Position numbers and translations under genes: made by a program
Part shown: in pieces, positions 1 to 64,000 of the stretch
Numbering within the stretch: position 1 is the stretch's first letter
Layout: every line of letters begins with the position of its first letter
Notes under the pieces: generated by a model
Databases searched by the model: none
Told to the model about the DNA's origin: nothing
Seen by the model: only the letters and a program-made list of their open reading frames with translations
Assembly: GCA_003712125.1 (NCBI GenBank)
Contig: RHLF01000004.1
Location: 6,332-70,331, forward strand
DNA length: 64,000 nucleotides
Origin: Allomuricauda sp.
Lineage (GTDB): Bacteria; Bacteroidota; Bacteroidia; Flavobacteriales; Flavobacteriaceae
Reading direction: 5' to 3'

Positions 1-1
1 T

Positions 2-832
2 GAAAAGGCCACACCCAAGGTCAACGAATACAACAATGGGTTTTACGGACCCTACAATAGGGCAACCGAAAAACAAAAATCTCAATACGAGCCAACACTT
101 GATGCCATTAACCAGTTTTTTGAAGAAAACTGGCCCACCATGAATGAAAGAGAAAAAATGCAATGGAAATACCAACGCTATATGCAAGACTATTTGGCCT
201 GCATCTCGTCTGTTGATGATAACGTGGGGCGTCTTTTGGATTATTTGGATGATTCCGGACTGGCCGAAAATACCATTGTAATATACACCTCGGATCAAGG
301 ATTTTTCCTGGGAGAGCACGGCTGGTTCGACAAGCGCTTCATTTATAACGAATCTTTTAAAACGCCTTTGTTGGCGCGTTGGCCGAACAAAATCAATGCG
401 GGAACTGTGGAGACCAAAATGGTACAAAATCTTGATTTTGCCCAAACCATGCTCGAAGCAGCACAAATCAAGGCTCCCGATCATATGCAAGGCGAAAGCC
501 TAATGCCGCTCTTACTGGGCGAAGGTGATGATTGGGACAGAGATGCCGTGTATTACCACTATTACGAGTATCCCTCTGTACATATGGTAAAAAGGCATTA
601 TGGTGTGGTTACCGAAGAATTCAAATTGGCACATTTTTATTATGATGTGGATGAATGGGAATTGTATGATCGGTTAAAAGACCCCAATGAACTTAAAAAT
701 GTGTACCATGACCCTGTTTATCAAGATACCGTCAAATCACTCAAAACCAAATTGGCAAATCTTAGAAGGCAATACAAAGATTCCGAAGCGCTAGACCAAA
801 AATTCATCGAACGCTACAAAGCAAAAAAGTGA
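2..832 (+). CDS. Sulfatase family protein, C-terminal part (5' truncated by the window edge)
   Basis: The frame is open from base 2 to TGA at 832. Sulfatase motifs YTSDQGFFLGEHG, DKRFIY and the NLDFAQT segment are present, with a DUF4976-like tail. Confidence 0.85.
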   Translation, partial: EKATPKVNEYNNGFYGPYNRATEKQKSQYEPTLDAINQFFEENWPTMNEREKMQWKYQRYMQDYLACISSVDDNVGRLLDYLDDSGLAENTIVIYTSDQGFFLGEHGWFDKRFIYNESFKTPLLARWPNKINAGTVETKMVQNLDFAQTMLEAAQIKAPDHMQGESLMPLLLGEGDDWDRDAVYYHYYEYPSVHMVKRHYGVVTEEFKLAHFYYDVDEWELYDRLKDPNELKNVYHDPVYQDTVKSLKTKLANLRRQYKDSEALDQKFIERYKAKK

Positions 833-843
833 CCCTTTGTTGA

Positions 844-2160
844 TCAGGTCTTCTGCTTCTTTTTGCGCGCGGCCGGAAAGAGTACATTGTTCAATATCAA
901 TCGATAGCCCGGTGAAGTGGGATGAAGCTCGAGTTCTGTTTTTGGATCGCCCACACGATGTTGGTAATCTTCGGGGTCGTGACCGCCATAAAACGTAAAA
1001 AATCCCTTCCCTTGAATGCCATGTAAGTAACGCGCCTCCCCATTTAGCTTACTTTCACCCAAGACCATTACTGTTGGTTTGACCTCACCTCGCACAAATG
1101 AGGTGGTTTGGCCCATAAACCCTTTTACCAAAGTGGTATGGTTCTGTGTCAACATGGTTGGTACCGGGTCCCATTTTGCCGAGAATTCCATCAAGGAAAA
1201 ATAGTCCGATTCTTTTGGGATTTTACGCTTTGCCGTCATGTCAATGGAGGAGAATTCATAGCGCAAGGGATTTCGTTCCAAGGTAAAGTTGGTAAACGCA
1301 AAGGTTCTGCTGAAGTCGAGTTTTCCCTGATAATTGGCTTCAGAGGGATCACCGTCAAACATGGGTTCACAAATATCAACTCCCTTGGCGGCCAAGGCGA
1401 TATCAAAACTATCGGTCGCTGAGCACATGGCGAACATAAAACCACCACCAATGACATAGCGTCGTATTTTTTCGGCCACAGCGCTTTTTTCATCCGAGAC
1501 CTTTTGAAAACCCAATTTTAAGGCCCGCTCTTCGGCCAAACGTTTTCCTTCAATGTACCACGGGGCAGCTCGAAAAGAACCGTAGAATTTCCCGAATTGT
1601 CCGGTAAAATCTTCGTGATGTAGATGCAACCAATCGTACAATGCCAGTTTATCATCCAATACTTCTTCATCATAGAGGGTTACATAGGGTATTTCAGCAT
1701 AGGTAAGCACCATGGTTACCGCATCATCCCAAGGTTGATTGTCCTTAGGGGAATAAACGGCAATTTTAGGAGCCTTTTCCAAAATAACCGCATCTTGATT
1801 TTGGGAAGGGCTACTTATCTCATCTAAAATGGCTTCCGCCTGTCCATCGGAAAGCACCTCAAAGGATACGCCTCTGATTTGACATTCTTTTCGAATGGTT
1901 TCGCCATCTGGCAACAGAAAAGATCCACCCCGATAATTAAGCAGCCATTGCACCTTTTGCTGCTTGGTCAAGACCCAATAGGTAATTCCATAGGCCTTAA
2001 GATGATTTTCCTGGCCTTCGGCATCCATTGGAATCAGCAATACTGAGGCTGAAGTATAGCAAGAAAATAGAATAAAAAAGAAAAATAGATTTCTGGCCTT
2101 AGCGCCAAATAAGCTTCCTTTAAAAAGGAATGTCGTTATCTTCTTCGGTATTTGCGTCAT
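844..2160 (-). CDS. Conserved Bacteroidota exported protein of unknown function (often loosely labelled asparagine synthetase B)
   Basis: 438-aa ORF with a hydrophobic signal-like segment before LLIPMD and the conserved-looking blocks YDWLHLHHEDFTGQ, FAMCSATD and GGHDPEDY. The start is uncertain because it overlaps the dnaB 3' end. Confidence 0.7.
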   Translation of the reverse strand: MTQIPKKITTFLFKGSLFGAKARNLFFFFILFSCYTSASVLLIPMDAEGQENHLKAYGITYWVLTKQQKVQWLLNYRGGSFLLPDGETIRKECQIRGVSFEVLSDGQAEAILDEISSPSQNQDAVILEKAPKIAVYSPKDNQPWDDAVTMVLTYAEIPYVTLYDEEVLDDKLALYDWLHLHHEDFTGQFGKFYGSFRAAPWYIEGKRLAEERALKLGFQKVSDEKSAVAEKIRRYVIGGGFMFAMCSATDSFDIALAAKGVDICEPMFDGDPSEANYQGKLDFSRTFAFTNFTLERNPLRYEFSSIDMTAKRKIPKESDYFSLMEFSAKWDPVPTMLTQNHTTLVKGFMGQTTSFVRGEVKPTVMVLGESKLNGEARYLHGIQGKGFFTFYGGHDPEDYQHRVGDPKTELELHPTSPGYRLILNNVLFPAARKKKQKT

Positions 2161-3670
2161 CGTTCATTGTGCTTCCAAAAGCTTCGTCGGCACTGGGTGG
2201 ATTTTGCGTGATAAAGGGATTTTCTTCATCCGCGTTCATTTTAGACTGAAACTCAAAAGGAGAATCAAAGTCATCTAAATTATCAAATTTACCCAAAGCC
2301 CCAATGAACTTTAACCTAACATTATCCAATCCTCCATTACGGTGCTTGGCCACAATAAACTCTGCCTGTCCCTGTGTGGGCGTGCGTTCTTCATCATCCC
2401 ATTCATCAATTTTATAATATTCAGGACGGTAAATAAAAGAAACAATGTCGGCATCTTGTTCAATGGCTCCTGATTCCCGCAGGTCAGATAGGATGGGTCG
2501 TTTGCTTCCTCCTCGGGTTTCAACCGCCCTAGATAACTGGGATAGGGCAATGACCGGCACATCAAGTTCTTTGGCCAAGGCCTTTAAATTCCTTGAAATG
2601 GTAGAGATTTCCTGTTCTCGATTCCCACCTTTTTGACTGGCTCCAGAAGTCATGAGCTGCAAATAGTCAACTATGATGAGTTTTATCTTGTGTTGCGAGG
2701 CCAATCGACGGGCCTTTGCACGTAAATCAAATATGGAGAGTGACGGAGTATCATCAATAAACAATGGTGCTTTTTCCAAAGCTTTCACCTTAACGTTCAA
2801 TTGTTCCCATTCGTGTTTCTCCAAACGACCCGTTCGCAATTTTTCTGATGAAAGCCCAGTCTCTGATGAAATCAAACGCGTAATCAATTGGACAGAGGAC
2901 ATTTCAAGTGAAAAGAAGGCCACCGGAACTTCTGAATTCACCGCAATATTGCGGGCCATAGATAAAACAAGCGCTGTTTTACCCATACCGGGCCTTGCTG
3001 CAATAATGATCAAATCACTTGGTTGCCATCCAGAGGTCAATTTATCAACCTTATCAAAACCTGATGGGATACCACTTAATCCCTCTTTATTGGCAATTTC
3101 CTCAATCTTCTTTTTTGCCTGAATAACCAAATTTTGGGCCGATTCTACAGAACGTTTTAAATTCCCCTGTGTTACTTCATATAACTTGGCTTCTGCATTG
3201 TCCAAGAGGTCAAAAACATCACTTGACTCATCGTAGGCATCTTCAATGATTTCATTTGAAATCTTGATTAGACTCCTTTGAATGTATTTTTGGAGGATAA
3301 TACGCGCATGAAACTCAATATGAGCGGATGAGGCCACTTTTTGGGTCAATTTTATCAAGTAAAAATCACCTCCTACGGCTTCGAGCTTACCATCTTTCTT
3401 TAATTGGGACGAAACAGTTAACAAATCAACCGGTTCCGAAGTTTCGAACAATTTAAAGATGGCTTCGTAAATAAATCGATGGGCGTCTTTATAGAATACA
3501 TCAGGGTGTAAAATATCGATCACCTCATCTACCCCCTTTTTATCAATCATCATCGCACCCAATACAACTTCCTCTAAATCAACGGCTTGCGGAGGTATTT
3601 TTCCGCGTTCAAGGTTGATGACCGTTGATTTATCGATTCGACGACCTAATATTGGGCTTGGTTTGTCCAT
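2120..3670 (-). CDS. dnaB: Replicative DNA helicase
   Basis: PPQAVDLEEVVLG N-terminus, Walker A AARPGMGKT, DYLQLM, LSQLSR and DLRESGAIEQDAD. Confidence 0.98.
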   Translation of the reverse strand: MDKPSPILGRRIDKSTVINLERGKIPPQAVDLEEVVLGAMMIDKKGVDEVIDILHPDVFYKDAHRFIYEAIFKLFETSEPVDLLTVSSQLKKDGKLEAVGGDFYLIKLTQKVASSAHIEFHARIILQKYIQRSLIKISNEIIEDAYDESSDVFDLLDNAEAKLYEVTQGNLKRSVESAQNLVIQAKKKIEEIANKEGLSGIPSGFDKVDKLTSGWQPSDLIIIAARPGMGKTALVLSMARNIAVNSEVPVAFFSLEMSSVQLITRLISSETGLSSEKLRTGRLEKHEWEQLNVKVKALEKAPLFIDDTPSLSIFDLRAKARRLASQHKIKLIIVDYLQLMTSGASQKGGNREQEISTISRNLKALAKELDVPVIALSQLSRAVETRGGSKRPILSDLRESGAIEQDADIVSFIYRPEYYKIDEWDDEERTPTQGQAEFIVAKHRNGGLDNVRLKFIGALGKFDNLDDFDSPFEFQSKMNADEENPFITQNPPSADEAFGSTMNDDANTEEDNDIPF

Positions 3671-3742
3671 GGATGCGAATGTATGGAATTAACCTTTAGT
3701 TAACGTTACCTTTTAATTTTCGGATGTTCACAGGTAATAAAC

Positions 3743-3781
3743 AAAATTAGTGTTGATAACTAAAAATTAGTGTTAACAACT
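3743..3781. repeat. Tandem 19-bp direct repeat (period 20) containing DnaA-box-like 9-mers
   Basis: AAAATTAGTGTTGATAACT (3743-3761) and AAAATTAGTGTTAACAACT (3763-3781). TGTTGATAA is one mismatch from the DnaA box TGTGGATAA. Confidence 0.55.
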
Positions 3782-3837
3782 CAAATAAATAGGAAAAATC
3801 CCAACGGGTGGAAAAAGTAAAAACGAAAAATCTGGTA

Positions 3838-4791
3838 TTAGCCGTTAAACACACCCATTGTGGCGTACTTATCCATGCGCGTTTTCACCAAATCTTTTGG
3901 TGATAACTTTTTTAATTCTTCAAAATGGGTGGCAATTTTTTGCTTTACGGTCTCAAAAGTTTTCTCTCGATTTGAATGGGCACCCCCTAATGGCTCCCTC
4001 ACAATTTCATCGATTAACTTTAGTTTTTTCATATCGCCAGCAGTAAGCTTGAGGGCTTCAGCAGCTTGTTCTTTATACTCCCAGCTGCGCCACAGAATTG
4101 AGGAACACGATTCTGGAGATATAACCGAATACCAGGTGTTTTCCAACATGAGCACCTTGTCGCCCACGCCGATGCCCAAGGCACCGCCTGAAGCTCCCTC
4201 TCCAATGATAACTACAATGATGGGAACTTTGAGTCGGGTCATTTCCAAGATGTTACGGGCAATGGCTTCACCCTGCCCCCGCTCTTCGGCTTCAATACCA
4301 GGATAGGCTCCCGGAGTATCGATAAAACAGACTACGGGCACACCGAACTTTTCAGCCGATTTCATAAGACGCAATGCTTTTCTATAGCCTTCGGGATTTG
4401 CCATTCCGAAATTACGGTACTGCCTTGTTTTGGTATTGTATCCCTTCTGTTGTCCGATGAACATATAGCTTTGGTCACCTATTTTGCCCAATCCGCCAAC
4501 CATCGCCTTATCATCCTTCACATTACGGTCACCATGAAGCTCCAAAAAGGTATCCCCGCAAATGGCAGTGATATAGTCCATAGTATAAGGGCGATTGGGA
4601 TGTCTTGACAGTTGAACCCGTTGCCAGGCATTTAGATTTTTATAAATATCCTTACGGGTCTCAGCGAGTTTTTTTTCGATTTGTTGGCAGGTTTCAGTGA
4701 CATCAACATCACTCTCTTCACCAATCACCATACATTTTTCTAGCTGTTGCTCAAGTTCCTTTATGGGCAATTCAAAATCGAGATATTCCAT
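3838..4791 (-). CDS. accA: Acetyl-CoA carboxylase carboxyltransferase alpha subunit
   Basis: [10 protein letters not shown] start, [21 protein letters not shown] and YSVISPESC. Confidence 0.97.
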
Positions 4792-4882
4792 ACCTATTGT
4801 TTCGTAGAAAGTGGGACAAATATAAAACTTTACCTTAGAATAATGGCCGTAAAAAGTTCACTTCAAAATCGAAATGACATTT

Positions 4883-5962
4883 CTATCGCTTGGCCTTTTG
4901 CAGCAGATAAACAGCTAACGCACCAAACAATAAATTGGGGATGATGACCGCCAGAAGTGGAGAAAAACCTGATTGTTCTGCCAAGGTCCCAAAGACCTTA
5001 TCAAAAAAGATATAAATAAAGGCCACCCCAATACCAAAGGCTAAATTCACTCCCATTCCCCCACGACGCTTGACCGAAGAGACAGCAACAGCTATAATCG
5101 TTAAAATAAAGGCCGCTATGGGGAGAGCCCATCTTTTGTATTTCACCAATACATAGGTATTAATGTTGGAAGCACCTTTTCGCTTTTGATCCTCAATAAA
5201 TCGGTTCAATTCGAATAAGTTCTTTGTGTCAGCGATATACGAGACCGGAGTCAGATCGCCTATCTGGAAGGTGAACAAGGTGTCCAATCTTCGTTTGGTT
5301 TCCACATACTCTGTACCATCCTTGACGGTACGCTTCACATAATTGGTCATACGGTAGGTACTATCCTTATCCATCCAACGAATATTGGCTGCAGATAGCT
5401 TATAGGCCAATTGGTCCTTTTCGAAATGCTCGTAGGTGAAATTATACCCAATTTGCCGCGCTGGATCAAAACTACTTACGTAGATAAAATCGTTCTCATT
5501 GAGCTGGGTGAAAATATTTTTTGTCTGCCTGTCCTGCTTGTGTTTTTTGAAGTATTTGTATTCGAATTCGTTATATCCGATGCTGGCATGCGGTACAATA
5601 AACATACCCATCATAAATATCAAAAAGGCCACTATGGTCGCCCCAATCATATAAGGACGTAAAAACCGCCAATAGGACACTCCAGAACTAAGTATGGCAA
5701 CAATTTCAGTGTTGCTGGCCAATTTTGAGGTAAAGAAAATAATGGAAAGGAAAAGAAATATAGGAAACAACAGATTACCAATAACCAAGGTAAAGTTCCC
5801 GTAAAAGACAATGACCTCCGACAGTGGGGCTTCATTGTCAATTATTTTACCAATTTTTTCGGCAAGGTTGGCCATGATACCGATGGGAACAAAAAGCAAT
5901 ATCATGCCCAAAAAAGTGAACAGATAACGTTTTAATATGTACCTATCTAAAATGGTTAGCAT
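4883..5962 (-). CDS. LptF/LptG (YjgP/YjgQ) LPS export ABC transporter permease
   Basis: MLTILDRYI start, SKLASNTEIVAILSSGVS and a multi-TM profile. The start was moved to ATG 5962, which overlaps the tgt stop (TAATG). Confidence 0.9.
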   Translation of the reverse strand: MLTILDRYILKRYLFTFLGMILLFVPIGIMANLAEKIGKIIDNEAPLSEVIVFYGNFTLVIGNLLFPIFLFLSIIFFTSKLASNTEIVAILSSGVSYWRFLRPYMIGATIVAFLIFMMGMFIVPHASIGYNEFEYKYFKKHKQDRQTKNIFTQLNENDFIYVSSFDPARQIGYNFTYEHFEKDQLAYKLSAANIRWMDKDSTYRMTNYVKRTVKDGTEYVETKRRLDTLFTFQIGDLTPVSYIADTKNLFELNRFIEDQKRKGASNINTYVLVKYKRWALPIAAFILTIIAVAVSSVKRRGGMGVNLAFGIGVAFIYIFFDKVFGTLAEQSGFSPLLAVIIPNLLFGALAVYLLQKAKR

Positions 5963-7092
5963 TACAAGCGTTTGTTCATTTGGTTGACCATTTTGTTTTT
6001 CCAACTATAAAAGTCACCGGCCAAAATACGTTGACGGGCTTCCCGAACCAACCAAAGGTAAAACCCTAGGTTATGAATGGTTGCGATTTGTTTCCCCAAG
6101 TACTCATTGGCCGCAAACAGGTGTCTTAAATAGGCCTTTGAATATTCTTTGTCTACGAAGGTAATGCCCATTTCATCAACCGGAGAAAAATCATTTTCCC
6201 ATTTTTTGTTCTTGATATTGATCGTACCATGGGCCGTAAAAAGCATTCCGTTGCGCGCATTGCGTGTGGGCATAACACAATCAAACATATCGACACCCAA
6301 TGCGATATTTTCCAAAATGTTTATGGGTGTCCCCACGCCCATTAAATAGCGGGGTTTATCTTCTGGAAGTATATCGCAAACCACTTCGGCCATCCCGTAC
6401 ATTTCCTCAGCAGGTTCTCCCACCGAAAGTCCCCCAATGGCATTCCCTACCGCACCAACCGAGGCAATATATTCTGCAGATTGCTTGCGCAGGTCTTTAA
6501 AGGTCGATCCTTGTACAATGGGAAAGAAGGCCTGTTCGAAACCATACTTATAAGGGAGGTTTTCCAAATGCGTGATGCAACGATCCAACCAGCGATGGGT
6601 TAACTCCATTGAGCGTTTGGCGTAACCATATTCACAGGGATAAGGCGTGCACTCATCAAATGCCATAATGATATCGGCCCCAATAGTGCGCTGGATCTCC
6701 ATTACATTTTCTGGGGTGAAGAAGTGGCTCGAGCCATCAATATGCGACTTAAACTTTACCCCTTCTTCATTAATTTTTCTATTGCCAGAGAGCGAATACA
6801 CTTGATAGCCACCACTATCGGTCAAAATATTACCTTCCCAGCCCATAAACTTATGCAACCCGCCCGCTTGTTCGAGAATATCGATACCGGGCCGCAAAAA
6901 CAAATGGTAGGTATTCCCTAGGATGACATCAGGTTTGATCTCTTGACGCAATTCGCGTTGATGTACTCCCTTAACAGAGGCAACGGTGCCCACAGGCATA
7001 AAAATAGGGGTTTCGATTACCCCGTGGTCTGTTTCAAATTTTCCAGCCCTAGCCTTGCTATCAGTTTTTTCTAAGGAATATTTCAAGCCCAT
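5962..7092 (-). CDS. tgt: tRNA-guanine transglycosylase
   Basis: TPIFMPVGT, LGNTYHL, TDSGGYQ, DMFDCVMPTRNARNG and HNLGFY. Confidence 0.97.
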   Translation of the reverse strand: MGLKYSLEKTDSKARAGKFETDHGVIETPIFMPVGTVASVKGVHQRELRQEIKPDVILGNTYHLFLRPGIDILEQAGGLHKFMGWEGNILTDSGGYQVYSLSGNRKINEEGVKFKSHIDGSSHFFTPENVMEIQRTIGADIIMAFDECTPYPCEYGYAKRSMELTHRWLDRCITHLENLPYKYGFEQAFFPIVQGSTFKDLRKQSAEYIASVGAVGNAIGGLSVGEPAEEMYGMAEVVCDILPEDKPRYLMGVGTPINILENIALGVDMFDCVMPTRNARNGMLFTAHGTINIKNKKWENDFSPVDEMGITFVDKEYSKAYLRHLFAANEYLGKQIATIHNLGFYLWLVREARQRILAGDFYSWKNKMVNQMNKRL

Positions 7093-7242
7093 TATTTAAA
7101 GGCACAAATATACATAACCCAACAGAGCAGGGTACTTAACAAAAAAATAAAGTTGATGAAAAGGTTTTCGTAAAATATCCCAAGTCTCTCTTGTTTACCA
7201 ACTTCAATGCCATTACTTTTGGAAGCATTACAATCATACAAA

Positions 7243-8088
7243 ATGAGTGACCTAAAAGAATTAGAAGACCTGGTAGTTCAGGTACGGAGAGACATTGTAA
7301 GAATGGTACATAAGGTAAACTCGGGACATCCCGGGGGCTCACTGGGTTGCACTGAATTTTTTGTGGCTCTTTACAATGAAGTCATGGAATTAAAGGCCGA
7401 TTTTGAGATGGATGGTATTGGAGAAGATGTATTTTTTCTTTCCAATGGCCATATATCGCCGGTTTTTTATAGCGTTTTGGCACGAAGGGGCTACTTCCCA
7501 GTAGAAGAATTGAATACCTTTCGATTGATTGATTCGCGCTTACAAGGCCATCCTACCACCCATGAAGGTTTACCTGGAGTTCGTGTGGCCTCGGGATCCT
7601 TGGGTCAAGGCATGTCAGTGGCCATTGGAGCCGCACTGGCCAAAAAACTTAATGGCGATGACCACTTGGTCTACAGTTTGCATGGTGATGGTGAACTGCA
7701 GGAAGGCCAAAATTGGGAAGCTATTATGTATGCCGCGGGAAACAAAGTAGATAATTTAATAGCAACAATCGACAGAAATGGGCAGCAAATCGATGGCGCC
7801 ACCGAAGAGGTGCTCCCTTTGGGCGATGTTGCCGAAAAATTTAGGGTGTTCGGTTGGGATGTTCTTGAAATAGAGGACGGCAATAACCTGCAACAGGTAA
7901 TTGACGGATTGGCCGAAGCCAAAAAGAGAACCGGTAATGGCAAACCTGTGTGTATCGTCATGACCACCATGATGGGTAATGGCGTCGATTTCATGATGCA
8001 TACCCATGCCTGGCATGGCAAAGCACCCAATGACGAACAGCTGGCCGTGGCGTTGGAACAGAACGAGGAAACATTAGGGGACTATTAA
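7243..8088 (+). CDS. Transketolase, N-terminal (TPP-binding) subunit
   Basis: SGHPGGSLG, LSNGH, LQGHP and GDGELQEGQNWEA. Start placed at MSDLK. Confidence 0.93.
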   Translation: MSDLKELEDLVVQVRRDIVRMVHKVNSGHPGGSLGCTEFFVALYNEVMELKADFEMDGIGEDVFFLSNGHISPVFYSVLARRGYFPVEELNTFRLIDSRLQGHPTTHEGLPGVRVASGSLGQGMSVAIGAALAKKLNGDDHLVYSLHGDGELQEGQNWEAIMYAAGNKVDNLIATIDRNGQQIDGATEEVLPLGDVAEKFRVFGWDVLEIEDGNNLQQVIDGLAEAKKRTGNGKPVCIVMTTMMGNGVDFMMHTHAWHGKAPNDEQLAVALEQNEETLGDY

Positions 8089-8099
8089 TTGTTTGAAGG

Positions 8100-8783
8100 T
8101 TGAGAACGCTACTGATCTTTGCGATGGTGCTGGTAAGTTGTAATTCGCTTGCCCAAAAAATAGATATAAGCCTAGACTACAGTGTTACTTATGTCATACC
8201 CAAAAGCAACGATACCATTCGATTGAGCATTGGGGATTCGGGAAAGATGATTTTTACAGATTCAAAATCATTGGCCAAAGAATTTGGTTCAAGCTTCGGC
8301 TCATTGATTCCTACCGCTCCAGAACAAACGGATGCCAAAATCTTATTGGATTTAAAAGCCAACAAAATGTACATGGAAGCGAAGGTAGCCGACAATGTAA
8401 TGTTGATGAACCTTGACATTTTGAATTTCATACCAAAACCCACACGGAACGCTGATTCAGTGGCCGTTCGAGCCGAATTGAATGGGGAAACATATTTTGT
8501 TATGGATCGGTTGCACGACCTTTATAATATTATTTCCGATGGTAAGGAAGGGATCAGTTTTAAAATGGCTTTTGATGAAAACTACCCTTTAGATTTCAAT
8601 AACACCTTTAGTCCTTTTATACAACTAATTACTGGTGGCGAACTGGTATTGGATTTCCCATCCGGTGTCATCCTCTATGCCGAAGATGCCAATGGTGCTG
8701 AGGTGCTTAGGGCCATCGACATAAGAAATGAGGCCCAAAGGATTGAAGCAAATTTCAACTTAAATCAAATTTTTCCACAATGA
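8100..8783 (+). CDS. Hypothetical exported protein inserted between the two transketolase genes
   Basis: 227-aa ORF (TTG start) with a signal peptide (LVSC lipobox or SLA/Q cleavage). It overlaps the next start (ATGA). Confidence 0.7.
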   Translation: MRTLLIFAMVLVSCNSLAQKIDISLDYSVTYVIPKSNDTIRLSIGDSGKMIFTDSKSLAKEFGSSFGSLIPTAPEQTDAKILLDLKANKMYMEAKVADNVMLMNLDILNFIPKPTRNADSVAVRAELNGETYFVMDRLHDLYNIISDGKEGISFKMAFDENYPLDFNNTFSPFIQLITGGELVLDFPSGVILYAEDANGAEVLRAIDIRNEAQRIEANFNLNQIFPQ

Positions 8784-9733
8784 CAAAATATACAGATCAG
8801 GGAAAACAGGACACTCGTAGCGGCTATGGTGCCGGAATGACCGAATTGGGTAGGACAAACCCGAACGTGGTTGCACTTTGCGCCGATTTGGTGGGGTCCT
8901 TAAAGATAGAAACCTTTATTGCAGAAAACCCTGACCGTTTTTTTCAGGTAGGTATTGCCGAAGCCAATATGATGGGCATTGCGGCCGGTTTGACCATAGG
9001 GGGAAAAATACCTTTTGCAAGCACGTTTGCAAACTTTGCCACTGGTCGGGTTTATGACCAAATCAGACAATCGATCGCCTATTCTGATAAAAATGTCAAA
9101 ATATGTGCCTCGCACGCAGGTCTGACCTTGGGTGAGGACGGTGCCACCCATCAAATTCTTGAAGATATCGGGTTGATGAAAATGTTGCCAGGTATGACGG
9201 TAATTAATCCCTGTGACTTCAACCAGACCAAAGCTGCCACCATTGCCATTGCAGAACATCACGGACCGGTTTATTTACGTTTCGGAAGACCTAAGGTAGC
9301 TAACTTTACCCCTGCAGAACAAAAGTTTGAAATCGGGAAGGCATTGCTACTAAATGAAGGTAGTGACGTAACCATAATCGCCACTGGCCATTTGGTATGG
9401 CAAGCATTGCTCGCTTGTGAAAATTTGGAAAACCAGGGTATTTCGGCTGAGGTCATCAATATTCATACGATCAAACCTTTGGACGAAAAAGCCATCATCG
9501 ATTCGGCCAAAAAAACAGGATGTGTTGTGACCGCCGAAGAACACAACTACTTGGGAGGCTTGGGTGAAAGTGTTGCCAGAACCCTGGCCCAAAACCATCC
9601 CACCCCACAAGAATTTATAGCGACGAAGGATACATTTGGTGAAAGCGGAACTCCAGAACAACTCATGGAGAAGTACGGTCTAAACAATAAAGCGATTGAG
9701 GAAGCCGTTTTAAAAGTGTTGAAGAGAAAGTGA
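8780..9733 (+). CDS. Transketolase, C-terminal (pyrimidine-binding) subunit
   Basis: GIAEANM, GEDGATHQ, GPVYLRFGR and TAEEH. Confidence 0.93.
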   Translation: MTKYTDQGKQDTRSGYGAGMTELGRTNPNVVALCADLVGSLKIETFIAENPDRFFQVGIAEANMMGIAAGLTIGGKIPFASTFANFATGRVYDQIRQSIAYSDKNVKICASHAGLTLGEDGATHQILEDIGLMKMLPGMTVINPCDFNQTKAATIAIAEHHGPVYLRFGRPKVANFTPAEQKFEIGKALLLNEGSDVTIIATGHLVWQALLACENLENQGISAEVINIHTIKPLDEKAIIDSAKKTGCVVTAEEHNYLGGLGESVARTLAQNHPTPQEFIATKDTFGESGTPEQLMEKYGLNNKAIEEAVLKVLKRK

Positions 9734-9784
9734 TTTTGGTATTGTCTTTGATACCTGTATCACAACAATTAAACGAAACACAAG

Positions 9785-10369
9785 ATGAAAAAAACATTTC
9801 TTATCGCTATTGCGACTTTATGCACCACATTTGCTTTTGCCCAAGCTGGTTCAGGATTTGGAATCAAAGCAGGATTAAACTACAACGGAAACGGAGATTA
9901 TTTCAACTCGGTAGAAAACGCATTTGAAAACCCCGATAAAAATGCTGGATTTCATATCGGTGTCTATGGAAAATTAGGCAATCGTATATATGTAAGGCCC
10001 GAATTGGTATACACCAGCACAACCTCGGGCTATGACGAAGGGGATCTGAAAATTCAAAAATTGGATGTTCCTGTATTGGTTGGAGCGAAAATTATTGGCC
10101 CCTTACATGCCTTCGTTGGTCCTTCATTCCAATATATCTTAAATAGCAAGTTTGAAGATGTGACCATTGATGACATCGATAATGATTTTACTGTAGGCTT
10201 TAATCTTGGAGCCGGGGTAAATTTGGGTAAGTTCGGAATTGACCTAAGGTATGAAAGGGGTTTTACAGAAAACGAAATCAGTTTCATAAACAGCAATATC
10301 GTCAATGTGAATGACCGCGTTGATACAAGGCCTGATCAATTGATTTTAAGTTTTTCACTGAAACTATAA
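9785..10369 (+). CDS. Outer-membrane beta-barrel (porin/PorT-like family) protein
   Basis: Signal peptide, FGIKAGLN, alternating beta-strand pattern, DLRYERG and a terminal LSFSLKL. Confidence 0.8.
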   Translation: MKKTFLIAIATLCTTFAFAQAGSGFGIKAGLNYNGNGDYFNSVENAFENPDKNAGFHIGVYGKLGNRIYVRPELVYTSTTSGYDEGDLKIQKLDVPVLVGAKIIGPLHAFVGPSFQYILNSKFEDVTIDDIDNDFTVGFNLGAGVNLGKFGIDLRYERGFTENEISFINSNIVNVNDRVDTRPDQLILSFSLKL

Positions 10370-10401
10370 AAAAAAGCCCTGAATGTTCAGGGCTTTTTTT
10401 T
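10368..10401. terminator. Bidirectional intrinsic terminator
   Basis: AAAAAAAGCCCTGAA-TG-TTCAGGGCTTTTTTT between convergent genes. Confidence 0.9.
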
Positions 10402-11344
10402 AACTGTCTGGATCTAGATGGTCAGGTACGCCATCATTATCTGAATCCCTAAATGAACCGTCTTCATTAATTTCATCGATGGTTAAGATGCCATCACCAT
10501 CATCGTCGGGATCTTGGAAATTTGCAAATTGCGGAAAATTGGCATTCGCTTCTTCTTCCGTATCGGTATTGTCATCAAACAAATACCCATTGTTATTTAG
10601 ATCTTCGAGAATCGATGGAATTCCATCATTGTCATTGTCCGTGTTTTGTATCACATTGCCTACTTCGACCGTAAAAATCAAATTGGAGTAACTCGGGATG
10701 TTTCCTGCAGGTCCACTACCCAGAAAATAACCCAATCCTGAAGGCATGATAACCATACCAATGCCACTATTGGAATAACTGGAGGTACCATCACTATTCA
10801 CCGTGAGACCTGCCGGGGTTCCTGACGCGAATTTTGTAATTCCATTCGAATAGCCTCGTAAAAAGAACGGTAGTTCTTGCCAAACGAAACTTGGCGTTGC
10901 ATCAAATTTGGTGCCGTCGAGCAAGCTTCCTTCATAGCGTAAAAGGGTTGAATCTGCTATTGTTGGGCGAACCCCTTCGCCTTCGCGCGCCAAGAGGTAA
11001 TAATAGGTGTGGACAATATCATTTTCTTCCTCGCTCAAACCAAGCTGGGATGAGGAAACATTGACAACATCAGAACTAACTTGGTCTATCAGGGGAGTTT
11101 TATCCGCATTGTCACCAGCAATGGTATCGATTCGAATTTTGAAGTCAAAGTCTGGATCAATAGGCTCTTGAAAATCCTCATAATTGTAAAAATGGGTTTC
11201 CAAAAACTCCCTGATCTCTGAATCGTTTTCCGGAGCAACATCCCCTAGTAAACGGGGAGGAACTATTTCAATAGCTGGACCATCGTCATCGCCGCATGCC
11301 ACCAACATGAGCATTACAGCACCCAACACTAACATCCTTTTCAT
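10400..11344 (-). CDS. FKBP-type peptidyl-prolyl isomerase lipoprotein with acidic Ca-binding-like C-terminal repeats
   Basis: Lipobox LVAC-GDDD, FKBP elements YEGSLLDGTKFD, MPSGLGY and IPSYSNLIFTV, and DxDxDG repeats. Start placed at MKRML (11344), not 11584. Confidence 0.8.
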   Translation of the reverse strand: MKRMLVLGAVMLMLVACGDDDGPAIEIVPPRLLGDVAPENDSEIREFLETHFYNYEDFQEPIDPDFDFKIRIDTIAGDNADKTPLIDQVSSDVVNVSSSQLGLSEEENDIVHTYYYLLAREGEGVRPTIADSTLLRYEGSLLDGTKFDATPSFVWQELPFFLRGYSNGITKFASGTPAGLTVNSDGTSSYSNSGIGMVIMPSGLGYFLGSGPAGNIPSYSNLIFTVEVGNVIQNTDNDNDGIPSILEDLNNNGYLFDDNTDTEEEANANFPQFANFQDPDDDGDGILTIDEINEDGSFRDSDNDGVPDHLDPDS

Positions 11345-11425
11345 GCAACTTGAATTAATCAATTGGCGCGCAAGATACAATTTTCCACTATTTTTGCGTA
11401 TCGCCTTAACAAAGATTTGCAGGTT

Positions 11426-11794
11426 ATGCGAGTGGATAAATATTTGTGGTGCGTACGTTACTACAAAACTAGAAATATGGCTACCACAGCCTGTAAAAAG
11501 GGACAGGTAAAAGTAAATGACGCCCCTGTGAAACCGTCGTGTGAAGTTTTTCCGATGGATCAAATTGTGCTTAGAAAAAATCAAATTGATTACCGCCTAA
11601 CTGTGTTGGACTTACCAGAAAGCAGGGTCGGGGCAAAACTTTTGGAGATTTATCGAAAAGACACTACCCCAAAGGATGCCTTTCAGCACAACGAACTTCT
11701 AAAATTTGCGAAAGAACATTATCGGAAAAAAGGTGCAGGAAGGCCGACTAAAAAAGACCGTCGAGATATTGATGACTATCTTGACAACGATTAA
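11426..11794 (+). CDS. hslR: Ribosome-associated heat shock protein Hsp15 (S4 domain)
   Basis: MRVDKYLWCVRYYKTR and GRPTKKDRR. Confidence 0.9.
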   Translation: MRVDKYLWCVRYYKTRNMATTACKKGQVKVNDAPVKPSCEVFPMDQIVLRKNQIDYRLTVLDLPESRVGAKLLEIYRKDTTPKDAFQHNELLKFAKEHYRKKGAGRPTKKDRRDIDDYLDND

Positions 11795-11816
11795 TACCTA
11801 ATTTTAACCAAAAGGG

Positions 11817-12317
11817 TTGCCCATGGATAAGATATTGACACATGATGAAATACAACATAAAGTACGGCGTATATCCTATCAAATATTCGAATCAAATGCC
11901 GATGAGGACGAAATCATTATTGCAGGAATTGAAGGTGGTGGGCTAAAATTTGCCAAAAAAATAGTTGCCGTTCTTGATGACATAACCAACGCCAATATAG
12001 TTCTGTGCAAGGTCAAGATGGACAAGGAAAACCCCTTGGAGAGCGGTGTTCAGACGTCACTCAAGGTTGAAGAATACGGCAATAAATCAGTAGTTCTCGT
12101 AGATGACGTACTGAACTCCGGAACCACCTTGATCTATGGGGTGCAACACTTTTTGAAGACCCCCTTGAAACGACTAAAAACGGCTGTATTGGTCAATCGC
12201 AATCACAAAAAATATCCAGTCAAAGCCGATTTTAAAGGATTATCGCTGTCCACTTCACTGAATGAACATATACGGGTTGAGTTCAAATCAAAAAATGATG
12301 CGGTTTACCTAGAGTAA
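11817..12317 (+). CDS. Phosphoribosyltransferase (PyrR-like)
   Basis: PRPP-binding VVLVDDVLNSGTT and a PyrR-like PVKADFKG tail. Confidence 0.85.
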   Translation: MPMDKILTHDEIQHKVRRISYQIFESNADEDEIIIAGIEGGGLKFAKKIVAVLDDITNANIVLCKVKMDKENPLESGVQTSLKVEEYGNKSVVLVDDVLNSGTTLIYGVQHFLKTPLKRLKTAVLVNRNHKKYPVKADFKGLSLSTSLNEHIRVEFKSKNDAVYLE

Positions 12318-12809
12318 ATCATCGATTTCTCGCACGATTTCGGGTATTCCCTTTCCATCGCAATCCAAAGTAAATGCAGCCTGGGTGTAAAAAAACCGGC
12401 GTTCAAAAAGGTGTTTGCCAACAAATTCAGGGAGTTCTTGATGGGAGATGTTCTTTACCAGTGGCCTGGTATCACTTTCCCTCGCTATTCGCTCGACCAA
12501 ATTTGGAATTGAAAGATTGAGATAAAGGGAGTGGGTTGATTTCGCCAAAATATCCCCCATATTTTTACCATAACAAGGGGTGCCCCCACCCGTTGAGAGC
12601 ACAAAAGACTCTTTATCCAAAATTAGGTTGAGCACTTCGGATTCCTTTTTTCGAAAATACAGCTCTCCTTTTTTTGCAAAAATTTCTGAAATAGTCATAT
12701 CCTCTTCCATTTCGATGTACGCATCCAAATCAATAAAGTCTATACCCAGTTGCTCAGCGAGTGCTATGCCTATAGAAGATTTGCCGCTGGCCATGTATCC
12801 GACCAACAC
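12309..12809 (-). CDS. aroK: Shikimate kinase
   Basis: GYMASGKS P-loop, DLDAYIE, STGGG and RPL motif. The start is uncertain. Confidence 0.92.
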   Translation of the reverse strand: MLVGYMASGKSSIGIALAEQLGIDFIDLDAYIEMEEDMTISEIFAKKGELYFRKKESEVLNLILDKESFVLSTGGGTPCYGKNMGDILAKSTHSLYLNLSIPNLVERIARESDTRPLVKNISHQELPEFVGKHLFERRFFYTQAAFTLDCDGKGIPEIVREIDDLL

Positions 12810-12868
12810 AATTTTTACGTTTTCGATGACCTGTAATTTTAAAAACCCAAATTTATCATTATTTCATC

Positions 12869-12898
12869 TTGCGAAATAAATTAATGGACTTATATTTG
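12869..12898 (+). promoter_or_regulatory. Bacteroidota housekeeping promoter of tRNA-Lys
   Basis: TTG (12869-71), 19-nt spacer, TATATTTG (12891-98). This matches the TTG-N19-TAnnTTTG consensus. Confidence 0.75.
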
Positions 12899-12926
12899 CA
12901 CCCGCTAAACGTATTGGCGAGGTTTA

Positions 12927-12999
12927 GACCTGATAGCTCAGTTGGTAGAGCATCTCCCTTTTAAGGAGAGGGTCCTGGGTTCGAGCCCCAGTCAGGTCA
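12927..12999 (+). tRNA. tRNA-Lys (anticodon TTT)
   Basis: Acceptor GACCTGA/TCAGGTC, D arm AGCTCAGTTGGTAGAGC, anticodon arm TCTCC-CTTTTAA-GGAGA and T loop GTTCGAG; 73 nt. Confidence 0.97.
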
Positions 13000-13000
13000 C

Positions 13001-13031
13001 AAAAAGTTAAGTCATTTGGCTTAACTTTTTT
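13001..13031. terminator. Hairpin/terminator between the tRNAs
   Basis: AAAAAGTTAAG-TCATTTGG-CTTAACTTTTT followed by T. Confidence 0.65.
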
Positions 13032-13052
13032 GTTTACTTTACTTTCAGATAG

Positions 13053-13136
13053 GCCCACGTGGCGGAATTGGTAGACGCGCTACCTTGAGGGGGTAGTGTT
13101 CTTATGGACGTGCTGGTTCGACTCCAGTCGTGGGCA
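13053..13136 (+). tRNA. tRNA-Leu (anticodon GAG)
   Basis: Acceptor GCCCACG/CGTGGGC, GGCGGAATTGGTAGACGC, CTACC-TTGAGGG-GGTAG, long variable arm and GTTCGAC; 84 nt. Confidence 0.97.
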
Positions 13137-13282
13137 CTTAAAGCTTCCTATTTTAAGGGGGCTTTTTTTATTTCCAGCGGCTTTTTCATTAAAACATTTA
13201 ACCTGGTTTCTGAAAATTAACGATTACTTAGGCTTATAACACAGTTTTAGTTGTAAATTTGTTTAACGATTCGTGTAAAAAA

Positions 13283-14188
13283 ATGAACAACGTTAAAAAA
13301 TCTTTTAGTATCAGAGACATGGAGAACCTCTCTGGTATTAAGGCCCATACCATCCGAATATGGGAAAAGCGGTATAAGCTACTCAGTCCTGAACGAACCG
13401 ACACCAATATCAGGACCTACAGCTTAAGTAGTCTACAGAAACTACTGAACATCACACTTCTTTACAACAACGGTTATAAAATTTCGAAAATCGCCAAGAT
13501 TTCTGAGAATGAACTGACCGCTGCCGTCAATGAAATTGTTTTGAGTGACAATGAAGAAAGTCAAGCCATAAATGCCTTGAAACTGGCCATGGTTAACTTT
13601 GATCAAAGCCTTTTCACAAAAACATATAATTCGCTGCTTTCTAGAAAGACCTTTAGAGAAGTGTTTTATGAGGTTTTTATACCCCTGCTCAACGAATTGG
13701 GGTTGTTGTGGCAAACTGATACCATCAGCCCTTCTCATGAACATTTTATTACCAACCTCATCAAACAAAAAATTTATAGCGAAACAGAGAAGTTGCAGTT
13801 GATAGGGCCTAGAAAGGATACTACTGTTTTTGCGCTGTTTTTACCTGAAAATGAGATTCACGAACTGGGGCTGTTATACCTCAATTATGAAATTGTTTTT
13901 AGGGGATACAAGTCGATTTATTTGGGGCAAACGCTTCCAGTTGAAAGCCTTTCTGACTTATTGAAATATTTCGATTCAGTGCACTTCATCTCATACATGA
14001 CGGTATCACCTGCCAAAGAGAAATTAGAGAAGTACATAAAAGAATTCGAAGAAATACTCAATCGACATTCTAAATCCAAGTTATGGTTGTTAGGACGTCA
14101 AATTCAACACATATCTCCAGAAAGTCTTCCTAGTTCCATAGAGACGTTTAATTCAATTGAACAGGTGATTGAAAAGCTTGAAGACTGA
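13283..14188 (+). CDS. MerR-family regulator with B12-binding domain (CarH/LitR-like)
   Basis: MerR HTH (IKAHTIRIWEKRY), W-x9-EH (WQTDTISPSHEH) and ExHxxG (EIHELG); directly upstream of the crt genes. Confidence 0.85.
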   Translation: MNNVKKSFSIRDMENLSGIKAHTIRIWEKRYKLLSPERTDTNIRTYSLSSLQKLLNITLLYNNGYKISKIAKISENELTAAVNEIVLSDNEESQAINALKLAMVNFDQSLFTKTYNSLLSRKTFREVFYEVFIPLLNELGLLWQTDTISPSHEHFITNLIKQKIYSETEKLQLIGPRKDTTVFALFLPENEIHELGLLYLNYEIVFRGYKSIYLGQTLPVESLSDLLKYFDSVHFISYMTVSPAKEKLEKYIKEFEEILNRHSKSKLWLLGRQIQHISPESLPSSIETFNSIEQVIEKLED

Positions 14189-14192
14189 TTGA

Positions 14193-15653
14193 ATGAAGAA
14201 AATAGCTATTATTGGCTCAGGTTTTTCGTCATTGGCCGCCTCTTGTTATTTGGCAAAGGCTGGGTACACCGTAACCGTTTTCGAGAAAAATAGTGAAGTT
14301 GGCGGAAGGGCCAGACAACTGAAAAAAGAAGGGTTCACTTTTGATATGGGACCGAGTTGGTATTGGATGCCCGATATCTTTGAGAAATTCTTCGCCGACT
14401 TTGGAAAAAAAGTCACTGACTATTACAATCTTGACAAGCTGGATCCCGCTTATAAAGTGTTCTTTCAAGACGAACAAATTACCATTGGGGATAGTCTGGA
14501 GAAAATTATGCTTGAGTTTGAGCGCATCGAATCCGGTAGCTCCGTCCATTTGAAAAAGTTTATCAAGAAAGCTGAAAGAAATTACGATATCGCAATAAAC
14601 GACGTTGTTCTTCGGCCAGGACTCTCACCATTTGAGTTGGTCACTAAAGATACTGTGGTAAGGTTGGACCAATTTTTTAAAACAATCAGTTCGGAAGTCA
14701 GAAAAAAATTCAAAAACCCCAAACTCATCTCCCTTCTCGAATTTCCGGTTCTTTTCTTAGGGGCAAAACCAAGCAAGACTCCAGCCTTCTATAGTTTTAT
14801 GAATTTTGCAGATTTTGGTTTGGGCACGTGGCACCCCAAAGGCGGGATGTATGAAATCGTTAAGGCCATGAAGGCTTTGGCTGAAGAATTAGGTGTGAAA
14901 TTTCAGGTCAACAAAGCGGTACAGGCCATAAATGTGCAGCAGGGCAAAACAACAGGTTTGACCATAAGCAATGAAGTAATCGAATCGGATATTGTGATCA
15001 GCGGCGCTGATTACCACCATTCTGAACAATTACTTGAGACTAAGTACCGCCAATATGCTGAAACCTTTTGGGAGAAAAAAACATTTGCTCCGTCTTCATT
15101 GTTATTCTATATCGGTTTCAGCAAAAAACTAAAAAACGTAGAACATCACAATCTTTTTTTTGATACCAGCTTTCAAAGCCACGCCGAAGAGATTTATGAT
15201 CATCCGAAGTGGCCAAGTGAGCCTTTGTTTTATGCAAATTTTCCCTCATCCACTGACCCTTCAATGGCTCCAGAAAATTGTGAGACAGGCTTTTTTTTAA
15301 TTCCAATTGCCCCTGGGCTAAGCGACACTAAAGAAGTTCGACAGCAGTATTTCGATATCATTATGGCGCGCTTCGAAGAACTTACAAAGCAAGAAGTAAA
15401 AAATAGCATTATCTTTAAAGAAAGCTTCTGCGTGAATGATTTTGTGAAGGTGTATAACTCCTATAAAGGCAACGCCTATGGAATGGCCAATACGCTCAGC
15501 CAAACTGCCTTCTTAAGACCAAGACTCAAAAGCAAAAAGGTAGAGAACCTTTATTTTACAGGACAGCTGACCGTACCTGGCCCCGGTGTACCACCGGCCT
15601 TAATTTCAGGTAAATTGGTATCAGAACTGGTCATAAAAGAATTTTCAAGTTAA
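14193..15653 (+). CDS. crtI: Phytoene desaturase
   Basis: FAD-binding IIGSGFSSL, FDMGPSWY, and C-terminal YFTGQLTVPGPGVP. Confidence 0.9.
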   Translation: MKKIAIIGSGFSSLAASCYLAKAGYTVTVFEKNSEVGGRARQLKKEGFTFDMGPSWYWMPDIFEKFFADFGKKVTDYYNLDKLDPAYKVFFQDEQITIGDSLEKIMLEFERIESGSSVHLKKFIKKAERNYDIAINDVVLRPGLSPFELVTKDTVVRLDQFFKTISSEVRKKFKNPKLISLLEFPVLFLGAKPSKTPAFYSFMNFADFGLGTWHPKGGMYEIVKAMKALAEELGVKFQVNKAVQAINVQQGKTTGLTISNEVIESDIVISGADYHHSEQLLETKYRQYAETFWEKKTFAPSSLLFYIGFSKKLKNVEHHNLFFDTSFQSHAEEIYDHPKWPSEPLFYANFPSSTDPSMAPENCETGFFLIPIAPGLSDTKEVRQQYFDIIMARFEELTKQEVKNSIIFKESFCVNDFVKVYNSYKGNAYGMANTLSQTAFLRPRLKSKKVENLYFTGQLTVPGPGVPPALISGKLVSELVIKEFSS

Positions 15654-16495
15654 TGAAATCAACTTTCGACAAAGTATCTTATGACTGCAGTAAGATGGTT
15701 ACACAATCTTACAGCACTTCCTTTTCATTGGCTACCAAAATGTTGTCTCCCGCCATTCGGTCCGATATCTATAATATTTATGGGTTTGTTCGTTTTGCCG
15801 ATGAAATTGTGGATACGTTTCATGACTATGACAAGAATACCCTTTTCGAACGCTTTGAAAATTCACTCGATCAGGCTCTGGATAAAAAAATTAGTCTGAA
15901 TCCCATCCTTAATTCTTTTCAGCATACCTATCATAAATTCAATATTCCCCGCCATTTGGTAGACTCTTTTATGAAAAGTATGCGCATGGACCTCTCAAAA
16001 AAAGTGTATGCCACTCACGAAGAATTCAAAGAGTACATTTATGGCTCTGCCGATGTAGTTGGTCTGATGTGTTTGCGCGTATTCGTTAATGGAGATGACC
16101 AAAAATATGAGGACTTAAAAGAATCGGCCATGGCATTGGGTTCTGCCTTTCAAAAGGTTAACTTTTTGAGGGATTTAAAGGCCGATTTCGAACTGTTGGA
16201 GCGTTCTTATTTTCCTAACACCAATTTTTTGGAATTGGATGAGCCCTCAAAAACCAAAATTGTTGATGAGATAAAGGCTGATTTTGCATTAGGCTATTCC
16301 GGCATTGTTAGGCTGCCCTCAGAGGCAAAACTAGGGGTATATACGGCCTATAAATACTACATCAAACTGCTGCAGAAACTACAGAACACACCCCCTTTGG
16401 AAATAAAAAATACTAGGATAAGGGTGCCAAACTATCAAAAAATAGGGGTTTTGGCCCGATCCTATGTGAAATACAAACTACAACTGGTACAATGA
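15653..16495 (+). CDS. crtB: Phytoene synthase
   Basis: YSTSF, YGFVRFADEIVD and FQKVNFLRD. Confidence 0.93.
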   Translation: MKSTFDKVSYDCSKMVTQSYSTSFSLATKMLSPAIRSDIYNIYGFVRFADEIVDTFHDYDKNTLFERFENSLDQALDKKISLNPILNSFQHTYHKFNIPRHLVDSFMKSMRMDLSKKVYATHEEFKEYIYGSADVVGLMCLRVFVNGDDQKYEDLKESAMALGSAFQKVNFLRDLKADFELLERSYFPNTNFLELDEPSKTKIVDEIKADFALGYSGIVRLPSEAKLGVYTAYKYYIKLLQKLQNTPPLEIKNTRIRVPNYQKIGVLARSYVKYKLQLVQ

Positions 16496-16941
16496 AACTG
16501 ATAATCGGAAGTCTTATTTTCTTAAGCACCTTTTGTTTTATGGAATTTATGGCATGGTTCACCCATAAATACGTTATGCATGGCTTTTTATGGATTCTGC
16601 ATAAAGACCATCACCATAAAGACCACGATTCATGGTTTGAGCGTAATGATGCCTTTTTCTTGTTTTACGCGGTTGTAAGCATCATTTGCTTTTATTTGGG
16701 GTCCCAAACTGCGTTTTGGTACGGTTGGCCCTTAGGACTGGGCATTTTGGCCTATGGAATTGCCTATTTTATGGTTCATGATATTTTCATTCACCAGCGA
16801 TTTAAACTTTTTCGAAACGCCAGTAACCGCTACGCCAAAGGAGTGCGCAGGGCACATAAGATCCATCACAAACACTTGGGAAAAGAAGATGGCGAATGTT
16901 TTGGAATGTTGGTCGTTCCGTTTAAGTATTTTAAGCGCTAA
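16492..16941 (+). CDS. crtZ: Beta-carotene hydroxylase
   Basis: His boxes HKYVMH, HKDHH, HDIFIH and HKIHHKH. Confidence 0.88.
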   Translation: MKLIIGSLIFLSTFCFMEFMAWFTHKYVMHGFLWILHKDHHHKDHDSWFERNDAFFLFYAVVSIICFYLGSQTAFWYGWPLGLGILAYGIAYFMVHDIFIHQRFKLFRNASNRYAKGVRRAHKIHHKHLGKEDGECFGMLVVPFKYFKR

Positions 16942-16944
16942 CCC

Positions 16945-17511
16945 TTACGGATTTAATAGTAACTCATCCAGTAAATCTCGGGTCTTGCCCGAATTCCAGT
17001 CTGAAATTCCATCCATTTTAGCTACCACCTCTCCATTTTTGCCAATAACATAAGAAGAAGGTGGTTCCAAAACTTCCAATGGCGACTTATCACCAATAAT
17101 CAAATAGGTAATCGGAGCTGTTATTTCGTGACGAGCAACAAATTCTTCTACAGGTGGTCTTTCCTCGTTTGTTATCAAATAGAAATCGACCTTGCCCTTA
17201 TAATCACGATACAATTTTTCAATACTGGTGATTTCAGCTTCACAAGCCGGTAATTTCCAACTGGCCCAAAAAACAACAATGGCCACTCGCCCTTTGGACT
17301 GTTCAAAACTGAAAAAATCCCAATTTGCATCCTTTAGGCGCCAGTCATAGTCAGGCAGTAGTTCCCGTTCGGCTTTGGCGATTGTTTTAGGAGCCTGTGA
17401 AAATATTCTGTTTAAGAGTAACTTACCTTGATACCCTAAAGGGGTAACAAAAAACGAGAGCACAAACAGAATCAATAAAAGGTTGAGAAAGGTTTTTTTG
17501 CTAAACTTCAT
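16945..17511 (-). CDS. Membrane-anchored TlpA/thioredoxin-fold protein with a degenerate CxxC
   Basis: N-terminal TM segment, FWASWKLPACEAE and a P-x-S-Y-V-I-G-K-N-G element. Confidence 0.8.
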   Translation of the reverse strand: MKFSKKTFLNLLLILFVLSFFVTPLGYQGKLLLNRIFSQAPKTIAKAERELLPDYDWRLKDANWDFFSFEQSKGRVAIVVFWASWKLPACEAEITSIEKLYRDYKGKVDFYLITNEERPPVEEFVARHEITAPITYLIIGDKSPLEVLEPPSSYVIGKNGEVVAKMDGISDWNSGKTRDLLDELLLNP

Positions 17512-17571
17512 ACGATGGCATCTCAACTAAAAAACTCCCATTTTATGGGAGTTTTCTAATTGTATTTATGT

Positions 17572-19842
17572 TTAGGCATTTTCTTTTTTGATCACGTTTA
17601 GAGCAGAACCCTCCTTGAACCAATTGATCTGTGCATCGTTATAACTATGGTTTGCAATAATCGTGTCTTGACTTCCATCAGAATGAACCACTTCAATGGT
17701 CAAAGGCTTGCCGGGTGAAAACTGGTCAATATCAATAAAATTGAAGGTGTCGTCCTCCTGAATTAAATCGTAATCGTTTTCATTGGCAAACGTAAGTCCC
17801 AACATACCCTGTTTTTTCAAATTCGTCTCGTGAATACGGGCAAACGATTTTACCAAAACAGCGGCAACACCTAAGTGTCGTGGCTGCATAGCCGCATGTT
17901 CCCTTGAAGAACCCTCACCGTAATTATGATCACCTACCACGAGCGTTCTAATGCCTTCAGCCTTGTATGCCCGTTGTGTATCGGGAACTCCGCCATATTC
18001 ACCCGTTAGCTGATTCTTGACAAAATTCGTTTTCTTGTTGAAGGCATTCACTGCGCCAATAAGGGTGTTGTTGGCAATATTGTCCAAATGTCCGCGATAG
18101 CGAAGCCAAGGTCCAGCCATCGAAATATGGTCTGTCGTACATTTTCCAAAGGCCTTTATCAATAATTTCATGCCTTGTAATGATGCAGGTGCAATGGGTT
18201 CGAAGGGAGCCAATAGTTGCAGTCTTTCTGAGGTAGGGGAAACAACCACTTCTACCCCACTACCATCTTCTTTTGGTGAAATATAACCCGCATCTTCGAC
18301 TGCAAAACCTTCAGGAGGCAATTCATAGCCTCGTGGCTCATCAAGCATCACTTCTTCCCCATCTTCATTAATCAACTTATCCGTTACGGGGTTAAAATCA
18401 AGTCTACCGGCAATGGCGATCGCAGTGACCAGTTCTGGAGAACCCACAAAAGCCAGTGTATTTGGATTACCATCTGCACGCTTGGCAAAATTTCGATTGA
18501 ATGAATGTACGATAGTGTTTCGCGGCCCATCTGCTGCTTTATCACCATAACGATCCCACATCCCTATACAAGGGCCACAGGCATTGGCAAAAACAGTGGC
18601 GCCAATATTGTTAAACGTATCTATAAAGCCATCTCGTTCAATGGTATAACGCACCTGTTCTGACCCAGGTGTAATGGTGAACTTTGATTTGGTTTTGAGG
18701 TTCTTATCTGCCACCTGTTTGGCCAAAGAGGCCGCTCTAGAAATATCTTCGTAAGACGAATTCGTACAGGAACCAATGAGACCTACCTCAACATTCAAAG
18801 GCCAATCATTTTTCCTTGCCGCTTCGCTCATTGTTGAAATGGGCGTCGCCAAATCGGGAGTAAAGGGCCCGTTTAAGTGAGGCTCCAAGGTCGTAAGATC
18901 AATCTCGATCACCTGATCGAAATAGGTCTCGGGATTATTGTATACCTCAGGGTCTGCGGTTAGATGTTCCTTCACCTCATTGGCCGCATCGGCAACATCT
19001 GCTCTATCCGTACCGCGAAGGTAACGGTCCATCGAATCGTCGTAACCGAAAGTAGATGTTGTGGCGCCTACCTCGGCACCCATATTACAAATGGTACCCT
19101 TTCCTGTGCATGACATGGCAAGTGCTCCTTCGCCAAAATATTCAATAATGGCTCCTGTTCCCCCTTTAACCGTAAGGATATCAGCAACCTTCAAGATAAC
19201 GTCTTTTGGCGCTGTCCATCCTGAAAGTTTACCGGTAAGTTTAACACCGATCAATTTCGGAAATTTCAATTCCCAAGGCATCCCTGCCATCACATCAACC
19301 GCGTCTGCACCACCAACCCCAATGGCTACCATACCCAATCCACCGGCATTTACTGTATGCGAATCGGTTCCAATCATCATTCCTCCAGGGAAGGCATAAT
19401 TCTCGAGAACAACCTGATGAATAATTCCAGCTCCTGGTTTCCAGAAACCAATACCATATTTGTTGGAAACAGACTCTAAGAAATCAAATACCTCATTACT
19501 CGTTTCGTTGGCGCGCTTCAAGTCCTTTTCCGCACCAACCTTGGCCTGTATCAAGTGATCACAGTGCACTGTAGTTGGCACTGCCACCTTAGGCTTTCCG
19601 GCATGCATGAACTGCAACAGGGCCATTTGAGCTGTGGCATCCTGACAGGCCACGCGATCCGGAGCAAAATCAACATAATCTTTACCTCTATTGTATACTT
19701 GGGTAGGGTTTCCTTCCCACAAATGGGAATACAATATTTTTTCAGCTAAAGTAAGTGGTCTTCCTACCAATTCGCGGGCTTTGTTGACCCGTTCTCCCAT
19801 GGTAGCGTAGACAGCTTTAATCATGTCGATATCAAATGCCAT
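17572..19842 (-). CDS. acnA: Aconitate hydratase (mitochondrial-type)
   Basis: [29 protein letters not shown] and [12 protein letters not shown]. Confidence 0.96.
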
Positions 19843-19936
19843 TATATACTTGGGTTTATAAGATTTTCAATTTCACAAAATTAAGAAATTGGGAAGGATT
19901 TTCTGGAATGACAGCGACCCTATTTCGGCGAACTGC

Positions 19937-20890
19937 CTAAAGTAAATTCGAGATGATGTCCTCTTCGGAAATCCCTTCAGCCTCTGCCTTGTAATTTTTT
20001 AAGATCCGATGTCTGAGAATACCCATGGCCACAGCCTTTACGTCTTCAGCATCTGGAGAAAACTTACCGTGCACGGCAGCATGGGCTTTGGCTCCTAAAA
20101 CCAAGTTTTGCGATGCCCTGGGACCCGCCCCCCAATCCACATAATTTTTTATTAAATCAGATGATGATGCCAAATTCGGTCTGGTTTTATTGACCAAGCG
20201 CACCGTATAATCAACCACATTGTCAGGCACGGGTATCCGACGTATCAAATGTTGAACATCAACCAGTGCATCGGCACTAAAGATGGTGTTAAGTATGGTT
20301 GAGTGATCGGAAGTTGTGTTTTTAACAATGTTGATCTCTTCTTCAATAGAAGGGTAATCCAATTTAATGGCGAACATAAAACGGTCTAATTGCGCTTCGG
20401 GCAAAGGATAGGTACCTTCTTGCTCAATTGGGTTTTGCGTGGCCAAAACGAAATAGGGCAATTCAAGTTTGTGCTGTTTACCGGAAATGGTCACCGAGCG
20501 CTCTTGCATTGCTTCCAAAAGAGCCGCCTGGGTTTTAGGTGGTGTTCTGTTTATCTCATCGGCCAAAACGATATTGGCAAATACCGGGCCTTTGATGAAT
20601 TTGAAATTACGTTCCTGATCCAAAACTTCGCTGCCCAAGATATCGCTGGGCATGAGGTCAGGGGTAAATTGTATCCGCTTAAAATCTAACCCCAAGGTTT
20701 GGGCAATGGTATTTACCATGAGGGTCTTTGCCAAACCCGGAACTCCAATCAATAAGGAATGTCCCCCGGTGTAAATGGATAGCAATATTTGATCAATGAC
20801 TGCCTCTTGACCGACTATAACTTTGGCAATCTCTTTTTTAAGGGCTTGATGTTTTTCAACGAGATTGTTGACAGCTTCTACATCAGACAT
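19937..20890 (-). CDS. MoxR-family AAA+ ATPase
   Basis: [40 protein letters not shown] and [22 protein letters not shown]. Confidence 0.95.
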
Positions 20891-20894
20891 GTGC

Positions 20895-22358
20895 CTATTC
20901 TTTTACCCAGTTGTTGGCAAAATTGCAACTCTTGTTCTCTGGATTTACTTGAACATAGGTATCTTCGATATGCTTGTTCATCCATTTTTTAATGGCCTTG
21001 AATTGTTTTTCACGAAGTGCCAACTCTTGAATCTTTAAATAGTCTTTGGCAAAATCTGCCTTATGTTCATCGTATCTGTTGGAAATCATCATGATTTTGA
21101 GCTTCGGCGGTCCACCGCGGGGGTCCTCTTCTTTTATGGGCCGTGATATTTCACCATCTTTCAAGTCCCTGACCTGATTGTAGAGTGCAGGGTCCATTTT
21201 AGTCAGTTCGAATCTTGAGCCAAAATCCAATGGATTTCTCAATACACCTCCATCAAACTTCGTTTCTTTCTCATCTGAAAAATTGCGGGCAGCTTCTGCA
21301 AAGGTGTATTTTCCTTCGATGACTTGTTGCCTGATCGAATCCAGTTCTTTTATCGAGGCGTCGATTGCACTTTGCGGAATTTCAGGAATCAGTAATATGT
21401 GCCTTAAATCGCGTTCTTGCCCCCTTATTTTTTCCATATACATAATATGGTATCCGAATATGGTTTCGAAGGGTTCTGATACCTCGCCTTCCTGCAGACT
21501 GAAAGCAACATCCTTAAACTCTTTGACAAAGCCTGTCTCACGGGTTATACCTGTATAGAGCCCCCCCTTGGATTTCGACCCAGGATCACGGGAATATAAA
21601 ATGGCCTGAACATTAAAACTTGATCCATTTTCCTCAACATCTTGTTTTATGCGCTGTAATCTATTGATTACTTTTTGCTTTTCTTCTTCGGTAGCTTCGG
21701 GCTGTTTTACAATTTGTGAAATCTCAAGCTCTGCCCCGAATACAGGACGTTCTTCTTCTGGAAACTTGAAGAAAAATTGGCGCACCTCTTCAGGTGTTAC
21801 TTCAACCCCCTCAACAATCTTATTTTGCATTTTTTCAGAGAGCATGCGCAATTTGTTGATTTCGAAAAGCTCTTTTCGGAAACTTTCCAAATCTGGTTTC
21901 TTATAAAATTTCAACACCTTTTCCAATGACCCAATTTGCGAGGTCAACTGTTGAATTTGCCTGTCACTGGTCGCATTCACCTGATCATCCGAGACCAAGA
22001 GACTGTCTTGCACAGCCTGGTGCGCATAAAGACGATCTTCCATTAATTTCCCCAATAATTGGCAATGAGTGACATCTTCCGTAGATGCACCTTGGCTTCT
22101 AAGGTCGATCAAGGTCTTTTCGACATCGGAGTTAAGAATTACGTAATCTCCAATAACAGCGACAACACCATCGATCTTGACTTTCTTGCCAGACCGAATC
22201 GAATCTTTGGAGGTTAGGTTGTTGGCCGCAGTTGCGCCATCAGGCAAATCAGTTTCTTGGGCCCAAAGCATACTCGAACCAAGTAATGCCAGTAAAGTAC
22301 AACGTATCTTATTCATTTCCATAAACTTCAAATTCATTGGTTTTAATCGCCTCATCAA
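20895..22358 (-). CDS. surA: SurA-type parvulin peptidyl-prolyl isomerase/chaperone
   Basis: IDGVVAVIG, two parvulin domains ([26 protein letters not shown]). The exact start is uncertain. Confidence 0.85.
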
Positions 22359-23193
22359 TAATTTCGGTCTCCAGTTTTTTGATATAGTTCAATCGTCGGC
22401 GATTTAATAAAACCTGTTTTATTTTGGGTGTGATGTATGAAATTGGAGCTACCTCGTCGGCTTCAAGCACATCGGTGATCTTCACCAAATATACTCCTAA
22501 CGAATCGCGCAATTCAAAAAATTGTGATTTTTTTAAGTGCCGATCAATATTCTGATAATTCAGAGGAGGAATGGCCTCCATGACCCGTGAGGCGCTAACC
22601 CAAGCGGAATCATTAAAGTGGATTTTTTTGAACTGCACTGCAATTGAATCCAGATATTGCTTATCCGCTGCTTCAAATCTTTTTATTTTCTCAATGACGG
22701 TGTTCTTATCCAAAAACTGGTTGGGAAGTTCAACGAACCTCAATTGCACCAGTTTTTCAGTTAATTTAAAACCGTTCTTTTCGGCCTCGTAAAACTGTTT
22801 TAGTTGATTATCGTTGATTGCGGTGTCATTGCCTTGCTGGAGCAACGCATCGATATAGGCACGTGTATATAAATCGGCCTTGTAGTCGGTCACCAATCGA
22901 TCATAATCTTCTAGTTTTTCTTCAGCAAGGTTGATTTTCGCCTTTTCAAGCAGCAATTGTTTCGAGGCCCACTTATTAATATAATTGGTCACAAAAAAGG
23001 TGCTGTCCTCTTTTGAAATATCATCACGCAACAAGTCTTGTACCTCATCACGATACAGGTACTTGTCGCCTACACGAGCCAGTGGTTCTTTTTCAGGGTC
23101 CTTATCAAAATTGAAGAAAGAGTTACAGGACACTAATAGTAGTAAGCCAACATTCAGGTAAACGCCTTTTTTCACAGTCCTCGCACTCAGCAT
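22309..23193 (-). CDS. PPIase-associated (SurA/PpiC-like) lipoprotein
   Basis: Lipobox LVSC, LARVGDKYLY and YINKWA; adjacent to surA. Confidence 0.7.
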   Translation of the reverse strand: MLSARTVKKGVYLNVGLLLLVSCNSFFNFDKDPEKEPLARVGDKYLYRDEVQDLLRDDISKEDSTFFVTNYINKWASKQLLLEKAKINLAEEKLEDYDRLVTDYKADLYTRAYIDALLQQGNDTAINDNQLKQFYEAEKNGFKLTEKLVQLRFVELPNQFLDKNTVIEKIKRFEAADKQYLDSIAVQFKKIHFNDSAWVSASRVMEAIPPLNYQNIDRHLKKSQFFELRDSLGVYLVKITDVLEADEVAPISYITPKIKQVLLNRRRLNYIKKLETEIIDEAIKTNEFEVYGNE

Positions 23194-23308
23194 TGGGCAA
23201 AAATAACAATTCCTTTAGGCTGAACAAACCCAATCTTATGGCTTAACAGATTTTTAGTACGTCCTGTAAATCACTATTTTAGTATCTACGACAAACAAAC
23301 ACAACCCA

Positions 23309-23764
23309 ATGAAATATACTACTGAAATCGTTGTTGACCTTCCGAGGGATGCATTTATTGAAAAACTCGACAATGCCGACAACATGAAACACTGGATGCG
23401 CGGACTGGTAAGCCATGAGTTCTTATCAGGCGAACCTGGTCAAGAAGGCGCACGAATGAATATGAAGTTCAAAATGGGAAAACGTGAAATGGAAATGGTA
23501 GAAACCATTATTAAGCGCAATTTCCCTGATGAGTTTCATGCTACCTATGATGCCCAAGGGGTGCACAACATCCAAAAAAATTATTTTAAGGATGAAGGAA
23601 GTAAGACACGATGGATTTCTGAGAGTGAATTCCAATTTTCAAAAATCGGAATGAAATTTATGGCATTTTTGATGCCGGGAGCCTTCAAAAAGCAATCGAT
23701 GAAGTACGCTCAAGATTTTAAAAATTTTGCTGAAAACGGAGTATCTGTTGCAGATGGCGGATAG
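23309..23764 (+). CDS. SRPBCC (START/polyketide cyclase) family protein
   Basis: MKYTTEIVVDLPR, KHWMRGL and a C-terminal helix FKNFAE. Confidence 0.8.
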   Translation: MKYTTEIVVDLPRDAFIEKLDNADNMKHWMRGLVSHEFLSGEPGQEGARMNMKFKMGKREMEMVETIIKRNFPDEFHATYDAQGVHNIQKNYFKDEGSKTRWISESEFQFSKIGMKFMAFLMPGAFKKQSMKYAQDFKNFAENGVSVADGG

Positions 23765-24005
23765 CATTGATAAAAAAGTAAAACTTATTTGGGACTTTCG
23801 CGGACCTGCAGCGGCCAGAACCGCTGAGCATCATGAAAAGCATCTGGTTGAATTTATGGAAGCGCAAGGCCTCAATACAGAGATGACCGGATGTGATCAT
23901 CTGAATGAAATGTATAGTATGGCATATCTTGTGGTTGAGGAGGTTGAGGTAGAAAACCTGAGGAAATTATTGAAACCACATCGCGGTCAAATATTTAAAC
24001 CCTAA
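23754..24005 (+). CDS. Small conserved hypothetical protein
   Basis: KLIWDFRGPAAARTAEHHEKHL and LKPHRGQ; overlaps the upstream stop. Confidence 0.7.
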   Translation: MADSIDKKVKLIWDFRGPAAARTAEHHEKHLVEFMEAQGLNTEMTGCDHLNEMYSMAYLVVEEVEVENLRKLLKPHRGQIFKP

Positions 24006-24018
24006 TATATCCGATATT

Positions 24019-25170
24019 TTGAAAATCAAAATGCGACATAGCCTTATTAGTTTTTTGGCTCTGATACTGTTATCTATGTGGTCGTGTCAAGAGGAGAACA
24101 ATGGAACCCCACTCGAAGGGGTATTGGCGTCCCCGAATGAAAAAATTGCCCGTGTTCTAGATAGTCTAGATCAGTTTGAACTCCAAATTCTTTATACTCA
24201 AATCAACCGAAATGGAGATAGCCTGACTTTTATTGACTATGGTTTTCAGCTTGATTCCTTGCGTTATTTTTATCCGGCCAGCACCGTTAAATTTCCAGCG
24301 GTGGTTGCTTCACTTGAAAAATTAAATGAACTTGATTCGCTCGACCGTGATTACCGGTTTTATCTTGAAGGAGATTCTTTAGAGACCACCTTCACCAACG
24401 ATATTCTCGACATTTTTGCCGTTAGTGGCAACGCTCCCAACAACCGACTTGTCGAATTTTTGGGTTTTGATGATTTAAACCAAAGACTAAGGCGACGGGG
24501 TATTTCGCCCATTCGTATTTCACACCGACTTTCAACCCCAAATGCAGATGAGGTTACGACCAGACCTTTGATCCTTTATGTGAACGACAGTACGACCACC
24601 AGCACAGAAAGCATTGTTAATGAACCTCCCAAACCCTTAAGGCTAAACAAAATAAAGAAAGGTCGGGGATTTTATGCTGGAGATTCGCTGTATAAGGAAC
24701 CTTTTGATTTTAGTCTCAAAAACCATTATCCCATTCAATCACAGCATAATCTATTGAAACGGATCATGTTCCCTACCGAATTTCCAACGAATGAAAGATT
24801 CAATTTAAGTGAAGATCAATTGACTTTTTTAAGGAATGCCATGAAAATTCTACCAAAAGATGTTGGCTACGATTCAGGGGAATATTATGATAGCTATGGA
24901 AAATTTTTCATCTACGGCGACTCCAAGGAAGCTATACCCGATCATATCGAAATCTACAATAAGGTAGGTTACGCTTATGGCACATTAACCGATTGCGCCT
25001 ATATCAAAGACACCAAAAACAATGTGGATTTCATGCTGACAGCAACTATTCTGGTCAACAAGGATGGTATTTTCAATGATGATAACTATGAATATGATGA
25101 AATAGGCATTCCCTTTTTGGCCGAACTTGGAAGGGGGTTGTATGCCTATGAACTGAACAGAAAAAGATGA
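24019..25170 (+). CDS. Serine hydrolase, class A beta-lactamase-like fold, lipoprotein
   Basis: Lipobox WSC, SxxK (PASTVK), an S-x-N-like segment (VSGN) and NKVG. Confidence 0.8.
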   Translation: MKIKMRHSLISFLALILLSMWSCQEENNGTPLEGVLASPNEKIARVLDSLDQFELQILYTQINRNGDSLTFIDYGFQLDSLRYFYPASTVKFPAVVASLEKLNELDSLDRDYRFYLEGDSLETTFTNDILDIFAVSGNAPNNRLVEFLGFDDLNQRLRRRGISPIRISHRLSTPNADEVTTRPLILYVNDSTTTSTESIVNEPPKPLRLNKIKKGRGFYAGDSLYKEPFDFSLKNHYPIQSQHNLLKRIMFPTEFPTNERFNLSEDQLTFLRNAMKILPKDVGYDSGEYYDSYGKFFIYGDSKEAIPDHIEIYNKVGYAYGTLTDCAYIKDTKNNVDFMLTATILVNKDGIFNDDNYEYDEIGIPFLAELGRGLYAYELNRKR

Positions 25171-25685
25171 AAAAACTCACGTTTGATAAGTTTACCAAAA
25201 AGATTTACATCAAAGCCTCATTAGAAAAACTGTATTCGTGTTGGTGCTCCAAAGTAGGGATCGAATCTTGGTTTTTACAAAATGCGGTATTTAAAAATGC
25301 CCATGGCAAGGACCGAGAACCTGGAGAATCAATTCAGGTTGGAGATAGATATGAGTGGAAATGGCACAATTGGGACGGTAAGGAAGAGGGAACCATTTTG
25401 CAAGCCAATGGAAAAGACTTTTTAGAATTTACATTTGCCAATGATATTTGCAAAGTTTCTATAACCCTTGAAGAACAAGAAAATGCAGTGTTACTGACGC
25501 TTATACAATATGACATGCCAACCGATGAAAAAACCAAAATGAATATTTACAATGGTTGCAGCTGCGGTTGGACATTTTGGTTGACGAATCTCAAATCATA
25601 CCTTGAACATGGAATTGTTCTCAATGAAAGGGATGTTGACCTTACCAATATTCCCCAAGCGGGTCATATTTTCGTGAACATGTAA
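25167..25685 (+). CDS. SRPBCC/AHSA1-domain protein
   Basis: KIYIKASLEKLY and GWTFWLTNLKSYLEHG. Confidence 0.8.
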   Translation: MKKLTFDKFTKKIYIKASLEKLYSCWCSKVGIESWFLQNAVFKNAHGKDREPGESIQVGDRYEWKWHNWDGKEEGTILQANGKDFLEFTFANDICKVSITLEEQENAVLLTLIQYDMPTDEKTKMNIYNGCSCGWTFWLTNLKSYLEHGIVLNERDVDLTNIPQAGHIFVNM

Positions 25686-25709
25686 AAAGCATCGCCGAGG
25701 CGATGCTTT
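25685..25709. terminator. Intrinsic terminator between convergent genes
   Basis: AAAAAGCATCGCC-GA-GGCGATGCTTT. Confidence 0.85.
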
Positions 25710-25733
25710 ATCAATCAAACAAAAAACCAACAA

Positions 25734-26252
25734 CTACTTTGGCATCACCACATCCTCAATAATGTGGATCACACCATTCGAAGCCATTACATCTGTTTTT
25801 GCAATTTTGCTATAATTTCCATTGGCATCTTTGAGGTAAATGCCCCCATTTTTGCTCATGGCCGTAACCTTACCTCCGTTCAAGGTTGTCAGTTCTGCTT
25901 TTCCACCTCCTTGTTTCAAGGCTGATGCAACATCCGCAGCCGCTATCTTACCAGATACAACGTGATAGGTTAGAATAGCGGAAAGCTTTTCCTTGTTTTC
26001 GGGCTGCAATAAAGCATTCAAGGTTTTCGCATCGATTTTATCGAACCCAGAATTTACTGGAGCGAATACGGTAAAGGGCCCATCCCCTTTTAGTGCACCC
26101 ACCAAATCCGCTGCTTTTAGGGCTGTCACCAAGGTGGAGAAGTCATCAACAGATACGGCAATGTCTACAATATCTTTTGATTGTTGGGCTTTGGTAGTTT
26201 GTGCAAAAAATAACATTGCAACTGTTGATAGGATTAAAAATGATTTTTTCAT
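25734..26252 (-). CDS. Secreted fasciclin (FAS1) domain protein
   Basis: Signal peptide, GPFTVFAP, ILTYHVV and NGVIHIIEDV. Start placed at MKKSF. Confidence 0.92.
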   Translation of the reverse strand: MKKSFLILSTVAMLFFAQTTKAQQSKDIVDIAVSVDDFSTLVTALKAADLVGALKGDGPFTVFAPVNSGFDKIDAKTLNALLQPENKEKLSAILTYHVVSGKIAAADVASALKQGGGKAELTTLNGGKVTAMSKNGGIYLKDANGNYSKIAKTDVMASNGVIHIIEDVVMPK

Positions 26253-26383
26253 GTTTTTGTTTTTAAATTTTAGTAATTGTGTTAAAACTTGAGCGCTTCT
26301 GTTATCATTTACACGCCTTTTTGGCATATGGATGAGCCCAGCCCTTTTTTATCATATCTTTAACATAGCGAACAGCATCAGTC

Positions 26384-26935
26384 ATGGACGATTCCCAAAT
26401 AGTACATCGCGTTTTGCAAAAAGACCCCACCGCACTCTATTTGCTTTATGACAAATATTCCGGGGCGTTGTTGGGTGTAATCTTAAGGATGTGCCGAAAT
26501 CGATTTCAAGCAGAGGACCTACTACAAGAAACCTTTGTCAAGATTTGGGAGAATATTGGAAGTTATGACAGTACCAAAGGCAGGTTTTATACTTGGGCCT
26601 ATCGAATTGCGAAAAATACCACGTTAAATGCGTTACGAAAACCAGACTTGCTCATCCAAACCGATGAATTAAGTGTACATAATAATAAAGCGCAATCAGA
26701 ACCGGAACAAGATTTTGCCGAATTGAACGGGGCCTTGCAAAAATTGGAGCCCCATCACCAAGAGGCAATTTCGTTGGTATACTTTAGGGGTTACACCCAT
26801 AGGGAAGCCTATAAGGAAATGGGTGTTCCATTAGGAACATTCAAATCATATGTAAGGCAGGCATTGAGTCTCCTTCGAGAAAATTACAGCGAACAACTGG
26901 TCATACTTTGGTTTACCATAGAACTATTGGCGTGA
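26384..26935 (+). CDS. ECF sigma factor (SigK-like)
   Basis: AEDLLQETFVKIW, FYTWAYRIAKN and PLGTFKSYVR. Confidence 0.9.
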   Translation: MDDSQIVHRVLQKDPTALYLLYDKYSGALLGVILRMCRNRFQAEDLLQETFVKIWENIGSYDSTKGRFYTWAYRIAKNTTLNALRKPDLLIQTDELSVHNNKAQSEPEQDFAELNGALQKLEPHHQEAISLVYFRGYTHREAYKEMGVPLGTFKSYVRQALSLLRENYSEQLVILWFTIELLA

Positions 26936-27687
26936 TGAAAAAGAATAAGATTTTAGAGGACGGTCTTTTAGAAAAATATTTATTGGACGAACTTTCAGAT
27001 AACGAAAGGTTGTTGGTCGAAGATGCCATACATAAAGACAGTGACCTAAGAGCTGAATTTGATGTACTCGAGGCAAATTTCGAAAAAATGGCCTTCGAAA
27101 ATGCGATAGCACCAAATGCCCACGTAAAGGGAGAACTTCAAAAAAGAATAGGATCTCCAGGACCAACAGAGCGTAATCGATGGCCTCTAATGGCAGCTGC
27201 CAGTTTGGCCTTGTTGTTTCTGTTGACCACTTTTTGGATGTTCAACAAATGGCAGGCAGCCAACGACCAACTTAACCTTATTGAATCGCAAACACTTAGT
27301 TTACAAGAGCGTTTAGGGGTGTTGGAAGAAAACTATGAGCTGACCAATAACAGGTTACAGCTCATCAATAGCCCAAATACCATTCCCCTTATTCTAAGAG
27401 GCAATGAAAAAGTGCCCAATTCACGCGCTGTGGCCTATGTCAACCATCAAAATAAATTGGTTGTGGTAAATCCTCAAGGGCTGCCCAATCTTCCTGACAA
27501 TCAAACGTATCAAATGTGGAGTGATGTGGATGGAGAAATGATTGATATGGGACTTTTGCCAAACGACAAGGAACTGGTAACCTTAAAGTATATAGATCGT
27601 GCCGAATCACTAAATATTACCATCGAACCTGCGGGGGGCAATGACCATCCCACTGTCGAACGACTAATTTCCTATGTGACTTTATGA
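26935..27687 (+). CDS. Anti-sigma factor (RskA-like)
   Basis: Y-L-L-D-E-L N-terminus, single TM, coiled coil, YQMW and LNITIEPAGG; overlaps the sigma stop. Confidence 0.85.
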   Translation: MKKNKILEDGLLEKYLLDELSDNERLLVEDAIHKDSDLRAEFDVLEANFEKMAFENAIAPNAHVKGELQKRIGSPGPTERNRWPLMAAASLALLFLLTTFWMFNKWQAANDQLNLIESQTLSLQERLGVLEENYELTNNRLQLINSPNTIPLILRGNEKVPNSRAVAYVNHQNKLVVVNPQGLPNLPDNQTYQMWSDVDGEMIDMGLLPNDKELVTLKYIDRAESLNITIEPAGGNDHPTVERLISYVTL

Positions 27688-27732
27688 ACATAATGGTTTC
27701 TTAATTAGCATACTAACTAATTCGAGAACATT

Positions 27733-28425
27733 ATGAAAAAATTTATTGCTGAGTTTATCGGCACCCTTTGGTTGGTTCTAGGGGGATGTGGTAGTGCTGT
27801 ATTAGCTGCCTCTTTCCCAGAACTCGGAATTGGATTCGTCGGCGTTTCACTGGCATTTGGTTTAACAGTAGTGACGATGGCCTATGCCATTGGCCACATA
27901 TCAGGATGCCATTTGAATCCTGCTGTCACCATTGGTCTTGCAGTTGGTGGACGCATGAACAGGAACGATGTCGTACCCTATATTATCGCACAGTTGATGG
28001 GCGCAATAGCAGGTGCGGCAATACTTTATTTGATTGCATCTGGAAAGGAAGGATTTACCGTGGGTGGATTTGCCGCCAATGGCTATGGTGAGCATTCTCC
28101 CGGAGGTTATGGTATGGTTTCGGCCTTTGTTACCGAGGTCGTCATGACGATGTTATTTTTGATCATCATTTTAGGTGCAACACACTCCAAAGCACCTAAA
28201 TATATGGCAGGATTGGCTATCGGGCTTGGGCTCACCTTAATTCACCTCATAAGCATTCCGGTCACGAATACCTCGGTAAACCCAGCACGAAGCACGAGTC
28301 AAGCTCTTTTTGCTGATGGAACGTGGGCTATTCCGCAATTATGGTTGTTCTGGGTGGCCCCAATATTGGGTGCCGTTATTGGAGGAGTACTTTATAAATA
28401 TCTTTCACCTGAGAAAGAGAACTAA
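27733..28425 (+). CDS. aqpZ: Aquaporin Z
   Basis: [27 protein letters not shown] and WLFWVAP. Confidence 0.95.
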
Positions 28426-28431
28426 AATTAA

Positions 28432-28455
28432 TCCCGGCTTCGGCCGGGTTTTTTT
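28432..28455. terminator. Intrinsic terminator with a C(UUCG)G loop
   Basis: CCCGGC-TTCG-GCCGGG followed by a T-run. Confidence 0.85.
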
Positions 28456-29758
28456 ATGGGCAGGGAGTTCCGTATAAATCAAAGTCGGATGCTGAGTCAA
28501 TCTTGATTTTGGCGAAATCACCCATTTTTAGATAGTGTTTTGTGGCATCGATCAAAACTTCATTGTCAACGTCAGGTGAATCGAACTCAGTACGACCGAT
28601 AAAGTAATTGCCTTCTTTCCGATCAATGAGGCATCGGAAAATTTGGCCCACCTTCTTTTGGTTTAGTTCCCAAGAAATCTGTGACTGGATTTCCATAATC
28701 TCATTGGCACGTTGTTGTTTTATGGCTTCTGGAACATCATCAACAAGCGTATAGGCATGGGTGTTTTCTTCATGGCTATAGGTAAAACAACCCAAGCGTT
28801 CAAAACGCATCGCCTGTACCCAAGCCTTCAAGGTTTGAAAATCTTCTTCGGTTTCACCCGGATAACCTACGATCAATGTGGTGCGGATGGCCATTTCAGG
28901 CACAGCGGCCCTAAAATCTTGCAATAATTTTGTCGTTTTCGCTTGGGTGGTTCCTCTTCGCATACTTTTTAAGATCGAATCAGAGATGTGTTGCAATGGG
29001 ATATCGATGTAGTTACAGATTTTTGGTTCTTCTTTCATCACCTCCAACACGTCCATTGGAAATCCCGATGGAAATGCATAATGCAACCTGATCCATTCAA
29101 TACCATCAACTTGAGCGAGCGCTGTAAGCAAATCAGCCAAGTTTCGTTTTTTGTACAAATCCAAGCCGTAATAGGTCAAATCTTGGGCAATTAAGATCAA
29201 TTCTTTTACCCCATTCGCAGCTAATTTCTCTGCTTCAACCACTAAGGCCTCTATCGGCTTGCTTTTGTGTTTTCCCCGCATTAAGGGAATGGCACAAAAC
29301 GAACATGGGCGGTCGCAACCCTCCGCAATTTTCAGATAGGCATAATTCTTAGGGGTTGTTGTCAACCGTTCCCCAATTAATTCGTGCTTGTAATCTGCAC
29401 CAAGCGCCTTTAAAAGGTTGGGTAGGTCGCTGGTACCAAAGTACGCATCTACATCGGGGATTTCCTTTTCCAAATCGGGTTTGTAACGCTCACTCAAACA
29501 TCCGGTAACAAAAACCTTATCCACATCTCCAGCCTCCTTCTTTTGAACATATTCTAAAATGGTATTGACACTTTCTTCTTTTGCATTCGCAATGAATCCG
29601 CAGGTATTGATGACCACTACATTACCTTCTTCTTCGTGCACTACAGTTTTGTCATTGGCCCGCAGCTGACCCATCAAAACCTCAGAATCGTAGATGTTCT
29701 TACTACAACCCAAAGTGACCACGTTAATTTTGTTCTTCTTAAGTGATTTTGTGCGCAT
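28454..29758 (-). CDS. rimO: Ribosomal protein S12 methylthiotransferase
   Basis: TLGCSKN, NTCGFI, radical-SAM CxxxCxxC (CDRPCSFC) and the TRAM motif DSPDVD. Confidence 0.95.
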   Translation of the reverse strand: MRTKSLKKNKINVVTLGCSKNIYDSEVLMGQLRANDKTVVHEEEGNVVVINTCGFIANAKEESVNTILEYVQKKEAGDVDKVFVTGCLSERYKPDLEKEIPDVDAYFGTSDLPNLLKALGADYKHELIGERLTTTPKNYAYLKIAEGCDRPCSFCAIPLMRGKHKSKPIEALVVEAEKLAANGVKELILIAQDLTYYGLDLYKKRNLADLLTALAQVDGIEWIRLHYAFPSGFPMDVLEVMKEEPKICNYIDIPLQHISDSILKSMRRGTTQAKTTKLLQDFRAAVPEMAIRTTLIVGYPGETEEDFQTLKAWVQAMRFERLGCFTYSHEENTHAYTLVDDVPEAIKQQRANEIMEIQSQISWELNQKKVGQIFRCLIDRKEGNYFIGRTEFDSPDVDNEVLIDATKHYLKMGDFAKIKIDSASDFDLYGTPCP

Positions 29759-29787
29759 ACCTTTAAAAATGGATGCAAAAATACAAT

Positions 29788-31506
29788 TTAGTCTTTGTAT
29801 CCAACTGGAATTTCGCGAACCTTTCCCAGTGCCTCGAATGCTTGGCCCAATTCATATAATTCTTTTTCCTGGAATTGTTTGGCAATAAAGGTGAGATTAA
29901 CGGGTTCACCAGAATCGTGATAACCCATAGGAATGGTTAATGCGGGGTATTCTGCCACAGCTGCGGCTCCGGCATCATAATTGTTTATGGACAAAACAGC
30001 ATCTAGATCATGGGCATTCATAGGAGTGTTAAAATAGGTTCGGCCCGCCAATTTCAAACGTCTTTTTATGTTCAATAGGCCTTCCGTTGAGGTGGTATCT
30101 GCCATAATACCATCAAATCGGGCTTGACCATATGGAATTCTAGTCAAGGAATCTTTCGCATTGAAATCCATTACATTCTTCACCGTTCTCACAGGCACTT
30201 TTTCTTTATTTAGAACGGCGGTTTCGATGTACTTGGGCAAGTCGTATTTCATATCGATATTCAAAATGGACAAAAATCCTTCAAATTTGACCTTTGGCGG
30301 TTCAAACGCAACAACTACGGCTCCGGCCTGCTTGAGCTTTTCTACGGTCAATCTGTAGATGGAATCGCGTTCCAAATAATTCTTTAAAACACCAAACCGT
30401 TTACCTTTTAAGGACGCATTTTCTGGCTTATACCAGCCCTGTTCCCAATCGGCCCGAACAGACCTTTGGTCTTGGGTATCAAACCCCCGCATAGCGTCGA
30501 GCAATATGCCATTATCAATAACACTTTTGGTCATGGGACCTGGTGTATCCAAGGTGCTGGAAATTGGTACAATACCTGTTCTACTCAGCAAACCAATGGT
30601 GGGTTTCATTCCTACCACGGCGTTCTGACCTGATGGAGAAAGTATAGAACCCGAAGTTTCGGTACCTATAGCAGCAACCGCATAATTGGCTGCGGTAGAC
30701 GTTCCACTACCGGCACTTGATCCACCGGTATCGAATATACGCCTGCCATATGGATTTAGGGTTTGACCCCCTACGGCACTCTGCCCATTGGGGCATTCAC
30801 AAATGAAATTGGCCCATTCGCTGAGATTCACCTTGCCTAAAATCAATGCACCATGTGTTTTAAGTTGCTGTACAATAAAGGCATCGTCAGTTTGATTTTC
30901 AATCAATGCCACAGCACCTGCCGTGGTATTCATATGCCTTGCCCCGATATTATCCTTTAACAAAATAGGCATGCCATAAATTGGGTGATGCCCCTCCGCA
31001 TTGGAATCTAAGGCTCTTGCCTGCTCCAAAATGTTAGGATTTAGTGCGATAATTGTATTTAACGTAGTTTCATTAGGCAATTCATATTTATAGATCCGGG
31101 TGAGGTAAAACAAAGTCAGATCTTCATAAGTAAACTTACCTGAAGCAATATGCCCTTGAATTGTTGGTATATTCTGCTCCAACACCATTGACCTCATCCT
31201 ATTGTACTTTTCTTTGGGAAATTGGGAAACCTCATCGTAAAGGGGCAAAAACACCTTGTTTTTATCGAGCACCTTACTTTGAATGAACGTATAGCGCATG
31301 CGCTTTTTTTCATGGTTGGCATTTGCAAGTACTTCAAGAGAATCATTGTAAGGCGTCCAGAGCACCATCTCATTTTCAGCCTTTTGGTCTGCTTCATTTA
31401 TTACCTCTGGCATTTTTGAAGTGCTTGCATGTTTGGTGGTGGTGTTTTTTTGCTGGCAAGATGAGAATGCCAACAACATCAAAGCGGATACTAGTATTCT
31501 TTTCAT
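29788..31506 (-). CDS. Amidase-signature family lipoprotein
   Basis: Lipobox FSSC, ILLKDNI, GKVNLSEWA, GGSSAGSG and GTETSGSI. Confidence 0.92.
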   Translation of the reverse strand: MKRILVSALMLLAFSSCQQKNTTTKHASTSKMPEVINEADQKAENEMVLWTPYNDSLEVLANANHEKKRMRYTFIQSKVLDKNKVFLPLYDEVSQFPKEKYNRMRSMVLEQNIPTIQGHIASGKFTYEDLTLFYLTRIYKYELPNETTLNTIIALNPNILEQARALDSNAEGHHPIYGMPILLKDNIGARHMNTTAGAVALIENQTDDAFIVQQLKTHGALILGKVNLSEWANFICECPNGQSAVGGQTLNPYGRRIFDTGGSSAGSGTSTAANYAVAAIGTETSGSILSPSGQNAVVGMKPTIGLLSRTGIVPISSTLDTPGPMTKSVIDNGILLDAMRGFDTQDQRSVRADWEQGWYKPENASLKGKRFGVLKNYLERDSIYRLTVEKLKQAGAVVVAFEPPKVKFEGFLSILNIDMKYDLPKYIETAVLNKEKVPVRTVKNVMDFNAKDSLTRIPYGQARFDGIMADTTSTEGLLNIKRRLKLAGRTYFNTPMNAHDLDAVLSINNYDAGAAAVAEYPALTIPMGYHDSGEPVNLTFIAKQFQEKELYELGQAFEALGKVREIPVGYKD

Positions 31507-31520
31507 AGGTAGATGCGTAC

Positions 31521-32399
31521 TTATTTCTTAACCATGATTTTCCACTTCACAATATTTTTTTGGTTCAAGCGAACAAATTCATCTTTACCTAATGCCGAAG
31601 CAATGTGCATAGATTTTTCTGCAGATGCAATAGCAGCAGGATAATCGCGCAATTCAGCCTGTACCAAACTTTTGACCCGGTGAAAATAATAGGTGTCTCC
31701 TTCCAAGGCGATGGCTTTGTTTAGGTAGTTCAAGGCACGTTCAAAATCAATCCCTTGTTCCTGTAAATATCGAGCGGCTTGGTAATAGGTCTGTGCTGTG
31801 GGGTTTTCGTTAAGCTGCTTCTGAATCTCCAATTCCATCTGGGAATGGGTATCCACTGTAAACGGAATGGAAACCTGGGTGCGATCCCATAGCAGTTTCA
31901 ACTGTGCGGAATTGTGGGTGATGCTATCAAAACTTATCAAAAAATTTTCTTGATGGTAGGGTAGAATCTCTGGGCTTACTTGAATGCGAAAGGCATCTTG
32001 ATCGGGGTTATAATTTGTTCTGCCATCGCCCCAATGGGATGTATTGGTATGAAAAACCACCTCCCAATGCGCTTCTTCCGGAAAGGCGTACAAGGCATAG
32101 CTACCTTTCGGAAGCGTATTATTCATCACCTTCATGTCGGTATCAATGATGATTTTAGTGCTTTCATTGGCACCTACCCGCCATATACGCCCAAAGGGCA
32201 CTAATCCTTTTTGGCCATCGTCCTGTGGGCCGAAAACATGGCGACCACGTACTGCTGGTCTCGAATATTCAATTCGAATTTTTGAAAGCCCAATCTCTTG
32301 CTCAATAATCGAAAATGGACTTGCCTTTGGGAAAGTAATTTGCCCTTCGCAAAAAGCACATAAAAAAAATAGAAAAAAGGTTAGACACCTCATTTTCAA
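31521..32399 (-). CDS. DUF2911-domain protein with C-terminal TPR
   Basis: EYSRP...GR, WRVGANEST and YYQAARY. Confidence 0.8.
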   Translation of the reverse strand: MKMRCLTFFLFFLCAFCEGQITFPKASPFSIIEQEIGLSKIRIEYSRPAVRGRHVFGPQDDGQKGLVPFGRIWRVGANESTKIIIDTDMKVMNNTLPKGSYALYAFPEEAHWEVVFHTNTSHWGDGRTNYNPDQDAFRIQVSPEILPYHQENFLISFDSITHNSAQLKLLWDRTQVSIPFTVDTHSQMELEIQKQLNENPTAQTYYQAARYLQEQGIDFERALNYLNKAIALEGDTYYFHRVKSLVQAELRDYPAAIASAEKSMHIASALGKDEFVRLNQKNIVKWKIMVKK

Positions 32400-33352
32400 A
32401 TATTAAAAAACGAATCCACAAACTCGTATTTGTTGAAGACCTGCAAATCTTCAAGGCCTTCCCCGACCCCGATATATTTCACGGGTATTTGAAATTGATC
32501 AGAAATACCGATTACCACCCCGCCTTTTGCTGTACCATCCAATTTGGTAACGGCTAAACTGGTTACTTCGGTAGCCTTTGTAAATTGTTTGGCCTGTTCA
32601 AAAGCATTTTGACCGGTAGAACCATCAAGTACCAATAACACATCGTGCGGTGCGTCAGGAACCACCTTTTGCATAACACGCTTGACCTTCGAAAGTTCAT
32701 TCATCAAATTCACCTTGTTATGAAGCCTGCCTGCCGTGTCAACCAATACCACATCAGCATTTTCGGCAACAGCCGAACTTAAAGTATCGAAGGCAACGGA
32801 TGCGGGATCGCTACCCATTTTTTGTTTTATAATGGGAACACCAACCCGATCGGCCCAAACCTGTAATTGATCAATGGCAGCAGCTCGAAATGTATCTGCG
32901 GCCCCTAAGGTAACCTTAAGGCCTTGGTTTTTAAATTGATGCGCCAATTTACCAATCGTCGTTGTCTTGCCCACGCCATTTACACCTACGACCATAACCA
33001 CATACGGTTTTTTATCATGTGGTACCGAAAATTCTTCTGCCTCTCCAACATGGGTTTCAGAGAGCAAGCCTGCAATTTCCTCACGAAGAATTTGATTCAG
33101 TTCATCAGTGCCCATGTATTTGTCACGGGCCACGCGTTCTTCAATGCGCTCGATAATTTTTAAGGTCGTATTCACCCCGACATCTGAAGTTACCAATACC
33201 TCTTCTAAATTGTCAAGAACTTCATCATCGACCTTTGCCTTGCCCGCAACAGCCTTGCTCAACTTACCAAAAAAAGTGGCTTTGCTTTTTTCAAGACCCT
33301 TGTCAAGAGTTTCTTTTTTTTCTTTTGAGAATATTTTTTTGAAAAGACTCAT
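32396..33352 (-). CDS. ftsY: Signal recognition particle receptor
   Basis: GVNGVGKTTT, DTFRAAA, DTAGRL and TKLDGTAKGG. Confidence 0.97.
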   Translation of the reverse strand: MSLFKKIFSKEKKETLDKGLEKSKATFFGKLSKAVAGKAKVDDEVLDNLEEVLVTSDVGVNTTLKIIERIEERVARDKYMGTDELNQILREEIAGLLSETHVGEAEEFSVPHDKKPYVVMVVGVNGVGKTTTIGKLAHQFKNQGLKVTLGAADTFRAAAIDQLQVWADRVGVPIIKQKMGSDPASVAFDTLSSAVAENADVVLVDTAGRLHNKVNLMNELSKVKRVMQKVVPDAPHDVLLVLDGSTGQNAFEQAKQFTKATEVTSLAVTKLDGTAKGGVVIGISDQFQIPVKYIGVGEGLEDLQVFNKYEFVDSFFNI

Positions 33353-33410
33353 GGTACTATACACTGCAGCGTTTCAAAGATAATGAAGTCGCTGGAGTTA
33401 TGTTAAAATA

Positions 33411-33436
33411 AAAAAAGCCGCTTTAAAAGCGGCTTT
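33411..33436. terminator. Intrinsic terminator after the rpmB-rpmG-DUF4295 operon
   Basis: AAAAAAGCCGCT-TTAAA-AGCGGCTTT. Confidence 0.8.
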
Positions 33437-33456
33437 GAAGTTGATAATCGTATTCT

Positions 33457-33609
33457 TTATTTTTTTGATAACCACTCATTCACAAACTCAGGTGCCATAA
33501 CCGACTCAACAAATGTGTACGCCCCTGTTTTGGGTGATTTTACCATTTTAATAGCCTTGGTCAATCGTTTTGAACTGCTCTGTAGTGATGCTACTGTCTT
33601 CTTTGCCAT
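33457..33609 (-). CDS. DUF4295 family 50-aa protein (Bacteroidota-specific ribosomal protein bL38 candidate); not in the ORF track
   Basis: Hand translation MAKKTVASLQSSSKRLTKAIKMVKSPKTGAYTFVESVMAPEFVNEWLSKK, directly downstream of rpmG. Confidence 0.85.
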   Translation of the reverse strand: MAKKTVASLQSSSKRLTKAIKMVKSPKTGAYTFVESVMAPEFVNEWLSKK

Positions 33610-33621
33610 CTCCCTAAGGTT

Positions 33622-33804
33622 TTATTTGATTTCTTTATGAACGGTCATACGCTTCAAAATCGGATTGAACTTTTTCATCTCCAATCTATCGGGCGTATTT
33701 TTCTTATTCTTCGTAGTGATGTAACGCGAAGTACCTGGCATACCTGATTCTTTATGCTCTGTACATTCTAAAATAACCTGAACGCGATTGCCTTTCTTTG
33801 CCAT
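33622..33804 (-). CDS. rpmG: 50S ribosomal protein L33
   Basis: [32 protein letters not shown] and HKEIK. Confidence 0.97.
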
Positions 33805-33814
33805 CTGTTACGCT

Positions 33815-34051
33815 TTATTTTATTAGGCCTTTTTGACGTGACTCTTTCAAGACCGCTGATATGCCCTTCTTATTGATAATCTTAATTCCTTTTGAAGAAA
33901 CGTTAAGGGTTACCCAACGGTCTTCCTCCGGGATGTAAAATCTTTTCTTGGAGATGTTCGCATCAAACCTTCTACGTGTCTTGTTGATCGAGAAGGATAC
34001 ATTATTCCCGAACATTACCTTTTTTCCTGTTACTTCACAAACTTTAGACAT
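33815..34051 (-). CDS. rpmB: 50S ribosomal protein L28
   Basis: MSKVCEVTGKK, GNNVS and KTRRRF. Confidence 0.96.
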   Translation of the reverse strand: MSKVCEVTGKKVMFGNNVSFSINKTRRRFDANISKKRFYIPEEDRWVTLNVSSKGIKIINKKGISAVLKESRQKGLIK

Positions 34052-34085
34052 TGTCTTTTCGCTTTGCGTGATTTTATTGAGGCTG

Positions 34086-34093
34086 CAAATTTA
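34086..34093 (-). promoter_or_regulatory. -7 promoter element of the rpmB operon
   Basis: TAAATTTG on the minus strand, about 35 nt upstream of the rpmB ATG. Confidence 0.65.
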
Positions 34094-34125
34094 GCATCTT
34101 TTCCTCTGATGCACAACATTAGTTT

Positions 34126-35373
34126 TCAGAAATTTAATATTTCTTTTTGCAATAGCTCAAATGCCTTGTTTACAGACTTTTGCGATATTCGCTCTCGATG
34201 ATTGCCCATAGTGAACTTTTGGGCAAAAGTATGATGCGGTGTGCTAACTGCGATATACACCGTTCCTACCTCGGCATCGGAATCTCCCTTGCTGGGGCCC
34301 GCATTACCTGTAGTAGCAACGGAAAAATCTGTATCTAAAAGTTTCTTGACCTTTTTTGCCATGGCCACAGCTACCTCCTCACTAACGACAGAATGCTTAT
34401 CGATTAAGGCCTGTTCAATGCCCAATAACCGCACTTTGGTTTCGGTGGCATAACTAACAATGGTACCCTTAAAGTAATTCGAAGCACCAGGGACCGCTGT
34501 TACGCGTTCTGCAATTTTTCCCCCGGTGAAGCTTTCAGCGGTGGCAAGTGTCATTCCTTTTTGTGTCAATAATTTCCCTACAAGAGTTTCGATGCTCCCA
34601 TCTTCTTCTTCCCCATAGAAAATATCACCCAAAAGAGGCTTCACCAAACCTATTTGTCTTTCCAATTCGCGTTCTAGCTCAAGCCTGTCATTGCCTTTAG
34701 CGCTAAGTCGAAGCCTAACACGGCCTAAACTGGGCAAATAGGCCAGTTTGATAAAACCAGGTAGACTATCTTCCCAATTTTCGATGGTGTTGGCCACAGC
34801 ACTTTCTCCCATGCCATAGGTCATTAGCGTTCTATGGATAATATGGGGACGTTCAAATTTTTTGACCACACGTGGTATGACCTCGTTGGCAATTAAATTT
34901 TTCATTTCAAAGGGGACCCCAGGCAAAGACAAAAAAACTGCACCGTTGTTCTCCATCCAAAGACCCGGTGCAGTACCATAAGCATTATGAAGCACCATTG
35001 CCTTTGACGGAACAAGTGCCTGATTTCTGTTTAGGTCAGATATTGGTGTACTTATGTATTTCGCGAAGAGCATTTCGATATGGGTCAAAACCTTCTCGTC
35101 TTGTACCAGTACATCATCGAAATACGTACATAAGGTGTGTTTTGTGATATCATCTTTTGTCGGACCAAGACCTCCGGTCATGATGATCAATTGGGAACGC
35201 TCGTTGGCTTGGCGGAGCGCCTCTAATATATGTTCTTTGTCGTCTTGTACAGAGGTGATTTGATAAATTGAAACCCCAATTTTATTCAATTCCTTGGCAA
35301 TAAATGCCGAATTGGAATCAATAATTTGACCGATCAAAATTTCATCGCCAATGGTAATAATCTCTGCCTGCAT
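34126..35373 (-). CDS. cinA: CinA family NMN deamidase-related protein (MocF plus PncC domains)
   Basis: ITIGDEILIG, TGGLGPTKDD, LPGVP, AESFTGG and TTGNAGP. Confidence 0.93.
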   Translation of the reverse strand: MQAEIITIGDEILIGQIIDSNSAFIAKELNKIGVSIYQITSVQDDKEHILEALRQANERSQLIIMTGGLGPTKDDITKHTLCTYFDDVLVQDEKVLTHIEMLFAKYISTPISDLNRNQALVPSKAMVLHNAYGTAPGLWMENNGAVFLSLPGVPFEMKNLIANEVIPRVVKKFERPHIIHRTLMTYGMGESAVANTIENWEDSLPGFIKLAYLPSLGRVRLRLSAKGNDRLELERELERQIGLVKPLLGDIFYGEEEDGSIETLVGKLLTQKGMTLATAESFTGGKIAERVTAVPGASNYFKGTIVSYATETKVRLLGIEQALIDKHSVVSEEVAVAMAKKVKKLLDTDFSVATTGNAGPSKGDSDAEVGTVYIAVSTPHHTFAQKFTMGNHRERISQKSVNKAFELLQKEILNF

Positions 35374-35427
35374 AGCCTTTAAAATGCCAGCAAAAATAGC
35401 TAAAATGTAACGGAAGTTTGGAACGGA

Positions 35428-35766
35428 TTACAGGTCAAAATCCTTTTGGAGTTCAGAGACGACCTGTTCAACGTCTTTTTTGAGCAAGGGAAACTTCGCT
35501 TCGATTTCCGACATATTTCCCTCGTTTTTACCAAGCGTTTCAAGTTCGAGGGCGGTTGCCCGGGTCTGTTCCATCCCTAATAAATCGACGTTTGGTTTTA
35601 TTTTATGCGACAATTTATAGACTTGCTCATAATTTTTTTCAGCAATGGCCGATTCAAGATCCGCCAAATCTGTTGGAACTTCTTCTAAAAATACCGAAAC
35701 CACCGAAAGCACAAAATCTTGATCGCCTTCAGCCATTTCGTTCACTTTATCCAAGCTATAAATCAT
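35428..35766 (-). CDS. Stand-alone Hpt (histidine phosphotransfer) protein
   Basis: SHKIKPNVDLLG with the conserved His; all-helical, 112 aa. Confidence 0.85.
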   Translation of the reverse strand: MIYSLDKVNEMAEGDQDFVLSVVSVFLEEVPTDLADLESAIAEKNYEQVYKLSHKIKPNVDLLGMEQTRATALELETLGKNEGNMSEIEAKFPLLKKDVEQVVSELQKDFDL

Positions 35767-36377
35767 TATCTTACCTTAACCGCGAAGAGCTGCTCCCCTT
35801 CTATTTTTCCTACAAGGTAGTCATTTGGTGCTACTTTACCAACCCCAGATGGGGTCCCTGTGAAGATAATATCACCCTTTTTTAACATAAAATACGTTGA
35901 AACGTAGGCAATTAATTCGTCTATCTTCCACAACATCAACGAAGTATGTCCATTCTGTACAATTTCCCCATTTTTTAACAAGGAAAACCCCAGTTCATTC
36001 AAGTTTTTAAATTTCTCCTTGGGCAACCAATTTCCAATCACCGCGGCACCATCAAACCCTTTTGCCTTTTCCCATGGAAGTCCTTTTGACTTTAATTGGG
36101 CTTGCAGGTCGCGGGCTGTAAAGTCTATTCCCAAACCTATTTCATCATAATAACGATGCGCAAATTTTTCGGAAATGTGCTTGCCGACCTTTGTTATTTT
36201 AACCAACAGTTCAACCTCGTAGTGAACGTCATTTGAAAATGAGGGAATATAAAAATCTTGTTCCTTGGGCAATACCGCAGAATCAGGTTTGATAAAGACT
36301 ACGGGTTCGCTTGGCCGTTCATTGTCAAGTTCTTTAATGTGTTCCGTATAATTGCGGCCTATGCAAATTAATTTCAT
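35766..36377 (-). CDS. Fumarylacetoacetate hydrolase family protein
   Basis: CIGRNY, HYEVEL, PWEKAKGFD and GDIIFTGTPSGVG. Confidence 0.93.
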   Translation of the reverse strand: MKLICIGRNYTEHIKELDNERPSEPVVFIKPDSAVLPKEQDFYIPSFSNDVHYEVELLVKITKVGKHISEKFAHRYYDEIGLGIDFTARDLQAQLKSKGLPWEKAKGFDGAAVIGNWLPKEKFKNLNELGFSLLKNGEIVQNGHTSLMLWKIDELIAYVSTYFMLKKGDIIFTGTPSGVGKVAPNDYLVGKIEGEQLFAVKVR

Positions 36378-36383
36378 GCCTTA

Positions 36384-37160
36384 CTAGAGCAGTTTATTGT
36401 TGAACTTACTCAACTTTATTTGGGTTAGCACTTTTTTGGTGTATAAAGGAAAATCCGCATTCAGGATCCAACCGAAATAACCGGGTTCTTCGTTCAACAC
36501 ATGTTCAACTTTCTTTCCTTTATGCTTACCAAATGAAAAGGCCGGTTCACCTTCCTTGTCTTGAACAATAAACCCGGCAAAATCTATAAACTTGCGGCGT
36601 GTAGTGAACTCTGAAAGCTTCTTAACATTGGTTTCCAATTCAGGATATCGTTCCAATTGCGCCAATAAAACTTCATAAGTGGCCAAAGTATCGGCTGCGG
36701 CACTATGGGCCTCCACCAAATCTTTGTTGCAGTAAAATTTATACGCGGCACCCAAAGTCCTTTTCTCCATCTTATGAAAAATGGTCTGAACATCAACCGA
36801 GACCCTATTTTTCATATCAAAATCAATATCGGCTCTTAGCATTTCCTCAGCCAAAAGAGGAATATCAAACCGATCCGAATTAAAACCTGCCAAATCACTA
36901 TCCTTAATCATCTGATAGACTTCCTTGGACAATTGTTTAAATGTTGGCTCATTAGCAACTTTCTCATTGGAGATACCATGTACGGCAACCACCTCAGCAG
37001 GAATATCCATTTCAGGATTGACCAACCATGTCTTGCTTTCTTTGTTTCCATTCGGATGTATTTTCAAAATTGAAATTTCGACAATACGATCTTTTGCCAC
37101 ATTGGTTCCCGTGGTCTCAAGGTCAAAAAAACAAATGGGTCGGGTTAATATTAATGACAT
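36384..37160 (-). CDS. DEDDh 3'-5' exonuclease (DnaQ-like)
   Basis: FFDLETTG, GFNSDRFD, HSAAADT and FGKHKG. Confidence 0.92.
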   Translation of the reverse strand: MSLILTRPICFFDLETTGTNVAKDRIVEISILKIHPNGNKESKTWLVNPEMDIPAEVVAVHGISNEKVANEPTFKQLSKEVYQMIKDSDLAGFNSDRFDIPLLAEEMLRADIDFDMKNRVSVDVQTIFHKMEKRTLGAAYKFYCNKDLVEAHSAAADTLATYEVLLAQLERYPELETNVKKLSEFTTRRKFIDFAGFIVQDKEGEPAFSFGKHKGKKVEHVLNEEPGYFGWILNADFPLYTKKVLTQIKLSKFNNKLL

Positions 37161-37169
37161 AGGAGGTTG

Positions 37170-37943
37170 CTATTTAGATTTGGAAAAAAGCCAGGGCAAA
37201 AGTTCAGGCTCTGCAAATGCATTGTCCCAACTATTATGTCCCACCCCTGGGTATAAAGAATATTTTACAGAAAGGCCATCCTTTTTCATGGCATCAACCA
37301 TTTGGGTCGAATATCTGGGCGGAACCACCTTGTCGGCTTCTCCGTGAAATACCCACCAATCGAGATGCTTCATTTTTTTCGCTGTGATAGGGTTTGCACC
37401 CCCACAAATAGGAAAAGCAGCTGCAAACAACTTCGGATTTCTGCGTACCAGTTCAAAGGTTCCGAAACCGCCCATAGAAAGCCCCCCAACATACATTCTT
37501 TTTTTATCTACTGCATACTTTTTGGTCAAATACTTGATCAATCCTTCCAACAATACCATATCAGTTGTCGGCTTGGGATTTTCAAAAAAGACAAACTCCC
37601 GGTTGTCCATATCGCCACTGACACCAATGTTCACCCAAGAGCTATTTGAATTGCATTGTGGAAAAACAACGATAGCTGGGTATTTTTTTCTAATTTCTTC
37701 TTTTTCAAACAAGTAAGAACCATGTACCAATTGTGCCTCGTTGTCGTTACCCCGTTCTCCAGACCCATGCAGTACAACAACAAGCGGATAATCTGCTGTT
37801 GCGCGATAACCATCTGGAAGCATTAATCGATAGGGCATTGTCACCCCGTCTTGCTCAAAATAAAGCTTTTGGTAATCGGTCTTCTCTTGGGCAAGTGAAA
37901 AAATGGTCAGACAAAGAAAAAGGGTTAGGCAGAAATAGCGCAT
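37170..37943 (-). CDS. Secreted alpha/beta hydrolase (esterase/peptidase)
   Basis: LHGSGERG, GLSMGG nucleophile elbow, FHGEAD and GHNSW. Confidence 0.85.
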   Translation of the reverse strand: MRYFCLTLFLCLTIFSLAQEKTDYQKLYFEQDGVTMPYRLMLPDGYRATADYPLVVVLHGSGERGNDNEAQLVHGSYLFEKEEIRKKYPAIVVFPQCNSNSSWVNIGVSGDMDNREFVFFENPKPTTDMVLLEGLIKYLTKKYAVDKKRMYVGGLSMGGFGTFELVRRNPKLFAAAFPICGGANPITAKKMKHLDWWVFHGEADKVVPPRYSTQMVDAMKKDGLSVKYSLYPGVGHNSWDNAFAEPELLPWLFSKSK

Positions 37944-37990
37944 GCTTAGTGATCTTTGGCCAAAAGTAACAAATAAAAAAAGTGCGCTGT

Positions 37991-39361
37991 TTAGATTTCG
38001 CGATTTATATCCCAAGCCTGCAAATAATCAGCCACCTCTTTCACGAACATACCCCCTAAGGCCCCATTAACAACCCTATGGTCATAACTATGTGAAAGGA
38101 ACATTTTACTACGTATGCCGATAAAATCGCCGTCTGGTGTTTCGATTACCGAGGGCATTTTGCGAATGGCACCCAGGGCCAAAATCCCTACCTGCGGCTG
38201 GTTAATGATTGGGGTACCAAAAACGCTGCCAAAGCTCCCGACATTTGTGACGGTGTAGGTACCTTCTTTGATTTCATCAGGTTTTAATTCATTATTTCTT
38301 GCCCGATTGGCCAAATCATTAACGGTCTTTGCCATACCAACCAGATTTAATTGATCGGCATTTTTAATAACAGGTACAATAAGGTTACCATCGGGAAGTG
38401 CTGCAGCCATTCCGAGGTTAATATTTTTCTTTTTTATGACTTTATCCCCATCTAGGGATATGTTCATCATTGGGTATTTTTTGAGAGCAGTGGCCACCGC
38501 TTCCATAAAAATTGGAGTAAAGGTTAATTTCTCACCTTCACGTGCTTCGAATTGCTTTTTGACCTTATCTCTCCAATTGACGACATTGGTAACGTCAACT
38601 TCAACAAAGCTTTGAACATGGGCCGATGTCGATACACTGTCGACCATATGTTGCGCAATAAGCTTACCCATGCGGGTCAATGGGATAATCTCATCTCCTG
38701 TTTTGGCTTCTACTCCAATTGGTTTTAGGGCCTCTTTTTGGGGAGATGGTTTTGGCGGATCCGCTTTTTCAACACTTTGATGCTGCACCTCAACGGTAGG
38801 GGTAGACTGTTTTTGCACATCACCATTACCTCCTCTAGCAGCGATAAATGCCAGAATATCATTTTTGGTTACACGACCTTCCTTACCGGTACCCGCAATA
38901 TTATCAAGCTCTTCTATAGATATACCTTCTTCTTTGGCAATATTTTTGACCAAAGGCGAATAAAATCTTTCTGAACTACCAAAATTGGGTTGTGCAGATG
39001 TTACGGTCTGTTTCACCGCCGCTATTTCGTTTTCAATTTGGGCAACCTGTTCAGAGGACTCAGCTACTTCTTCAATTTCAGGTTGAGTCTCTGTCGCAAC
39101 TACAACTTCACCGGCAGCTGCATCGGTTTGAATAACCGCAACTACCTCACCCACTTTAACCACATCATCAACGTCAAACCTTTTTTCGACCAAAACACCT
39201 TCAACTTCACTGGGCACTTCTGAATCAACCTTATCAGTGGCGATTTCAAAAATAGCCTCATCGAGCTCAATGGTATCCCCAACTTCCTTAAGCCATGCGG
39301 TTAAGGTTGCCTCGGCGACACTTTCGCCCATTTGCGGTAATTTCAGTTCGAAATTTGACAT
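37991..39361 (-). CDS. 2-oxo acid dehydrogenase E2 (dihydrolipoamide acyltransferase)
   Basis: Lipoyl TDKVDSEVPS, peripheral domain SPLVKNIA...GTGKEGRVTK, TPIINQPQ and YDHRVVNG. Confidence 0.95.
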   Translation of the reverse strand: MSNFELKLPQMGESVAEATLTAWLKEVGDTIELDEAIFEIATDKVDSEVPSEVEGVLVEKRFDVDDVVKVGEVVAVIQTDAAAGEVVVATETQPEIEEVAESSEQVAQIENEIAAVKQTVTSAQPNFGSSERFYSPLVKNIAKEEGISIEELDNIAGTGKEGRVTKNDILAFIAARGGNGDVQKQSTPTVEVQHQSVEKADPPKPSPQKEALKPIGVEAKTGDEIIPLTRMGKLIAQHMVDSVSTSAHVQSFVEVDVTNVVNWRDKVKKQFEAREGEKLTFTPIFMEAVATALKKYPMMNISLDGDKVIKKKNINLGMAAALPDGNLIVPVIKNADQLNLVGMAKTVNDLANRARNNELKPDEIKEGTYTVTNVGSFGSVFGTPIINQPQVGILALGAIRKMPSVIETPDGDFIGIRSKMFLSHSYDHRVVNGALGGMFVKEVADYLQAWDINREI

Positions 39362-39446
39362 ATTCTTACTTAACGTGCTTTTTACAGTATATATTTTGCA
39401 AAAATAACATAAAAAAGCCCTATTCGTTAATTTTTTTTTATTGTAA

Positions 39447-40067
39447 TTATTCGGCTTTTATCGCCCGCTCAAAAGGTATCCGGTTCAAAATACTCCTTCC
39501 CAAGGTAACCTCATCTGCATATTCCAACTCATCACCAACAGCAATTCCCCTAGCTATTGTAGAGGTCGTAACAGCTGCGTCTCCCAGCTGTTTGTAAATG
39601 TAAAAATTGGTGGTGTCACCTTCCATGGTTGAACTCAGCGCAAAAATGATTTCCTTTATATCCCCTTTTTTAACCTTTTCAACAAGTGAAGTAATCGTTA
39701 GGTCTTGAGGACCTATTCCCTCCATGGGTGAAATTTTACCCCCTAAGACATGATAGAGCCCCTTGAATTGGGACGTATTTTCAATGGCCATCACGTCACG
39801 AACATCTTCGACCACGCATACTTTGGATTTGTCCCGTTTGGGACTGGCACATATTTCGCAAATTTCGGTGTCTGAAATATTATGGCAACTAACACAAAAA
39901 TTCACCTGCTCTCGCAAATCTGATAGTGCTTTCGAGAGCCCCAAGGTACGCCCTTCAGGTTGCTTTAACAGATGCAATACCAAACGCAGTGCCGTGCGCT
40001 TGCCAATGCCTGGCAATTGCGACATCTCATAGACCGCGTTTTCCAAAAGCTTTGAAGAAAATTCCAT
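39447..40067 (-). CDS. recR: Recombination mediator RecR
   Basis: [12 protein letters not shown]4 zinc finger, YHVLGG, EGDTT and GDELEYAD. Confidence 0.97.
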
Positions 40068-40133
40068 CCTTGCAAAATTACAATTTTACATGGATGGTGC
40101 GAGATTTTGTATTTTGCATTGCAAATTCTTTGC

Positions 40134-41606
40134 ATGTCGGCCACACAGATTCTTTTATTGATAGGCATCTATTTTTTGGTGCTTTTGTTGATTTCATATT
40201 TTACGGGACGAAACGATTCGAACGCAGACTTCTTTAAGGCCGGAAAACAATCGCCATGGTATCTTGTGGCCTTCGGAATGGTGGGAGCATCCCTTTCAGG
40301 AGTAACTTTTATTTCGGTTCCAGGTTGGGTTGAGGCATCCCAATTTAGCTATATGCAGGTCGTCATGGGGTATCTGTTCGGATACCTTGTGGTAGCATTT
40401 TTGTTGCTCCCCATTTATTACCGAATGAACCTAACTTCGATTTATGAATATCTCAGAGAACGTTTCGGACCAACAAGCCATAAGACGGGTGCGTTTTTCT
40501 TTTTTGTGTCACGTGTTCTTGGTGCAGCCTTTCGCTTGTTTTTGGTTGCCATTGTTCTCCAACAATTCGTCTTTGATGACTTCGGAATACCCTTTGAAAT
40601 AACAGTGGTTATTTCTATTCTTTTAATTTGGATTTATACCAACCGTGGGGGAATCAAAACTATCGTTTGGACTGACACCTTGCAGACCACCTTTATGATA
40701 TTGGCGGTCATTCTCTCGATCATTTTTATTAATCGTGAATTGAATTGGAGCTTTGGTGAATTTATCGCTTCGGAAGAATTAAAGGCGTACAACACTTTTT
40801 TGTATACCGAAGACTTTTTAGCGCGCAATCATTTCATAAAGTCTTTTGTGGGAGGCATGTTCATTACCATATGCATGACCGGATTAGATCAAGATATGAT
40901 GCAAAAAAACCTAACCTGTCGCAATTTAAAGGACGCCCAAAAAAATATGGTTTCTTTTAGTTTGGTTCTCGTACTTGTTACTTTTCTATTCATGCTCCTC
41001 GGAGCCTTGTTGTTTATTTATGCCAATAAAAATGGCATAGGCATCCCACTTATGGACGGTGCACCAAAAACCGATTTGCTTTTTCCCGAGATAGCCCTTA
41101 ACAGTGGGTTGGGCATAACCCTTAGCATTACCTTTATGCTAGGGCTAATCGCTGCTGCATATAGTAGCGCTGATAGTGCCCTGACCTCATTGACAACTTC
41201 CTTTTGTGTTGACTTCTTAGACGTGGAAAAGAAGCCTGAGCCAAAACAAAAGCGCATTCGAAAGCAAACGCATATTTATATGAGCATCCTTTTAATTGTG
41301 GTTATCATCGCTTTTAAATATATTCTAAGTAGAAATGTAATTGATAGCCTTTTAATTGTTGCCGGCTATACCTATGGACCTTTATTGGGATTGTTCGCTT
41401 TTGGTATTTTCACAAAGCACCAAATCAAGGATAAGTATGTTTGGATCGTGGGCATATTATCGGTTGTAAGCATTGCCATTATTGCCAATATTGACTCGAA
41501 GTACTTGGGCGGTTATGTCATGGGATATGAACTTCTGCCCTTAAACGGTCTGCTTACTTTTTTGGGCCTATGGTTGATAAAAAAGAAACCTAGTACTGAC
41601 CTGTAG
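40134..41606 (+). CDS. Sodium:solute symporter (SSS family)
   Basis: [33 protein letters not shown] and AAYSSADS; about 13 TMs. Confidence 0.92.
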
Positions 41607-41949
41607 CCAGCAGTACCAAGGTACAGGCCTCCTCTGCTTGGATGCCATTTTCTCGCAGTAAATCACGAAACTCTTTGTTTTCGGTACCCGGATTAAAAAT
41701 TACCCGTTTGGGTTTTAAATCGATGATAGTTTGGTAATAGGCCTTTTGATTCGCAGGATTTAGGTACAATGAAATGGTATGAATGTCATGAAAATCATCA
41801 AAATTTGTTTTGACTTCGACACCTAAAATAGACCCCGGCCGTAAGCCATAAGCCATGGTCTCAATACCTTTTTCGACAAGACGCTCTACCGCCAAATGAC
41901 TATAGCGATTAGCCTTTAAGGAAGCTCCCAGTACCAAGGTACTCCGCAT
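41590..41949 (-). CDS. CoA-binding protein (YccU-like)
   Basis: [18 protein letters not shown] and ACTLVLL. Confidence 0.9.
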
Positions 41950-41984
41950 TTGTGTTAATTAATGTGTTAAACCTTAACAAAGAT

Positions 41985-42010
41985 TGTAACTATTTGCCAT
42001 ATTTGCCGTC
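41985..42010 (+). promoter_or_regulatory. ECF-sigma promoter 1 (TGTAAC-N16-CGTC)
   Basis: TGTAAC 41985-90, 16-nt spacer, CGTC 42007-10. The same motif occurs at the ECF sigma gene at 52.4 kb. Confidence 0.7.
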
Positions 42011-42015
42011 TTTAA

Positions 42016-42126
42016 AATGAAAATACTATCATTGGTAAGACTGTATTTTTATAGTTAATGGTTAGTGTTTAGTATAGCTTATCAATGAATAACCCTGGTA
42101 GCCTTTGCTACCAGGGTTTCTTTTTT
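42016..42126 (+). ncRNA. Candidate small RNA unit 1 (may contain a 13-codon sORF)
   Basis: Bounded by ECF promoter 1 and a perfect 12-bp hairpin AACCCTGGTAGC/GCTACCAGGGTT plus TCTTTTTT. There is no + strand gene upstream for this hairpin to terminate. TGGTTAGT core at 42059-66. Confidence 0.6.
42091..42126 (+). terminator. Intrinsic terminator of unit 1
   Basis: 12-bp stem, CTTT loop, U-tract on the + strand. Confidence 0.85.
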
Positions 42127-42180
42127 GATTTAAAATCAACAGAAGCAAATAGGGTTTAAAATGTTAAAGCACCAAATTCG

Positions 42181-42206
42181 TGTAACATCTATCCATAATT
42201 AACGTC
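42181..42206 (+). promoter_or_regulatory. ECF-sigma promoter 2 (TGTAAC-N16-CGTC)
   Basis: TGTAAC 42181-86, 16-nt spacer, CGTC 42203-06. Confidence 0.7.
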
Positions 42207-42211
42207 TTGTG

Positions 42212-42331
42212 ATTAAAAGTAAGCGACCAAAATCGCTAGAAAAGATATTGGTTTGCCTTGTGGAATATTGGTTGGTTAGTTCCTGCAAGCAAATCAATAA
42301 GCCCCTAATGTTTCATTGGGGGTTTCTTTTT
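42212..42331 (+). ncRNA. Candidate small RNA unit 2
   Basis: ECF promoter 2, 5' hairpin AGCGA-CCAAAA-TCGCT, TTGGTTGGTTAGT core (42268-80), and terminator AAGCCCCTAATG/CATTGGGGGTTT plus CTTTTT. Confidence 0.55.
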
Positions 42332-43337
42332 ACCATCTAATAATGACACTCCCCCATGTGAAACCACTTCCAAAGGCAGCCAGAACAATCAAATCGCCTT
42401 CCTTAACCTTGCCTTGCTCCCAGGCCTCAGTCAACGCAATGGGTATTGATGCAGCGGTGGTATTGCCGTATTTCATGATATTATTGAATACCTGGTCATT
42501 CGATAGCCCGAACTTTTTTTGTACGAACTGAGAAATTCTAAGATTCGCCTGGTGCGGTACAAGAAGATCGATATCGGTTGCCGTAAGGTTGTTTTTTTGC
42601 AATCCTTCCATGATAACTTCACTAAATCGAACGACGGCATTTTTGAATACAAATTGGCCGTTCATATAAGGGAAATAGGACTCATCTTCAGGGTCATTTT
42701 CTTCAATAATATCCGTTACCCATCGTTTCCCCATCCCCGGGGCAATAAGTGACAATTCTTCTGCATGTTGACCTTCAGAATGCAAATGACTTGATAAGAT
42801 TCCTTTCTTTGGGTCCTCTTCCCTGCTAATTATTGCTGCACCAGCTCCATCACCGAAGATGACAGAGACTCCCCGACCTCTTGTGGTCATATCCAATCCA
42901 TGCGAATGAAGCTCAGAACCCACAACCAAAACATTTTTGTACATGCCACTTTTAACGTACTGATCGGCCACAGAGATGCCATATACAAATCCGGAACATT
43001 GATTTCTGACATCAAGGGCACCAACGGTTTTGATACCTAAATCGCGCTGAACCAATACACCAGGGCCTGGAAAATAGTAATCAGGACTCAAGGTGGCGAA
43101 GATGATAAAATCAACCTCGTCTTTATCAATGCCTGCGCGTTCGATTGCAATTTTTGCCGCCTTTACACCCATCGAGGTCGTAGTTTCTTCACCCCTTACC
43201 ACATGCCGGCGCTCTTTAATTCCCGTTCGCTCCTGAATCCACGCATCACTGGTTTCCATGACCTTCGACAAATCGTCATTGGTCACAACATTATCCGGAA
43301 CATAATACCCCAATCCCGTTATCTTAGAATTGTACAT
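42330..43337 (-). CDS. fabH: 3-oxoacyl-ACP synthase III family protein
   Basis: Catalytic Cys in DVRNQCSGF, FGDGAGA, PHQAN and GNTTAAS. Start placed at MYNSK. Confidence 0.9.
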   Translation of the reverse strand: MYNSKITGLGYYVPDNVVTNDDLSKVMETSDAWIQERTGIKERRHVVRGEETTTSMGVKAAKIAIERAGIDKDEVDFIIFATLSPDYYFPGPGVLVQRDLGIKTVGALDVRNQCSGFVYGISVADQYVKSGMYKNVLVVGSELHSHGLDMTTRGRGVSVIFGDGAGAAIISREEDPKKGILSSHLHSEGQHAEELSLIAPGMGKRWVTDIIEENDPEDESYFPYMNGQFVFKNAVVRFSEVIMEGLQKNNLTATDIDLLVPHQANLRISQFVQKKFGLSNDQVFNNIMKYGNTTAASIPIALTEAWEQGKVKEGDLIVLAAFGSGFTWGSVIIRW

Positions 43338-43529
43338 AATCAAAACTTTTTGAATTCAGTAAAGAAACACTTTTATCTCGAAACATAACTAAAGGATATT
43401 CAATTTAATGAAAATCAGGAGAAATGATTTACCGATCAGACCCTGAATTGTTCTTCTAGTTTTACCCAAATTATAGATTCAAAATTGTATTTTTAAAAGG
43501 TTGACTTCTTTAAATTAATAGCTACTAAA

Positions 43530-45989
43530 ATGAAAAAACTACTCCTCCCACTCGTTGTCCTATTTACATTATATGGGTTTACCCAAGAAAATCTTTCCTA
43601 TCAAAAACCTTCGGCGGAAATTTTGGATCTCGTGGATGCGCCCTTAGCCCCTTCAGTGCTGATTACCGATGATGGAGAATACATGATATTTCGTTATCGC
43701 GATGCCTATAAGAGTATTGCGGAATTGTCTGAAACAGAATTGCGTCTTGCTGGACTTCGGATAAATCCGAAATTGAATATTGGCAGCAGAACAAATTACT
43801 ACAACAACATAAGCTTGAAAAAGGCCGGCAGCAGCGATGAAATTCAAGCTAAGGGACTGCCCCAAAACCCCAGGCTGGCCAATTTTAGCTGGTCACCAAA
43901 TCAGAAAAAAATCGCATTCACCCATACCACGAATATGGGTGTTGAGGTGTGGGTTTTGCATCTAGAATCCGCAGAGGTCAATAAATTGACAGATGCCACC
44001 GTGAATGCCAATATGCGTGATGTAATCAATTGGTTTAAGGACGGTGAATCCATTTTGGTGAAAATGCTTCCCACGGATCGTAAACCGTTGATCAATACGG
44101 CTGCATCGGTACCCTCAGGACCAACTATTTCTTCCAATGATGGGAAAAAGGCCCAAAATCGAACCTATCAAGATTTATTGAAAAACCCCAATGATGAGTT
44201 CAATTTCGAACAATTGGCGCGCTCCGAACTTTACAAGGTCAATCTAGATGGAAGCAAAACCAAATGGATGGACGCCGATATGTACAGTTCCATCAATTTT
44301 TCACCTGACGGTAACTATGTGATGGTCGTGAATGTTGAAAAGCCCTTTTCATATTTAGTACCCTACCGTAGATTTCCATCAACCACTAAAATGTACCAAA
44401 GTGATGGTAGTTTGGTAACGACCATTCTTCATGTTCCCTTGATTGAGGACCTTCCACAGGGTTTTATGGCGGTTAGAACAGGAATGCGCAATATTTCATG
44501 GCGCAATGACAAACCGGCCACACTGGTATATGCCGAAGCCTTGGATGGTGGGGATCCAGAAAATGAAGTGGAATTTCGCGATGAAGTATTTGAAATGGAT
44601 GCCCCATTCACCAGTAAAGGGAAAAGTCTATTGAAGCTTACCAATCGCTATTATTATATCCAATGGGGGAATGAGACCATGGCCGTAGCTTATGATTATT
44701 GGTGGAACAACAGAAGCATAAAGGGTTATGTTTTTGACCCCTCCGATTCGACCAAACCTGCCAAAGTAGTTGAAGACAGAAATTATCAGGACGTTTATAG
44801 CGACCCTGGCGTATTTGTCACAAAAAGAAGTGACTACGGCACAACGGTACTATCTCTTGACAACGCGTCCGCCTATCTGATTGGAGATGGGTATACCAAA
44901 GAAGGTCAATTTCCATTTGTTGATAAAATTAACCTGGCCACGCTGGCAAAAGACCGAATGTATACTTCAAAACTAGAAGGTAAAAAGGAAAATATTATCG
45001 ACTATGATGTGGATGAAGACAAGTTGCTGGTTCGTATTGAATCTGCAGTCGAATATCCCAATTACTACTACAAACATCTGGTCAAGCGAAAAGGCGCTAT
45101 GCAACTTACCAACTTTGAAAATCCGTTCAAGAGTATTCAGGATGTGCATAAGGAGGTCATCACCTATAAGCGGGATGACGGTCTTGAATTAAGTGCTACC
45201 CTTTACTTGCCTGTCGGTTACGACAAAGAAAAAAAGGAAAAAGCACCCATGATTTTATGGGCGTATCCAAGAGAGTATAAAGACAAAAATAGTGCCTCGC
45301 AGAACACACAAAACCCTAATGAATTTACCTATCCCTACTGGGGTTCTCCAATTTATTGGGTAACCAAGGGGTATGCAGTTCTTGATGATGCGGCATTTCC
45401 TATCATAGGCGAGGGCGATGAAGAACCCAACGACACCTTTAGGAGCCAACTGGTTGCCAATGGCAAAGCTGCCATCGATGCTGTTGACGATATGGGGTAT
45501 ATCGACCGTAATCGCGTTGCCGTTGGCGGTCATAGTTATGGGGCCTTTATGGTTGCCAATCTTTTATCACATTCCGATTTATTTGCGGCCGGAATTGCCC
45601 GCAGTGGAGCCTACAATAGAACATTGACACCTTTCGGGTTCCAAAGTGAGGAGCGAAACTATTGGGAAGCCCCAGAAGTTTATTATACCATGTCACCCTT
45701 TATGCATGCCGACAAGATGAAAACACCGCTCTTATTGATTCATGGTCAAGCAGATAACAATTCAGGAACCTATCCCATGCAAAGCGAGCGCTATTTTAAT
45801 GCCCTTAAAGGTCTGGGGGCTACGGTTCGTTTGGTCATGCTACCGAAAGAAAGTCATGGTTATCGGGCCAAAGAAAGTATTCTTCATTTGTTATGGGAAC
45901 AGGATCAATGGCTTGAAAAATATGTCAAAAACAAATCCGAATCGAAGAAGGGGATTCAACTACAACCTACAATTGGTAAGGACAGGTAA
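43530..45989 (+). CDS. S9 family (prolyl oligopeptidase / glutamyl endopeptidase-like) serine peptidase
   Basis: Signal peptide, beta-propeller region, GGHSYGA, IHGQADNN and ESHG. Confidence 0.92.
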   Translation: MKKLLLPLVVLFTLYGFTQENLSYQKPSAEILDLVDAPLAPSVLITDDGEYMIFRYRDAYKSIAELSETELRLAGLRINPKLNIGSRTNYYNNISLKKAGSSDEIQAKGLPQNPRLANFSWSPNQKKIAFTHTTNMGVEVWVLHLESAEVNKLTDATVNANMRDVINWFKDGESILVKMLPTDRKPLINTAASVPSGPTISSNDGKKAQNRTYQDLLKNPNDEFNFEQLARSELYKVNLDGSKTKWMDADMYSSINFSPDGNYVMVVNVEKPFSYLVPYRRFPSTTKMYQSDGSLVTTILHVPLIEDLPQGFMAVRTGMRNISWRNDKPATLVYAEALDGGDPENEVEFRDEVFEMDAPFTSKGKSLLKLTNRYYYIQWGNETMAVAYDYWWNNRSIKGYVFDPSDSTKPAKVVEDRNYQDVYSDPGVFVTKRSDYGTTVLSLDNASAYLIGDGYTKEGQFPFVDKINLATLAKDRMYTSKLEGKKENIIDYDVDEDKLLVRIESAVEYPNYYYKHLVKRKGAMQLTNFENPFKSIQDVHKEVITYKRDDGLELSATLYLPVGYDKEKKEKAPMILWAYPREYKDKNSASQNTQNPNEFTYPYWGSPIYWVTKGYAVLDDAAFPIIGEGDEEPNDTFRSQLVANGKAAIDAVDDMGYIDRNRVAVGGHSYGAFMVANLLSHSDLFAAGIARSGAYNRTLTPFGFQSEERNYWEAPEVYYTMSPFMHADKMKTPLLLIHGQADNNSGTYPMQSERYFNALKGLGATVRLVMLPKESHGYRAKESILHLLWEQDQWLEKYVKNKSESKKGIQLQPTIGKDR

Positions 45990-46039
45990 TTTAATTCACG
46001 CGCTATTTGTAGAAACGCACGCAGAAGAACAAACTGTAT

Positions 46040-46146
46040 ACAAATGGAAAGCGCACTTTCTGGCAAAAGTGCGCTTTCAACAACCTAACCAATAAATAAA
46101 CAAACTTGTTGTAGAATCTTCATCATAGCAATTTGATTACCACAAC
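46040..46146 (-). ncRNA. Candidate small RNA unit 3 (may contain a 12-13 codon sORF)
   Basis: Minus-strand TATATTTG (46158-51), core ATTGGTTAG (46093-85), and a perfect 13-bp hairpin 46047-59/46066-78. Confidence 0.5.
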
Positions 46147-46150
46147 TGCA

Positions 46151-46182
46151 CAAATATAATAATGTTTAATCTTTTAAAACAA
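46151..46182 (-). promoter_or_regulatory. Housekeeping promoter pointing into the gene-free 45990-46150 interval
   Basis: TTG at 46182-80, 21-nt spacer, TATATTTG at 46158-51. Confidence 0.6.
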
Positions 46183-46238
46183 AAGTTAAACAAAAAAGTT
46201 TGTTAAAATTTTACATTATAGCGCTTTCCCGTAAAAAA

Positions 46239-46279
46239 TGTCAGTTTGTCAGCCCAAACAAGAATGGTATTTTTTTTGA
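46239..46279 (+). promoter_or_regulatory. Candidate sigma54-type promoter and upstream TGTCAG repeat of htpG
   Basis: TGTCAG-TT-TGTCAG (46239-52), then TGGTAT-N5-TTGA (46265-79) with exact -24/-12 spacing. Confidence 0.45.
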
Positions 46280-46313
46280 AACTACAGAATCATAACTTAA
46301 AAAATTACAACCC

Positions 46314-48203
46314 ATGGCAACAGGAAAAATAAATGTTTCGGTTGACAACATTTTTCCCCTTATTAAGAAGTTTTTATATAGCGATCATGAGATTTTTCTT
46401 CGTGAGCTCATATCCAATGCTACCGATGCCACATTGAAGTTGAAGCACTTGACTTCCATTGGCGAAGCCAAAGTGGAATACGGGAACCCACACATTGAAG
46501 TCAAAATAGACAAGAAAAAGAAAGAGCTGCGAATTCTTGACCAAGGTATCGGAATGACTGAGGCCGAGGTGAAAAAATACATCAATGAAGTTGCCTTTTC
46601 AGGTGCTGAAGAATTTCTGGACAAGTACAAGGATGCTGGAAAAGATGCTGGAATCATAGGACATTTTGGTCTTGGATTTTATTCTGCATTCATGGTTGCC
46701 GATAAAGTAGAAATCATCACCAAAAGTTTTAAGGATGAACCTGCGGTACATTGGTCATGCGATGGTTCCCCAGAATTCACGCTAAAAAAGGCCAAAAAAG
46801 AGGATCGAGGCACAGAAATCATCCTCCACATCGCTGACGATGAAAAAGACTTTTTGGAAGAATTCAAAATACGTGAACTGCTAAAAAAGTACAACAAGTT
46901 CATGCCCATACCAATAAAATTTGGCACTCGAACCGAAACGCTTCCAAAACCTGAAGGGGCCAAAGAAGACGAACCGGCACCAACAAAAGAGGTGGATGAC
47001 ATTATCAATAATCCTAACCCGGCATGGACCAAAAAACCGACGGATTTAAACGATGAGGACTACGCCTCTTTCTATCGTGAATTGTATCCCATGCAGTTTG
47101 AAGAGCCCTTGTTCAACATCCATTTGAATGTAGATTACCCCTTCAACCTTACGGGCATTCTATATTTTCCCAAATTGACGAATGACCTCAACATTCAAAA
47201 GGACAGGATTCAGTTATATCAAAATCAAGTCTTTGTCACCGACAATGTAGAAGGTATTGTCCCTGAATTTTTGACCATGTTACGCGGAGTCATCGATTCG
47301 CCTGATATACCCTTGAATGTATCCCGTTCCTATCTCCAGGCCGATGGGGCAGTAAAGAAGATATCAAGCTACATTACCAAAAAAGTTGCGGACAAACTAA
47401 ATTCATTGTTCAAGAACAATCGCGATGATTTTGAAAAAAAATGGAACGATATCAAAGTAGTCATTGAGTACGGCATGCTATCGGAAGAGAAATTTTTTGA
47501 AAAAGCCGAAAAATTCGCTCTGTATCCCACGGTGAACAATGACTATTTCACCTTTGAGGAACTGGAAAATAAAATCAAGGACAATCAGACCGACAAAGAT
47601 GACAAACTGGTCATTTTATATGCCTCTGACTTGGAAGCGCAACATAGCTACATTGAATCGGCAAAGGAAAAAGGCTATGAGGTACTTTTATTGGATAGTC
47701 CAATAGTTCCCCATCTTCTTCAAAAGTTGGAAACTTCAAAAGAAAAAATAGCCTTTGCCCGGGTTGATGCAGACCACATTGATAATCTCATCAAGAAGGA
47801 GGATGCTTCAATTTCAAAATTGACTGATGAAGAAAAAGACAAACTCAAAGAACAGATTGAGGGTGTAGTTGGTGAAAAAAGCCAGTTCACAGTTCAATTG
47901 GAAGCGATGGACAGCACTGCTCAACCCTTTGTCATTACCGAACCCGAATTTATGCGCAGGATGAAAGATATGCAACAGACTGGAGGTGGCGGTATGTTTG
48001 GCATGGGCAATATGCCAGATATGTTCAACTTGATCGTGAACACCAACCATGAACTGGTCGGTGAAATACTGACAACCAAAACCGCTAAAAAACGGGAACG
48101 CTTAATCAATCAATCCCTTGATTTGGCTCGCTTATCCAAAGGATTGTTGAAGGGTGAAGAACTCACTAATTTTATCAATCGCAGCTATGAGATGATCAAA
48201 TAA
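46314..48203 (+). CDS. htpG: Molecular chaperone Hsp90
   Basis: IFLRELISNATDA, DQGIGM, IGHFGLGFYSAF and LNVSRSYLQ. Confidence 0.97.
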   Translation: MATGKINVSVDNIFPLIKKFLYSDHEIFLRELISNATDATLKLKHLTSIGEAKVEYGNPHIEVKIDKKKKELRILDQGIGMTEAEVKKYINEVAFSGAEEFLDKYKDAGKDAGIIGHFGLGFYSAFMVADKVEIITKSFKDEPAVHWSCDGSPEFTLKKAKKEDRGTEIILHIADDEKDFLEEFKIRELLKKYNKFMPIPIKFGTRTETLPKPEGAKEDEPAPTKEVDDIINNPNPAWTKKPTDLNDEDYASFYRELYPMQFEEPLFNIHLNVDYPFNLTGILYFPKLTNDLNIQKDRIQLYQNQVFVTDNVEGIVPEFLTMLRGVIDSPDIPLNVSRSYLQADGAVKKISSYITKKVADKLNSLFKNNRDDFEKKWNDIKVVIEYGMLSEEKFFEKAEKFALYPTVNNDYFTFEELENKIKDNQTDKDDKLVILYASDLEAQHSYIESAKEKGYEVLLLDSPIVPHLLQKLETSKEKIAFARVDADHIDNLIKKEDASISKLTDEEKDKLKEQIEGVVGEKSQFTVQLEAMDSTAQPFVITEPEFMRRMKDMQQTGGGGMFGMGNMPDMFNLIVNTNHELVGEILTTKTAKKRERLINQSLDLARLSKGLLKGEELTNFINRSYEMIK

Positions 48204-48237
48204 ACCGTCATCCCATACTAAAGTTGCCACAGAAATT

Positions 48238-48266
48238 AAAACCGCTCGAACTGAGCGGTTTTTTTT
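48238..48266 (+). terminator. htpG intrinsic terminator
   Basis: AAACCGCTC-GAACT-GAGCGGTTTTTTT. Confidence 0.88.
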
Positions 48267-48299
48267 ATGAATTACTATCTTGGACTAAATCAACACACC

Positions 48300-49646
48300 A
48301 TGAGCAGCGATTACACCAGTTCAGATTTTAAAAAATTATTGGATAAGCTCCAGACCGAGAGTTGGCAATTGGAACTAATTATCTCGGGATTCGCCATTTA
48401 TGGTCTTTTCTCTGCTATAGAACCTTTGGAAGTAGAGCTGTTGACCTCGGTCAAAAACAACCAGACCATTTACAATGCTATGTTACAAGCGCTTAAAAGC
48501 GGGACTTTCATTTTGATGGGTTCCCTTCTGATTCATGTGATCCTTAGGGGGTTATGGATCGGCACCTTGGGACTACGGTACATTTCGGGGGATATTGACT
48601 ATGATGAACTGCGATATGCCCCAAAATTCAACAAATTCCTCAAAACGAGGGTGGGTTCTTTCGACCGTTATATCTCTAGACTTGAAAACGCCTGTAGTAC
48701 GGTATTTGCCTTGGCATTTTTAATGGTCTTCTATTTCTTATCCTATTTTCTGATATTGATGTTTTTTGCAATCGTTGCCTTTGCCATCAACAATATCGGA
48801 TTGTTTTCAAGTGAAACCGCGGGTATGGTTACCGCCATATTCGGCATTGTATATTTCGTATTGATCTTGATATTCCTTTTTGATTTTTTGACCATGGGTG
48901 GGCTCAAAAGGGATCGCTGGACGGCCAAATACTATTATCCCTTGTACCGGTTTTTTGGCATCATCACCCTAGCATTTATGTACCGCCCTTTGGTCTATAA
49001 TTTTCTTGATCAAAAGAAAGCGCGTTGGGTGGCCACCTTTATTTTACCAATTTATACAGTGGGTCTTGTGTTCCTTCAGATCTATGGCGTGGTTAATTCA
49101 AACTATCAAATTGAAGGACAGGGTACCTCAAGCTATTTTACCAGTAAGTACAACTACGAAGATCAGCTTACCGAAAAAACCGATTTTGTTCAGTTTGTCT
49201 CCTTACCGTCAAAGGTTATCGACAAACCCTATATGCGCGTTTATGTAGGCTTCAATAAGTTTCTTGAAGATGCCGTTTTGGCAAAAGATTCCACGTTAAT
49301 GCCTGAAAAAGACCGAAGGGGCTATTCTTTTAAAATAAACAGACGGTTCAATTTTAGTGGGTTGAGTTTTAATTTTTCCAATAGATATCTTCAGATCCAG
49401 AAAGACCAATCGCACTACCTCGATGTCTTGGGTGAATTGTACCAATTGAAAATTGATAGTGTTTTTTATGATAAAGATTTTGTCATGACCAACGATACCA
49501 ACAAACGTCTTGGTTTTGAAACCTACCTCGATATTAAAGGGTTGGAGAACGGCAAACACCTTTTGTACTTAATTGGGCCTGATCCACGGATTGAAAAAGA
49601 GCTCGATACGCTAATAACCATTCCCTTCTGGTACTTTGAAGACTAA
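48300..49646 (+). CDS. Multi-pass membrane protein of unknown function (paralogue A)
   Basis: About 6 TMs plus a C-terminal soluble domain; SWQLELIISGFAI and HVILRGLWIG. Start moved to MSSDY because ATG 48267 abuts the htpG terminator. Confidence 0.8.
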   Translation: MSSDYTSSDFKKLLDKLQTESWQLELIISGFAIYGLFSAIEPLEVELLTSVKNNQTIYNAMLQALKSGTFILMGSLLIHVILRGLWIGTLGLRYISGDIDYDELRYAPKFNKFLKTRVGSFDRYISRLENACSTVFALAFLMVFYFLSYFLILMFFAIVAFAINNIGLFSSETAGMVTAIFGIVYFVLILIFLFDFLTMGGLKRDRWTAKYYYPLYRFFGIITLAFMYRPLVYNFLDQKKARWVATFILPIYTVGLVFLQIYGVVNSNYQIEGQGTSSYFTSKYNYEDQLTEKTDFVQFVSLPSKVIDKPYMRVYVGFNKFLEDAVLAKDSTLMPEKDRRGYSFKINRRFNFSGLSFNFSNRYLQIQKDQSHYLDVLGELYQLKIDSVFYDKDFVMTNDTNKRLGFETYLDIKGLENGKHLLYLIGPDPRIEKELDTLITIPFWYFED

Positions 49647-49678
49647 ACTTTGTATCTTGATTTGAATTCGATCAAACT

Positions 49679-51022
49679 ATGAGCAACGACTACAAAAGCC
49701 CCGGTTTTAAAAAGTTATTGGATTCCTTGCAACAGCAAAGCTGGGAGTTGGAACTTATTATTTCGGGTTTCGCAATTTTCGGACTATTTACGGCTTACGA
49801 GCCGTTACAGATTGAGGTACAAAACGCCCAAAACGACGGTCAAATTTATGCCTTTGTGCTGTACCTTGTGGCCTATATCGCCTGTAGTATCCTTTTGTTC
49901 AATTTATTGCTTCATGTGGTATTAAGAGGGCTTTGGATTGGTGCACTGGGCCTGCGATATATCTCTGGGGATATTGAGTTTGACAAGCTCAAATACAGTG
50001 ATAAGTTCAAAAACTACCTGCAAAAAAAGATAGTTTCCTTTGATCGCTATATCGCCAATTTGGAAAACTATTGCAGTGTATTATTCGCCATTTCCTTCTT
50101 GTTGATATTTCATGTTCTGGCACTGACACTTATCATTTTAAGTATTGCCCTGGTTGCCAATCTTGTTATTGAAAATGACGATTTACCCGATTGGGTTTCC
50201 AATTGGATTGGAATTCCGTTGGTCATTTTTATCAGTGTCGGAATGCTGCTAACTTTTCTTGATTTCATCACCCAAGGGTTATTAAAACGCAATAAATGGG
50301 TCAGTAGAGTTTACTTCCCTTTTTATTGGGCTTTCAGCTTTTTAACGCTATCCTTTTTATATCGACCCTTGGTTTATAATTTTTTGGACAACAGGTTTGG
50401 CAAGCGCATCATTTTCTTTTTGACCCCGATTTACATCATCATATTAATACTGAGTGGACTGTACTATCGCAACTCGAATTACCTGGTAAAGGACCGAAAC
50501 TCGTCGACCATTTTCGCCAATAGGGAAAATTATAGGGATATGATGACAGAAGACGCAGATTACCCCGGGGAAGCTGTCATTCCATCCAAGGTAATTACCA
50601 CCAAATTTCTACACGTATTTATGCCCTATTCCGAAAATATCGAAGAACGCATTTTTGATTATGAGAAAACGCTAAAACCGGAAGATGATCGGCGAGGGCT
50701 AGCATCCAGCAATTTTAATTTTAATACCAATTGGGGCGATAAGATTACCAACTCAAGACAAAAAGATAGTGTGCGAAAAAAATACCTGGAGGTTTTTAAT
50801 GAAACGTATTTTTTTAAGGTCGACACCCTCGTATTGGATAGCGATTTTATAATTGCCACTGATGCTGAGAACAGACTTGGGTTTGAGACGTATTTGAACC
50901 TTAGGGAAGTCGAAGAAGGCAAACACCAACTACGCGTGATGAGAAAGCGACGGCAAAAAGACTCCATTGTCGAGGTCATTCAAGAATCTATACCCTTTTG
51001 GCATTTCAAGCAGACACCTTAA
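49679..51022 (+). CDS. Multi-pass membrane protein of unknown function (paralogue B)
   Basis: Colinear paralogue of the upstream gene: SWELELIISGFAI, HVVLRGLWIG, YRPLVYNF and IPFW. Confidence 0.8.
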   Translation: MSNDYKSPGFKKLLDSLQQQSWELELIISGFAIFGLFTAYEPLQIEVQNAQNDGQIYAFVLYLVAYIACSILLFNLLLHVVLRGLWIGALGLRYISGDIEFDKLKYSDKFKNYLQKKIVSFDRYIANLENYCSVLFAISFLLIFHVLALTLIILSIALVANLVIENDDLPDWVSNWIGIPLVIFISVGMLLTFLDFITQGLLKRNKWVSRVYFPFYWAFSFLTLSFLYRPLVYNFLDNRFGKRIIFFLTPIYIIILILSGLYYRNSNYLVKDRNSSTIFANRENYRDMMTEDADYPGEAVIPSKVITTKFLHVFMPYSENIEERIFDYEKTLKPEDDRRGLASSNFNFNTNWGDKITNSRQKDSVRKKYLEVFNETYFFKVDTLVLDSDFIIATDAENRLGFETYLNLREVEEGKHQLRVMRKRRQKDSIVEVIQESIPFWHFKQTP

Positions 51023-51381
51023 TGATTTATCCTTGGCATCTCTATCTCATGGCAGGCATGTACGTTGTTGCAGGTGTTATGCATTTTATATATCCCAAAG
51101 CCTACAAACGCATTATGCCAAAATACCTTCCCAAACATGGCCTTCTTGTATTTTGGAGTGGTATTGCTGAAATTATTTTAGGGGTTGCCCTTTGTTATTC
51201 CCAAACCAAAAACATAGCCATATGCGGCATCATAACCATGTTGGCTGTCTTTTTGATGGTGCATTTTTATATGCTTTCTAGTGAAAAAGCTGCTGCTGGT
51301 GTTCCGAAATGGATCTTAATTTTAAGAATTCCATTACAGTTTGGCCTTATGTATTGGGCATATTGGTATTTGAAATTTTAA
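51022..51381 (+). CDS. DoxX/MauE-like small membrane protein
   Basis: AGVMHF..P..Y..IMP, SGIAEI..G and RIPLQ. Confidence 0.75.
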   Translation: MIYPWHLYLMAGMYVVAGVMHFIYPKAYKRIMPKYLPKHGLLVFWSGIAEIILGVALCYSQTKNIAICGIITMLAVFLMVHFYMLSSEKAAAGVPKWILILRIPLQFGLMYWAYWYLKF

Positions 51382-51782
51382 GCCAATCGTTTATCAAAAT
51401 ACCCTTTTAGCAGCGTGGTTTGCACCATTACCAAAAGACCCATGGTTCCAATGGTATACACGAGAATTCTAGAAAAGGGCAATTCAAATTTAGGCATGGT
51501 AAGTTCTGATATCCACTTTGATGAGAGGGTCTGGCTAAACCAATTGCTTGATGCGCTATCCAATTGAAAAGTCAAAAAGATCAATAAAACAACAAACAGA
51601 ACTCCCATAACGCCCAAAACATTTCTTGAAATAATTGGCTTATAGGCGAATTTCACCTGTTCTTCTGAAGCCTTGATCTGGTTCATCACCACATCGGTAA
51701 AATCGGCAGATGGTGCATCTAATTGAGCATCATGAAACGCGATGTCGAGTAACTCCCTTAACTCTTTGTCTGTCTTATCCAT
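51378..51782 (-). CDS. Probable membrane anti-sigma factor
   Basis: Overlaps the sigma stop; PSADFTDVVM helix, YKPII and two TM segments. Confidence 0.7.
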   Translation of the reverse strand: MDKTDKELRELLDIAFHDAQLDAPSADFTDVVMNQIKASEEQVKFAYKPIISRNVLGVMGVLFVVLLIFLTFQLDSASSNWFSQTLSSKWISELTMPKFELPFSRILVYTIGTMGLLVMVQTTLLKGYFDKRLA

Positions 51783-52353
51783 AATTTCTAAGTACTTCAG
51801 GTTCAATATGGTTTTCTAAAATTAGTGCAAATTTCTTTCGCGCCCGGTGCAATCGTACCTTTAAGGTGTTCACCGATTGTTCAAAAATCTCCTCTAACTC
51901 ATTTAAATTCTTCTCTTCAAAATAGAACAAGGTGAGCAAAGCGGCGTCTTCAGGCGGCAAATACTGCAAACAGGCCTTTACCTTTGCTGAGCGCTCCTTT
52001 TGTTCCATTTCATGCAACGCATTTTTGGTGGTATATATCTTGTTTTCCGTTACCGCATTTAGTTCTTCCTCCAGATACTTTCTTTTATACTTTTTTAGTC
52101 GATCCAAACAGGTGTTATAGGCAATTCTATAAATCCATGTAGAAAATTTAGAATCCCCTTTAAAACTTTCCAACGAACTGTAAACCTTAACGAACGTATC
52201 TTGCGCTACTTCTTCGGCTTCTTCCTGATTTTTCAACATCTGTAAGGCCAAAGAGAACACCAAATTTTTATACGCATCTACCACTTCGGAAAACGCCGCA
52301 GTTTCTCCATTCAAAATGCGATTGATCAGTGTTGTTTCTGTGTTGGTTGCCAT
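51775..52353 (-). CDS. ECF sigma factor (RpoE/SigW-like)
   Basis: AEEVAQDTFVK, FKGDSKFSTWIYRIAYN and KVRLHRARKK. Start placed at MATNT because the track start (52377) lies inside the promoter. Confidence 0.92.
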   Translation of the reverse strand: MATNTETTLINRILNGETAAFSEVVDAYKNLVFSLALQMLKNQEEAEEVAQDTFVKVYSSLESFKGDSKFSTWIYRIAYNTCLDRLKKYKRKYLEEELNAVTENKIYTTKNALHEMEQKERSAKVKACLQYLPPEDAALLTLFYFEEKNLNELEEIFEQSVNTLKVRLHRARKKFALILENHIEPEVLRNYG

Positions 52354-52364
52354 TTGATTAATAA

Positions 52365-52391
52365 GACGATAAATCATGATCTTAGGTTACA
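52365..52391 (-). promoter_or_regulatory. ECF autoregulatory promoter (TGTAAC-N17-CGTC)
   Basis: Minus strand TGTAAC 52391-86, 17-nt spacer, CGTC 52368-65, 12 nt before the sigma ATG. Confidence 0.75.
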
Positions 52392-52415
52392 GGAATCAAT
52401 TTTTTTTTGATTTGT

Positions 52416-52442
52416 TGTAACCTGGATTCAAAAATGGTCGTC
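52416..52442 (+). promoter_or_regulatory. ECF promoter of the divergent DUF6249-like gene (TGTAAC-N17-CGTC)
   Basis: TGTAAC 52416-21, 17-nt spacer, CGTC 52439-42. Confidence 0.75.
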
Positions 52443-52485
52443 ATAAGAGACAAACAAAGTTAATAATCAAGTAAAACGAACAATT

Positions 52486-52836
52486 ATGGGATCAGAAGTA
52501 ATTATTATACCAATCATTTTTGGGGTACTTTTCGCCATCGCCTACCTATACTTTTCAACGCGTAACAAGGAAAGGTTGGCTTTAATCGAAAAAGGTGCCG
52601 ATGCCAGTATTTTTGTTAAGGGAAGACGCAGGGCCGCACCAATCTGGAAAATTTTATTGTTAAATCTAGCCCTCTTGCTAGCAGCTACCGGTATCGCAAT
52701 TTTCGTGGGCTCATTCCTGACTACTATGGGCGTCGATGAAGATGTGGCCTACCCCGGCACTATTTTCTTACTGGCAGGTGTCGGACTATTTGTCGGCTAC
52801 ATCATGACCAAAAGGTTGGACAAAGAGGAAGACTAA
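52486..52836 (+). CDS. DUF6249-like small membrane protein
   Basis: RNKERLALIEKGAD after TM1, followed by two further TMs. Confidence 0.8.
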   Translation: MGSEVIIIPIIFGVLFAIAYLYFSTRNKERLALIEKGADASIFVKGRRRAAPIWKILLLNLALLLAATGIAIFVGSFLTTMGVDEDVAYPGTIFLLAGVGLFVGYIMTKRLDKEED

Positions 52837-52859
52837 GCCTTTTAATTACAATCAAACTA

Positions 52860-52896
52860 AAAATCCGTCAAGCGTATTGACGGATTTTTTATTTTT
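52860..52896 (+). terminator. Intrinsic terminator
   Basis: AAAATCCGTCAA-GCGTA-TTGACGGATTTT followed by a T-rich tail. Confidence 0.85.
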
Positions 52897-52900
52897 AGGT

Positions 52901-53533
52901 ATGGAAATTATTTCAACCAATATAGCAAAGCCTACCAAAGTTTCATGGCGCGGGCGAGACATTACCACGGGTATTTATAAAAAACCGGTTCAAGAGGCCA
53001 TTTTTTTGGGGAAAGAAGATGTGCGCAACGATGCCGTAATCGACCGCAAACACCATGGAGGAGAATTTAAGGCCTGCTATCTTTTTGGTTCCGACTATTA
53101 CCCCGATTGGAAAATTAAATTCCCCCATCTAAATTGGGAATGGGGAATGTTCGGTGAAAATCTTACGATTGAGGGACTCGATGAGGCAACATTGCACATT
53201 GGAGCCAGTTATAAGCTGGGGAATTCCACAGTGCAAATAACGGAACCTCGGCAACCCTGCTATAAACTTGGGATACGCTTTGGCACACAACTAGTCATCA
53301 AAGAATTTATCAATTATGGCCATCCCGGGACTTACGTGAAAATTCTCGAGGAAGGAGAGGTTAAAAAAGGGGATCATCTCACCCCTATCGCATCAGACAA
53401 CAATGCCATTACGATAAAACAATACAATGAATTGGTAAATTCAAAGCACAAAGATCCTGAACTCATAAAATTGGCCATAGCCAATGAGGGCATTCGAAAG
53501 GAAAAAAGAGAGAAGCTTGAAAAACTGCTCTAA
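52901..53533 (+). CDS. MOSC-domain protein (YiiM-like)
   Basis: TGIYKKP, HHGG, FGENLT, PRQPCYKLG and PGTYVKILEEG. Confidence 0.9.
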   Translation: MEIISTNIAKPTKVSWRGRDITTGIYKKPVQEAIFLGKEDVRNDAVIDRKHHGGEFKACYLFGSDYYPDWKIKFPHLNWEWGMFGENLTIEGLDEATLHIGASYKLGNSTVQITEPRQPCYKLGIRFGTQLVIKEFINYGHPGTYVKILEEGEVKKGDHLTPIASDNNAITIKQYNELVNSKHKDPELIKLAIANEGIRKEKREKLEKLL

Positions 53534-53562
53534 AAAAGAAACCCTGACATCGCTGCCAGGGT
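53532..53562 (-). terminator. Intrinsic terminator resembling that of sRNA unit 1
   Basis: Minus strand ACCCTGGCA-GCGA-TGTCAGGGT-TTCTTTTTT. Confidence 0.8.
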
Positions 53563-53594
53563 CACCTACCTACAATCGAAATTAACTAAACTAT

Positions 53595-53963
53595 CTATCT
53601 GATTTCTACAACTTCGGTAAAGCTTTCTTTGTTATCAACAACAACTACTTTGTAATTGTCTTCAAATGCTTTCTCGAAATTGAACGCCTTCTCTACCACG
53701 ATCTCACCTTCAAAGGTCTGCTTGAAAACGACTCTACCATTGCTGTCAACCACTTTAATGGTTACTTGTTCCAGGTCAAGATTTAAAAGGTTTACGAACA
53801 ACTTATCGCCTTTCCTTAAAAAGGTAGGGTCTAAGTCAACATTCAAAATGTTCTTTTCTACTTCATTTACTTTTTTGCCATCTATTGCTTCTGATCCATT
53901 TGCGAAAGAAACGGACGTTCCAAATAATATAGCAGCTACTGTGAAATTCAATACTCTTTTCAT
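53595..53963 (-). CDS. Small secreted beta-sandwich protein of unknown function
   Basis: Signal peptide (VSFA/N), beta-rich mature part with IKVVDSNGRVVF and FNF...Y.V.V, resembling Ig-like/T9SS-CTD-like folds. Confidence 0.7.
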   Translation of the reverse strand: MKRVLNFTVAAILFGTSVSFANGSEAIDGKKVNEVEKNILNVDLDPTFLRKGDKLFVNLLNLDLEQVTIKVVDSNGRVVFKQTFEGEIVVEKAFNFEKAFEDNYKVVVVDNKESFTEVVEIR

Positions 53964-54159
53964 ACTTGTCTTTTTTTGATTAATAAAAAATTACAGTACA
54001 AACATACTTTCAAAAAACACCCAGTACTACCACAGAATTTTCAGATTAATGTTCAATTTTAACCATATTTGAGTGTTAAATAATCATAAAAGGTAAAATA
54101 GCATATATTTTGGGTAATTTTGTATAGAAGTAAGGAAGTAGGCGACACTAATTTTACAT

Positions 54160-55050
54160 ATGGAAAGCAAAGTAAGAGCGATGCAACAAAGACCAGCATT
54201 TGAAGCCATAGAGCCTGATTTTGGCAACTCATTTAAGTACAATAGGTTTGATAAAAACATTTGTAACAACAATGGGTCTTGGCACTACCATCCGGAATTG
54301 GAATTGGTTTATGTTAACGGAGGTTCTGGAAAAAGGCAAATAGGGAGCCATGTTTCCTATTATACCGATGGTGACTTGATTCTAATTGGTTCGAATCTAC
54401 CCCATTGTGGGTTCACCGATAAGTTGACCGGAAATAAAAGTGAGACCGTGATTCAAATGAAGATGGATTTTTTGGGCAACGATTTCTTTAATATTCCGGA
54501 AATGCGAAAAATTCAAAAGCTATTTGAAATAGCAAAGAGCGGTATTGCATTTTACGGAAAAACAAAGAAAAAAGTAGGCGAAAAAATGGAAGTACTTGAG
54601 TACCAGTCTGATTTTCATCGTTTGCTGGCCATATTGAATATTTTAAACGAACTCGGCAATTCTGCTGAGTTTAAGGTATTGAATGCTGAAGGATTCTCCA
54701 TGGAAACTGAAGTCAAAGACAATGATCGAATTAACGTGGTATTCAATCATGTGAAAACAAATTTCAAGGAAGACATCAGTCTTGATGAAATTGCAGACTT
54801 GGTGAATATGACAGTCCCGTCTTTCTGCAGGTATTTTAAGAAAATCACCAATAAAACCTTTACACAGTTTGTGAATGAATACCGTCTGGTACATGCCTCA
54901 AAATTGTTGGCCGAACAACCCATGAGCATTACCGAAGTCTGTTATGAAAGTGGATTCAACAACTTTTCGCACTTTAATAAATCGTTTAAGGCCTTTACAG
55001 GTCAAAACCCCTCCCAATATCGAAATCAACTCAAAGCCGTATTGCAGTAA
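54160..55050 (+). CDS. AraC-family transcriptional regulator (cupin plus HTH)
   Basis: WHYHPELELV, GSNLPH, FCRYFKK and SGFNNFSHFNKSFK. Confidence 0.92.
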   Translation: MESKVRAMQQRPAFEAIEPDFGNSFKYNRFDKNICNNNGSWHYHPELELVYVNGGSGKRQIGSHVSYYTDGDLILIGSNLPHCGFTDKLTGNKSETVIQMKMDFLGNDFFNIPEMRKIQKLFEIAKSGIAFYGKTKKKVGEKMEVLEYQSDFHRLLAILNILNELGNSAEFKVLNAEGFSMETEVKDNDRINVVFNHVKTNFKEDISLDEIADLVNMTVPSFCRYFKKITNKTFTQFVNEYRLVHASKLLAEQPMSITEVCYESGFNNFSHFNKSFKAFTGQNPSQYRNQLKAVLQ

Positions 55051-55647
55051 ATGAAATTGTTTGATGAAAGCTTCGATTTGAAACTGCCCGATGCAGATAT
55101 CAGGTACCATCCAAATTTTTTGTCCAAAGAAGAAGCCGATATCTATTTTGACCACTTTATTAAAAATGTTCCGTGGCGGCACGATGACATTAAAATTTTT
55201 GGAAAAACATTTCCACAGCCAAGACTCACAGCGCTATACGGGAATAATGGGAAGACCTATACCTATTCCAACATCACTATGAAACCCCTTGGTTTCGATA
55301 CTGAACTAAAGGGGATAAAGCAAAAACTCGAGCAGAAATTCCAGGTCGTTTTCTCAACCTGTCTCTTGAATCTGTATCGAGATGGTCAAGATAGTAACGG
55401 TTGGCATTCAGATGATGAGAAGGAGCTCGGAACTAACCCCACGATTGCCTCCATATCATTGGGAGAAGAACGTTTTTTTCATTTGAAACATAAAACCAAC
55501 AAGGAATTGAAGCAAAAAATCTTGTTGGAACATGGAAGTCTTTTACTCATGCAGGGGAGCACGCAACATTTTTGGCAACATCAAATTCCAAAAACAAAAA
55601 GAAAAGTTGGCAAACGAGTCAACCTTACATTCAGGCTAATCCATTAA
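55051..55647 (+). CDS. AlkB-family 2OG-Fe(II) dioxygenase (ALKBH2/3-like)
   Basis: QPRLTALYG, NLYRDGQDSNGWHSDDE, WQHQIPK and RVNLTFR. Confidence 0.92.
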   Translation: MKLFDESFDLKLPDADIRYHPNFLSKEEADIYFDHFIKNVPWRHDDIKIFGKTFPQPRLTALYGNNGKTYTYSNITMKPLGFDTELKGIKQKLEQKFQVVFSTCLLNLYRDGQDSNGWHSDDEKELGTNPTIASISLGEERFFHLKHKTNKELKQKILLEHGSLLLMQGSTQHFWQHQIPKTKRKVGKRVNLTFRLIH

Positions 55648-56414
55648 GAAAAAAGGTCGTTCAATACTTTGGCAAGTCGAAGACCTCCTAGATGCAGTTG
55701 TTGTAGCAATAGATCGTTGTACTTATAGCTGTACTGATACCCTAATTTCTCTCCCACTTCTACAGAATCATACAGTTCGGTAGCCAAATCTTGCGATTCT
55801 TCAACCCAATCGTATACCGTTCCAGCCTGAAGTTGTTTGATTCTTTTTCTAGACATTTTGGGCATGGTGGCAGCAAGCTCGGTATATGACATTCCAAAAG
55901 AATTGATCAAATCGCTATCCCATAACCTATGCAGATTGGTCCCTTTATCAAACCATTGTACCTGAATGTCATTACCCCCGCGGTCTTCTAACCTGCCCAC
56001 ATGCATAGGTTGGTGCAAATCTCCTACCAAATGCACCAACATTTTAAGGTAAAAAACCTTGTCTGCTCGAGTGCTGGAAGCACTTTTCACAATTTCGATA
56101 CATTTTTGGATTCCCATGACCACATCGCCATATGGGCTCGGTTCCACCTCGGTATAATCCTTATCGGCAGGAAAATTCACATAATGCCAAGCGCTGAATT
56201 TCGAAAAGCTTCGATCTGCCTTTATTTCATCAGCAAAATTGGCAACAAATGCCAAATCATGTCCACTTAAAAGATCTGCTATGGCCCGTTTTGCTTTTCC
56301 CGTTAAGTGTTGTTGGGCTATATGACCAACAGTCCTATGTCCTGTCTTTGACCAAATAGTGTTTGCATGGCTATTTACCACAAAGACCAAAAAGAATAAA
56401 ATAGAATACCGCAT
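55644..56414 (-). CDS. S1/P1 nuclease
   Basis: WSKTGH, WHYVN, HLVGDLHQPMH, DRGGN and NLHRLWD. Start placed at MRYSI. Confidence 0.92.
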   Translation of the reverse strand: MRYSILFFLVFVVNSHANTIWSKTGHRTVGHIAQQHLTGKAKRAIADLLSGHDLAFVANFADEIKADRSFSKFSAWHYVNFPADKDYTEVEPSPYGDVVMGIQKCIEIVKSASSTRADKVFYLKMLVHLVGDLHQPMHVGRLEDRGGNDIQVQWFDKGTNLHRLWDSDLINSFGMSYTELAATMPKMSRKRIKQLQAGTVYDWVEESQDLATELYDSVEVGEKLGYQYSYKYNDLLLQQLHLGGLRLAKVLNDLFS

Positions 56415-56523
56415 ATCAGCTTCGAAATTAACCATTTTAGGTGCTTTTTGACGAAGCTTAACACCTTCTTTGGCAAAAAAGATTGCCATCGACTTGCAGG
56501 TTTCGAAATATTTGATATATTTA

Positions 56524-56542
56524 TGATATTATTTTAATATCA
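56524..56542. promoter_or_regulatory. Perfect palindrome, candidate operator of the SPFH operon
   Basis: TGATATTA-TTT-TAATATCA 17 nt before the SPFH ATG, with an extra TGATAT half-site at 56513-18. Confidence 0.6.
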
Positions 56543-56558
56543 ATTTAAATACTACATC

Positions 56559-57419
56559 ATGACAAACGAAAAAATAATCGCTCCATTAAATGGGTACTTC
56601 ATGTTCTTTCTGAGCCTGTTCCTATTTTTTGGCGGAATTGCGATGGTCATCAACACAAAATCGCCTTGGTTTGCCATTGCCATATTCTTAGGAGTTGTTG
56701 TGGCCCTGGGCCTGGTTTTGGTTAACCCCAACAGTTCGAGAGTACTCCTACTCTTTGGTAAATATGTGGGAACCATCAAAAAAAATGGATTGTACTGGGT
56801 AAACCCCTTGTATTCGAAACGGAAAATATCGCTACGCGCCAGTAATTTTGATAGCGAAAGGTTGAAGGTGAATGATAAGTTGGGGAATCCGGTAATGATA
56901 AGCACAATTTTGGTATGGCGTGTCACGGATACCTATAAAGCTGCATTTGATGTGGATGACTATAAAAACTTTGTTCGGGTACAGACCGATGCTGCGGTTA
57001 GAAAATTAGCCAGCATGTATCCCTATGATAATTTTGCAGATGAAGGTATCGAAGAAGATATTACACTAAGATCTAGCGTAAATGAGGTAAGTGAAGCCTT
57101 GGAAAAAGAAATTCAAGACCGACTTCAAATGGCAGGAATAGAAGTATTGGAAGCACGCATCGGTTATTTGGCCTATGCCCAAGAAATTGCCAATGCCATG
57201 TTGAAAAGGCAACAGGCAACTGCTATTGTGGCCGCGCGCCACAAAATTGTGGAAGGTGCTGTGAGCATGGTTGAAATGGCCTTGGATGAACTCAATGAAA
57301 AAGACATTGTTGATTTAGACGAGGAACGTAAAGCGGCTATGGTGAGCAACTTAATGGTTGTGCTCTGTTCTGATAAAGATGCCTCCCCAATAGTCAATAC
57401 AGGGACCTTAAATCATTAA
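56559..57419 (+). CDS. SPFH/band 7 domain protein
   Basis: Two N-terminal TMs, KVNDKLGNP, LAYAQEIANAMLKRQQA and KIVEGAVSMVEMAL. Confidence 0.92.
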   Translation: MTNEKIIAPLNGYFMFFLSLFLFFGGIAMVINTKSPWFAIAIFLGVVVALGLVLVNPNSSRVLLLFGKYVGTIKKNGLYWVNPLYSKRKISLRASNFDSERLKVNDKLGNPVMISTILVWRVTDTYKAAFDVDDYKNFVRVQTDAAVRKLASMYPYDNFADEGIEEDITLRSSVNEVSEALEKEIQDRLQMAGIEVLEARIGYLAYAQEIANAMLKRQQATAIVAARHKIVEGAVSMVEMALDELNEKDIVDLDEERKAAMVSNLMVVLCSDKDASPIVNTGTLNH

Positions 57420-57420
57420 T

Positions 57421-57918
57421 ATGAGACTATTTTCAGAAACCCAGCGCTTTAATCAGTGGTGGATTCAACTTATCAATTTTTCAGTTTTGGGACTCCTTGT
57501 CTATTTCCTTTACAAATGGTTTGTTTTGGATGAAGCCGTGGACAAGGTTTCCGCTACAAACGCTAAAGGGCAAATTGTTGTTATTGTCACCATGGTGTTA
57601 AGTTACGGCTTGATCTATTTATTTCGATTAAAAACAAGAATTGATGAAAGGGGCCTACACTATCATTTTCTACCCTTTCATCTTTCCGAGAAAACCATAT
57701 CGTGGTATGATATCGATAAATGTTACATTCGAAACTACCGCCCCATAGCAGAATATGGCGGTTGGGGATACCGGATTTCTGCAAAACATGGAAAAGCCTT
57801 CAATGTTAGGGGCAGCCAAGGAATTCAAATCGAACTCAAGGATGGTAAAAAGCTCCTTATTGGAACGCAAAAACCTGAAGAAGCACAACAAGTCATCAAT
57901 AGATATCAAAAATCATGA
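57421..57918 (+). CDS. Two-TM membrane protein with a PH-like C-terminal domain (DUF6141-like)
   Basis: FSETQRF, L.TRIDE.G, YRPIAEYGGWGYR and LLIGTQKPE. Confidence 0.7.
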   Translation: MRLFSETQRFNQWWIQLINFSVLGLLVYFLYKWFVLDEAVDKVSATNAKGQIVVIVTMVLSYGLIYLFRLKTRIDERGLHYHFLPFHLSEKTISWYDIDKCYIRNYRPIAEYGGWGYRISAKHGKAFNVRGSQGIQIELKDGKKLLIGTQKPEEAQQVINRYQKS

Positions 57919-58073
57919 AAGAATACAAAGTAATCTCATGGAAAATGGGGCTTTCAGCAAACAATGAGCGATTGGAAGGTACTTTAAATGAATATGCCAA
58001 ACAAGGGTGGACGGTGCTGCAGGTCGCCGAAAATTTTCAAAGAGTCATTTTTGTAAGAGACAAAAACAGATGA
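57915..58073 (+). CDS. DUF4177-like 52-aa protein; not in the ORF track
   Basis: Hand translation MKEYKVISWKMGLSANNERLEGTLNEYAKQGWTVLQVAENFQRVIFVRDKNR. ATGA overlaps on both sides. Confidence 0.8.
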   Translation: MKEYKVISWKMGLSANNERLEGTLNEYAKQGWTVLQVAENFQRVIFVRDKNR

Positions 58074-59005
58074 GAAAAATTGCATTTCTATTCTTATTTA
58101 GCACTCTTACGATGGTAGGTCAAGGAGTGGTTTCAGAAGCACATGAACTATATAATGGGGATATCTATTTGCCCGGTACTTTGACCTACCCAGAATCAAA
58201 CAACCCCCTACCGCTTGTAATATTCATTCATGGTTCAGGAAATGCCGATAGAAACGGTAACCAAGGCGCATTGGCCAGTGCAAATCATATCAAACAATTG
58301 GCCGATAGTTTGAATACAAAAGGAATTGCATTCTATCGCTATGACAAGCGTAATGCGACCCCTGCCAACAGAGAAAAAATCAAAATGGAAGAGGCGTCCA
58401 TCCGTGATTTGGCAGAGGATGTGAAGATTGCCATAGCCACCTTCAAAGATGACCCGCGATTTGCTTCCATATATTTGGTTGGGCACAGCCAAGGCTCTTT
58501 GGTAGGCATGTTGGCGGCTGCCAACAATGTTACGGGGTATATCTCCGTGGCAGGCCCCGGAACAACTATTGATAAGGCATTGATCAGGCAATTAACAGCA
58601 CAAAATGAGGATGCTGGAAAAGTTACAGCCGCCCACATCAAGGAGTTAATGGAAACCGACACCATTAAAGAAGTGAATATCATGCTGATGGCAATTTTTG
58701 CACCCCAGAATCAGCGCTACCTTAAAGAATGGATCATGATCGACCCTGTGAACGAGATTCGCAAACTGAAAGTACCTGTTTTAATTATTAATGGGGATGC
58801 TGATTTTCAAGTCACCGTTGAAGATGCACAACTTTTAAAACAGGCCAAACCAAATGCCCAATTGGTCATTGTCAAAAACATGAACCATATGCTCAAAACA
58901 GTTGAGAACGATTCCGAAAACCAACAGTCGTATTACAACTCAGATTTTCCGTTGTCAACGAGCCTGGTGAAGGCCATAACTGAATTTATCCGAACCAATG
59001 GCTAA
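58070..59005 (+). CDS. Secreted alpha/beta hydrolase
   Basis: GTLTYP, IHGSGNADRNG, RYDKR, GHSQG, GDADFQV and MNHMLK. Start placed at MRKIA. Confidence 0.88.
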   Translation: MRKIAFLFLFSTLTMVGQGVVSEAHELYNGDIYLPGTLTYPESNNPLPLVIFIHGSGNADRNGNQGALASANHIKQLADSLNTKGIAFYRYDKRNATPANREKIKMEEASIRDLAEDVKIAIATFKDDPRFASIYLVGHSQGSLVGMLAAANNVTGYISVAGPGTTIDKALIRQLTAQNEDAGKVTAAHIKELMETDTIKEVNIMLMAIFAPQNQRYLKEWIMIDPVNEIRKLKVPVLIINGDADFQVTVEDAQLLKQAKPNAQLVIVKNMNHMLKTVENDSENQQSYYNSDFPLSTSLVKAITEFIRTNG

Positions 59006-59174
59006 GAAAAAAGCATTCGCTTTACGACTTAATGAAGAGATGTTCAAGGCTATTGAAAAATGGGCTGCAGACGAATTTCGCAGCACCAATGGTCAAATCG
59101 AATGGATGCTCATGAAAAGCTTAAAAGATGCCAAACGTGAGCCCAAGAAAAGGAAAGATTCCGACAAAGAATGA
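58998..59174 (+). CDS. Arc-family ribbon-helix-helix DNA-binding protein (58 aa); not in the ORF track
   Basis: Hand translation MAKKKAFALRLNEEMFKAIEKWAADEFRSTNGQIEWMLMKSL...; the F-x-L-R ribbon and R-S-x-N-x-Q motif match Arc. Confidence 0.85.
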   Translation: MAKKKAFALRLNEEMFKAIEKWAADEFRSTNGQIEWMLMKSLKDAKREPKKRKDSDKE

Positions 59175-59234
59175 TTTGGGATTTTTTTAACGAAGTACTG
59201 ACTTACCTTTGGCCCGACTAATCCAAATACGCCA

Positions 59235-61439
59235 ATGGCAAGAAATTACCTTGTATTTCTCTTTCCGCTTGCACTCTCTTTTTTTTATGTAAATGCCCAA
59301 GCACAACAGAAGTCCTTTGTTGTCAAATACATTAATGAACCCATTGCTTTAGATGGAACCCTTGATGAAAATGCTTGGCAAAATGCAGAAAGTGCCAATA
59401 ACTTTTATCAATACTTCCCAACCGACTCGGTTCAGGCCAATCAACAGAGCGACATTAAAATGTTGTTTGACGACACAAATTTATATGTAGGCATTACGGT
59501 TTATGCGGCCGGTAACGATTATGTGGTTCCTTCCTTACAGCGCGATTTTAGGGCAGGCGGTAGCGATAACATCACCCTAATGTTCGACACTTTCAACGAC
59601 GGAACCAACGCCTTTTTGTTTGGTACAAACCCCTATGGGGTAAGACGTGAAGCCCTGGTTTCAAATGGAGGAACAACACTGAGTGGCTTTACCACATCTT
59701 GGGATGTGAAATGGAGGGGAGAAACCAAAATGTACGACGGCTATTACATATCAGAATGGGCAATACCCCTTACTTCGTTCAAATTTAAACAAGGAGAAAC
59801 CAAATGGCGGTTCAATAGCTATCGCTTTGATGTGCAGTCAAACGAAAGTAGTACTTGGATGCAAATACCCCAAAACCAGTTTATTTTCAACTTGGCTTTC
59901 ATGGGCGATATGGTTTTTGAAAAACCCTTGGGGAAGTCAAGAACACCTTTTACCCTAGTGCCCTATGTTAACGGTATCTCACTAAAGGATTTTGACAACA
60001 ACGTCTCCGAGAACAAAATAAAGGTCGGAGGTGATGCGAAAGTGGCCATCGGTAATGGCATGAATCTGGATATTACCGTCAATCCGGATTTTTCAAATGT
60101 GGAAGTTGACAATCTCATAATCAATACCACAAGGTTTGCAATTGCGCTGCCCGAAAGAAGGCAGTTTTTTATTGACAATGTAGATCTCTTTGGCACTTTT
60201 GGCAATCGCCGTGACGCGAATCCGTTTTTTTCAAGACGAATCGGAATCGCCCAAAACGCAGAGGGTGAAACCATTGAAAATCCAATTATAGCTGGCTTTC
60301 GATTGAGCGGCAAACTCAATGAAAATTGGCGCTTGGGGGTACTGAATATACAAACCGAGGCGGATGAATCCAATGAAATAGCAAGTAACAACAATACAGT
60401 TGTTGCCCTTCAAAAAAAGATGTTTTCAAGATCGAACCTTAGTTTTCTATTGATCAATAGGGAGACCTTTGGGGATTACGAATTTCTTGATCCCACCGAT
60501 CGATACAATCGTGTTGTAGGGGTTGATTATAACCTTGCCTCTTCAGACAATACTTGGGTTGGTAAATTTTATTATCACAAATCATTCGCTTCGCAGATAG
60601 GAAATGCGGACGATGCTGCTGGTGTAAACCTTGAATATTTTACCAAAAATCTGAATTTGGGTTTTAGAAGCAGTTATGTTGGTAATGATTACAGGTCAGA
60701 TCTTGGTTTTATTCGTAGAAAGGATATTATTGCCCTACGACCTTATGTCGAATACAATTTTTGGCCAGAAAAGAGCAAACTTATTCGTCATGGCTTTCGA
60801 TTTGGGCCAAATGCCATTTTTAGACCCACACTGGATTATCAAAACACTGATTATACCATTTTTTATTCTTGGGATGCGCAGTTTCAAGGACAGGAAGAAC
60901 TCGGGGTTCGGGTATTTGATCGTTATACCTTCCTTGTAAACCCTTTTGATCCAACAGGAACAGATGGGGCAATCGAACTACCTGGTGATTTAGGATACCA
61001 TTACCTATCGGGAGAGGTTGGTTTTCAATCAGACAGAAGGAAACAGCTTTCATATGCCATGGAGGTGGGATATGGCGAATTCTACAACGGAACCCGAAGT
61101 ACTTTAGAGGGCTCAGCGACCCTGCGTTTGCAACCCAAGGTGTTGCTTTCCTTGAACCTAAGATACAATGGGATCAATTTGCCAGACCCTTACCCAAGCG
61201 CAGATATATGGTTAGTTAGTCCAAGGGTCGAAATCACTTTTAACAAGTCGATTTTTTGGACCACCTTGGTTCAATATGGCAACCAAAGTGATAATTTGGG
61301 TATCAACTCTAGATTACAATGGCGGTTTGCTCCCTTATCGGATTTGTTCATTGTATATAATGACAATTACTTTGTGAATACTTTTATGCCCAGAAACAGA
61401 TCCATTAATTTAAAGCTTACCTACTGGTTAAATATTTAG
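59235..61439 (+). CDS. CBM9-like plus DUF5916 outer-membrane protein (paralogue A)
   Basis: LDGTLDE..W CBM9/DOMON-like N-terminus, TVNPDFSNVE, PERRQFF, PFFSRRIG and a beta-barrel C-terminus. Confidence 0.85.
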   Translation: MARNYLVFLFPLALSFFYVNAQAQQKSFVVKYINEPIALDGTLDENAWQNAESANNFYQYFPTDSVQANQQSDIKMLFDDTNLYVGITVYAAGNDYVVPSLQRDFRAGGSDNITLMFDTFNDGTNAFLFGTNPYGVRREALVSNGGTTLSGFTTSWDVKWRGETKMYDGYYISEWAIPLTSFKFKQGETKWRFNSYRFDVQSNESSTWMQIPQNQFIFNLAFMGDMVFEKPLGKSRTPFTLVPYVNGISLKDFDNNVSENKIKVGGDAKVAIGNGMNLDITVNPDFSNVEVDNLIINTTRFAIALPERRQFFIDNVDLFGTFGNRRDANPFFSRRIGIAQNAEGETIENPIIAGFRLSGKLNENWRLGVLNIQTEADESNEIASNNNTVVALQKKMFSRSNLSFLLINRETFGDYEFLDPTDRYNRVVGVDYNLASSDNTWVGKFYYHKSFASQIGNADDAAGVNLEYFTKNLNLGFRSSYVGNDYRSDLGFIRRKDIIALRPYVEYNFWPEKSKLIRHGFRFGPNAIFRPTLDYQNTDYTIFYSWDAQFQGQEELGVRVFDRYTFLVNPFDPTGTDGAIELPGDLGYHYLSGEVGFQSDRRKQLSYAMEVGYGEFYNGTRSTLEGSATLRLQPKVLLSLNLRYNGINLPDPYPSADIWLVSPRVEITFNKSIFWTTLVQYGNQSDNLGINSRLQWRFAPLSDLFIVYNDNYFVNTFMPRNRSINLKLTYWLNI

Positions 61440-61548
61440 CGGCACCCAGGTTTTTTAAGTACCCAAAATATTTTAGGTAGAAATCTGTTTTATTGACATT
61501 TTTTTAACGTCCACTGGCCTTAAATTTGGCGACTAATTCAATAATCCT

Positions 61549-63747
61549 ATGGGTAAGCATTACACAGCCCTACTCTTATCATTATTCTTTGTTTTTATTC
61601 AGGCCCAAGACCAAAAAAAATCCTTTGTTGTAAAGTTTACCGATGTCACAATTGTTCCTGATGGACTTTTAGATGAGGCGGTTTGGCAAACTGCTGAAGG
61701 ACCAAAAGATTTTCAGCAGTATTTTCCCACCGATTCGATTTTGGCCATTCAACAGACCGAAATCAAAATGGTCTATTCAAATACCCATCTCTACGTGGCA
61801 ATTAAGGGGCATGCAGAAGGGCCAAACTATAATACCCGTTCGCTACAGCGCGATTTTCGAGGTGGTGGAATTGATCAAATCAGCCTGGTATTTGACACCT
61901 TTAATGACAATACCAATGCTTTTCTTTTCGGAATTAACCCCTTTGGTGTGAGAAGGGAGGCTTTGATAACCGGCGGCGGAGGTGAATTTGGCGGTTTTAC
62001 GACCTCATGGGATGTGAAGTGGAAAGGTGATGCCAAAATATATGATGACTATTTCACCGCTGAAATGGCCATTCCGTTAACTTCCTTCAAATTTAAGGAA
62101 GGTGAAACCAAATGGCAGTTCAATAGTTATCGATTGGATATGCAAACCAATGAGCGCAGCACCTATGCCAAGATACCCCAAAACCAGCCCATATTCGGGT
62201 TGGCATTTATGGCAGATATGATATTTGAAAGAGGCCTAGGCAAGTCAAGAACACCTCTGGCCATCATCCCATACGTAAATGGCATTGTGGCTCGGGACTA
62301 TGAAAACAATGAAAATTTAAACAACTTTAAAGTTGGGGGTGATGCAAAAATATCAGTGGGAAATAGCCTAAACCTTGATTTGACATTGAACCCTGATTTT
62401 TCGACGGTCGAAGTAGATAACTTTATCACGAACCTCACCCGTTTTGAGGTAGCCTTACCGGAACGTAGACAGTTTTTTGTGGATAACAATGACCTCTTTG
62501 GAGATTTTGGTGGTGGTCGTGACGCCAATCCCTTTTTCTCGAGGCGTATAGGAATTGCTTCAGATACCGCCGGAAACACCATAGAGAATAGAATTATTGG
62601 CGGGGCCCGATTGAGTGGAAAAATCAATCGAAATTTACGACTCGGATTTCTGAACATTCAAACCGAAGAAGATGCGGGCAATGAAATTCCATCCAACAAC
62701 AATATGATGCTGGCGCTACAGCAAAAACTATTCTCGCGTTCGAATCTTGGGTTCTTTTTTATCAATAGACAAGCGATTGCGGCATCAGATTTTTTACCCG
62801 AAGATGAGGAGTACAATCGGGTAATAGGGTTGGATTACAATCTGGCTTCAGCGGATAACAGCTGGAACGGAAAATTTTACGCCCATAAGTCTTTTCAACC
62901 CGATGATAGCGAAGGGAACTATTCAACGGGGTTCAACATAGGAAAAAACACACGCTATGTCAATGCCTTTGTTGACCTGGTCTATATTGATGAAGATTTC
63001 AATTCTGATTTAGGTTTTATCCCCCGGAAAGATATTTTTAAAATGGCCAATATCGTGCAGGGAAACTATTGGCCTAAAAAGGGAAAGATCAATCGCTTTC
63101 AAGCAGAGGTCTTTAGTGTGGTTACATGGCGACCGAGTCTGGACTTTCTTTACTCAGATTACTTTTTTAATGCCAGTGTTGGCGCCAACTTTGAAACATT
63201 GGAAGAAGTGGGCCTAGGCTTCCAAAAACGATTTGTTTATTTAACCAGCGAATTCGAACCCACCGGTGCTGATGGAGCGGTGCCCTTACCTGCCAATACC
63301 GGTTATCATTTTAATAGTGTTGCTGTATCGTTTGAATCTGACGAAAGAAAGCTTTTTAATTTCAGGACCGAGGCCAATTATGGAGCGTTCTTTAATGGAA
63401 AAAGTTTGTCAATGGCAGGTAGATTTAGTCTACGCTTTCAGCCAAAGGTGGAGTTGGGGCTCAATGTACGGTATGACCATATTAACCTACCTCAACCGTA
63501 CGCAGATAATGATATTTGGTTGATAAGTCCCCGTGCGACAATCACCTTTAGCAAATCGATTTTCTGGTCCACTTTGGTTCAGTATAGCAACCAAAGGGAC
63601 AATTTGGGCATCAATTCGAGGCTGCAATGGCGCTTTGCCCCACTTTCAGATCTGTTCTTGGTATATAACGACAACTACTTTGTGAATACGTTCATGCCGC
63701 GTAGCCGCTCGATAAACCTAAAACTCACCTACTGGTTAAACATATAG
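61549..63747 (+). CDS. CBM9-like plus DUF5916 outer-membrane protein (paralogue B)
   Basis: Same architecture, with a near-identical C-terminus (INSRLQWRFAPLSDLF...LKLTYWLNI). Confidence 0.85.
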   Translation: MGKHYTALLLSLFFVFIQAQDQKKSFVVKFTDVTIVPDGLLDEAVWQTAEGPKDFQQYFPTDSILAIQQTEIKMVYSNTHLYVAIKGHAEGPNYNTRSLQRDFRGGGIDQISLVFDTFNDNTNAFLFGINPFGVRREALITGGGGEFGGFTTSWDVKWKGDAKIYDDYFTAEMAIPLTSFKFKEGETKWQFNSYRLDMQTNERSTYAKIPQNQPIFGLAFMADMIFERGLGKSRTPLAIIPYVNGIVARDYENNENLNNFKVGGDAKISVGNSLNLDLTLNPDFSTVEVDNFITNLTRFEVALPERRQFFVDNNDLFGDFGGGRDANPFFSRRIGIASDTAGNTIENRIIGGARLSGKINRNLRLGFLNIQTEEDAGNEIPSNNNMMLALQQKLFSRSNLGFFFINRQAIAASDFLPEDEEYNRVIGLDYNLASADNSWNGKFYAHKSFQPDDSEGNYSTGFNIGKNTRYVNAFVDLVYIDEDFNSDLGFIPRKDIFKMANIVQGNYWPKKGKINRFQAEVFSVVTWRPSLDFLYSDYFFNASVGANFETLEEVGLGFQKRFVYLTSEFEPTGADGAVPLPANTGYHFNSVAVSFESDERKLFNFRTEANYGAFFNGKSLSMAGRFSLRFQPKVELGLNVRYDHINLPQPYADNDIWLISPRATITFSKSIFWSTLVQYSNQRDNLGINSRLQWRFAPLSDLFLVYNDNYFVNTFMPRSRSINLKLTYWLNI

Positions 63748-63788
63748 CACCACCTATTTTTCTATATTTGGGAGCTAGCTGATCAACC

Positions 63789-64000
63789 ATGAACAATTTA
63801 CCTCTTACCGACGATACCGTAATTTTCGGACTACTTGCCCTATGCTTAGGGTTTGTTTTTTACACTTCTTCAATCAAAACTGGCTTTTGGAAAAAGTTTT
63901 ATGCCTTTATACCCACAGTTTTGATGTGCTACCTGCTTCCGGCAATACTGGCAAGCAGTGGCCTGGTTTCTGAGAAGGATTCGAACCTATATTTCATTGC
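63789..64000 (+). CDS. DUF819-family membrane protein, N-terminus (truncated by the window edge)
   Basis: Hand translation MNNLPLTDDTVIFGLLALCLGFVFYTSS...FWKKFYAFIPTVLMCYLLPAIL; open to the window end. Confidence 0.7.
   Translation, partial: MNNLPLTDDTVIFGLLALCLGFVFYTSSIKTGFWKKFYAFIPTVLMCYLLPAILASSGLVSEKDSNLYFI

Follow-up and report, generated by a model that had tools for sequence, protein, structure and literature searches.

What lies in the 380 bases (41950-42329) that separate a CoA_binding_2 gene (41590-41949, minus strand) from fabH (42330-43343, minus strand) in the 64-kb stretch of DNA analysed here, which we call the window? An earlier note on this DNA had read two tandem small-RNA genes there, driven by an ECF sigma factor. 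To our knowledge, Bacteroidota possess neither Hfq nor ProQ, and the few small RNAs characterised in them come almost entirely from gut Bacteroides; neither Rfam 15 nor the papers searched contain, for this phylum, any small RNA that depends on an ECF sigma factor. Marine Flavobacteriaceae, in turn, are key degraders of algal polysaccharides. The comparative data make a convincing case that the gap holds two real and strongly conserved small-RNA genes of marine Flavobacteriaceae, and they point to these being an undescribed RNA arm of the nearby sigma factor's tiny regulon.

Promoters and terminators in the gap

The plus strand between 41985 and 42331 consists of two modules, each made up of a promoter, an RNA and a terminator. 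The exact motif TGTAAC-N16-CGTCT has two matches in the 64 kb, where shuffled sequences are expected to yield 0, and both lie in the gap on the plus strand: promoter 1 at 41985-42011 (-35 TGTAAC at 41985-41990, 16-nt spacer, -10 CGTCT at 42007-42011, predicted start at about 42017-42018) and promoter 2 at 42181-42207 (-35 TGTAAC at 42181-42186, 16-nt spacer, -10 CGTCT at 42203-42207, predicted start at about 42213-42214). The looser pattern GTAAC-N15-17-CGTC is found four times in the 64 kb, against 0.39 expected, and the two extra sites, both TGTAAC with an N17 spacer, form a divergent pair at about 52.4 kb, before an ECF sigma operon and a DUF6249 gene. The earlier note had held that the same promoter recurs some 10 kb away, before the sigma gene, and that it has no intragenic copy; indeed, the looser motif precedes that gene at 52365-52391 (minus strand), and all four matches are intergenic. 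In other words, both RNAs carry an ECF-type promoter that also stands before the neighbouring SigW/RpoE-like sigma operon. The sigma-A -7 box TAnnTTTG is absent from both strands of the gap.

Terminator-like hairpins are present on the plus strand at 42091-42118 and 42299-42325. As had been remarked, the first of them has no protein gene to terminate, there being no plus-strand ORF of at least 40 aa ahead of it. Short motifs recur in the gap as well, namely GGGTTTCTTTTT and TGGTTAGT, twice each, and ATATTGGTT, which is common to both modules, while ATTGGT... and ...ATCAAT are the two arms of a stem.

Structure and conservation of the two RNAs

The first predicted transcript, RNA 1, extends over about 42018-42126 (plus strand, some 109 nt) and comprises a variable 5' leader, a long hairpin and the terminator at 42091-42118, whose U-tract runs to 42126. 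In the long hairpin, an outer stem pairing 42029-42039 with 42078-42088 encloses a near-invariant loop region of 28 nt (42048-42075, UUUAUAGUUAAUGGUUAGUGUUUAGUAU). The predicted fold has an energy of -40 kcal/mol (z -6.7), and the covariance model of this family, R1, gives the window copy 96 bits. Of 80 syntenic loci, 68 have a single copy of RNA 1, and they represent at least 10 genera of Flavobacteriaceae. RNA 1 also occurs in about 40 marine metagenome contigs, which were retrieved by a 17-mer and filtered by the covariance model, about half of the retrieved loci being chance matches. Among 69 cases, the position of promoter 1 before the RNA is kept with an exact GTAAC-N16-CGTC in 47 and with one mismatch in 10. 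In the outer stem, 7 of 8 pairs show double changes, and in the terminator 4 of 6; 94.5% of the cells are paired, compared with 26-43% when the partners are slid, and none of 500 shuffles reached the observed values. In addition, there are many G-U pairs, which are compatible with the plus strand alone. The loop can also be read as three heptads (GUUAAUG / GUUAGUG / UUUAGUA), and it occurs on unrelated hairpins elsewhere, behind the stop codon of an OMP-like gene (loci L086 and L134) and upstream of a permease gene (L127).

The second predicted transcript, RNA 2, covers about 42214-42331 (plus strand, some 118 nt), with a 5' hairpin at 42222-42237, a long hairpin at 42247-42300 and the terminator at 42299-42325. 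Its apical loop contains the invariant 9-nt sequence UUGGUUGGU (42268-42276). The terminator U-tract runs to 42331 and overlaps the fabH stop codon, and for this reason the hairpin probably also serves fabH on the opposite strand. The predicted fold has -42.3 kcal/mol (z -5.5), and the family's own model, R2, scores the window copy at 57.9 bits. The family has 51 members, and in 50 of their 51 minimum-free-energy folds UUGGUUGGU is located in the apical loop, while the stems vary among genera. They are so divergent that RNAalifold failed on a sequence-only alignment of the relatives, and per-sequence folds together with a model-based alignment were used instead. When both RNA types are aligned by means of the model, double changes occur in all 21 of 21 pairs, and 94.8% are paired as against 72% in shuffles.

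Comparison by covariance models, the check proposed at the outset, thus finds both RNA families conserved across genera of Flavobacteriaceae, and the comparative evidence supports two structured, non-coding RNA genes, each with its own predicted intrinsic terminator, a covarying terminator stem and no conserved ORF. The description of the gap as a duplicated module, by comparison, was overstated. Namely, the model of RNA 1 gives RNA 2 only 25.8 bits, as much as a chance match at 17479 made up of a gene start and a terminator, and a simple duplication of RNA 1 was discarded on this ground. In the other direction, RNA 1-type genes are recovered by the RNA 2 model with scores of 30-42 bits. The two are distinct conserved families with a common layout and, at most, old and distant paralogues.

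Would a simpler reading of the gap suffice? One can argue that the hairpins do no more than terminate transcription in both directions, or act as antisense elements towards fabH and the CoA-binding gene, with no discrete small RNA: the second terminator does overlap the fabH stop codon, both hairpins are near-palindromic, and the CoA-binding gene has no visible canonical sigma-A promoter in the gap, so that read-through from fabH is conceivable. This would leave unexplained, however, a conserved ECF promoter at a fixed side, the invariant loops and covarying upstream hairpins, and the G-U pairs and U-tracts confined to the plus strand, and where an outer-membrane protein (OMP) gene intervenes, RNA 1 and RNA 2 are distant from fabH. 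We regard it as very improbable. Even harder to credit is that the region codes for small proteins, such as the 43-aa plus-strand ORF that does exist with a GTG start at 42209-42340, or a 13-codon ATG ORF at 42033. No frame is conserved, the leaders and stems carry indels among family members, conservation peaks in the loops at every position without a codon period, and in 30 genomes RNA 2 is a 3'UTR located behind a stop codon.

The sigma operon and its predicted regulon

The sigma gene (51775-52353, minus strand) has the Pfam domains Sigma70_r2 and r4_2 and is SigW/RpoE-like, its best NCBIfam matches being SigW and RpoE, all under cut-off. Its promoter, a TGTAAC-N17-CGTCT with a very short leader to the ATG at 52353, would be autoregulatory, judging from the motif. 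The downstream gene, which overlaps it (51378-51806, minus strand), encodes a 142-aa membrane protein with no family match, a candidate anti-sigma factor by virtue of its position. Divergently, a TGTAAC-N17-CGTCA promoter (52416-52442, plus strand) precedes a gene for a DUF6249 membrane protein (52486-52836, plus strand).

This arrangement is not peculiar to the window. The sigma operon is syntenic, at most 10 kb away, in 35 loci; the motif precedes the sigma orthologue in 35 loci, with an N17 spacer in all of them, and the DUF6249 orthologue in 31. Over 1.5 Mb of related loci plus the window, 142 of 143 strict matches precede only the sigma gene, DUF6249, the OMP gene, RNA 1 or RNA 2. In particular, 45 belong to RNA 1, 35 to sigma, 31 to DUF6249, 24 to the OMP gene and 4 to stand-alone RNA 2, while the remainder consists of one OMP remnant with RNA 2, two truncated RNA 1 copies and one stray match. 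A role in envelope stress is suggested by the content of this regulon, that is, by an OMP beta-barrel and the DUF6249 membrane protein. A guide RNA of the dCas12f-sigmaE kind (PMC13472631) was also considered and rejected, there being no Cas12f-like gene beside the sigma operon and canonical -35 and -10 elements being present.

The promoters nonetheless fall into two classes, the RNA and OMP promoters having an N16 spacer with TGTAACt or TGTAACA, and the sigma and DUF6249 promoters an N17 spacer with TGTAACC. What is more, a direct repeat GTTAA-N5-9-GTTAA lies 19-31 nt upstream of the -35 element in 32 of 45 RNA 1 promoters and 16 of 24 OMP promoters (background 0.17%), compared with 0 of 35 sigma and 0 of 31 DUF6249 promoters. 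In the window, a GTTAA-N7-GTTAA repeat stands at 41954-41970 (plus strand), upstream of promoter 1. It may be bound by a transcription factor, and it belongs at the same time to the 5' region of the CoA-binding gene, which runs divergently. Upstream of promoter 2 there is a degenerate GTTTAA-N3-GTTAA (42154-42167, plus strand), which fails the strict pattern but matches in position the GTTAA repeats ahead of OMP/RNA 2 promoters in relatives.

Given these differences in spacer, -35 flank and GTTAA repeats, a paralogous sigma factor or a co-regulator could be involved. The link to the 52-kb operon would then be only apparent, with a different ECF sigma using the promoters or an extra activator being needed at the repeats, which stand at RNA 1 and OMP/RNA 2 promoters only. 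It also speaks for such a possibility that the visible portion of the genome is 64 kb, and that a related TTTAACA/TTAAACA motif flanks the sigma-A promoter of a third small-RNA candidate, 4 kb away. We nevertheless consider it rather unlikely, as the complete TGTAAC and CGTC elements are common to all classes, 35 loci keep the sigma operon in synteny at a distance of no more than 10 kb, the strict matches fall, with one exception, into one coherent gene set, and the other ECF sigma gene of the window (26384-26935) is without the motif.

RNA 2 as a 3'UTR element and as a stand-alone gene

In Flagellimonas and its relatives, an outer-membrane beta-barrel protein (OMP_b-brl_3) is encoded behind an ECF promoter, and RNA 2 forms the 3'UTR of its gene. 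Thirty of the 51 family members lie right behind the OMP stop codon, sharing the 3' end and terminator of a coding mRNA, while 18 stand alone, in the window and in 17 other genomes. At the window locus the OMP gene is absent and promoter 2 abuts RNA 2, which thus stands behind a promoter of its own and follows no coding sequence; promoter 2 resembles the Flagellimonas OMP-gene promoters, with the same TGTAACAT...CGTCTTGT flavour. Another locus, L034, combines an ECF promoter with the decayed leader of an OMP gene and with RNA 2, and would be an intermediate in the loss of the OMP coding sequence. By this comparison, RNA 2 would in evolutionary terms be a 3'UTR element of the OMP gene; in places such as the window, where the OMP coding sequence has disappeared, it would have turned into a gene that stands alone.

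Mode of action and candidate targets

In what way might the two RNAs act? The likely explanation, in our view, is that they are non-coding small RNAs of the SigW/RpoE-like regulon, each with its own ECF promoter and intrinsic terminator, which pair through their loops with mRNA 5' regions independently of Hfq. The regulon of the sigma factor some 10 kb away would comprise the sigma/anti-sigma operon, DUF6249, RNA 1, RNA 2 and, in other genera, also the OMP_b-brl_3 protein. Both RNAs would present a conserved G/U-rich stretch in the apical part of a long hairpin, ...GUUAAUGGUUAGUGUUUAG... in RNA 1 and UUGGUUGGU in RNA 2, and most likely these loops would base-pair, without Hfq, with mRNA 5' regions rich in C and A. 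The best candidate sites of RNA 2 are the (AUCA)n tract in the OMP mRNA 5'UTR and the ACCAAC(C) tract within the first sigma codons. Pairing within regulon mRNAs would feed back on the response.

(AUCA)n in the 5'UTR of OMP is complementary to the RNA 2 loop, and the start region of sigma is so to a lesser degree. The complement AYCAAYCA occurs in 20 of 24 OMP 5'UTRs, loci that are phylogenetically related, as against 3.8% of 978 ORF upstream regions. Allowing wobble, complements of UUGGUUGGU are found in 19 of 24 OMP, 10 of 31 DUF6249 and 13 of 35 sigma start regions, against a background of 6-11%, the enrichment being weak for DUF6249 and sigma, and these counts are not independent of one another. 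ACCAACCAA 6-mers lie in the first 48 nt of 20 of 35 sigma genes, with 6% as background. The sigma ACCAAC tract could also be a by-product of T-N or N/D-Q-P codons. Loop duplex energies with the OMP and DUF6249 leaders are no better than those with mononucleotide shuffles of these A/C/U-rich leaders.

The target suggested earlier, aqpZ, fares less well: its site ACTAACTAA (27712-27720) exists, but provides only about 7 bp and lies outside the best predicted duplexes, so that the sites within the regulon are the better-supported candidates. The other copy of ACTAACTAA is antisense, inside a gene. A duplex scan of the whole window gave no convincing target, the best non-self matches being mostly intragenic; one plausible site is at the gene start at 63789. 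As the genome of the window has no OMP gene at this locus, the main candidate target of RNA 2 may there be absent or located elsewhere.

For RNA 1, regulon start regions show no mRNA complement of the loop that is enriched over background, and its 28-nt invariant loop, longer than typical seeds, may point to a protein partner instead. One could claim that both RNAs are real and ECF-driven, yet mainly bind or titrate a protein, be it an RNA-binding protein of RRM-1 or KH type or a transcription factor. The arguments are that more than 10 genera share about 28 invariant nt in the RNA 1 loop, that this loop reads as heptads, recurs on unrelated hairpins in other contexts and lacks an enriched mRNA complement, and that small-RNA families of Bacteroides bind RbpB (PMC11697453). 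Against this, no partner can be named here, the invariant part of RNA 2 is only 9 nt with a complement clearly enriched in the OMP leader, and multi-target seeds such as GcvB R1 are also long and invariant. We consider this account rather unlikely and prefer loop pairing to mRNAs.

Comparison with known systems

At gathering thresholds, Rfam 15 matches only two tRNAs in the whole window; at E <=10, the best sub-threshold matches in 41900-42400 are terminator-driven and reach at most 29 bits, against thresholds of 39-128. The families covered include MicA, RybB, MicC, GibS/FopS and Flavo-1, and neither RNA matches any Rfam 15 family, in keeping with the novelty that had been proposed. Likewise, the papers searched for the sequence itself, for flavobacterial small RNAs and for ECF-dependent small RNAs in Bacteroidota yielded no description of these RNAs. 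The F. psychrophilum transcriptome paper reports an ECF motif, SM6, and the small RNAs Rfp11, Rfp13, Rfp15 and Rfp18; it contains no link between SM6 and small RNAs and no match to the gap RNAs.

What kind of known regulator do the gap RNAs resemble most? SigmaE-dependent small RNAs of Proteobacteria include MicA, RybB and MicL, as well as VrrA/MicV, and a preprint describes FoxI of Fusobacterium as sigmaE-dependent. As in these, the gap RNAs have an ECF/sigmaE-type promoter and an intrinsic terminator, the regulon includes the sigma operon itself and envelope proteins, and the candidate targets are OMP and regulon mRNAs, which would give feedback. Unlike them, they show no sequence or Rfam kinship (MicC is a chance match, 26.9 bits against a threshold of 90), their conserved sequence lies in an apical loop and not at the 5' end, the regulon is tiny, the phylum is without Hfq, and sigma dependence and targets are predicted from sequence.

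Envelope-stress small RNAs derived from 3'UTRs are also known, such as CpxQ from cpxP and MicL from cutC. Similarly, RNA 2 in 30 related genomes is a hairpin with a terminator right behind the stop codon of a gene apparently driven by a stress sigma factor, and could be released from the OMP mRNA or act within it. It differs from CpxQ and MicL in standing alone in the window and 17 other genomes, the promoter having moved adjacent, and in possibly targeting the 5'UTR of the very mRNA from which it derives, processing being putative. A third likeness is to GcvB R1, whose G/U-rich seed pairs with C/A-rich elements: here, too, a conserved stretch rich in G and U finds its complement in unstructured C/A-rich elements of leaders, (AUCA)n for example, although there is no homology, the regulon is another one, Hfq is missing and the seed would sit in a hairpin loop.

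Within the phylum, the nearest comparison is to GibS/FopS of Bacteroides thetaiotaomicron, Hfq-independent small-RNA families with paralogous members (PMC11697453). FopS represses mRNAs of outer-membrane SusC-like transporters at the start codon, has canonical sigma-A (TAnnTTTG) promoters and a single-stranded 5' seed with the terminator directly after it, and is deposited in Rfam, while GibS has a separate non-canonical motif, PM2 (PMC11697453). The gap RNAs are likewise small-RNA families of an Hfq-free phylum, but unlike FopS they have ECF promoters, hairpin-loop motifs, no TAnnTTTG in the gap and no Rfam match.

A possible self-contained circuit

Taking the candidates together, one may tentatively picture in marine Flavobacteriaceae a self-contained circuit, possible as a whole though doubtful in its full extent, in which two loop-seed RNAs under the control of the sigma factor act back on the mRNAs of its regulon. 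They would do so around the start codon of sigma and at the (AUCA)n tract in the OMP leader, and RNA 2 would repeatedly switch between 3'UTR and stand-alone gene. In many species the OMP leader and RNA 2 are on one transcript, so that pairing of 5'UTR and 3'UTR in cis would be possible. If true, the envelope would here be controlled by a network that works without Hfq and for which Bacteroidota offer no described counterpart. Such a circuit would make it testable whether the logic of an envelope-stress sigma factor with a small-RNA repressor arm had an independent origin in this phylum, by which route a 3'UTR element becomes a stand-alone RNA gene, and what replaces Hfq. Both RNA families are abundant in marine Flavobacteriaceae, their loops are unusually invariant, and the regulon is small enough for complete dissection.

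The same tentative picture would include a 'UUGGUU' seed family formed with the third small-RNA candidate, possibly co-regulated by a common GTTAA/TTTAACA-binding transcription factor. This third candidate carries UUGGUUAGG.

Results

The gap at 41950-42329 is bounded by two minus-strand genes, one encoding a CoA_binding_2 protein (41590-41949) and the other fabH (42330-43343), and carries two modules on its plus strand. In module 1, TGTAAC (41985) and CGTCT (42011), separated by 16 nt, precede RNA 1 (~109 nt; ~42018-42126), whose GC-rich hairpin of 12 bp (42091-42118) runs into a U-tract; in module 2, TGTAAC (42181) and CGTCT (42207), with the same spacing, precede RNA 2 (~118 nt; ~42214-42331), with a hairpin at 42299-42325 and a U-tract overlapping the fabH stop codon. 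In both predicted folds, UGGUUAG lies near the apex of one long hairpin that the terminator follows, and the folding energies lie far below those of shuffles (z of -6.7 for RNA 1 and -5.5 for RNA 2). Since both modules, the motif counts and the folds check out, the earlier note's description of two tandem ECF-driven small RNAs is accurate, and we consider it very probable that both genes are real and encode conserved structured RNAs. The sigma-A -7 box of Bacteroidota, TAnnTTTG, occurs on neither strand of the gap. No recognisable sigma-A promoter of the CoA-binding gene was found within 41950-42330 on the minus strand; were that gene transcribed by read-through from fabH, its transcript would be antisense to both RNAs.

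Relatives were collected with the fabH protein as query against genomes in which each species is represented once, which gave 80 loci (FabH identity 84-90%) from species other than the window's own: Flagellimonas/Muricauda, Croceitalea, Maribacter, Zobellia, Cellulophaga, Arenibacter, Muriicola, Eudoraea, Robiginitalea, Zeaxanthinibacter, Spongiimicrobium and others. The RNA 1 core AAUGGUUAGUGUUUAGU (at most 2 mismatches) is present in exactly one copy in 68 of them, in every case on the strand opposite fabH, and an exact GTAAC-N16-CGTC precedes RNA 1 in 47/69 cases, a further 10 having one mismatch; the majority of the remaining sites were cut off by the 110-nt extraction limit. A metagenome scan yielded at least about 40 additional complete copies, the majority of marine origin. 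Conservation in the alignment is 90% or more, up to full invariance, over a run of about 28 loop positions. The stem on either side varies, and compensatory double changes occur at 7/8 outer-stem pairs and 4/6 terminator pairs; at one pair, for instance, 41 sequences have AU where 23 have GC. What is more, 94.5% of cells are paired; shifting the partners by 1-3 columns lowers this to 26-43%, and the observed values were not reached in any of 500 column shuffles. G-U pairs are frequent, and the structure is therefore specific to the plus strand. Two inner helices are possible, one enclosing the invariant loop, with a few compensatory changes, and one pairing with an invariant UAUAG, with none; the two may alternate. 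In two short ENA metagenome contigs (L001, L002), the CoA-binding protein is identical to the window's and promoter 1 is the same, and the RNA 1 leader differs over its first 15-20 nt, so that the 5' leader is free to vary even among near-identical strains. The RNA 1-type loop has other settings too: the hairpin of a 3'UTR that immediately follows an OMP-like gene (L086, 1117-1208, minus; L134, 5371-5463, minus), and a hairpin lacking a terminator that precedes the start codon of a permease gene by ~25 nt (L127, 376-467, plus).

In 30 genomes (most Flagellimonas and some Maribacter, Eudoraea and Spongiimicrobium) RNA 2 begins right behind the stop codon of a gene of 817 aa, here called the OMP gene, which is preceded by TGTAACAT-N-CGTCTTGT and whose domains (CarboxypepD_reg, Plug-like, OMP_b-brl_3) indicate a TonB-dependent-receptor-like outer-membrane barrel. 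In the window and 17 other genomes, including Croceitalea, many Maribacter and Robiginitalea, this coding sequence is absent and the same kind of promoter stands directly before RNA 2. Two Flagellimonas loci, L034 (~11030-11290, minus) and L076 (~11035-11450, minus), have lost the OMP coding sequence and kept RNA 2, L034 together with the ECF promoter and a decayed leader; they look like recent deletion intermediates. In the two metagenome contigs named above, L086 and L134, an RNA 1-type loop takes the corresponding place behind an OMP-like gene, in the 3'UTR hairpin. Promoter, hairpin and terminator have thus been kept while the coding part was exchanged or lost, and RNA 2 would be a 3'UTR element that became a gene.

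The RNA 2 family comprises 51 elements defined by an invariant UUGGUUGGU, which 50/51 individual folds place in the apical loop, at the tip of a long, imperfectly paired hairpin; from genus to genus the stem has an entirely different sequence, and a terminator follows. In the model-fitted alignment, which leans towards structure, double changes occur at 21/21 pairs and 94.8% of cells are paired, against 72% in shuffles and 29-46% in slid versions. The two modules had been described as a duplication: their layout is indeed common to both, but RNA 2 is not recognisable as a copy, as the covariance model of the RNA 1 family scores it at 25.8 bits, no higher than a chance match. The RNA 2 model, built from 20 members, recovers its own family at 45-96 bits (window copy 57.9). 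It also picks up genes of the RNA 1 type (30-42 bits), among them the window's own at 42031-42121 (E = 1.6e-4 in 3 Mb); for this reason the two types are probably old paralogues. They share AUUGRU/AUCAAU stem ends, a UGGUU(A)G loop and an AACCC...GGGUUU terminator.

Turning to the promoter, the full 27-nt TGTAAC-N16-CGTCT pattern occurs twice in 64 kb, in the two gap modules, with 0 expected. The looser GTAAC-N15-17-CGTC occurs four times against 0.39 expected, every time between genes, which bears out the claim that it has no intragenic copy. The remaining two matches form a back-to-back pair (52365-52442), one directly before the ECF sigma gene at 51775-52353 on the minus strand (Sigma70_r2/r4_2 domains; best matches SigW/RpoE-like), where the same promoter had been claimed 10 kb off, and the other before a DUF6249 membrane-protein gene (52486-52836, plus). 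No TGTAAC...CGTC motif lies upstream of a second ECF sigma/anti-sigma pair (26384-27687, plus), in which an RskA-like anti-sigma gene overlaps the sigma gene; aqpZ (27733-28425, plus) comes next.

Across 1.5 Mb, strict TGTAAC-N15-17-CGTC gives 143 matches, which precede RNA 1 (45, and 2 more on truncated contigs), the sigma gene (35), the DUF6249 gene (31), the OMP gene (24), stand-alone RNA 2 (4) and an OMP remnant plus RNA 2 (1), with a single stray. This distribution is the strongest argument that the motif would work as a promoter and serve one dedicated sigma factor. That the promoters are of ECF type is well supported, and dependence of both RNAs on the 52-kb sigma factor is likely. That said, the promoters fall into classes: those of the sigma and DUF6249 genes always have a 17-nt spacer with TGTAACC, whereas those of RNA 1, OMP and RNA 2 have 16 nt. 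In addition, a GTTAA-N5-9-GTTAA direct repeat lies 19-31 nt upstream of the -35 in 32/45 RNA 1 and 16/24 OMP/RNA 2 promoters (in the window, at 41954-41970 and, in degenerate form, 42154-42167), as opposed to 0/66 sigma and DUF6249 promoters and 0.17% of background windows. The repeat may be a transcription-factor site shared among these promoters, and because of both differences a co-activator or paralogous sigma factor could conceivably act there.

Discussion

How might the RNAs act? What is conserved in them is rich in G and U and displayed in loops, so base pairing with leaders rich in C and A readily suggests itself; feedback by such pairing is plausible but tentative. Among loci that are related to each other, the RNA 2 loop complement AYCAAYCA is found in 20/24 OMP 5'UTRs against 3.8% of 978 other ORF upstream regions, in the form (AUCA)2-5 shortly before the A-rich start region; a wobble-tolerant 9-mer complement of RNA 2 is found in 19/24 OMP, 10/31 DUF6249 and 13/35 sigma start regions (background 6-11%), and 20/35 sigma genes have exact 6-mers of ACCAACCAA within their first 48 nt (background 6%). 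The window's sigma gene reads AUGGCAACCAACAC at this tract. Several points weaken the case: the sigma tract may be there just to code for T-N or N/D-Q-P, leaders pair about equally well once shuffled, and the window is without the OMP gene at the local site. For RNA 1, no enriched complement was found, and its 28-nt invariance and heptad-like repeat would suit a protein partner at least as well. As to aqpZ, named in the earlier note as an example target, the site exists, but the match is 6-7 bp and falls outside the top predictions. The best non-self match of the RNA 2 loop at any gene start (predicted -21 kcal/mol) is the leader GCUGAUCAACC in the region 63763-63800, immediately before the AUG of a gene that starts at 63789 on the plus strand, behind a sigma-A -7 box (63763-63770), and extends beyond the window end.

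Neither RNA belongs to a family described in Rfam, and our literature search found no paper on them and no ECF-dependent small RNA described in Bacteroidota. They are new RNAs within an already known kind: in way of working, both may be likened to sigmaE-dependent small RNAs of Proteobacteria and Fusobacterium, and RNA 2 of other genomes to 3'UTR-derived envelope-stress small RNAs. The Bacteroides FopS genes differ in having sigma-A promoters and a single-stranded 5' seed with the terminator directly after it; there is no relation to the dCas12f-sigmaE system.

A third conserved small-RNA candidate, found in 54/81 sources and without an Rfam match, lies at 46040-46146 (minus), behind a canonical Bacteroidota sigma-A promoter, TATATTTG (-7 box 46151-46158). 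Its parts are a 5' hairpin, with a stem that covaries from genus to genus, the single-stranded UUUGUUUAUUUAUUGGUUAGGUUGUUG, rich in G and U, and a terminator. TTTAACA/TTAAACA motifs, related to the GTTAA repeat, flank its promoter and may, like that repeat, mark a transcription-factor site common to these promoters, and UUGGUUAG is common to this candidate and both ECF-driven RNAs.

Follow-up and report, generated by a model that had tools for sequence, protein, structure and literature searches.

The DNA between the S9 peptidase gene and htpG carries, on its minus strand, a small-RNA gene that is conserved, together with its promoter and a palindrome, over many genera of marine Flavobacteriaceae. 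Our comparison of the 64-kb stretch analysed here (the window; Table 1) with related genomes establishes the conservation of this RNA, its structure and strand, the architecture of its promoter and operator, and its linkage to neighbouring genes. On balance, we judge it probable that the locus is a free-standing gene, that its product is a structured small RNA of about 106 nt made from a sigma-A promoter under the control of a repressor, and that this RNA is a base-pairing regulator. The start point of transcription, the binding of a TetR-type repressor to the palindrome and the action of the RNA by base pairing are our inferences.

An earlier note on this DNA had proposed a minus-strand small RNA of ~105 nt, divergent from htpG, and this is borne out by its conservation, with covariation, in more than 60 genomes. 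The promoter box, the core and the hairpin all lie on the minus strand where they had been placed, the distance from box to core being 58 nt where ~60 nt had been given. The hairpin runs into CATTTG on the minus strand, and the + strand, where AACAACC follows, has no T run, just as had been described; a terminator scan called the hairpin on the minus strand and not on the other. In the window, the terminator has a weak U tail (CAUUUG); homologues have a better one (UUUUCCUUUU), with the T run on the minus-strand side.

Table 1. Positions of the features discussed in the text, in window coordinates
Feature	Position	Strand	Remarks
Units 1 and 2	41950-42330	+	
Unit 1	41986-42131	+	GTAAC (41986-41990)-N16-CGTCT (42007-42011); terminator ~42094-42131
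Unit 2	42182-42332	+	GTAAC (42182-42186)-N16-CGTCT (42203-42207); terminator abutting the end of fabH
S9 peptidase gene	43530-45989	+	Confirmed by Pfam
Small-RNA gene, predicted extent	46146-46041	-	106 nt
5' stem-loop SL1	46146-46108	-	Predicted start G46146; arms GUUGUGG and CUACAAC
SL1 loop element UUGCUAUGA, near-invariant	46131-46123	-	AUG at 46126-46124
Unpaired conserved stretch AAGUUUGUUUAUUUAUUGGUUAGGUUGUU	46107-46079	-	~29 nt; proposed seed
Core ATTGGTTAGGTTG	46093-46081	-	58 nt beyond TATATTTG
Invariant 11-nt core UGGUUAGGUUG	46091-46081	-	Inside the unpaired stretch
Hairpin arms GAAAGCGCACUUUU/GAAAGUGCGCUUUC	46078-46047	-	13-14 bp, then CAUUUG
Intrinsic terminator	46078-46041	-	Stem 46078-46047, tail CAUUUG 46046-46041
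Part of the small RNA, UUUAUUGGUUAGGUUGUU			Usable as Northern probe target
Promoter box TATATTTG, sigma-A type -7 box	46158-46151	-	
Palindrome TGTTTAA-N16-TTAAACA, probable operator	46192-46163	-	30 bp; centre ~-31.5 from the predicted start
Upstream box 1, TTTAACA	46207-46201	-	8 nt before the left palindrome arm
TGTCAGTTTGTCAG, possible enhancer site	46239-46252	+	
TGGTAT-N5-TTGA, sigma-54-like -24/-12 element	46265-46279	+	
HSP90/htpG gene	46314-48203	+	Confirmed by Pfam

Conservation and folding of the RNA

A protein search with htpG supplied 80 htpG regions of related species, which with the window made 81 sources. The htpG protein of the window is 91% identical to that of a Croceivirga genome, and the DNA upstream of htpG can be aligned at 70-85% identity over many genera, which is unusual for non-coding DNA at such distance. 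A covariance model built on a 25-sequence alignment makes exactly one strong match in 64 of the 81 regions (47.8-121.7 bits), from at least 15 genera; the next-best match, at 27.8 bits, is the terminator read on the opposite strand. The window RNA itself scores 112.6 bits (E ~1e-18), and the strong match is single in the 64-kb window as in each of 63 loci. Carriers include Croceivirga, Flagellimonas, Croceitalea, Maribacter, Zobellia, Ulvibacterium and Poritiphilus as well as Sediminicola, Pricia, Saonia, Robiginitalea, Sungkyunkwania, Aquimarina and Aequorivita; the loci from Arenibacter, Winogradskyella, Mangrovimonas, Gaetbulibacter, Corallibacter and Pontimicrobium showed no copy beside htpG. 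As a check on the bias of sampling by htpG, metagenome contigs were scanned with the 15-mer ATTGGTTAGGTTGTT from the core. The covariance model recognises 10 of the 80 contigs with this 15-mer as true members, all ten of which adjoin htpG and/or tetR-abc1; the others are chance matches, as expected for a collection of this size.

The 106-nt RNA folds at -31.1 kcal/mol (z = -3.7), and none of 200 shuffled sequences folds as well. RNAalifold, run on the 25-sequence alignment, predicts two helices, one of 7 bp at the 5' end and that of the terminator. In an alignment of 63 sequences, which was fitted to the covariance model (folds of single sequences give the same helices independently), 98.2% of the cells in the two helices are standard pairs and 19 of the 20 pairs show compensatory changes; when the 3' partners are shifted by 1-3 columns as a control, pairing drops to 35-52%. 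The changes are spread over both helices, with 7/7 compensatory pairs in SL1 (95% of cells paired) and 12/13 in the terminator (99.6%), and nearly all single sequences fold SL1. Because the ~107 G-U cells in the helix columns, against 23 non-pairs, would be A-C if read on the other strand, the functional strand is the minus strand.

Between SL1 and the terminator lies UUUGUUUAUUUAUUGGUUAGGUUGUU, which is nearly invariant and is unpaired in both the minimum-energy and the consensus folds. The sequence GGTTAGGTTG occupies the same place at 57 of the 80 loci and adjoins tetR-abc1 in three further loci. Among 56 sequences, the invariant positions are T56 and G58-G66 in the linker and G18, C19 and T20 in SL1. 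The AUG of the SL1 loop is nearly invariant too and is usually followed by AAA AAG. The loop as a whole, UUGCUAUGA(AAAAG), is near-invariant without a conserved peptide and resembles the start of an 'MKK...' mRNA. We also looked at an alternative hairpin between the 3' arm of SL1 and the beginning of the seed; it is good in the Maribacter type (AUAAUCA/UGAUUAU), bulged in the Flagellimonas type and different or absent elsewhere, and as its pairing is not conserved across the groups we make no claim for a switch.

Promoter, operator and genomic neighbours

The promoter was surveyed in 67 homologous upstream regions. A TAnnTTT[G/A] box is present in 60 of them, and in 47 of these 60 it lies 4-5 nt before the first base of the SL1 stem. 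Mapped starts in Flavobacterium psychrophilum place the sigma-A box TAnnTTTG at -12 to -5 (PMC9723704). Taken together, these two distances lead us to predict that transcription starts at the first stem base, G46146; the RNA thus has a promoter of its own at a set distance from its conserved 5' end, as a small-RNA gene should. The housekeeping promoter of the earlier note therefore stands in its box, which is conserved; the 'TTG' that it saw at -33 (46182-46180) is not conserved, and a palindrome is found there instead. An E. coli-like promoter match on the minus strand (46244-46215) was rejected: it overlaps the conserved block upstream of htpG and is of a type that the sigma-A of Bacteroidota does not use.

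The palindrome, TGTTTAA-N16-TTAAACA, matches once in the window (0.02 expected) and once per locus in 37 loci, always with the N16 spacing, and a relaxed form is present in 57 of the 67 upstream regions. Upstream box 1 precedes its left arm by 5-9 nt across the homologues; the box can be seen by eye in most of the 67 regions, and an automated search for TT[TA]AACAA in the first 35 nt of each region finds it in 32. The position of the palindrome over the core promoter suggests repression, and because of this position we suggest that a DNA-binding repressor probably times the small RNA. The obvious candidate is the neighbouring TetR-family protein, since tetR is encoded just downstream in most relatives. 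In many genomes, the spacer between the terminator and tetR (for example, L005 3659-3725) contains a TTAACA-N20-TAnnTTT[G/A] element and then TTTGTTTAAACAAA. The latter is a compact palindrome that shares its half-sites with the 30-bp palindrome and is often overlapped by the TTAACA-N20-TAnnTTT[G/A] element; one regulator may bind both TTTGTTTAAACAAA and the 30-bp palindrome.

On the other side of the intergenic region, the htpG control block (46239-46279) is conserved in 80 of 80 loci, including those without the small RNA. The htpG, dnaK, groES and lon genes of F. psychrophilum depend on sigma-54 (SM4) (PMC9723704), and the -24/-12 spacing of the block fits such dependence.

The peptidase gene is not a constant neighbour of the small RNA. 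The genes tetR (Pfam TetR_C_23) and abc1 (an ABC1/UbiB-type kinase) stand beside htpG in 51 of the 80 loci, and all 51 carry the RNA, which in the 46 loci examined is upstream of tetR on the same strand; the terminator is 49-92 nt from the start of tetR (43 loci with a located start). The window has neither tetR nor abc1 within its 64 kb, and in at least nine genomes the RNA has no tetR-abc1 nearby. Where it is not tetR, the downstream neighbour is the convergent peptidase gene (the window, L001, L063), fabH (L009, L002) or nothing, so that the constant same-strand downstream gene expected of a leader or riboswitch is lacking.

In five lineages (L080, L091, L097, L064, L073), the element lies after abc1. 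The Aequorivita locus (L080) has the complete module there: a near-palindrome with one mismatch, the box TATCTTTA, the stem-loop, the core and the terminator. In L091 and L097, two metagenome contigs, the sequence upstream of the RNA is related but lacks a box at the expected distance. The Aquimarina loci (L064 1633-1719 and L073 1640-1726, both on the minus strand) retain only the seed and the terminator, which begin at the abc1 stop codon; a G+C-rich hairpin stands in place of the 5' stem-loop, a promoter box cannot be seen, and the palindrome-promoter is directly before tetR. The Aquimarina form looks, from its sequence, like a version of the RNA that is derived from an mRNA 3' end. Thus, the transcription unit headed by the palindrome always contains the RNA, and the position of the RNA within it varies, a pattern that speaks against a leader and for a free-standing gene, and that fits a trans-acting product co-regulated with tetR-abc1.

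We consider it unlikely that the element is instead a cis-acting 5' leader or attenuator of tetR-abc1, in which a protein, a ligand or the translation of a tiny leader ORF would control, through the terminator, whether read-through reaches tetR and the window copy would be an orphan left when tetR-abc1 moved away. Its unbroken presence at the tetR-abc1 loci, upstream of tetR and on the same strand, is what a leader would show, and the near-invariant AUG of the SL1 loop and the placing of the Aquimarina palindrome-promoter can be read in the same way; so can a 151-nt contig of run X32 that covers the 3' part of a homologous RNA together with the start of tetR, although this contig is unstranded and could be read-through or DNA. 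Against this reading, the module is intact in the window, L001 and L063, where no same-strand gene follows it, and in L009 and L002, where fabH does; the RNA also occurs after abc1, with its own promoter (L080), in the metagenome contigs, or as a 3' end in Aquimarina. Moreover, the separate TTAACA-N20-TAnnTTT[G/A] element between terminator and tetR is present in many genomes, no conserved anti-terminator alternative was found when the folds were searched for one, and the length of the leader ORF and the position of its stop vary.

Mode of action and remaining alternatives

Our model for the free-standing small RNA is as follows. Transcription from the sigma-A promoter would start at G46146, and a repressor bound to the 30-bp palindromic operator would probably decide when the RNA is made. 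As the covariation shows, the RNA has three parts: the 5' stem-loop, the G/U-rich stretch of ~29 nt, which is unpaired and nearly invariant, and the intrinsic terminator. The unpaired stretch would pair with C/A-rich and A-rich parts of mRNAs, typically their translation-initiation regions, and thereby alter translation or stability. Base pairing with mRNAs is the most likely mode of action by analogy with the proposals made for GibS/FopS and Rfp18. If it is true, conserved targets with CAACCUAACCAAUAAA-like sites in their initiation regions are to be expected. From the linkage to htpG and tetR-abc1, a role in a stress response or in an envelope/proteostasis response can be speculated.

Two target searches of low power gave chance-level results: against 60 translation-initiation regions taken from the window, the seed reached at best an RNAduplex energy of -22.6 kcal/mol, which falls in the 3% tail of the background, as chance would give, and the energy against the tetR initiation region in 27 genomes was -13.1 compared with -12.8 for shuffled seeds. 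As for expression, no reads came from a host organism's raw poly-A runs. A mollusc-associated metatranscriptome has one contig of 156 nt (depth 9.6) on the core and terminator of a homologue and none on the flanking genes; it is unstranded, extends 58 nt beyond the terminator and could stem from read-through or from DNA. A 48-nt unitig of runs X33 and X35, whose type is unknown, lies over the invariant core (L005 3750-3797) at 2-15 times the depth of its flanks, and this excess is likely to mean that several related strains share the core exactly, not that it is expressed.

It is doubtful, and to us less likely than a leader, that the RNA has no mRNA pairing of its own and acts as a protein-binding or decoy RNA. 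In such a scheme, the loop UUGCUAUGAAAAAG would mimic the start of an 'MKK...' mRNA and, with the G/U stretch, titrate a partner, which could be an RNA-binding protein, the ribosome or another small RNA. A decoy would account for the presence of two distinct conserved unpaired elements (loop and linker), for the retention of AUG-AAA-AAG in the loop without a conserved peptide, and for the target searches that found no mRNA. Bacteroidota have no Hfq, and RRM proteins such as RbpB bind small RNAs in this phylum (PMC11697453), which would also speak for a decoy. However, Aquimarina has no such loop yet keeps the G/U stretch and the terminator, which suggests that it is the linear stretch that is essential.

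That there is no functional RNA at all, the hairpin being the terminator of the peptidase gene and the remainder DNA sites that control htpG, is highly improbable and was already strongly disfavoured by the comparisons. The hairpin of the window does lie 58 nt past the peptidase stop codon, the region does border the conserved htpG control block, and metatranscriptome contigs compared with the window cover only htpG pieces from relatives, with none over the RNA. A terminator of the peptidase gene was also the outcome that the earlier note had named as its own refutation. However, most carriers have no convergent peptidase gene, the hairpin being kept in more than 50 such genomes, and it must accordingly belong to the small RNA. 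Further, both helices have compensatory changes and many G-U pairs, homologues have their T run on the minus-strand side, loci without the element still keep the control block, and in Aequorivita and Aquimarina the element is 2 kb away from htpG. Finally, the production of a small protein (MMKILQQVCLFIG in the window) from the near-invariant ATG with its usual AAA AAG is hardly credible and was rejected, because the length of the ORF varies from 2 codons (10 genomes) through 13-14 to more than 30 (Maribacter), a few genomes have GTG, AAG or ATA as the start codon, and the invariant core falls into each of the three frames (29/17/15), so that no reading frame is conserved, as befits a small RNA.

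Relation to other small RNAs

Rfam 15 gives nothing at gathering score in the window and nothing up to E = 10 on 46041-46146, and a limited full-text search of the literature, by core sequence and for flavobacterial small RNAs, returned no description of the RNA. We suggest that it is a new RNA of a known kind, free-standing and intrinsically terminated; sequence comparison finds no likeness to Rfam 15, Rfp18 or FopS. In mechanism, the proposed seed is reminiscent of enterobacterial GcvB, an Hfq-dependent RNA whose long unpaired G/U-rich seed pairs with C/A-rich elements near start codons and whose gene adjoins, divergently, the regulator gene gcvA. The likeness ends there: sequence and phylum are unrelated, and tetR is downstream on the same strand in the present case.

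The closest parallels in the phylum are GibS and FopS of Bacteroides thetaiotaomicron (PMC7366714, PMC11697453), which, like the window RNA, have a sigma-A TAnnTTTG promoter, an unpaired conserved seed and a Rho-independent terminator within ~65-145 nt, and which act on translation-initiation regions. One member of the FopS family is derived from a 3' end, which recalls the Aquimarina form. The FopS consensus, GTGTTTTTCATAGTATTAGATTTAAGGTTAACAAA, has no sequence likeness to the window RNA, and FopS is present in 14 copies per genome, whereas the window RNA has one copy in the window and in each sampled locus. The seeds also differ in position, that of GibS/FopS being at the 5' end and that of the window RNA between the 5' stem-loop and the terminator, and the host family of the window RNA is, unlike theirs, the Flavobacteriaceae. 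The Aquimarina form at the abc1 stop codon (L064, L073) is comparable to CpxQ, SroC and other small RNAs that come from mRNA 3' ends (reviewed in PMC9438474); in most genera, as in the window, the RNA differs from these in having a promoter and a start of its own.

Rfp18 of F. psychrophilum (PMC9723704) is from the same bacterial family and is ~97 nt long; it has a U/G-rich UUUUUUGGUUGGUUAAG just before its terminator, which is predicted to pair with the initiation regions of metalloprotease mRNAs, and it is conserved beyond F. psychrophilum. It differs in its locus, the hppD neighbourhood as opposed to htpG, and is drawn with four stem-loops. Our nhmmer search with the profile of the small-RNA family found no match at E <= 100 in the Rfp18 sequences of F. 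psychrophilum and F. columnare, and the block similarity of Rfp18 to the window RNA has a shuffle p of 0.04-0.24. Both TGGTTAGG and TTGCTATGAAAA are absent from all the listed Rfp RNAs.

The earlier note had taken the htpG-side RNA as the third paralogous unit of a family, after units 1 and 2, and this claim fails. The covariance model scores 17.1 bits on unit 1 (42028-42126, + strand), with an E of 4.6 that is at chance level, and makes no match at E <= 10 on unit 2; with the profile of the family, nhmmer scores a 13-nt piece of unit 1 at -2.3 bits and does not match unit 2. With neither covariance-model nor profile-HMM homology, and with one copy in each sampled region, there is no paralogy to be seen. 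The supposed match of the core to units 1 and 2 comes down to the heptamer UGGUUAG, which is expected from a G/U-rich composition. Composition-preserving shuffles of the htpG-side RNA against the blocks of unit 1 give p = 0.12 by score and 0.40 by 7-mer, and against those of unit 2 p = 0.07 and 0.11, respectively. WTGGTTAG, which we counted within the window, occurs 5 times where 4.15 are expected, no enrichment beyond chance. The idea of one family with copies under different sigma factors is right as to the sigma factors, units 1 and 2 being behind an ECF-like GTAAC-N16-CGTCT, and wrong as to the family, the RNAs being unrelated. As judged by sequence, the three units are not one family, though each looks real by itself.

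Unit 1 is a conserved small-RNA candidate in its own right, found at ~27 htpG loci and usually 1.4-3.8 kb from htpG, with an invariant block, TTTATAGTTAATGGTTAGTGTTTAGTATAG, and a terminator stem that varies in sequence and keeps its pairing. Unit 2 has two AUAUUGGUU motifs, and L009 and L048 are the only sampled loci in which it is conserved. It has an 11-mer, TTGGTTGGTTA, in common with Rfp18 of F. psychrophilum, before the terminator in both (shuffle p = 0.005-0.02), and could, on this sequence similarity, be a distant relative of Rfp18.

A more far-reaching proposal, which we offer as a long shot, is that the RNA is the output of a TetR-type sensor circuit coupled physically to sigma-54 htpG across the Flavobacteriaceae and combines the G/U seed with a decoy loop, 'AUG AAA AAG', that mimics the start region of a secreted-protein mRNA, and that a UUGGUUAG-like seed has in addition arisen independently in unit 1, unit 2 and Rfp18 under different sigma factors. 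If this is true, a single class of target site would receive several inputs. The Flavobacteriia are central to the turnover of polysaccharides in the sea, and of the very few regulatory RNAs known in them only Rfp18 has been tested. The comparative support for the present RNA is unusually strong, with more than 70 homologues, two covarying helices, a conserved operator and fixed partners in htpG and tetR-abc1. The breadth of the homologues makes comparative target prediction possible, as well as a clean genetic test in several culturable genera, and could open the study of how small RNAs are wired into stress responses in a phylum that has no Hfq.

Follow-up and report, generated by a model that had tools for sequence, protein, structure and literature searches.

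A conserved back-to-back pair of ECF-type promoters between an ECF sigma factor gene and a divergent DUF6249 gene in Bacteroidota

Sigma-E of Escherichia coli is an envelope-stress ECF sigma factor that autoregulates and drives the small RNAs (sRNAs) MicA, RybB, and MicL, which have intrinsic terminators. In the sigma-M system of Bacillus subtilis, YhdK accompanies YhdL. Bacteroidetes genomes encode on average ∼22 ECF sigma factors, and few ECF sigma factors of the Bacteroidota have a known promoter. Group ECF251 includes PG1660 of Porphyromonas gingivalis and SigW-1 (BT1817) of Bacteroides thetaiotaomicron, which is found with the transmembrane (TM) protein BT1816; the published roles of PG1660/BT1817 concern oxidative stress or sulfatases. 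For the SM6 ECF promoters of Flavobacterium psychrophilum, transcription start sites (TSSs) have been mapped, with an AAC −35 and a CGT −10 element in the arrangement GTAAC/ACAAC-N16-CGT (PMC9723704). Transcription starts there 10 nt downstream of the T in CGT, short or absent leaders included, and SM6 drives a sigma/anti-sigma operon and the sRNAs Rfp11, Rfp31, and Rfp74 (PMC9723704). Autoregulation and conserved neighboring targets are the established norm for ECF sigma factors (PMC7826278).

We analyzed a 64-kb stretch of Allomuricauda DNA (termed the window herein) in which an ECF sigma factor gene and a divergent DUF6249 gene are separated by an intergenic region of 132 bp that carries promoters for both (Table 1). 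The 192-amino-acid sigma factor has only regions 2 and 4 according to Pfam, as is characteristic of ECF (group 4) sigma-70 factors, and scored 98.7 bits against TIGR02937 (cut-off, 42.9). Ortholog alignment fixed its start codon at MATNT (position 52353) and not at the upstream ATG at 52377. Two opposed copies of the motif TGTAAC-N17-CGTC, 24 nt apart, had been reported in the initial annotation, and we could confirm their positions: the copies stand back to back, with 24 nt (52392 to 52415) between the two −35 hexamers, and they are the only exact matches in the window. Shuffled controls (n = 100) contained a mean of 0.04 matches and in 0 of 100 cases two, which excludes chance. Sites and spacing had been given correctly, but the conserved −35 core is longer than annotated, namely, GTAACC and not just TGTAAC. 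Further GTAAC-N15-18-CGT matches occur in the window, and those checked (3152 and 27577) fall within coding regions. The housekeeping box TAnnTTTG is absent from the plus (DUF6249) strand of the intergenic spacer; its minus strand has one match.

Table 1. Positions of the genes, promoter elements, and transcription units described in the text
Feature	Position	Strand	Basis
ECF sigma factor gene, 192 aa	51775..52353	−	Pfam Sigma70_r2 6e-20, r4_2 5.5e-10
Putative anti-sigma gene, 134 aa; predicted to have two TM and two short cytoplasmic helices	51378..51782	−	Position
TGTAAC-N17-CGTC, copy 1	52391..52365	−	Exact motif
−35 element, sigma-operon promoter (TGTAACC)	52385..52391	−	Exact motif; GTAACC invariant in 78/78 orthologous loci
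−10 element, sigma-operon promoter (CGTC)	52365..52368	−	17 nt from GTAAC; conserved in orthologs
TGTAAC-N17-CGTC, copy 2	52416..52442	+	Exact motif
−35 element, DUF6249 promoter (TGTAACC)	52416..52422	+	Exact motif and ortholog conservation
−10 element, DUF6249 promoter (CGTC, then ATA)	52439..52442	+	Exact motif and ortholog conservation
DUF6249 gene, 116 aa, three TM helices	52486..52836	+	PF19762, 59.1 bits
Intrinsic terminator of monocistronic DUF6249 unit	52859..52897	+	13-bp stem, then T run
sRNA unit 1, TGTAAC-N16-CGTC promoter, predicted transcript of ∼107 nt (∼42019-42125)	41985..42126	+	Terminator 42091-42118 and T run
sRNA unit 2, TGTAAC-N16-CGTC promoter, predicted transcript of ∼118 nt (∼42215-42332)	42181..42332	+	Terminator 42299-42325

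The orthologous loci (n = 80) span the Flavobacteriaceae and MAGs of Bacteroidales, Chitinophagaceae, and Bacteroidia; 78 of them have upstream DNA, giving 156 promoters for scoring. Both promoter elements are kept in all 78, so that the sigma gene has an ECF-type promoter of its own throughout, as it does in the window. The ortholog consensus is tGTAACC-N16-CGTC-nTA, with a spacing of 17 nt (counted from GTAAC) in 154 of the 156 promoters and a C after GTAAC in 155; N16 spacing was found in two DUF6249 promoters, those of loci L040 and L070. Information per alignment column is ∼2 bits in the −35 and −10 elements and ∼0 in the spacer. A position weight matrix (PWM) built from the orthologs alone, with the window sites left out, gave scores of 34.9 and 30.4 bits for the two window sites and −1.3 for the highest-scoring other site among 128,000 positions, the lowest score of a true orthologous site being 17.8 bits. 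An N17 scan of ∼520 kb of ortholog loci returned only the sigma promoter of L073 itself and a weak site (17.3 bits) in L075, and ∼82 kb from close relatives contained no comparable N17 site.

The two −35 boxes also constitute an inverted repeat, GGTTACA...TGTAACC, spaced by about three helical turns in most loci, as might be expected of an operator bound by a dimeric transcription factor. We regard such an operator, or promoters read only by a sigma factor that is not encoded next to them, as very improbable. Although the −35 boxes lie anywhere from 21 to 1931 nt apart, neither loses its N17-CGTC partner or changes its distance to the start codon it serves; conservation of the CGTC boxes is as strong as that of the repeat, and the motif occurs with the sigma gene in every one of the 78 loci. 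In eight loci, insertions of 68 to 1931 nt part the −35 boxes and each promoter remains with its own gene, which shows that there are two promoters and not one palindromic operator. The motifs thus behave as independent, conserved ECF-type promoters, in agreement with the earlier proposal that they drive the sigma operon and the DUF6249 gene. CGTC is replaced by AGTC in both promoters of one clade (L052, L063, L067, and L076), whose sigma factor carries K65N in the loop FKGDSKFSTW; L080 combines AGTC with the same residue, so that this covariation comprises two evolutionary events only.

Conservation, geometry, and the ortholog PWM also support the idea that the motif pair represents the consensus of this sigma factor. 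Both promoters are most likely (we estimate a probability of about 85%) recognized by the ECF sigma factor encoded alongside them, a reading drawn from the DNA sequence in which the sigma factor would positively autoregulate its own gene and have DUF6249 as its one conserved target. Because other flavobacterial ECF sigma factors read the similar AAC-N16-CGT, paralogues might cross-recognize these sites; it is probably this sigma factor, rather than a paralogue, that binds them. The sigma-side promoter would give rise to a bicistronic sigma/anti-sigma mRNA. Its −10 element ends 11 nt 5′ of the ATG, and 9 to 14 nt before it in 74 of the 78 orthologous loci, suggesting a nearly leaderless sigma mRNA. 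The rule derived from 5′-end mapping in F. psychrophilum and given above puts the sigma TSS at ∼52356, with a predicted leader of ∼3 nt (1 to 5 nt in the orthologs); the leader had rightly been annotated as very short, but at ∼6 nt. By the same rule, the DUF6249 TSS is predicted at ∼52451, which would leave a 5′ untranslated region of ∼35 nt on a monocistronic mRNA with its own terminator; the −10 element of this gene sits 41 to 50 nt 5′ of the ATG in most orthologs. Metatranscriptome contigs cover part of the sigma gene and the core of sRNA unit 1 at a depth of 3 to 4 and, being sparse and also containing promoter DNA, give no placement of the TSSs. The sigma and anti-sigma genes, which overlap by 8 nt, would be translationally coupled, an envelope or membrane signal would release the sigma factor, the coexpressed two-TM anti-sigma protein would act as a brake on the autoregulatory loop, and the three-TM DUF6249 protein would be the one conserved output of the system.

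We infer that the 134-amino-acid protein is the anti-sigma factor from its position only. An open reading frame (ORF) downstream of the sigma gene was found in 76 of the 80 loci and overlaps the sigma stop codon in nearly all of these; it encodes 120 to 139 amino acids (130 to 139 in all except L080). The N-terminal part has the conserved motif LExPSxDFTxxVMxxI..YKPLISK. The AF2 model, built from 5 sequences with a pLDDT of 54 and good only for counting helices, has low-confidence helices at residues 2-17, 27-42, 53-87, and 103-133, and alignment and model alike indicate a protein almost without an extracytoplasmic domain. Pfam searches with this protein and 31 homologues and an NCBIfam search with the protein itself gave no match, a PDB profile search gave no significant one (best, RsiW; E = 1.6), and neither a zinc-binding HxxxCxxC motif nor a cysteine pair is present across the 31 aligned homologues.

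The divergent gene had been described as DUF6249-like with three TM segments, and this is borne out by a PF19762 score well above the gathering cut-off of 33 (profile positions 4-104 of 104) and by an AF2 model (pLDDT 78) with helices at residues 3-38, 53-80, and 85-114. It is divergent from the sigma gene in 78 of the 80 loci, and the contigs of the remaining two end without upstream DNA. Its conserved promoter of the same consensus supports its earlier assignment to the regulon of this sigma factor. The 3330 homologues that we found are annotated only as DUF6249, and a literature search on DUF6249 returned no paper tying ECF251 sigma factors to this family or to the GTAACC-N17-CGTC motif. 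The protein is more conserved than its partners: mean identity is 65% versus 52% for the sigma factor, and in the same genomes DUF6249 identities of 94% and 90% compare with 63% and 71% for the putative anti-sigma protein. After TM1 it has an invariant cytoplasmic motif, STRNKERLALIEKG (STRN[KR]ER[LM]ALIEKG in the alignment), suggesting a specific partner. The DUF6249 gene also adjoins an ECF sigma gene in Bacteroides and P. gingivalis. This phylum-wide pairing, the high conservation, the cytoplasmic motif, and the near lack of an extracytoplasmic domain in the putative anti-sigma protein would all suit a third signaling component, acting as a feedback regulator or, by analogy with YhdK/YhdL, assisting the membrane anti-sigma factor. 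The earlier suggestion of a co-sensor or accessory anti-sigma function is speculative. We consider a third-component role unlikely, as a dedicated effector equally predicts strict linkage and high conservation, and a Foldseek search of the model against the PDB gave no match at E < 1 that could inform on function.

Two sRNA units at 42 kb had likewise been linked to this sigma factor. Each unit does have an ECF-type promoter directly 5′ of a short terminated transcript, with fold z-scores of −6.5 (unit 1) and −4.9 (unit 2). The core of unit 1 is identical in four other species and is present in short metatranscriptome contigs; predicted unit 2 places the seed-like UUGGUUGGUUAG in a loop. Neither the units nor their relatives matched an Rfam family, whether at the gathering threshold or a relaxed one, and a literature search with the seed sequence string gave nothing relevant. 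The spacing of their promoters, however, is N16 and not N17: all ten sRNA promoters seen have 16 nt and an A, T, or G after GTAAC, never the C. Against the ortholog PWM, the two window promoters scored 13.3 and 5.1 bits, below the 17.8 bits of the lowest true site, and the link to the sigma factor is therefore not established.

That the sigma factor at 52 kb also reads TGTAAC-N16-CGTC, as sigma-E drives MicA, RybB, and MicL, is in our view a doubtful analogy, albeit one with several points in its favor. The −35 and −10 letters are identical, the sRNA promoters are the two top N16 matches of the PWM in the window (next, 0.1 bits), their boxes are conserved across five species (the window and four others) while the spacers have diverged, and the N16 DUF6249 promoters of L040 and L070 suggest that the sigma factor may tolerate this spacing. 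Besides the spacing, the absent C, and the scores, this reading is opposed by six loci of Algibacter/Flaviramulus/Flavivirga in which same-seed sRNAs lie behind a sigma-54-like promoter and the sigma/DUF6249 module is unchanged. The consistent N16 form without the C fits instead the separate class of mapped SM6 promoters of F. psychrophilum, and with ∼22 ECF sigma factors per Bacteroidetes genome another sigma factor is at least as likely to be responsible. We give roughly even odds to the sRNA promoters being genuine ECF-type promoters read by a different sigma factor, of the SM6-type N16 class, whose gene lies elsewhere in the genome; the two spacings differ by 1 nt only, and no candidate was found within the window, where the second ECF sigma gene (26384-26935) has no GTAAC...CGTC upstream. 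RNAduplex comparisons of the sRNAs with 78 start regions gave implausibly long duplexes and no target evidence (sigma ranked 50th to 55th and DUF6249 73rd to 78th of 78). One of the four metagenome matches (L087) proved to be a chance match within a gene, and a look-up of the CoA-binding protein had matches only on contigs of <1 kb.

A bolder and improbable picture would be a phylum-wide three-part ECF module of sigma factor, minimal two-TM anti-sigma factor, and inducible DUF6249 protein, in which the invariant cytoplasmic helix with STRNKERLALIEKG contacts the anti-sigma or sigma factor and tunes or senses signaling, and in which the tandem pair of GGUUAG-seed sRNAs is driven in this lineage by the same circuit or by a sister ECF sigma factor. 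The sigma/DUF6249 system is a solid but ordinary instance of ECF sigma regulation. It gives a firm regulatory address to a Pfam family without assigned function, as the conserved and possibly sole target of one ECF sigma factor across the Bacteroidota. The consensus (GTAACC...CGTC, N17) could serve to scan Flavobacteriaceae, Bacteroides, and Porphyromonas for regulon members and is, like the nearly leaderless sigma mRNA, a directly testable prediction. Two look-alike ECF promoter classes in one genome (N17 with and N16 without the C that follows GTAAC) call for caution when regulons are assigned by eye.

Compared with described systems, the likeness to E. coli sigma-E and its sRNAs is one of concept only; dependence of the sRNAs on the window sigma factor is doubtful, and the system has no RseA or RseB homology. 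With SM6, the sigma and DUF6249 promoters have the AAC/CGT architecture in common, but SM6 has a spacing of 16 nt and a looser −35 element and is closer to the sRNA promoters of the window. No ortholog of the window sigma factor was identified in F. psychrophilum: THC0290_1868 has an 80-nt leader, and the SM6 candidate THC0290_1774 (170 amino acids) differs in size and neighbors. Like SigW, SigX, and SigM of B. subtilis, the window sigma factor is a two-domain ECF protein with an AAC-N16/17-CGT promoter of its own. As in SigW-RsiW, a membrane protein (here a putative anti-sigma factor) is encoded in the same operon and small membrane proteins are targets. SigW is its best NCBIfam similarity, yet under the equivalog cut-offs (NF007223, 134.4 versus 209 bits; TIGR02948, 119.4 versus 243 bits). 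In contrast to RsiW, the putative anti-sigma protein has no zinc-binding HxxxCxxC and no detectable anti-sigma domain, and it has two TM helices and a tiny outer loop; the regulon, unlike that of SigW, appears to be very small. Possible membership in ECF251 has its only support in the DUF6249-sigma neighborhood described around PG1660-62 and in Bacteroides. The likeness to this group consists in an ECF sigma gene followed by a gene for a small membrane protein and in a DUF6249 gene that adjoins PG1660-61 and a Bacteroides sigma gene, and the MAG loci of Bacteroidales, Bacteroidia, and Chitinophagaceae carry the same divergent module and motif as the window.

The sequence TGTAAC-N17-CGTC occurred exactly twice in the 64-kb window, in opposite orientations and with the two −35 hexamers separated by 24 nt, as the initial annotation had described. 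This is far above the chance level (mean, 0.04; none of 100 dinucleotide-preserving shuffles contained two). The closest named relative of the ECF sigma factor between them and the anti-sigma candidate is SigW, yet its score fell below the cut-off of the SigW model. The motif pair lies within a block of five genes, in which the sigma and putative anti-sigma genes diverge from the DUF6249 and MOSC-domain genes and are met at the other end by a MauE-like gene. Immediately 5′ of the latter lies a tandem pair of paralogous genes for ∼450-amino-acid multi-pass membrane proteins whose N termini are very similar (..DYxSxxFKKLLDxLQxxSWxLELIISGFAI.GLF..).

Features of the window and of related loci (L handles, orthologous or related loci from other genomes)
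Feature	Sequence	Position	Strand	Remarks
TGTAAC-N17-CGTC	window	52391..52365	−	faces ECF sigma gene
TGTAAC-N17-CGTC	window	52416..52442	+	faces DUF6249 gene
ECF sigma gene, 192 aa	window	52353..51775	−	Pfam Sigma70_r2 and r4_2; passes TIGR02937
Putative anti-sigma ORF, 134 aa	window	51782..51378	−	starts 8 nt ahead of sigma stop codon
DUF6249 gene, 116 aa	window	52486..52836	+	PF19762, 59 bits (cut-off 33)
Intrinsic terminator, 13 bp	window	52859-52897	+	end of DUF6249 gene
MOSC-domain gene	window	52901-53533	+	next after DUF6249 terminator
MauE/DoxX-like membrane protein gene	window	50998-51381	+	converges on anti-sigma gene, 4-nt end overlap
Tandem paralogous genes	window	48267-49646; 49679-51022	+	
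Second ECF sigma gene with partner	window	26384-27687	+	
Tandem candidate sRNA pair	window	41985-42332	+	between CoA-binding-protein gene and fabH
Equivalent sRNA pairs	L084; L086; L088; L090	860-1240; 1290-1700; 17503-17595 and 20083-20325; 17608-17984	−	
TonB-dependent receptor gene	L088 (MAG GCA_020357715.1)	17596-20082	−	sRNA strand
Same-seed units	L024; L027; L038; L042; L054; L062	∼700-850; ∼720-880; ∼80-240; ∼1310-1470; ∼700-860; ∼690-850	+	
Group II intron domain	L024	6015-6090	−	Rfam, 65.5 bits; near Algibacter MAG sigma locus

The locus was compared with 80 loci carrying sigma relatives of 42 to 64% identity, found by scanning a single genome for each species. Most are from Flavobacteriaceae (Flagellimonas/Allomuricauda, Croceitalea, Croceivirga, Algibacter, Lacinutrix, Flavobacterium, and others), with one metagenome-assembled genome (MAG) each from Bacteroidales, Chitinophagaceae, and Bacteroidia. 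An overlapping ORF of 120 to 139 amino acids (130 to 139 except in L080) follows the sigma gene in 76 of the 80 loci; the MOSC gene is common to 61 and the MauE-like gene to 47. All 78 loci having upstream DNA contain a divergent DUF6249 gene, and in all 78 both intergenic strands carry NGTAAC-N(16/17)-[C/A]GTC, the spacing being 17 nt for 154 of the 156 promoters. The resulting consensus, tGTAACC-N16-CGTC-nTA, has an information content of ∼2 bits in the GTAACC and CGTC columns and nearly none in the spacer. A weight matrix built from the orthologs alone (training scores, 17.8 to 42.5 bits) gave 34.9 and 30.4 bits for the two window sites and −1.3 for the next best site in the window. No further comparable N17 site was found in ∼520 kb of ortholog loci, where the only two matches outside sigma/DUF6249 intergenic regions were the sigma promoter of L073, at a contig end, and a weak site in L075 (17.3 bits); in ∼82 kb from close relatives, the sigma and DUF6249 promoters were the only N17 sites to score above 8 bits.

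Indirect evidence points to the adjacent sigma factor as the probable reader of both promoters: ECF sigma factors typically autoregulate, which is the basis of published target promoter predictions (PMC7826278), and the motif is present beside the sigma gene in every orthologue. Phylogenetic footprinting strongly supports a self-defining, autoregulated ECF sigma factor with DUF6249 as its conserved target, in line with the earlier proposals that the two motifs define its consensus and that DUF6249 belongs to its regulon. In one clade (L052, L063, L067, and L076), CGTC is replaced by AGTC in both promoters together, and in region 2 of the sigma factor the FKGDSKFSTW loop carries K65N; an independent case is L080, with N at the same position and AGTC in its own promoter. 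Because this covariation represents only two evolutionary events, it is suggestive and no more.

The −35 boxes are 21 to 34 nt apart in 70 loci. The other eight (L007, L017, L039, L041, L045, L065, L069, and L077) contain insertions of 68 to 1,931 nt between the boxes, some of them hairpin-rich and repeat-like, that leave both divergent promoters undisturbed: each −35 box stays paired with its CGTC and at an unchanged distance from its gene. The boxes thus behave as two separate promoters and not as a single palindromic operator. On the DUF6249 (plus) strand of the spacer, no TAnnTTTG housekeeping −7 box was found; the minus strand has one match.

Measured from its end, the −10 element of the sigma promoter is 9 to 14 nt upstream of the in-frame sigma ATG for 74 of the 78 loci (window, 11 nt), and that of the DUF6249 promoter is, in most loci, 41 to 50 nt upstream of the DUF6249 ATG. 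In Flavobacterium psychrophilum, mapped promoters of the ECF type (SM6) start transcription 10 nt past the T of CGT (PMC9723704, supplementary Table S2). By this rule, the sigma mRNA is predicted to start at ∼52356, with a leader of ∼3 nt (1 to 5 nt in orthologs), and the DUF6249 mRNA at ∼52451, with a leader of ∼35 nt. The short sigma leader of the initial annotation is thus retained as near-leaderless, with its length revised from ∼6 nt. An ATG at 52377 lies upstream of the predicted transcript start, which excludes it as the sigma start codon. Conservation in the DUF6249 leader (52451-52485 and orthologs) covers a block, TTAATCAATTAAAAACGAACAATT-ATG, and peaks at AAAAC (−13 to −9); the block could be a regulatory site or the kind of A-rich start context usual in Bacteroidetes. 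In many species, an additional ATG or a very short upstream ORF occurs ∼7 to 10 nt past the DUF6249 −10 element; the window has neither.

The 134-amino-acid protein is a putative anti-sigma factor from its position and its coupling to sigma. It has a conserved N terminus (LExPSxDFTxxVMxxI..YKPLISK), two hydrophobic helices, a variable loop of ∼35 amino acids, and a conserved C-terminal LKxYF tail. Searches against Pfam families and solved structures gave no match (RsiW, E = 1.6). In a low-confidence AlphaFold2 model (pLDDT 54), the membrane helices are preceded by two short helices in the cytoplasm. DUF6249 was modeled by AlphaFold2 with three helices (pLDDT 78), in agreement with the three-TM gene of the initial annotation, and matched no PDB fold. 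Directly after TM1, on the predicted cytoplasmic side, which is rich in positive charges, it carries a nearly invariant block, YLxxSTRN[KR]ER[LM]ALIEKGxDAxIF. Of the three proteins, DUF6249 is the most strongly conserved (65% identity to the window on average, versus 52% for sigma; in the two closest genomes, 94% and 90% versus 63% and 71% for the anti-sigma candidate). The co-sensor role that the initial annotation suggested for DUF6249 is speculative.

Each of the two candidate sRNA units at 42 kb consists of TGTAAC-N16-CGTCTT, a well-folding RNA of ∼107 to 118 nt (z-scores, −6.5 and −4.9) exposing a common UGGUUAG(U) stretch in a hairpin loop, and an intrinsic terminator; neither matched an Rfam family. 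An equivalent pair lies between the same two genes in four other species (L084/L085, L086, L088, and L090), where the spacer sequences differ but both promoters retain GTAAC, the 16-nt interval, and CGTCT. All five species share an identical 59-nt unit 1 core, which was also found within short marine metatranscriptome contigs. These units are probably real sRNAs with ECF-type promoters. In L088, a receptor gene sits between the unit 2 promoter and the unit 2 seed and terminator, so that this sRNA would be a 3′-UTR product of an ECF-driven receptor mRNA.

The initial annotation had linked these units to the 52-kb sigma factor, a link that we now consider doubtful, though possible. The sigma factor may tolerate N16, the spacing of the DUF6249 promoters of L040 and L070. 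However, the sRNA promoters have 16-nt rather than 17-nt spacing, lack the C after GTAAC found in 155 of 156 sigma/DUF6249 promoters, and score 13.3 and 5.1 bits, under every true site. They resemble instead the N16 SM6 class of F. psychrophilum, which also drives sRNAs, including Rfp11 (5′ end, UGAGUUAGUUAAG) (PMC9723704). Moreover, in six Algibacter/Flaviramulus/Flavivirga loci, an sRNA-like unit that shares the seed of the 42-kb units (TTGGTTGGTTAGTTAG) and has a terminator is located ∼2.2 kb upstream of sigma, behind a sigma-54-like promoter, TGGCA-N6-TTGC (TTGGCAyrAggATTGc); lineages appear to differ in which alternative sigma factor drives the sRNA family. We give even odds to another ECF sigma factor reading the 42-kb units. 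The window encodes a second one (183 amino acids, 28% identical to the 52-kb sigma), overlapping a 259-amino-acid single-pass anti-sigma-like protein and divergent from a fasciclin-like gene; no GTAAC...CGTC was found upstream of it.

The arrangement matches standard ECF logic and is a new, well-documented example of it. Mildly unusual features are the putative anti-sigma protein, which is minimal and lacks a recognizable domain; a target protein better conserved than its regulators; and a sigma mRNA predicted to be near-leaderless throughout the family. A literature search on DUF6249 found no link to an ECF promoter; the motif and gene context may already be recorded in ECF Hub. Named homologues are all annotated as DUF6249 alone. 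The DUF6249 genes of Porphyromonas gingivalis and Bacteroides likewise lie near a sigma factor gene: PG1662, in the PG1662-PG1667 efflux cluster, lies two genes away from PG1660, which encodes an ECF sigma factor, and in Bacteroides DUF5056, DUF6249, and a sigma factor are grouped near clsB. PG1660 is assigned to group ECF251, as is B. thetaiotaomicron BT1817 (SigW-1), which occurs with the membrane protein BT1816.
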